Program-made: the position numbers and the translations under genes
Assembly: GCA_963752475.1 (NCBI GenBank)
Contig: CAVVYR010000030.1
Location: 1 to 11,037 of the forward strand
Length of the DNA stretch: 11,037 nt
Origin: an uncultured Chloroflexia bacterium
Lineage (GTDB): Bacteria; Chloroflexota; Limnocylindria; Limnocylindrales; CSP1-4
Direction: 5' to 3'
The notes under the pieces: generated by a model
Seen by the model: only the letters and a program-made list of their open reading frames with translations
What the model was told of the DNA's origin: nothing
The model's database searches: none
Shown: positions 1 through 11,037 of the stretch, piece by piece
How positions within the stretch are numbered: the stretch's first letter is position 1
Layout: each line of letters begins with the position of its first letter

Positions 1-113
1 TCGAGAGGGTCGAGCGCGGCATCTACGGTCTCTCGCCCAAGGGCCAGGTAGCGCTGGATACCTATGCCGATGTGCTCGTCAGCCTGGAGGCGGCGGGCGG
101 CGGTTCCGGGTAG
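1..113 (+). CDS. 3' end of a DUF2161-family (putative PD-(D/E)XK-type phosphodiesterase) gene, truncated by the window edge
   Basis: Frame from position 3 reads ERVERGIYGLSPKGQVALDTYADVLVSLEAAGGGSG*, with TAG at 111-113. (F)ERVERGIYxLxxxG resembles the C-terminal motif I recall for DUF2161 proteins. Only about 36 codons are visible. Confidence 0.6.
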   Translation, partial: ERVERGIYGLSPKGQVALDTYADVLVSLEAAGGGSG

Positions 114-631
114 ATGAGCTCGGGCGTGTCGCGCTCGGTGGGGGCCTGGACGAGCTCCACGAGGCAGCCGATGTCATCGCCGTGCTCGTAGTAGGCGAAG
201 CGACCGTCGCGCGTGCGACCGAATCCATCCCCGGTCTGCACGGCCACCCAGCCCTGCCGGCCATGTGCTCCGCGGCCGCTCGAAGTCGGGCACGTAGAAG
301 TTGAAGTGGTGGAGCGATGGCACCCCGGCTCCTCGAGGTACTCGTGCCAGATGCTGGGGCCCTCGAGCGGCTGGATGACCTCCATGGTCAGCGAGCCCGA
401 CATGGCCAGCCCGTAGCGGATCTTGAAGCTGGCGCGGTTCGCCGCGGTAGGTCACACGGTCAGGCCCCGCCCCGACCGTGTAGATCCTCCACGGTCCGAT
501 GCCCAGCAGCGACCAGTACGCGCGGATCGATGCCTCGACGTCCGGCACCACCAGCCGCGAGCTGGCCGACCGGGACTCCGAACCTGGAGCCACCCGGCAG
601 CGGCGCCTCAGAGCTCTCGAGTCGCTGACAT
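62..631 (-). CDS. VOC-family protein (glyoxalase / methylmalonyl-CoA epimerase-like), frameshifted
   Basis: Stitched from three minus frames: ...PVGQLA|LVVPDVEASIRAYWSLLGIGPWRIYT...YRGEP...MSGSLTMEVIQPLEGPSIWHEYLE...LHHFNFYVPDFE...GWVAVQTGDG...FAYYE...GCLVELVQ. The QxxxVVxD, LGIGPW, ExIQPxxGxS, LHH and final EL motifs are typical of this VOC subfamily. Probable ATG at 631 with AAGGAG (650-645) upstream; an ATG at 675 is an alternative. Confidence 0.8.
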
Positions 632-685
632 CGGCCCTTCGACACTCCTTCGTCGTTGACGCCGACGACAGACATCCATTCTACT

Positions 686-698
686 GTAACGTTGTTAC
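686..698. promoter_or_regulatory. Palindromic candidate operator, copy 1 (GTAAC-GTT-GTTAC), in the divergent VOC/SDR intergenic region
   Basis: TGTAACGTTGTTACC at 685-699. The same inverted repeat recurs at 3293 and 8097. Nearby are minus-strand TAGAAT (683-678) and plus-strand TTGACG (656-661). Confidence 0.75.
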
Positions 699-734
699 CA
701 GCAGACGTCGAACCACGACTAGCCGGGGGTCGTC

Positions 735-1534
735 ATGTTCCAGGAGTCTGTTCTCGCTCGACGGGCAAGGTCGCGCTGATCACGGGCGGTTCCGGGGCCA
801 TCGGCGCAGGGCGCGGCGCCGAGGTCTTCCTCGAGCTGGGAGCGAAGGTCATCCTCGCCGGCAGGACCGAGGAGCATCTGTCCGAGCGCCCGGTCGGCGC
901 TGCCGGCCGACGCCGAGGTGATCACCGTGCTCGGCGATGCGCGCGACTCCGCCCACGTGGACGAGCTGGTCGGACGTGGCGCGAGTCGAACGGCGGCGTG
1001 GACATCCTCGTCAACAGCGTGGGCACGAACCGGCGCAAGCCCATCCTCGAGGCGACCCCGGAGGACCTGGAGTTCCTGTGGCAGGTGAACATGGCCAGCG
1101 TCTGGGCCGTGACGCAGGCGCTCGTGCCCCAGATGGTCGAGAAGGGCTACGGCAAGATCATCAACATGTGCTCGATCGGATCGCTCGTCGGCCTCGAGTA
1201 CAAGACCATGTACGCCATCACCAAGGGTGCGCTGGCCCAGCACACGCGCAGCGCCGGGCTCGAGCTCGCGCAGTACGGCATCCGAGTCAACGCCCTCGCA
1301 CCGGGGTATGTCGACACGCCGATGACGCATGCGTGGATCCACTCGGAGCGCGAGGCCGAGTACCTGGCCAAGATCCCCCTGGGCAAGTACGCCGAGGTGT
1401 CGGACCTCCAGGGTGCCTTCGCCTTCCTGGCCTCACGAGCCTCCGACCACATCACCGGGCAGATCCTGGTGATCGACGGTGGCGAGACCGATCTGGTGAA
1501 CGAGCTGCCGCACGCGCAGCGACCGGAGAGATGA
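735..1534 (+). CDS. Classical SDR oxidoreductase (gluconate 5-dehydrogenase / KduD-like), frameshifted at the 5' end
   Basis: ATG at 735 after GGGGG. Reconstructed LFSLDGKVALITGGSGAIG, VDILVNSVG, GKIINMCS, catalytic YAITK, IRVNALAPGYVDTPMT and ITGQILVIDGG. The true end may be GGETIW* with TGA at 1497-1499 if there is one extra base near 1490; the ORF as given stops at 1534. Confidence 0.88.
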
Positions 1535-1535
1535 C

Positions 1536-2193
1536 ATGACACAGTAGCCGCGGAGATCCACCCTCGCCGCGATGCTCGCGGACCGGCGTCGTCGCCGTGG
1601 TCCGGGTCGATGACCCGACCGGCCTCATCGCCCTCGCGGACGCCCTGCGCAGCGGCGGGGTGATGCACACCGAGATCACCATGACCGTGCCCGGTGCCAT
1701 CGGCGCCATCGAGGCCACGGTGCGCGAGCTGGGCGATGAGGTCTTCATCGGGGCCGGGACCGTGCTCGACGCCACGACCGCCCGGCTGGCCATCAGCGCC
1801 GGCGCCTCGTTCATCGTCGCGCCCAACCTCGACCTCGAGGTCGTCGCCATGGCCCATCGCTACGGCGTGATGGTCATCCCCGGCTGCCTCACGCCCACCG
1901 AGATCGCCGCGGCCTGGTCGGCCGGAGCGGACATCGTGAAGCTGTTCCCGGGCCGGGTGGCCACGCCCGGCTACTTCGCCGACCTGCGCGGGCCGTTCCC
2001 GCAGGTGCAAGCTCATGCCCACGGGCAACGTCGACCTCGAGACGCGCCCGAGTACATCAAGGCCGGCGCGGTCGCGGTCGGCGTGGGCAAGGCCTTGGTC
2101 GACCCGGACGCGTTGCGTGAGGACGCGTGGGCGGACATCACCGAGAACGCTCGCAGCTTCCGGGCGATCGTCGACGAGGCTCGGGAGGCCTGA
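1536..2193 (+). CDS. eda: KDPG/KHG aldolase (2-dehydro-3-deoxy-phosphogluconate / 4-hydroxy-2-oxoglutarate aldolase), frameshifted
   Basis: GVVAVVR, EITMTVPGA, IGAGTVLD, FIVAPNLD, PGCLTPTEI, Schiff-base Lys in VKLFP, MPTGNV (in a shifted frame) and GAVAVGVG. GGAG at 1525-1528 precedes ATG 1536. TGA at 2191-2193. Confidence 0.9.
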
Positions 2194-2195
2194 CC

Positions 2196-3238
2196 ATGAA
2201 CCCCGCACCACATCGCGTCATCGCCTTCGGGGAGCTGCTGATGCGGCTCGAGCCGCGCGGCCACCAGCGCATCGTCCAGGCCGAGCGAGTTCGAGGTCGG
2301 CTACACCGGAGGGAGGCCAACGCGGCCGCACTCCTGGCCTGCGCTGGGCGTGGACTGCGGCCTGTGTCTCCAAGGTGCCCGCGACACGAGGTCGGCCAGG
2401 CGTGCGTCGACTACCTGCGGCGCTTCGGCATCGACACCACGCACATCGCCCGAGGCGGAGAGCGGCTCGGCCTGTTCTACCTCGAGACCGGCGCCTCGCA
2501 GCGCGCGTCGAAGGTCATCTACGACCGGGACCACACCTCACTGCGCGGCGCCGGGCCTGACGACTTCGATTGGGAGGCCATCCTCGAAGGTGCCGACTGG
2601 CTGCACTTCTCGGGCACCGCCCCCGCGTCGGGGCCGGCCATCGTGGACGTCCTCGAGCGGGGCTCGCGCTGGCCAAGGACCGAGGTGTCCGCGTCAGCTG
2701 CGACCTCAACTACCGGCGCAAGCTGTGGAGCCCGGCAGAGGCCGGCGAGGCGATGACCCGCCTGATGCCGTTCGTCGACGTGCTCATCGGCAACGAGGAG
2801 GACGCGACGACGGTCTTCGGCATCTCGGCCGAGGGCATCGACGTGGTCGGCGGCGAGCTCGATGTCGAGTCGTACCGCAAGGTCGCCGAACAGCTGATGG
2901 ACAGGTTCGGGCTCGAGGCGGTGGCGACGACCCTGCGCACCAGCATCTCGGCGTCGGTCAACTCGCTGGGCCGGACTCGCTCTACGACGGCACCGGCCAG
3001 TACCTCAGCCGCACCTACCAGATCGACCCCATCGTCGATCGCGTCGGCGGCGGCGATGCCTTCTCCGGAGGGCTCATCTACGGCATGCTGGAGGGCCTCG
3101 GACCCGCAGATCTGCGTGGAGTTCGCGGTGGCGGCATCGTGCCTGAAGCACTCCATCCCCGGTGACCTCGCCTACCTCTCCCGGGCCGAGATCGAGGCAC
3201 TCGTGGGCGGCGACGCCTCGGGACGGGTCCAGCGTTGA
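2196..3238 (+). CDS. kdgK: PfkB-family sugar kinase, 2-keto-3-deoxygluconate kinase type, frameshifted
   Basis: ATG 2196. FGELLMRL, (GG)[53 protein letters not shown], the PfkB signature [21 protein letters not shown] and C-terminal GDASGRVQR*. These are characteristic of the KDG-kinase subfamily. Confidence 0.9.
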
Positions 3239-3280
3239 GCGGGCCGGACGCCCCGCGGACTGGTGCGAGCCGACACCGAC

Positions 3281-3308
3281 TTGTCCCTCTGTGTAACGCT
3301 GTTACCGT
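3281..3308 (+). promoter_or_regulatory. Putative sigma70-type promoter overlapped by operator copy 2 (GTAAC-GCT-GTTAC, 3293-3305)
   Basis: TTGTCC (3281-3286), a 16-nt spacer, then TACCGT (3303-3308) with an extended TGn. The palindrome covers the spacer and -10. GGAGG (3334-3338) and ATG 3343 follow. Confidence 0.7.
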
Positions 3309-3342
3309 AGTCCTGGCAGGCTCGGGTCACGCGGGAGGTGAC

Positions 3343-4230
3343 ATGGCTACCCTACTGGGCCACACGCTCGGGACTCCTGGATCTGACGCCGATCGAGGCT
3401 CTGGACCTGTTCGCAGCGTCCGGGCTCGACGGTGGCGAGCTGATCTGGCTGGACGACTACCGCGGCGCCATCCCCGAGAGCGACGACGGCACGGTCGCCT
3501 CGCGCGGTCAAGGCGCACGCCGACCGGCTGGGCCTGAGCATCGGCTGCCTGACGCCCTACGTGACCGAACTCAACAGCCTCGACGATGACGCTCCGGCGG
3601 ACGCGAGATCGAGCGCCTCGAGCGGGCCATCCGTACGGCCCGGTCGCTTGACTGCTCCGCGCATCCGTGTCTACGGGGGAAGCTGCTCGGAGACGAGCCC
3701 GAAGCGGACGTCGCCGCGACTCCATGACCGACTCGTCGACTCGCTCGCGGCAGCTGGGACCGATGGCCGTGGACCACGGGGTCATCCTCTGCGTCGAGAA
3801 CCACTTCGGCACGGTGACGGTCTCGGCCGCCGACACCGTGGCGATCGTCGAGGAGGTGGACTCGCCGGGCGTGGGCATCCTCTACGACCAGGCCAACCTC
3901 ACGTTCACGCACCGCGAGGACTACCCCGAAGCCATCCGGCTCCAGGCCCCCTGGATCAGGCACGTGCACGTCAAGGACCTCGAGTTCATCCACCCCGACA
4001 GGTCCCTCAAGACCACCCAGGTCGCCAGCATCGACAAGTCGGAGCGGTCCACGCCTCGCGCATGATCGGCGACGGCATCCTCGACTGGAAGGCCATCGTC
4101 GAGGCCCTGCGCGCCATCGGCTACGACGGCACCTACTCGCTCGAGTACGAGTACCGCTGGAACCCCGAGGACCTGCCCGAGCCGGCCGTCGGCTTCCCCG
4201 AGAGCGCACGCCGGCTGCGGGCCTGTTTGA
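3343..4230 (+). CDS. Sugar phosphate isomerase/epimerase family protein (xylose isomerase-like TIM barrel), frameshifted; 3' end approximate
   Basis: GGAGG then ATG 3343, MATLLGHTLGTP|DLTPIEALDLFAASGLDGGEL. Later IRVYGG, metal-ligand motifs LCVENH, LYDQAN, HVHVKD and YSLEYE, plus GDGILDWKAIVEALRAIGYDG. Confidence 0.85.
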
Positions 4231-4277
4231 GGACACCGGCGGACCGCCGGGGCCTCCGAGGCGAGCTCACGGCCACG

Positions 4278-5155
4278 ATGAGCCGAGGTCGCGACACGCC
4301 GGACCAGCGCACAGGGCCGTCGAGGCGAGGCGCCGGGAAGGTCGGGACCACCACCATCGGCCGCACGATGCGGAAATGCTGGAGCTGCTGGCCGGCGAGC
4401 CTCGCGGCCTTCGCGTCACCGATCTGGCCAACACGCTCGGCGCTGAACCGGGCCATCCCGCATCGCATCCTCGCGGACTCATCGAGCTCGGCTACGTCGC
4501 CCAGGACCCACGCACCGAGCGCTACCGGGTGACCTTCAAGCTGGGCAGTCTGGGCCTCCGCCAGCTCGAGACCGCGGGCACGCCGCGCTGGGCACAGGAC
4601 GAGCTCGACAGGCTGGCGGCGAAGACCCGGGAGCTGGTCCGCCTGGCCGTCGTCTCGGAGGACACGCGCTGCGTTGGGTGGCCAAGGCACAGGGCTCGGC
4701 ATCCGCGCTGACGCTCGACGGCGTCTCGGGAGCCCAGGTGGTGCTGCACGCCACCGCGAGCGGCAAGGCCTGGCTGTCGACCCTGCCCGAGGATGAGGCC
4801 GCCGGCGCTCCTCGACCGAGCGCGGCCTGGATCGCCCAGACCTCACATACCGAGACCGACCTGGCCCGGTGATGCGCGACATCGCCGCGGCCCGCGAGCG
4901 CGGCTACGCCTGGTCGAAGAGGAGATGGAGGTCGGTGTGAGCGCCATCGCGGTGCCCGATCGTCCCTCCTGAGGCCGTCGATGGCCGAGCCGTCGCGACG
5001 GTCAGCATCGCCGGGCCTGCCGCCCGCCTGGGCCACGACCGACTCGTCGAGCTACGCGCCGGCCCTGGCCGCGGTGGCCCGACGAACTCGGGGCCCAGTG
5101 GCACGCCTACGAGTACATGACCGCACTGTCCGGAACCAGTCGCCCCGAGCAGTGA
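4278..5155 (+). CDS. IclR-family transcriptional regulator, frameshifted
   Basis: Reconstructed HTH TIGRTM-MLELLAGEPRGLRVTDLANTL-LNRAIPHRIL--LIELGYVAQDPRTERYRVTFKL. Effector domain has ELVRLAV, LHATASGKAWLS, RERGYA--EEEMEVGVSAIAVPI and VATVSIAGPAARL. TGA at 5153-5155. Confidence 0.88.
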
Positions 5156-5160
5156 CCTCC

Positions 5161-5950
5161 ATGATCGAATGGGAGGAGCGCGACGGGCGGCATCGGCGTC
5201 ATCACGCTGGCGCGCCCACCGGTCAATGCGTTCGACGCGAGCATCGAAGCGGGAGCTCGTACGGCCTGCTGGGCGAGCTCGAGTGCGCGCACGGACATCC
5301 GGAGCATCGTCATCCGCAGCGGCCTGCCGCGTACCTTCTGTGCTGGCTCGGACCTGCAGGAGCTGGCGCGCGAGCATGATCGGCGCGGCGTGGCCCTGGA
5401 ACGGACGAGGTTCGAGTTCGACATGTGGCAGCGGCTCTCGAGCCTGCCGCAGCCGTCCATCGCGGCGATCGACGGCCATGCCCTTGGGAGCGGCCTCGAG
5501 CTAGCCGTGGCCTGCGACTTCCGCATCGCAGGAGCTGGCGCGACCCTCGGTCTGCCCGAGATCCGCATCGGCGGCGCACCGGGCATCCAGGTGCTGGCCC
5601 GCCTCCCGCGTGCTCGTCGGGCTCGGCATCGGCCACGCGGATGCTTCTGACTGGGTGACACCTTCACCGCAGATGAGAGCCGCGTCGGCGGGCCTGGTCC
5701 ACGAGGTCGCCCCGGACGGGAGCTGCGTTCGAGGTCGCCGAACGGTCTGGCGCAGCGGCTCGCGCGACAGCCGCGCAGCTCCGATCCGGTTCCTTAAGGC
5801 CTCCCTGTCCGCGGCGCTCGACGCGTCCGTCGAACGCGTCGCCGCGGTGGCCGAGGATGGGCGTCGAGGGACTGTTCCAGGCGCGCCGAGATGCGCGAGG
5901 GAATCGCGGCCTTCCTCGAGAAGCGCCAGCCGTCGACTTCACATCGATGA
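5161..5950 (+). CDS. Enoyl-CoA hydratase/isomerase (crotonase) family protein, frameshifted
   Basis: MIEWEERDG|IGVITLARPPVNAFD, FCAGSDLQEL, PSIAAIDGHALGSGLELAVACDFRIA, LGLPEIRIG, MLLTG, GLVHEV and AFLEKRQP. Both crotonase catalytic Glu positions (GLE, PE) are present. Confidence 0.88.
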
Positions 5951-5993
5951 GAGCCCTGAGCCCGCTCGACGGGGCGCTCAACGGTGTCGTGCA

Positions 5994-7558
5994 GTGACGC
6001 TCCAAGGTCGTGGATATCACCGAAGCCGTCGCGCGCGATCGACGACGGCCAGACGGTCGCCGTCGGCGGCAGCGGCCACCTGCTCCAGGTGCCCGACGGC
6101 GTCCTCGCGGCCTGGCGCGCTCGCTACGACGAGACGGGCTCACCGGTCGGGCTGACCGTCGTCCACACCATGGGCATCGGCGACAACGCCATCCGGGGCA
6201 TGGGGCGGCTGGCGCGGCCCGGTCTGGTGCGCCGCTTCATCGGCTCGCACTACGGCCACAACCCAGAGATCATGCGCATGATCGCCGACGACGAGGTCGA
6301 GGCGCTGGGCATCCCCGGCGGGACGCTCTCCCTCCTCTACCGGGAGATCGCCGGCCACCGACCCGGGCTCGTCACCAAGGTCGGGCTGGGGACCTTCGTG
6401 GACCCTCGAGTCGAGGGCGGGCGGCTGAACGCTGCGCACCAGCGGCTCGATCGCCGAGGTGATCGAGCTGGCCGGTCGAGGAGTGGCTGTTCTACCAGGC
6501 TTCCCCATCGATGTCGGGCTCATCCGTGCGACCACCGCCGACACCGACGGCAACCTGACCATGGAGGACGAGGCCGGCTTCGCCGACAACCTGGCGCTGG
6601 CCTCGGCCGTGCACAACTCCGGCGGGCTCGTCATCGCCGAGGTCAAGCGGCTGGCCGAGGCGGGTCGCTGCCACCCAAGTCGGTGCAGGTCCCGGGCATC
6701 CTGGTCGACGCCATCGTCGTCGACCCCGACCAGCACCAGACCGGGGCCACCGTCTACAGCCCCTACCTCGCAGGCTCACTGCGGGCGCCCGGCGCGACGA
6801 TGCCGCGACTTGACCCGGGCCCACGCAAGCTCATCGCACGGCGAGCGGCTGACGAGTTGCGCCGGGCGACGTCGTCAACCTCGGCTACGGCGTCTCCAGT
6901 GGCGTGGCCTCGGTCCTCGCCGAGGAGGGCCACTACGACGACGTCTCGTTCAGCATCGAGCAGGGCATCGTCGGTGGCGTGCCCGGGCGTCGGGCCTCGA
7001 CTCCGGGACGGCGGTGAACGCCCAGGCCTACATCGACGAAGGGTCACAGTTCGACCTCTACGACGGAGGCGCGCTCGATGTCGCCTGCGTCGCCTTCGGC
7101 GAGGTCGACGCCGTCGGCAACGTCAACGTCAGCAAGCTGGCGGGTCGGGCGGTCGGCCCAGGCGGCTTCATCAACATCACCCAGAACGCCAAGCGGGTCA
7201 TCTTCTGCGGCACGTTGACCGGTGGCGGGCTGGAGGTCGACGTCGCACGCCGACCGGATCGAGATCCGTCAGCGAGGGCCGCTACGCCAAGTTCGTCGAG
7301 CGCGTCGAGCACATCACCTTCGCCGCAGCCCAGGGCGCGGCGGCCCGAGCGCGAGGTCCTCTACGTCACCGAGCGGGCCGTGTTCCGCCTGGCCGATGGC
7401 GGCCTCGAGCTGATCGAGGTCGCGCCCGGGATGGACCTGCGAGCGCGACGTCGTGGAGCGCATGGGCTTCCGACCGTCGCTGGCGGCATCGCTCGAGCAC
7501 GATGGACCTGCGACTGCTGCGCGACGGGCCCATGGGCAGCGTCAGGCATGCTGAGTGA
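5994..7558 (+). CDS. Family I CoA-transferase, single-chain alpha/beta fusion (acyl-CoA:acetate/3-ketoacid CoA-transferase, YdiF/Pct-like), frameshifted
   Basis: IDDGQTVAVGGSG, RPGLVTKVGLGTFVDPRVEGGRLN, IRATTADTDGNLTMEDE, VQVPGILVDAIV, IARRAA, VVNLGYG, catalytic-Glu motif SIEQGIVGG, GNVNVSK, GPGGFINITQNAKRVIFCGT and LYVTERAVFRL. Probable GTG start near 5994; TGA ends at 7558. Confidence 0.9.
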
Positions 7559-7600
7559 CCCGGAGCCATGAAGCCACCGCGTCAACGAAGGAAGGCCGCG

Positions 7601-8100
7601 ATGGACCGAGGCGTCCTGCGCTACGAGGACCTGCACGTCGGGCTCGAGTTCGAGAGTCCCACGCGCACCATCACCGAGAGCGACGTGATGATGTTCGCGG
7701 GACTCACCGGCGACTACTCGGAGCTGCACACCAGCGAGGCCTTCGCCAAGCAGACGCAGTACGGCCGACGTGTCGCCCACGGACTCCTCGGGCTGTCCAT
7801 CGCCCACGGACTGATGTGGCCGCGGACCAACGCACTGCGCGACATCGCGGTGGCCCTGCTGGGCATCTCCGACTGGCGCTTCCGGGGCCCCATCTTCCTG
7901 GGCGACACCGTCCACGTGCGCTACCGGGTCGCCGAGATGCGCGACAGTCGCTCCAGGCCCGGCCAGGCCATCATGACCTTCGAGGTCGAGTTCCTCGACG
8001 AGACCGGCACGGTCTCCAGGAGGGCCGCAAGGCACTGCTGGTCTCCAAGACCCCGCTGGCCGCGGCCCGGCGCCGCCCGGCGACCGGTGGGCGTACGTAA
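7601..8100 (+). CDS. MaoC-like (hotdog-fold, R-specific) dehydratase, one frameshift near 8014
   Basis: ATG 7601 after GAAGG. YEDLHVGLEFESPTRTITESDVMMFAGLTGDYSELH (catalytic Asp and His), GRRVAHG, WRFRGPIFLGDTV and SRSRPGQAIMTFEV. It continues QEGRKALLV in another frame to TAA 8098-8100. Confidence 0.9.
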
Positions 8101-8112
8101 CAGTGTTACACT
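8097..8112 (+). promoter_or_regulatory. Operator copy 3 (GTAAC-AGT-GTTAC, 8097-8109) overlapping an extended -10 element upstream of the ABC genes
   Basis: CGTAACAGTGTTACACT, containing TGn-TACACT at 8104-8112. AGGAG (8135-8139) and ATG 8150 follow. No convincing -35. Confidence 0.7.
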
Positions 8113-8149
8113 CGGCCGACCCGATGCTGCAGCTAGGAGCTACAGGCCG

Positions 8150-8999
8150 ATGGTGACGGAGGGCACGCGGGAGGACGCTCAGGCCGCGCGTGCGCGCACG
8201 ACCGAGGAGTACGAGCGTGAACGGCGGAGGCGGAAGATCCGCCGCGTGTGGCACACCACCTTGCCCGTGCTCACGTTCACCCTGTTGCTCGTGGGTTGGT
8301 GGGCCTTCGTCGAAGACTGCCGATGTGCCCGAGTACGTCATCCCCTCGCCGCTCGATGTCTTCCCGCGACTCATCACCGACTTCGACCGCATCGTCGAGG
8401 AATTGGGGACGACCATCCAGGAGATCCTGCTGGGGTTCGCCCTGGCTATCCTCCTGGCCATCCCGCTGGGCCTGCTCCTGGCCCTGAACGAGACGGCCAA
8501 GCGCGCGCTGTATCCGGCGGTCGTCTTCGTCCAGCTCATCCCCAAGATCGCCGTTGCGCCCCTCTTCCTGGTGTGGTTCGGGTTCGGCATCGAGTCGAAG
8601 GTCCTGCTGGTCTTCCTGCTGACCTATTTCCCGTTGCTGCTGGCCAGCATGGCGGGCTTCTCCATCCTCGACGACCGGGTGCTCTACCTGACCAAGTCGA
8701 TGGGCGCGTCGACCTGGCAGACATTCCGCTACCTGCGCCTGCCCAGTGCCCTGCCGATCATCTTCTCCGGCCTGAAGACCTCGGCCACCATCGCCGCCAC
8801 GGCCGCCATCGTGGCCGAGTTCGTGGGTGCCAACAAGGGACTCGGCTACCTGCTGCTGGAAGCCACCTCGACGCTCGATACCGAACTCATCTTCGCCATC
8901 ATCCTGGTGCTCACCCTCATCGGCATCGGGCTCAACTACATCGTCGAATTCGTCGAATACATCACCACGCCCTGGACACGTTCGGCCAACGAACAGTGA
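8150..8999 (+). CDS. ABC transporter permease, NitT/TauT (SsuC/TauC-like), one frameshift near 8312
   Basis: ATG 8150 with AGGAG. LLLVGWWAFV|KTADVPEYVIPSPLDV, QLIPKIAVAPLFLVWFGFG, EAA-like loop SMGASTWQTFRYLRLPSALPIIFSGLK, and AIVAEFVGANKGLGYL. Several hydrophobic segments. Confidence 0.92.
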
Positions 9000-9091
9000 G
9001 TGGTAGACACGACCAGGAAGTCCGGAAGACCCGAAGGCTCGTCCAGGGAGAGCGTCGGAGGGGATTTCCCGGTAGCAACAAGGAGGAGAGC

Positions 9092-10141
9092 ATGCGGACC
9101 AAGAGGACGCTAGCTCTAGGAGCAGGTCTCGTCATGGCCTTGACGGCCACGGCTTCGGTGGCCGGTGGAGTCGCCGCCCAGGATGACGAGAAGCTCGACC
9201 AGGTCACGTTCCAGCTCAACTGGGTGCCTGGTGGGTTCCACGCCGGATTCGCGGTCGCCCGCGAAAAGGGCTACTACGAGGACGAGGGGCTCTTCGTGCA
9301 CCTGGTGCCGGGCAACGGCTCGGGCACGACCGCCCAACTGGCGGCTGCGGGCAACGTCGACGTCGCCTATGCCGACGCGGTGCCGGTGACGCAGCTCATC
9401 GCCAAGGATGCCCCGCTGAAGGTCATCTCGACCCTGTTCCAGGGTTCGCCCATCCAGATCACCGCCATCGCCGGTACCGGCATCGAGGAGATCGGGGACC
9501 TCGCGGGCAAGTCGCTCGCGTATCCCTCCGGTGGATCGCAGGCCCCGCAGCTGCCGCTGCTCTTCGCGGCCAATGACATCGATCCCGACAGCGTGGACCT
9601 GGTGGCCTCGCCGCGACAGTCCCTCGTGCCGCAGCTGCTCGAGGGCCAGGTCGACGCCATCGTGGGCTCGATGGACTTCTTCGGCATCCAGCTTGCGGAT
9701 CGCGGGGTCGAGACCGTCGACTTCCCCATGTACGACTACGGGGTGGCCACGGTCAGCACCTCGATCTTCGCCAACGAGCCGTGGCTCGAGGAGAACGCCG
9801 ACATCGCCAGCGCATTCGTGCGCGCCAGCCTGCGTGGCTGGGAGGATGCCTTGGCCGAATCCCGACGCGGCCATCGAGGCCCTGACGGCGATCTTCCCCA
9901 ACGCCGATGCGGAAGAGGCCAAGAAGCAGCTTGAGGCCACGGTGCCGCTGTACTGTGCCAACGGGGCCGAGTACATCGGCAAGGCCACCGAGGAGGCCTG
10001 GGCGAACCACCAGTCGGTGCTCGAGCAGGTCGAAAGCCTGCCCGTGGGCATCGACCCCACGACGTACTACACGTACGACTTCCTGCCCCCTGACAGCGAG
10101 CTCACTCCCTGCGAGCAGAGCCTGCGACGAGCGCGGGATGA
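9092..10141 (+). CDS. ABC transporter substrate-binding protein, NMT1/THI5-like; frameshift near 9857, stop uncertain
   Basis: Strong AAGGAGGAG RBS and ATG 9092. Signal peptide MRTKRTLALGAGLVMALTATASVAGGVAA|QDD. VTFQLNWVPGGFHAGFAVAREKGYYEDEGL, GNGSG, LLEGQVDAI and FVRASLRGW---NPDAA follow. The last frame runs without a stop into the ATPase; the nearest off-frame TGA is 10139-10141. Confidence 0.88.
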
Positions 10142-10163
10142 CGAAGGACAGGGGCCGGGAACG

Positions 10164-11015
10164 ATGGATCGCGCGGGCACGAAGAGCGGTGGCGTACGCG
10201 TCGAGATCGACGGCGTGTCGCGCACCTTCAACGAGTTCAGCGATGACCCGTTCCTGGCCCTGTCCGAGACGCACCTGACGCTCGAGCCAGGCGAATTCGT
10301 CAGTGTGGTAGGCCCGAGCGGGTGCGGCAAGTCCACGCTCATGCTCATCTCGGCGGGCCTGCTCGCACCCACCACCGGTCAGGTCCGTGTCGACGGCGAG
10401 GTGCTGACCAAGCCCATGACCGATGTCGGCATCGCCTTCCAGGACCACCTCCTACTCGATTTCCGAACGGCCAAGGAGAACGTCCTGCTCCAGGCGGACA
10501 TCCGCAAGCTCGACCGTGAGGCCCTGGGCAGGCGCACCGATGAGCTGTTCGAGCAGCTCGGCCTCGACGACGCCGCGGGCAAGTACCCGCGCCAGCTCTC
10601 CGGAGGCATGCGCCAACGCGTCTCACTGGCCCGCACGGTCGTGCATCGCCCGTCCATGCTCATGCTCGACGAGCCCTTCGGCGCCCTCGACGCGCTGACC
10701 CGCCTGCAGGTCCGCCACGACCTGGAGCAGCTCTGGCTGCGTGATCGACCGACCGTGCTGTTCGTCACCCACTCGGTCGAAGAGGCCGTAGGCCTGTCCG
10801 ACCGAATCGTCGTGTTCTCGGTCTCCCCGGGCCAGGTCGTGGACGAGATCACCGTCGATCTGCCCCGGCCACGCCCGCTCGCGCTTGGCGACACCCCCGA
10901 GTACGCGTCCTACGCGGACCGGGTCTTCGAGCACTTCGAGTCCATGGGCGTGTTGAGCCAAGGCGGAGGGTTCAGGCGCGCCGAACCGATGACAGAGGGC
11001 CGGAGCGCGCGCTAG
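10164..11015 (+). CDS. ABC transporter ATP-binding protein, NitT/TauT (SsuB/TauB-like)
   Basis: Walker A GPSGCGKST, Q-loop AFQD, signature LSGGMRQR, Walker B MLDEPFGALD, H-loop FVTHSVEEAV and VDLPRPR. Intact frame from ATG 10164 to TAG 11013-11015. Confidence 0.95.
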   Translation: MDRAGTKSGGVRVEIDGVSRTFNEFSDDPFLALSETHLTLEPGEFVSVVGPSGCGKSTLMLISAGLLAPTTGQVRVDGEVLTKPMTDVGIAFQDHLLLDFRTAKENVLLQADIRKLDREALGRRTDELFEQLGLDDAAGKYPRQLSGGMRQRVSLARTVVHRPSMLMLDEPFGALDALTRLQVRHDLEQLWLRDRPTVLFVTHSVEEAVGLSDRIVVFSVSPGQVVDEITVDLPRPRPLALGDTPEYASYADRVFEHFESMGVLSQGGGFRRAEPMTEGRSAR

Positions 11016-11037
11016 CAAGAAGGGCAGTCCCCGGGTG

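Follow-up and report, generated by a model that had tools for sequence, protein, structure and literature searches.

Gene content of the locus

The window, namely the whole stretch of 11,037 nucleotides that was analyzed, is an entire 11-kb contig (C30) of the source bin (G000, 4.25 Mb) and thus has no flanks of its own. Genes were identified by a Pfam search on its 90 stop-to-stop open reading frames (ORFs) of at least 75 amino acids. For two proteins, PfkB kinase and VOC, Pfam gave no match in the broken frames of the window; they were placed by tblastn and frameshift-aware alignment, with intact orthologues from genome G001, on which Pfam and NCBIfam were run, as the reference. The features are as follows.

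101..633, minus strand: VOC protein (Glyoxalase_4-type), divergent from SDR1; 4 frame events
686..698, unstranded: operator 1, GTAACGTTGTTAC, in the divergent VOC/SDR1 intergenic region of about 100 bp
735..1496, plus strand: SDR1, short-chain dehydrogenase; 7 frame events; Pfam adh_short_C2, E 1.3e-43 (ORF 629-1531)
1573..2190, plus strand: Eda-type KDPG/KHG aldolase; 3 frame events; PF01081, E 3.2e-37 (ORF 1540-2190)
2178..3235, plus strand: KDG-type PfkB kinase (KdgK); 9 frame events
3293..3305, unstranded: operator 2, GTAACGCTGTTAC, located approximately 40 nt 5' of the TIM start codon
3343..4306, plus strand: AP_endonuc_2 (xylose-isomerase-like) TIM-barrel metalloenzyme of a rare subfamily (TIM); 11 frame events; AP_endonuc_2 in two frames, E 4.3e-16 and 7.4e-10
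4335..5141, plus strand: IclR-family regulator; 12 frame events; HTH_IclR, E 8e-5, and IclR_C, E 3e-5, in two frames
5140..5949, plus strand: crotonase-family enoyl-CoA hydratase (ECH); 16 frame events; ECH_1, E 3.7e-29
6020..7555, plus strand: CoAT1, fused family-I CoA-transferase of the YdiF/propionate-CoA-transferase type; 13 frame events; CoA_trans, E 1e-11
7500..7560, unstranded: mosaic junction, at which indel density and closest relative both change
7586..8100, plus strand: MaoC-type (R)-specific enoyl-CoA hydratase/dehydratase; 1 frame event; PF01575, E 1.1e-20
8097..8109, unstranded: operator 3, GTAACAGTGTTAC, located approximately 40 nt 5' of the permease start
8150..8996, plus strand: ABC permease (SaoP/TauC-like); BPD_transp_1, E 1.8e-30
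9035..10112, plus strand: NMT1/THI5-type (SsuA/ThiY-like) substrate-binding protein (SBP); 1 frame event, at 9854; NMT1, E 2e-45
10146..11015, plus strand: ABC ATPase (SaoA/TauB-like); 0 frame events; ABC_tran, E 2.4e-29

The layout, which is kept among orthologues, consists of VOC divergent from SDR1-Eda-KdgK, followed by TIM-IclR-(ECH)-CoAT1-MaoC and permease-SBP-ATPase. As the twelve genes tile positions 101-11015, there is no space for a further gene. The families named in an earlier note on this DNA (SDR, Eda, KDG-type kinase, TIM barrel, CoA-transferase, crotonase, MaoC, VOC and ABC importer) were all recovered. The note had also reported the window to lack canonical dehydratases, KduI, thiolase, acyl-CoA dehydrogenase and CoA ligase; accordingly, none of the 90 ORFs gave a Pfam match to IlvD/Edd, UxuA, altronate/galactarate dehydratase, the enolase superfamily, KduI, thiolase, acyl-CoA dehydrogenase or AMP-ligase families.

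The window VOC is identical to its G001 orthologue at 138 of 175 residues in the frameshift-aware alignment; the latter matched PF13669 (E 9e-13) and no NCBIfam model, its nearest PDB sequence is 3gm5 (62 bits), and methylmalonyl-CoA epimerase is not among its PDB matches at E <= 0.01. SDR1 (257/317 residues matching G001) appears close to the glucose-1-dehydrogenase, gluconate-5-dehydrogenase and KduD groups, the NCBIfam scores of the G001 protein all lying below cutoff (PRK07231, 212 bits with a cutoff of 215; gluconate 5-dehydrogenase, 197; KduD, 184). G001 Eda scored 178 bits on TIGR01182 eda, over the cutoff of 156. KdgK (290/349 residues matching) has a G001 orthologue that matched PfkB (E 3.8e-34) and gave sub-cutoff scores on the kinase half of NF041633 (476 bits) and on the haloarchaeal KDG/KDGal kinase model (231 bits). 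TIM (250/325 residues matching) has conserved Glu/Asp/His/Glu metal ligands and an AF2 model with a pLDDT of 95.3. Foldseek gave keto-sugar isomerases, epimerases, hydratases and dehydratases as its neighbours, none above 22% identity; AsbF and IolE are among its sequence and fold neighbours, the IolE model scoring 49 bits with a cutoff of 290, and just 69 library representatives were found at E <= 1e-30.

Regarding the CoA-thioester enzymes, the G001 crotonase retains both catalytic Glu motifs (ELA, PE) and has 3-hydroxypropionyl-CoA dehydratase (5zai) as its best PDB match; ECH is missing from the C8/G014 cluster type and from locus L022. CoAT1 matches G001 at 456 of 526 residues and E. coli YdiF (2ahu) with 422 bits, Glu 333 of YdiF being aligned to an invariant Glu, and MaoC retains the Asp/His pair (GDxxxxH). 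CoAT1, MaoC, crotonase and TIM, with catalytic or metal residues kept in the orthologues, thus look active. The importer proteins match those on contig C8 at 238/299 (permease), 286/399 (SBP) and 238/275 (ATPase) residues. The G001 SBP is 44% identical to that of the window, and in the PDB its sequence best matches ThiY 3ix1 (76 bits) and 4nmy (69 bits).

Frame breaks and the mosaic junction

Frame events were counted by a frameshift-aware dynamic-programming alignment to the intact G001 orthologues, which gave 79 in the window, 72 of them within SDR1-MaoC; two or three are double-counted where the reference frames of IclR and the crotonase overlap. Roughly 70 of the events, which are single-base breaks, fall in 500-7550, versus 3 in 7560-11037. 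This drop coincides with a switch of the nearest relative: to the left of the junction G001/G024 give the best DNA matches, at 81-90% identity for the most part (71-83% in 4 of the 15 segments compared), and frame events number about 10 per kb; to the right C8/G014 take their place at 72-89%, and the events number about 1 per kb. The contig may therefore be a chimera of two cluster types fused near base 7500. The bin has a contamination of 5.83% and, besides the window copy, contains the full cluster twice more, on contigs C1 and C8. Low long-ORF coverage, as in C30, is shared by several small contigs of the bin.

These observations would also fit a window copy that does not work as a unit, whether because the cluster has decayed to pseudogenes or because the assembly fused two different cluster types of co-binned strains, a reading we consider unlikely. 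Decay is opposed by the absence of in-frame stops from the broken genes and by a substitution pattern equal to that of the intact paralogue: codon position 3 takes 61% of the window substitutions versus G001, as in the C1 copy, and nonsynonymous/synonymous codon changes number 462/653 in the window and 376/541 in C1. Single extra bases, which are typical read errors, make up 52 of the 72 SDR1-MaoC events, and the KdgK, TIM and ECH genes of the C1 and C8 copies gave 0 frame events with the identical aligner. Lacking in-frame stops and showing the substitution pattern of selected genes, the window's roughly 70 frame breaks look like assembly errors. A chimera, in turn, would alter only the gene order of the window (ECH being present while MaoC directly adjoins the permease) and leave the existence of the regulon untouched, as it is intact in G001, C1, C8, L018, L019, L020 and L022; ECH-CoAT1 followed by the ABC system also occurs in L104, L106 and L107.

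Operator palindrome and conservation of the cluster

An exact copy of the palindrome GTAAC-N3-GTTAC precedes each of the three blocks, giving 3 copies in the window versus 0.01 expected; 0 of 200 shuffles reached 3. The 4.25-Mb genome contains 8 exact copies, all 8 inside the three copies of the cluster. The palindrome recurs at the equivalent promoters of G001, G014, G024, L018, L019, L020 and L022, reaching relatives at 63% CoA-transferase identity. In the window the MaoC stop codon falls within operator 3, and the G001 equivalent of this operator also precedes the permease, behind DegT. The sole regulator gene of the regulon encodes the IclR protein, the presumed binder of these TGTAAC-N3-GTTACA-like operators, whose G001 orthologue scored below cutoff on PcaR/PcaU (141 bits), BhcR (125) and KdgR (121). 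As the operator is confined to the cluster genome-wide and conserved in relatives, the three blocks form one regulon and are linked by more than adjacency, as the earlier note had argued from the shared palindrome. The operator-marked three-operon set of these uncultured Chloroflexota, joining sugar-acid kinase/aldolase genes to CoA-thioester enzymes, is real.

Among orthologues the linkage between the two gene sets is tight in both directions. At a CoAT1 identity of at least 63%, Eda and KdgK are present in 6 of 7 loci, all 6 with TIM; at a TIM identity of at least 58% and with at least 3 kb downstream, CoAT1 is present in 6 of 7. KdgK lies directly upstream of TIM in 11 of 12 metagenome loci at this identity, the twelfth having 1 base upstream. 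All three cluster copies of the bin hold CoAT1 and MaoC with KdgK/Eda, and each retains its own KdgK/Eda pair even though contig C6 has a generic one, at 47% and 44% identity, next to an enolase-superfamily dehydratase. A fourth pair, on contig C27, adjoins a family-III CoA-transferase. No canonical aldonate dehydratase was found in the flanks of the G001, C1, C8, L019, L020 and L022 copies. A PanE-type 2-oxoacid reductase is beside CoAT1 in L019 and L022, and L022 has one acyl-CoA dehydrogenase upstream.

In distant relatives the modules part. Among 68 loci with TIM at 43-55% identity, CoAT1, MaoC and the cluster-type KdgK each occur in 0, an Eda-like aldolase in 24 and a full NMT1 ABC system in 14; of the 32 that span at least 8 kb, 26 have the aldolase or the importer. 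TIM, which had been cast as a side player, instead stays with a pyruvate aldolase and the NMT1 importer. Pfam searches on 8 of 80 TIM loci (7 at 43-55%, and L113) placed DHDPS-family or Eda aldolases in the flanks of TIM, with GFO/IDH/MocA or SDR oxidoreductases and kinases beside it. L113 (TIM at 59%) carries SDR1-Eda-KdgK-TIM-IclR and no CoA genes in 10 kb downstream. Conversely, Eda/KdgK are absent in 71 of 80 CoAT1-anchored loci, many of which have SDR, MaoC, family-III transferase or ECH, and in Proteobacteria (e.g., L051, L038 and L066) the CoA module stands without KdgK/Eda. The two sets meet again in the Firmicute loci L023 and L024, where Eda and a KdgK of the same subfamily (53% identical) accompany a CoAT1 homologue together with IlvD/Edd- and altronate-type dehydratases, an acryloyl-CoA-reductase-like dehydrogenase (461 bits, cutoff 640), ETF, ECH, MaoC and SDR. 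The synteny predicted by the earlier note therefore holds among orthologues and breaks down at greater distance.

Possible routes and their precedents

The reading we favor, with somewhat less than even confidence, is a three-operon catabolic regulon in which a KDG-like acid reaches dedicated KdgK/Eda enzymes from SDR1 and TIM, with the CoA genes as an add-on branch. One IclR-family repressor or activator would govern the three operons, which would serve an imported polyhydroxy acid or sugar derivative taken up by the NMT1-type ABC system. SDR1 and TIM would act on a keto intermediate by isomerization, epimerization or β-elimination, yielding a KDG-like 2-keto-3-deoxy acid that the cluster KdgK would phosphorylate and the cluster Eda would cleave to pyruvate and triose phosphate. 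CoAT1 and MaoC, joined depending on the copy by the crotonase, a second SDR and a family-III CoA-transferase, would constitute an evolutionarily separable, co-regulated branch, activating a second carboxylic acid (a co-product or related substrate) by CoA transfer and interconverting 3-hydroxyacyl-CoA and enoyl-CoA. Each step of this route is deduced from gene context. The CoA genes appear to be an accessory module rather than the missing dehydratase; however, the two-way linkage among orthologues would fit a single linear pathway too and counts against the add-on reading, and the renewed meeting of the two sets in L023, L024 and on C27 would also fit a single pathway. A further point against the feeder role is that we could write no chemistry from a common sugar acid to KDG via an SDR and a keto-sugar isomerase/dehydratase alone, except where the substrate is already 4-deoxy-5-keto-uronate, for whose formation no lyase or hydrolase is nearby. 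Since neither structure nor sequence gives a specific match for TIM, calling it the source of the KDG-like acid names a role, not a reaction.

The mechanism put forward in the earlier note, which we consider rather improbable, makes the pathway linear. CoAT1 would form an aldonyl-CoA, and MaoC, or the crotonase for the other C3 configuration, would dehydrate it at C2-C3; the enol would give a 2-keto-3-deoxyacyl-CoA, from which CoAT1 would move CoA to the next aldonate, freeing KDG for KdgK/Eda, with SDR1 and TIM acting earlier in sugar oxidation and epimerization. The lack of a canonical dehydratase in the window and in the flanks named above, the linkage of CoAT1 with KdgK/Eda/TIM among orthologues and in all three copies of the bin, and the Firmicute and C27 pairings are consistent with it, and such a dehydration would be ordinary chemistry for thioester hydratases whose catalytic residues appear intact. 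However, TIM relatives keep the aldolase and the importer with CoA genes in 0 of 68 loci, L113 has the KDG/TIM/IclR set without them, the CoA module is independent elsewhere, and canonical dehydratases beside the Firmicute KdgK/Eda make CoA chemistry unneeded there for producing KDG; the mechanism is thus unneeded in relatives, though it may operate in this clade. In addition, YdiF-type enzymes are known to act on short-chain acids. The regulon proposed in the note, the orthologue synteny and the dehydratase-free flanks stand, and the aldonyl-CoA dehydration that the note suggested is weakened.

Likewise improbable is a CoA branch that follows or accompanies the aldolase step and takes a small acid generated by the route (e.g., a 3-oxo/3-hydroxy C3-C4 acid or reduced pyruvate). 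It could be suggested by the 3-hydroxypropionyl-CoA dehydratase match of the crotonase, the PanE-type reductase adjoining CoAT1 and the combination of Eda/KdgK, CoAT1, reductase-like dehydrogenase, ETF, ECH, MaoC and SDR in L023 and L024. Against this, Eda products would be pyruvate and triose phosphate, leaving no obvious acid for the CoA-transferase, and the window and its Chloroflexota relatives, apart from the single acyl-CoA dehydrogenase of L022, lack acyl-CoA dehydrogenase, ETF and thiolase to complete the branch.

Very unlikely is a substrate that is a hydroxylated carboxylate, alicyclic or hydroaromatic (resembling quinate/shikimate, or a carboxy-cyclitol), and is handled as a CoA thioester, with TIM as an IolE/AsbF-like dehydratase and a ring-opened product entering KdgK/Eda: the sub-cutoff PcaR/PcaU score of IclR, the AsbF and IolE neighbours of TIM, the shikimate-dehydrogenase-like genes of L051 and L066, the type II dehydroquinase of L038, the GFO/IDH/MocA, AP_endonuc_2, MaoC and family-III transferase genes of Proteobacterial CoAT1 loci, the shikimate-dehydrogenase-like gene adjoining Eda in the TIM-anchored L158, the ydiB-aroD-ydiF neighbourhood of E. 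coli and the Streptomyces route from shikimate to cyclohexanecarboxyl-CoA all point that way, but AroE-, AroQ- and GFO-type genes are absent from the window, G001, C1 and C8, no ring-opening route could be drawn to a substrate for a C6-kinase and Eda, the model scores lie far under their cutoffs, and a literature search for such a pathway gave nothing relevant.

The note had recognized no named pathway in this gene combination, and a literature search likewise found no paper on KDG and CoA-thioester genes combined in this way. CoA-bound sugar-acid intermediates have been proposed from fitness data for Klebsiella michiganensis, where a CoA-synthetase would form deoxyribonyl-CoA, followed by a dehydrogenase and a thiolase (PMC6365646). 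This is a precedent for the CoA-bound sugar acid in the mechanism of the earlier note, yet the route proceeds by oxidation and thiolysis and not by dehydration. A branch acting on a small acid would resemble the Anaerostipes inositol pathway, in which a kinase/aldolase route passes 3-oxopropionate to a CoA-transferase; in the corresponding report the key role in forming 3-oxopropionyl-CoA and propionate from inositol is given to a 3-oxoacid CoA-transferase (PMC8355322).

Gene content and integrity of the contig

The contig (C30) belongs to G000, a metagenome-assembled genome (MAG) of 4.25 Mb in 38 contigs (88.8% complete, 5.8% contamination), and the window has a GC content of 69%. Since the window spans the contig from end to end, no flanking sequence is available, and its surroundings are known from relatives alone. 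Pfam analysis of the 90 stop-to-stop open reading frames (ORFs) of the window identified a short-chain dehydrogenase (SDR1), a KDPG/KHG aldolase, an AP_endonuc_2 TIM barrel (TIM), an IclR regulator with both of its domains, a crotonase (ECH), a family-I CoA-transferase (CoAT1), a MaoC protein, an ABC permease, an NMT1-type binding protein and an ABC ATPase. All of these genes lie on the plus strand, and several are spread across two frames. Names were taken from an intact, collinear cluster in the congener genome G001 (loci L011/L012), which was profiled with Pfam and NCBIfam and through which the kinase and the VOC protein were placed.

101-633, minus strand: VOC protein
1540-2190, plus strand: ORF of the Eda-type aldolase (PF01081, E 3.2e-37)
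2178-3235, plus strand: PfkB kinase (KdgK)

The G001 orthologue of the aldolase exceeds the curated cutoff of TIGR01182 (178.1 bits; cutoff 156.05). For the kinase (PfkB, E 3.8e-34 in G001), KDG-type NCBIfam models are top-ranked with every score below its cutoff, namely 476 bits for the kinase half of NF041633 (the cutoff of 700 applies to the whole fusion) and 231 bits for the haloarchaeal KDG/KDGal kinase model (cutoff 440). SDR1 of G001 is nearest to the glucose-1-dehydrogenase, gluconate-5-dehydrogenase and KduD groups (KduD, 184 bits, below cutoff). The IclR regulator contains HTH_IclR (E 6.8e-12 in G001) and the IclR C-terminal domain (E 8.6e-29), both of which are present in separate frames of the window; its G001 orthologue is nearest to PcaR/PcaU, BhcR and KdgR (KdgR, 121 bits), with no subfamily model reaching its cutoff. 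The importer combines an NMT1 binding protein (E 2e-45 in the window) with a TauC/SsuC-like permease and an ATPase, and its matches to SsuA_fam (82 bits; cutoff 163.5), SaoP (125; cutoff 295) and SaoA (206; cutoff 360) are all below cutoff.

Regarding the CoA enzymes, the G001 orthologue of CoAT1 aligns over its full length with Escherichia coli YdiF (2ahu; 422 bits, residues 20-529 against 15-525) and scores 365 bits against the FadX model (cutoff 750); the window copy shares 456 of 526 residues with it once the frame is followed. A glutamate aligned with YdiF position 333, which we take to be the catalytic residue that forms the enzyme-CoA thioester, is invariant across a 20-sequence alignment (E323 of A1). 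By sequence and this predicted catalytic residue, CoAT1 is a member of the YdiF/propionate-CoA-transferase group. The catalytic pair of the MaoC hot-dog domain is an aspartate followed by a histidine, and alignment to MaoC structures showed that the pair is kept (PF01575, E 1.1e-20 in the window; G-D-Y-S-E-L-H in the G001 orthologue). Likewise, enoyl-CoA hydratases of the crotonase family use two catalytic glutamates, in ELA and PE motifs, and both are kept in the alignment of ECH to 5zai and 2pbp; its best PDB match is a 3-hydroxypropionyl-CoA dehydratase. The VOC protein of G001 has no NCBIfam match at E <= 1e-5, and the one PDB sequence that it hits at E <= 0.01, 3gm5, bears the name of a lactoylglutathione-lyase-like protein; it shows no likeness to known acyl-CoA epimerases, the methylmalonyl-CoA type included.

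TIM (PF01261, E 1.4e-43 in G001; AF2 model with pLDDT 95.3) has the Glu-Asp-His-Glu set of metal ligands; E148 and D178 are invariant among 69 sequences, and H150, H205, E264 and E266 are at least 90% conserved. It scores far below the IolE equivalog (TIGR04379, 48.9 bits; cutoff 290), and psicose epimerase and IolO models are also matched weakly. A Foldseek search of the PDB returned SCO6571, the isomerase Art22, 2-hydroxy-3-keto-glucal hydratase, UlaE, psicose and tagatose epimerases, YcjR, AsbF and IolE, with query-normalised TM-scores of about 0.7, identities of at most 22% and no specific neighbour; an ESM Atlas search likewise returned generic 'sugar phosphate isomerase/epimerase' clusters and nothing more specific. 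The ligands and fold neighbours together mark TIM as a metal-dependent enzyme that would act on keto sugars through enolate chemistry.

Pfam families of dehydratases (UxuA, UxaA, IlvD/Edd, enolase superfamily), KduI, thiolases, acyl-CoA dehydrogenases and ligases matched none of the 90 window ORFs, and since twelve genes tile the contig, it holds no hidden gene. An open frame entering from upstream ends at a stop codon at 112-114, leaving its 3' end in the window; bases 1-100 are matched at 76-85% by unrelated sites in several congeners and by 37973-38044 of the G000 contig C8, and this stretch corresponds to neither a tRNA nor an Rfam family. Scans of the window for tRNAs and Rfam families gave no match, and a consensus scan returned neither promoters nor terminators, a result that is uninformative for this phylum.

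Frame breaks were mapped with a protein-to-DNA aligner with frameshift states (own script), using the G001 proteins as reference; plain DNA pairwise alignment was unsuited to the indels, as it produced compensating artefacts. Following the G001 proteins through the window required 79 frame events, 72 of them in SDR1-MaoC (two or three are double-counted at overlapping reference frames), and the followed frame contains no in-frame stop, with identities to G001 of 77-87% in the left-hand genes. When the aligner was applied to the other two cluster copies of G000 as a control, no event was found in KdgK, TIM and ECH and two were found in CoAT1. Substitutions relative to G001 fall at codon position 3 in 61% of cases, the same as in the intact copy on contig C1, and the nonsynonymous/synonymous counts are 462/653 for the window and 376/541 for C1. 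Of the 72 events, 52 are a single extra base, mostly not in homopolymers. A search for public sequencing runs that contain bases 500-8200 listed none. The control, the codon-position pattern and these single-base events together argue that the frame breaks bear the signature of consensus errors, not of decay.

Event density is about 10/kb until base 7550 and about 1/kb beyond. The nearest relative is of the G001/G024 type up to about base 7500 (81-90% DNA identity in most of the 15 windows compared, and less in four of them) and of the C8/G014 type thereafter (7501-11037; 72-89%); G014 and G024 are further related genomes. As the drop in density and the switch of relative coincide, C30 is a mosaic with its junction at 7500-7560; it may join two cluster types near the CoAT1/MaoC boundary and may be an assembly chimera of two strains or paralogues. 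Such a chimera, if real, would affect the particular gene order of the window alone. Judged separately from the substrate readings, it is rather improbable that the window's own copy is chimeric or non-functional. Low coverage by long high-GC3 open frames, as on C30, is also seen on contigs C5, C17, C22, C25, C27, C34, C35 and C37 (0.36-0.58, against about 0.8 on large contigs), all of which are small except C5 and C27 (~70 kb each), suggesting that poorly polished or foreign contigs are scattered through the bin.

The operator, paralogous copies and gene linkage

Reading of the intergenic DNA revealed a palindrome, GTAAC-N3-GTTAC, that a generic repeat search (637 inverted pairs) had missed. 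It occurs at three places in the window, about 40-55 nt from likely start codons.

686-698: operator 1, between the VOC gene and SDR1
3293-3305: operator 2, ahead of TIM
8097-8109: operator 3, overlapping the MaoC stop, ahead of the permease

Only 0.01 sites would be expected, and none of 200 shuffles gave three. Throughout G000 the exact motif has eight sites, all of which fall in three cluster copies on C1, C8 and C30. Sites are present at the equivalent promoters in G001, G014, G024 and locus L018, and also in the more distant loci L019 (three sites), L020 (two) and L022 (two). The operator positions imply three transcription units, namely VOC diverging from SDR1-Eda-KdgK; TIM-IclR-(ECH)-CoAT1-...-MaoC; and permease-binding protein-ATPase. 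IclR is the sole regulator within the three units and is assumed to bind the palindrome. Because all eight genome-wide sites belong to the cluster, the operator provides a clean marker of regulon members in new genomes.

The paralogous copies differ in content. The C1 copy is a long form with a second SDR, a family-III CoA-transferase, a DegT-type aminotransferase and an EamA exporter, and the C8 copy is a short form without the crotonase. Long matches to the cluster were found in 4 of the 25 genus genomes searched, G000 included. IS110-family and rve-type transposase genes lie directly 3' of the C1 copy (L100:9166-11721); they hint that the cluster moves as an island, in keeping with its patchy presence. 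In the C8 copy (G000:C8:77552-79273; L097:15505-17274), TIM and IclR share one open frame of 590 aa, uninterrupted by the single in-frame stop codon that parts them in G001; enzyme and regulator are either fused there or joined by a base error. The C8 copy is flanked by two paralogous ThDP enzymes (L097:10656-12338 and L098:3865-5559) that score 843.8 and 835 bits against the indolepyruvate/phenylpyruvate decarboxylase model (cutoff 554.5).

Further Eda/KdgK pairs occur in the genome. A fourth pair of the same subfamily (74-75% identity), lacking the palindrome, is located on C27 (L101; G000:C27:52000-67553) next to a family-III CoA-transferase, a Zn-ADH, an SDR, a URO-D-like protein, a P450-like fragment, a sugar-type ABC system and a LacI regulator. 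In this locus the KdgK type is paired with a CoA-transferase for a second time, in another combination. On C6, a generic pair (47% and 44% identity) adjoins an enolase-superfamily dehydratase (MR_MLE), so canonical dehydratases do occur elsewhere in G000, as they do in Firmicute loci. Although this textbook dehydratase-kinase-aldolase set is available, every operator-marked cluster carries its own kinase and aldolase, which argues for a substrate other than, or beyond, ordinary KDG.

For synteny anchored on CoAT1, species-representative genomes were scanned with a 20-sequence alignment, and the 80 loci obtained, with flanks of up to 10 kb per side, were tested by tblastn of 16 G001 proteins (at least 50% query coverage, E <= 1e-8). 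Eda and KdgK lie near CoAT1 in 8 of the 80. Where CoAT1 is at least 63% identical, six of seven loci carry both, always with TIM and IclR in an unchanged gene order; three come from congeners, two from more distant Chloroflexota and one from a MAG with an Actinomycetota label. The seventh, L021 (64%, without partner genes), was considered as a counter-example and set aside as uninformative, its CoAT1 being N-terminally short (residues 37-512 matched) with unrelated neighbours. The other two of the eight are the Firmicute loci L023 and L024, from Bacillota and Peptococcaceae MAGs, with CoAT1 at 48-49% and KdgK at 53%. Both hold IlvD/Edd dehydratases, Eda, KdgK, a TRAP transporter, a YdiF-type transferase, an acryloyl-CoA-reductase-like dehydrogenase, ZnADH, MaoC, SDRs and IclR; L023 alone has an altronate-type dehydratase and a LarA-like protein, and L024 alone has ETF and ECH. 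Neither contains the TIM barrel or the palindrome, and their content resembles a sugar-acid fermentation coupled to a reductive branch of the acrylate type. In the remaining 71 loci, mostly Proteobacteria and Bryobacterales with CoAT1 at 41-50%, no Eda/KdgK was found, and in many of them CoAT1 is paired with an SDR, MaoC, a family-III transferase or ECH.

TIM is rare: at E <= 1e-40 the subfamily occurs in 1 of 401 genomes sampled across the phylum, which is G000 itself, and at E <= 1e-30 it has 69 members among 1.84 billion library representatives. Metagenomes were scanned with an 11-sequence alignment, as the 69-sequence alignment was too variable to search with, and 80 loci were obtained. 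In the 12 loci with TIM at least 58% identical, KdgK is directly upstream in 11 (the twelfth has one base upstream), and CoAT1 is downstream in six of the seven that have at least 3 kb there. The exception, L113, reads GntR-SDR-TIM2 ... SDR1-Eda-KdgK-TIM-IclR, followed by 10 kb of unrelated genes. The co-occurrence of kdgK/eda with the CoA-transferase, part of the check proposed in the earlier note, was borne out from both anchors among close orthologues. In the 68 loci with TIM at 43-55%, CoAT1, MaoC and this KdgK were all absent; an Eda-like aldolase is present in 24 of the 68 and a complete NMT1-type ABC system in 14, and one or the other is present in 26 of the 32 loci of at least 8 kb.

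Eight of the 80 TIM loci were annotated with Pfam. L122, L123 and L136 share the arrangement LacI-TIM-(TIM)-DHDPS-family aldolase-NMT1 ABC-NAD-epimerase-GFO/IDH/MocA-luciferase-like oxidoreductase, with Eda replacing DHDPS in L136; this gene combination was not recognised, and its SsuA-like binding protein and luciferase-like enzyme suggest a sulfonated or otherwise unusual sugar acid. L156, L158 and L143 contain LacI-TIM-GFO/IDH/MocA, extended in L158 by an AroE-like gene, an AAA_33 kinase, Eda and an MFS transporter, and L159 reads TRAP-ZnADH-DHDPS aldolase-GFO-TIM-GFO-TIM-PfkB; the eighth locus is L113. Over distance, TIM is constantly accompanied by an oxidoreductase and a pyruvate-dependent aldolase, to which a kinase may be added, and often by this importer; the CoA enzymes are not among its companions.

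Possible roles of the CoA enzymes

The earlier note had observed KDG-type and CoA-type genes under a shared palindrome with no canonical dehydratase in the window. This description is confirmed and is strengthened by the genome-wide distribution of the operator and by the orthologue synteny; KduI and canonical aldonate dehydratases are also absent from the G001, C1, C8, L019, L020 and L022 loci, including the flanks. The two-way linkage among true orthologues, the shared operator and the presence of both gene sets in all three paralogous copies imply a single physiological task for the genes of KDG type and of CoA type. Among catabolic clusters of the sugar-acid type under IclR control, this is a variant not described before, with a rare TIM, an unusual importer and an attached CoA module; a literature search that covered few subscription journals returned no paper with this gene combination.

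Outside the clade, the two gene sets behave as modules. This modularity suggests that the KDG-like acid is probably made by SDR1 and TIM and that the CoA enzymes would have been added as a branch. Such an added branch is ranked first, at somewhat short of even chances, and everything beyond gene identity, the operator and synteny is what we infer.

The earlier note had proposed that the CoA genes supply the KDG-like acid. As worked out further here, the YdiF-type transferase would make an aldonyl-CoA, from which MaoC would remove the C3 hydroxyl to give a 2-keto-3-deoxyacyl-CoA; the CoA would be handed on, releasing the KDG-like acid to the dedicated kinase and aldolase, and the crotonase and perhaps the VOC protein would broaden the range of stereoisomers. 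The interpretation of the earlier note is supported in part: the orthologues imply a single task, but relatives in which the modules separate have no need of dehydration through CoA, and on present evidence this is an unlikely source of the acid, although first among the alternatives. If true, it would replace the known sugar-acid dehydratases by a system that cycles its cofactor and needs no iron-sulfur cluster, and would be a new way to dehydrate sugar acids.

Next in order, and similarly doubtful, is a CoA branch fed by a small acid arising from the pathway. In Anaerostipes, an inositol-to-propionate conversion is reported in which a sugar-type pathway is coupled to a CoA-transferase branch, a precedent for passing a small acid to such an enzyme (PMC8355322). 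In the window, the aldolase is of the Eda type, and acyl-CoA dehydrogenase and ETF are lacking, unlike in that pathway.

A hydroaromatic or cyclitol acid as substrate is less probable still. In the Proteobacterial loci L051, L038 and L066, CoAT1, a family-III transferase, MaoC and an SDR lie beside shikimate-dehydrogenase-like genes and type II dehydroquinase, with GFO/IDH/MocA oxidoreductases, other AP_endonuc_2 barrels, PanE-type reductases and EamA as further neighbours, a set that may represent a CoA-dependent route for such acids; these loci are among those without Eda/KdgK.

Three other proposals were rejected. Sulfoquinovose or another C6-sulfonate, prompted by the SsuA-like binding protein and luciferase-like monooxygenases of distant TIM loci, was dropped for the present cluster, since it offers no hydroxyl for a C6 kinase to phosphorylate. 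The sugar-acyl conjugate split in halves, an alternative of the earlier note, was discarded as no copy has a conserved esterase, amidase or glycosidase, and an itaconate/mesaconate-type C5-dicarboxylate route lacks its CoA-ester lyase.

The host belongs to a Chloroflexota lineage of soil and water type that has no cultured member here and for which most carbon sources have been deduced indirectly. Were the cluster worked out, a rare and uncharacterised branch of the xylose-isomerase-like TIM barrels would gain a substrate and a reaction, an NMT1-type importer a ligand class beyond sulfonates and thiamine precursors, and the YdiF-type CoA-transferases, about whose natural substrates little is known, a physiological role.

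Comparison with known systems

The cluster resembles KdgR-type KDG/hexuronate modules (KduI/KduD, KdgK, Eda) in that its G001 orthologues comprise an IclR-family regulator, a KduD-like SDR, a KDG-type PfkB kinase and Eda, with a palindromic operator ahead of each unit. Unlike these modules, the window and G001 contain no KduI, UxuA, UxaA or other dehydratase, and the rare AP_endonuc_2 TIM barrel takes the place of the isomerase/dehydratase. Moreover, CoA-thioester enzymes are encoded in the operon of the regulator, the importer is of the NMT1/SsuA/ThiY type, and the SDR, kinase and regulator score below the cutoffs. CoAT1 itself is a single-chain alpha-beta fusion of ~520 aa like YdiF, propionate CoA-transferase and Staphylococcus FadX; it differs from YdiF and FadX in being set among KdgK/Eda and a TIM barrel, and its FadX score is below cutoff.

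In the inositol pathway of Anaerostipes, the sugar part reportedly follows a kinase/aldolase route and the branch is said to include an SDR and a crotonase; the pathway reportedly runs under anoxic conditions, with inositol (Iol) enzymes and with an acryloyl-CoA reductase and ETF. Similar gene sets are those of the Firmicute loci L023 and L024. A CoA-bound sugar acid, deoxyribonyl-CoA, has been proposed for deoxyribonate use in Klebsiella michiganensis, with a CoA-transferase in the cluster (PMC6365646). As described, the route employs a CoA-synthetase, a beta-hydroxyacyl-CoA dehydrogenase, a thiolase and a glycerate kinase, with no hydratase, KDG kinase or Eda named (PMC6365646). It is a true precedent for CoA-bound sugar acids, but one of oxidation and thiolysis, not dehydration (PMC6365646), and the window has neither a synthetase nor a thiolase.

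TIM shares its fold and metal ligands with IolE, AsbF, UlaE, YcjR, 2-hydroxy-3-keto-glucal hydratase and Art22, enzymes of oxidise-then-eliminate or oxidise-then-isomerise chemistry. It differs from them in its low identity to any solved member and in the small size of its family. Its distant relatives adjoin GFO/IDH/MocA or SDR oxidoreductases, as enzymes of the IolE/AsbF/UlaE/YcjR type do.
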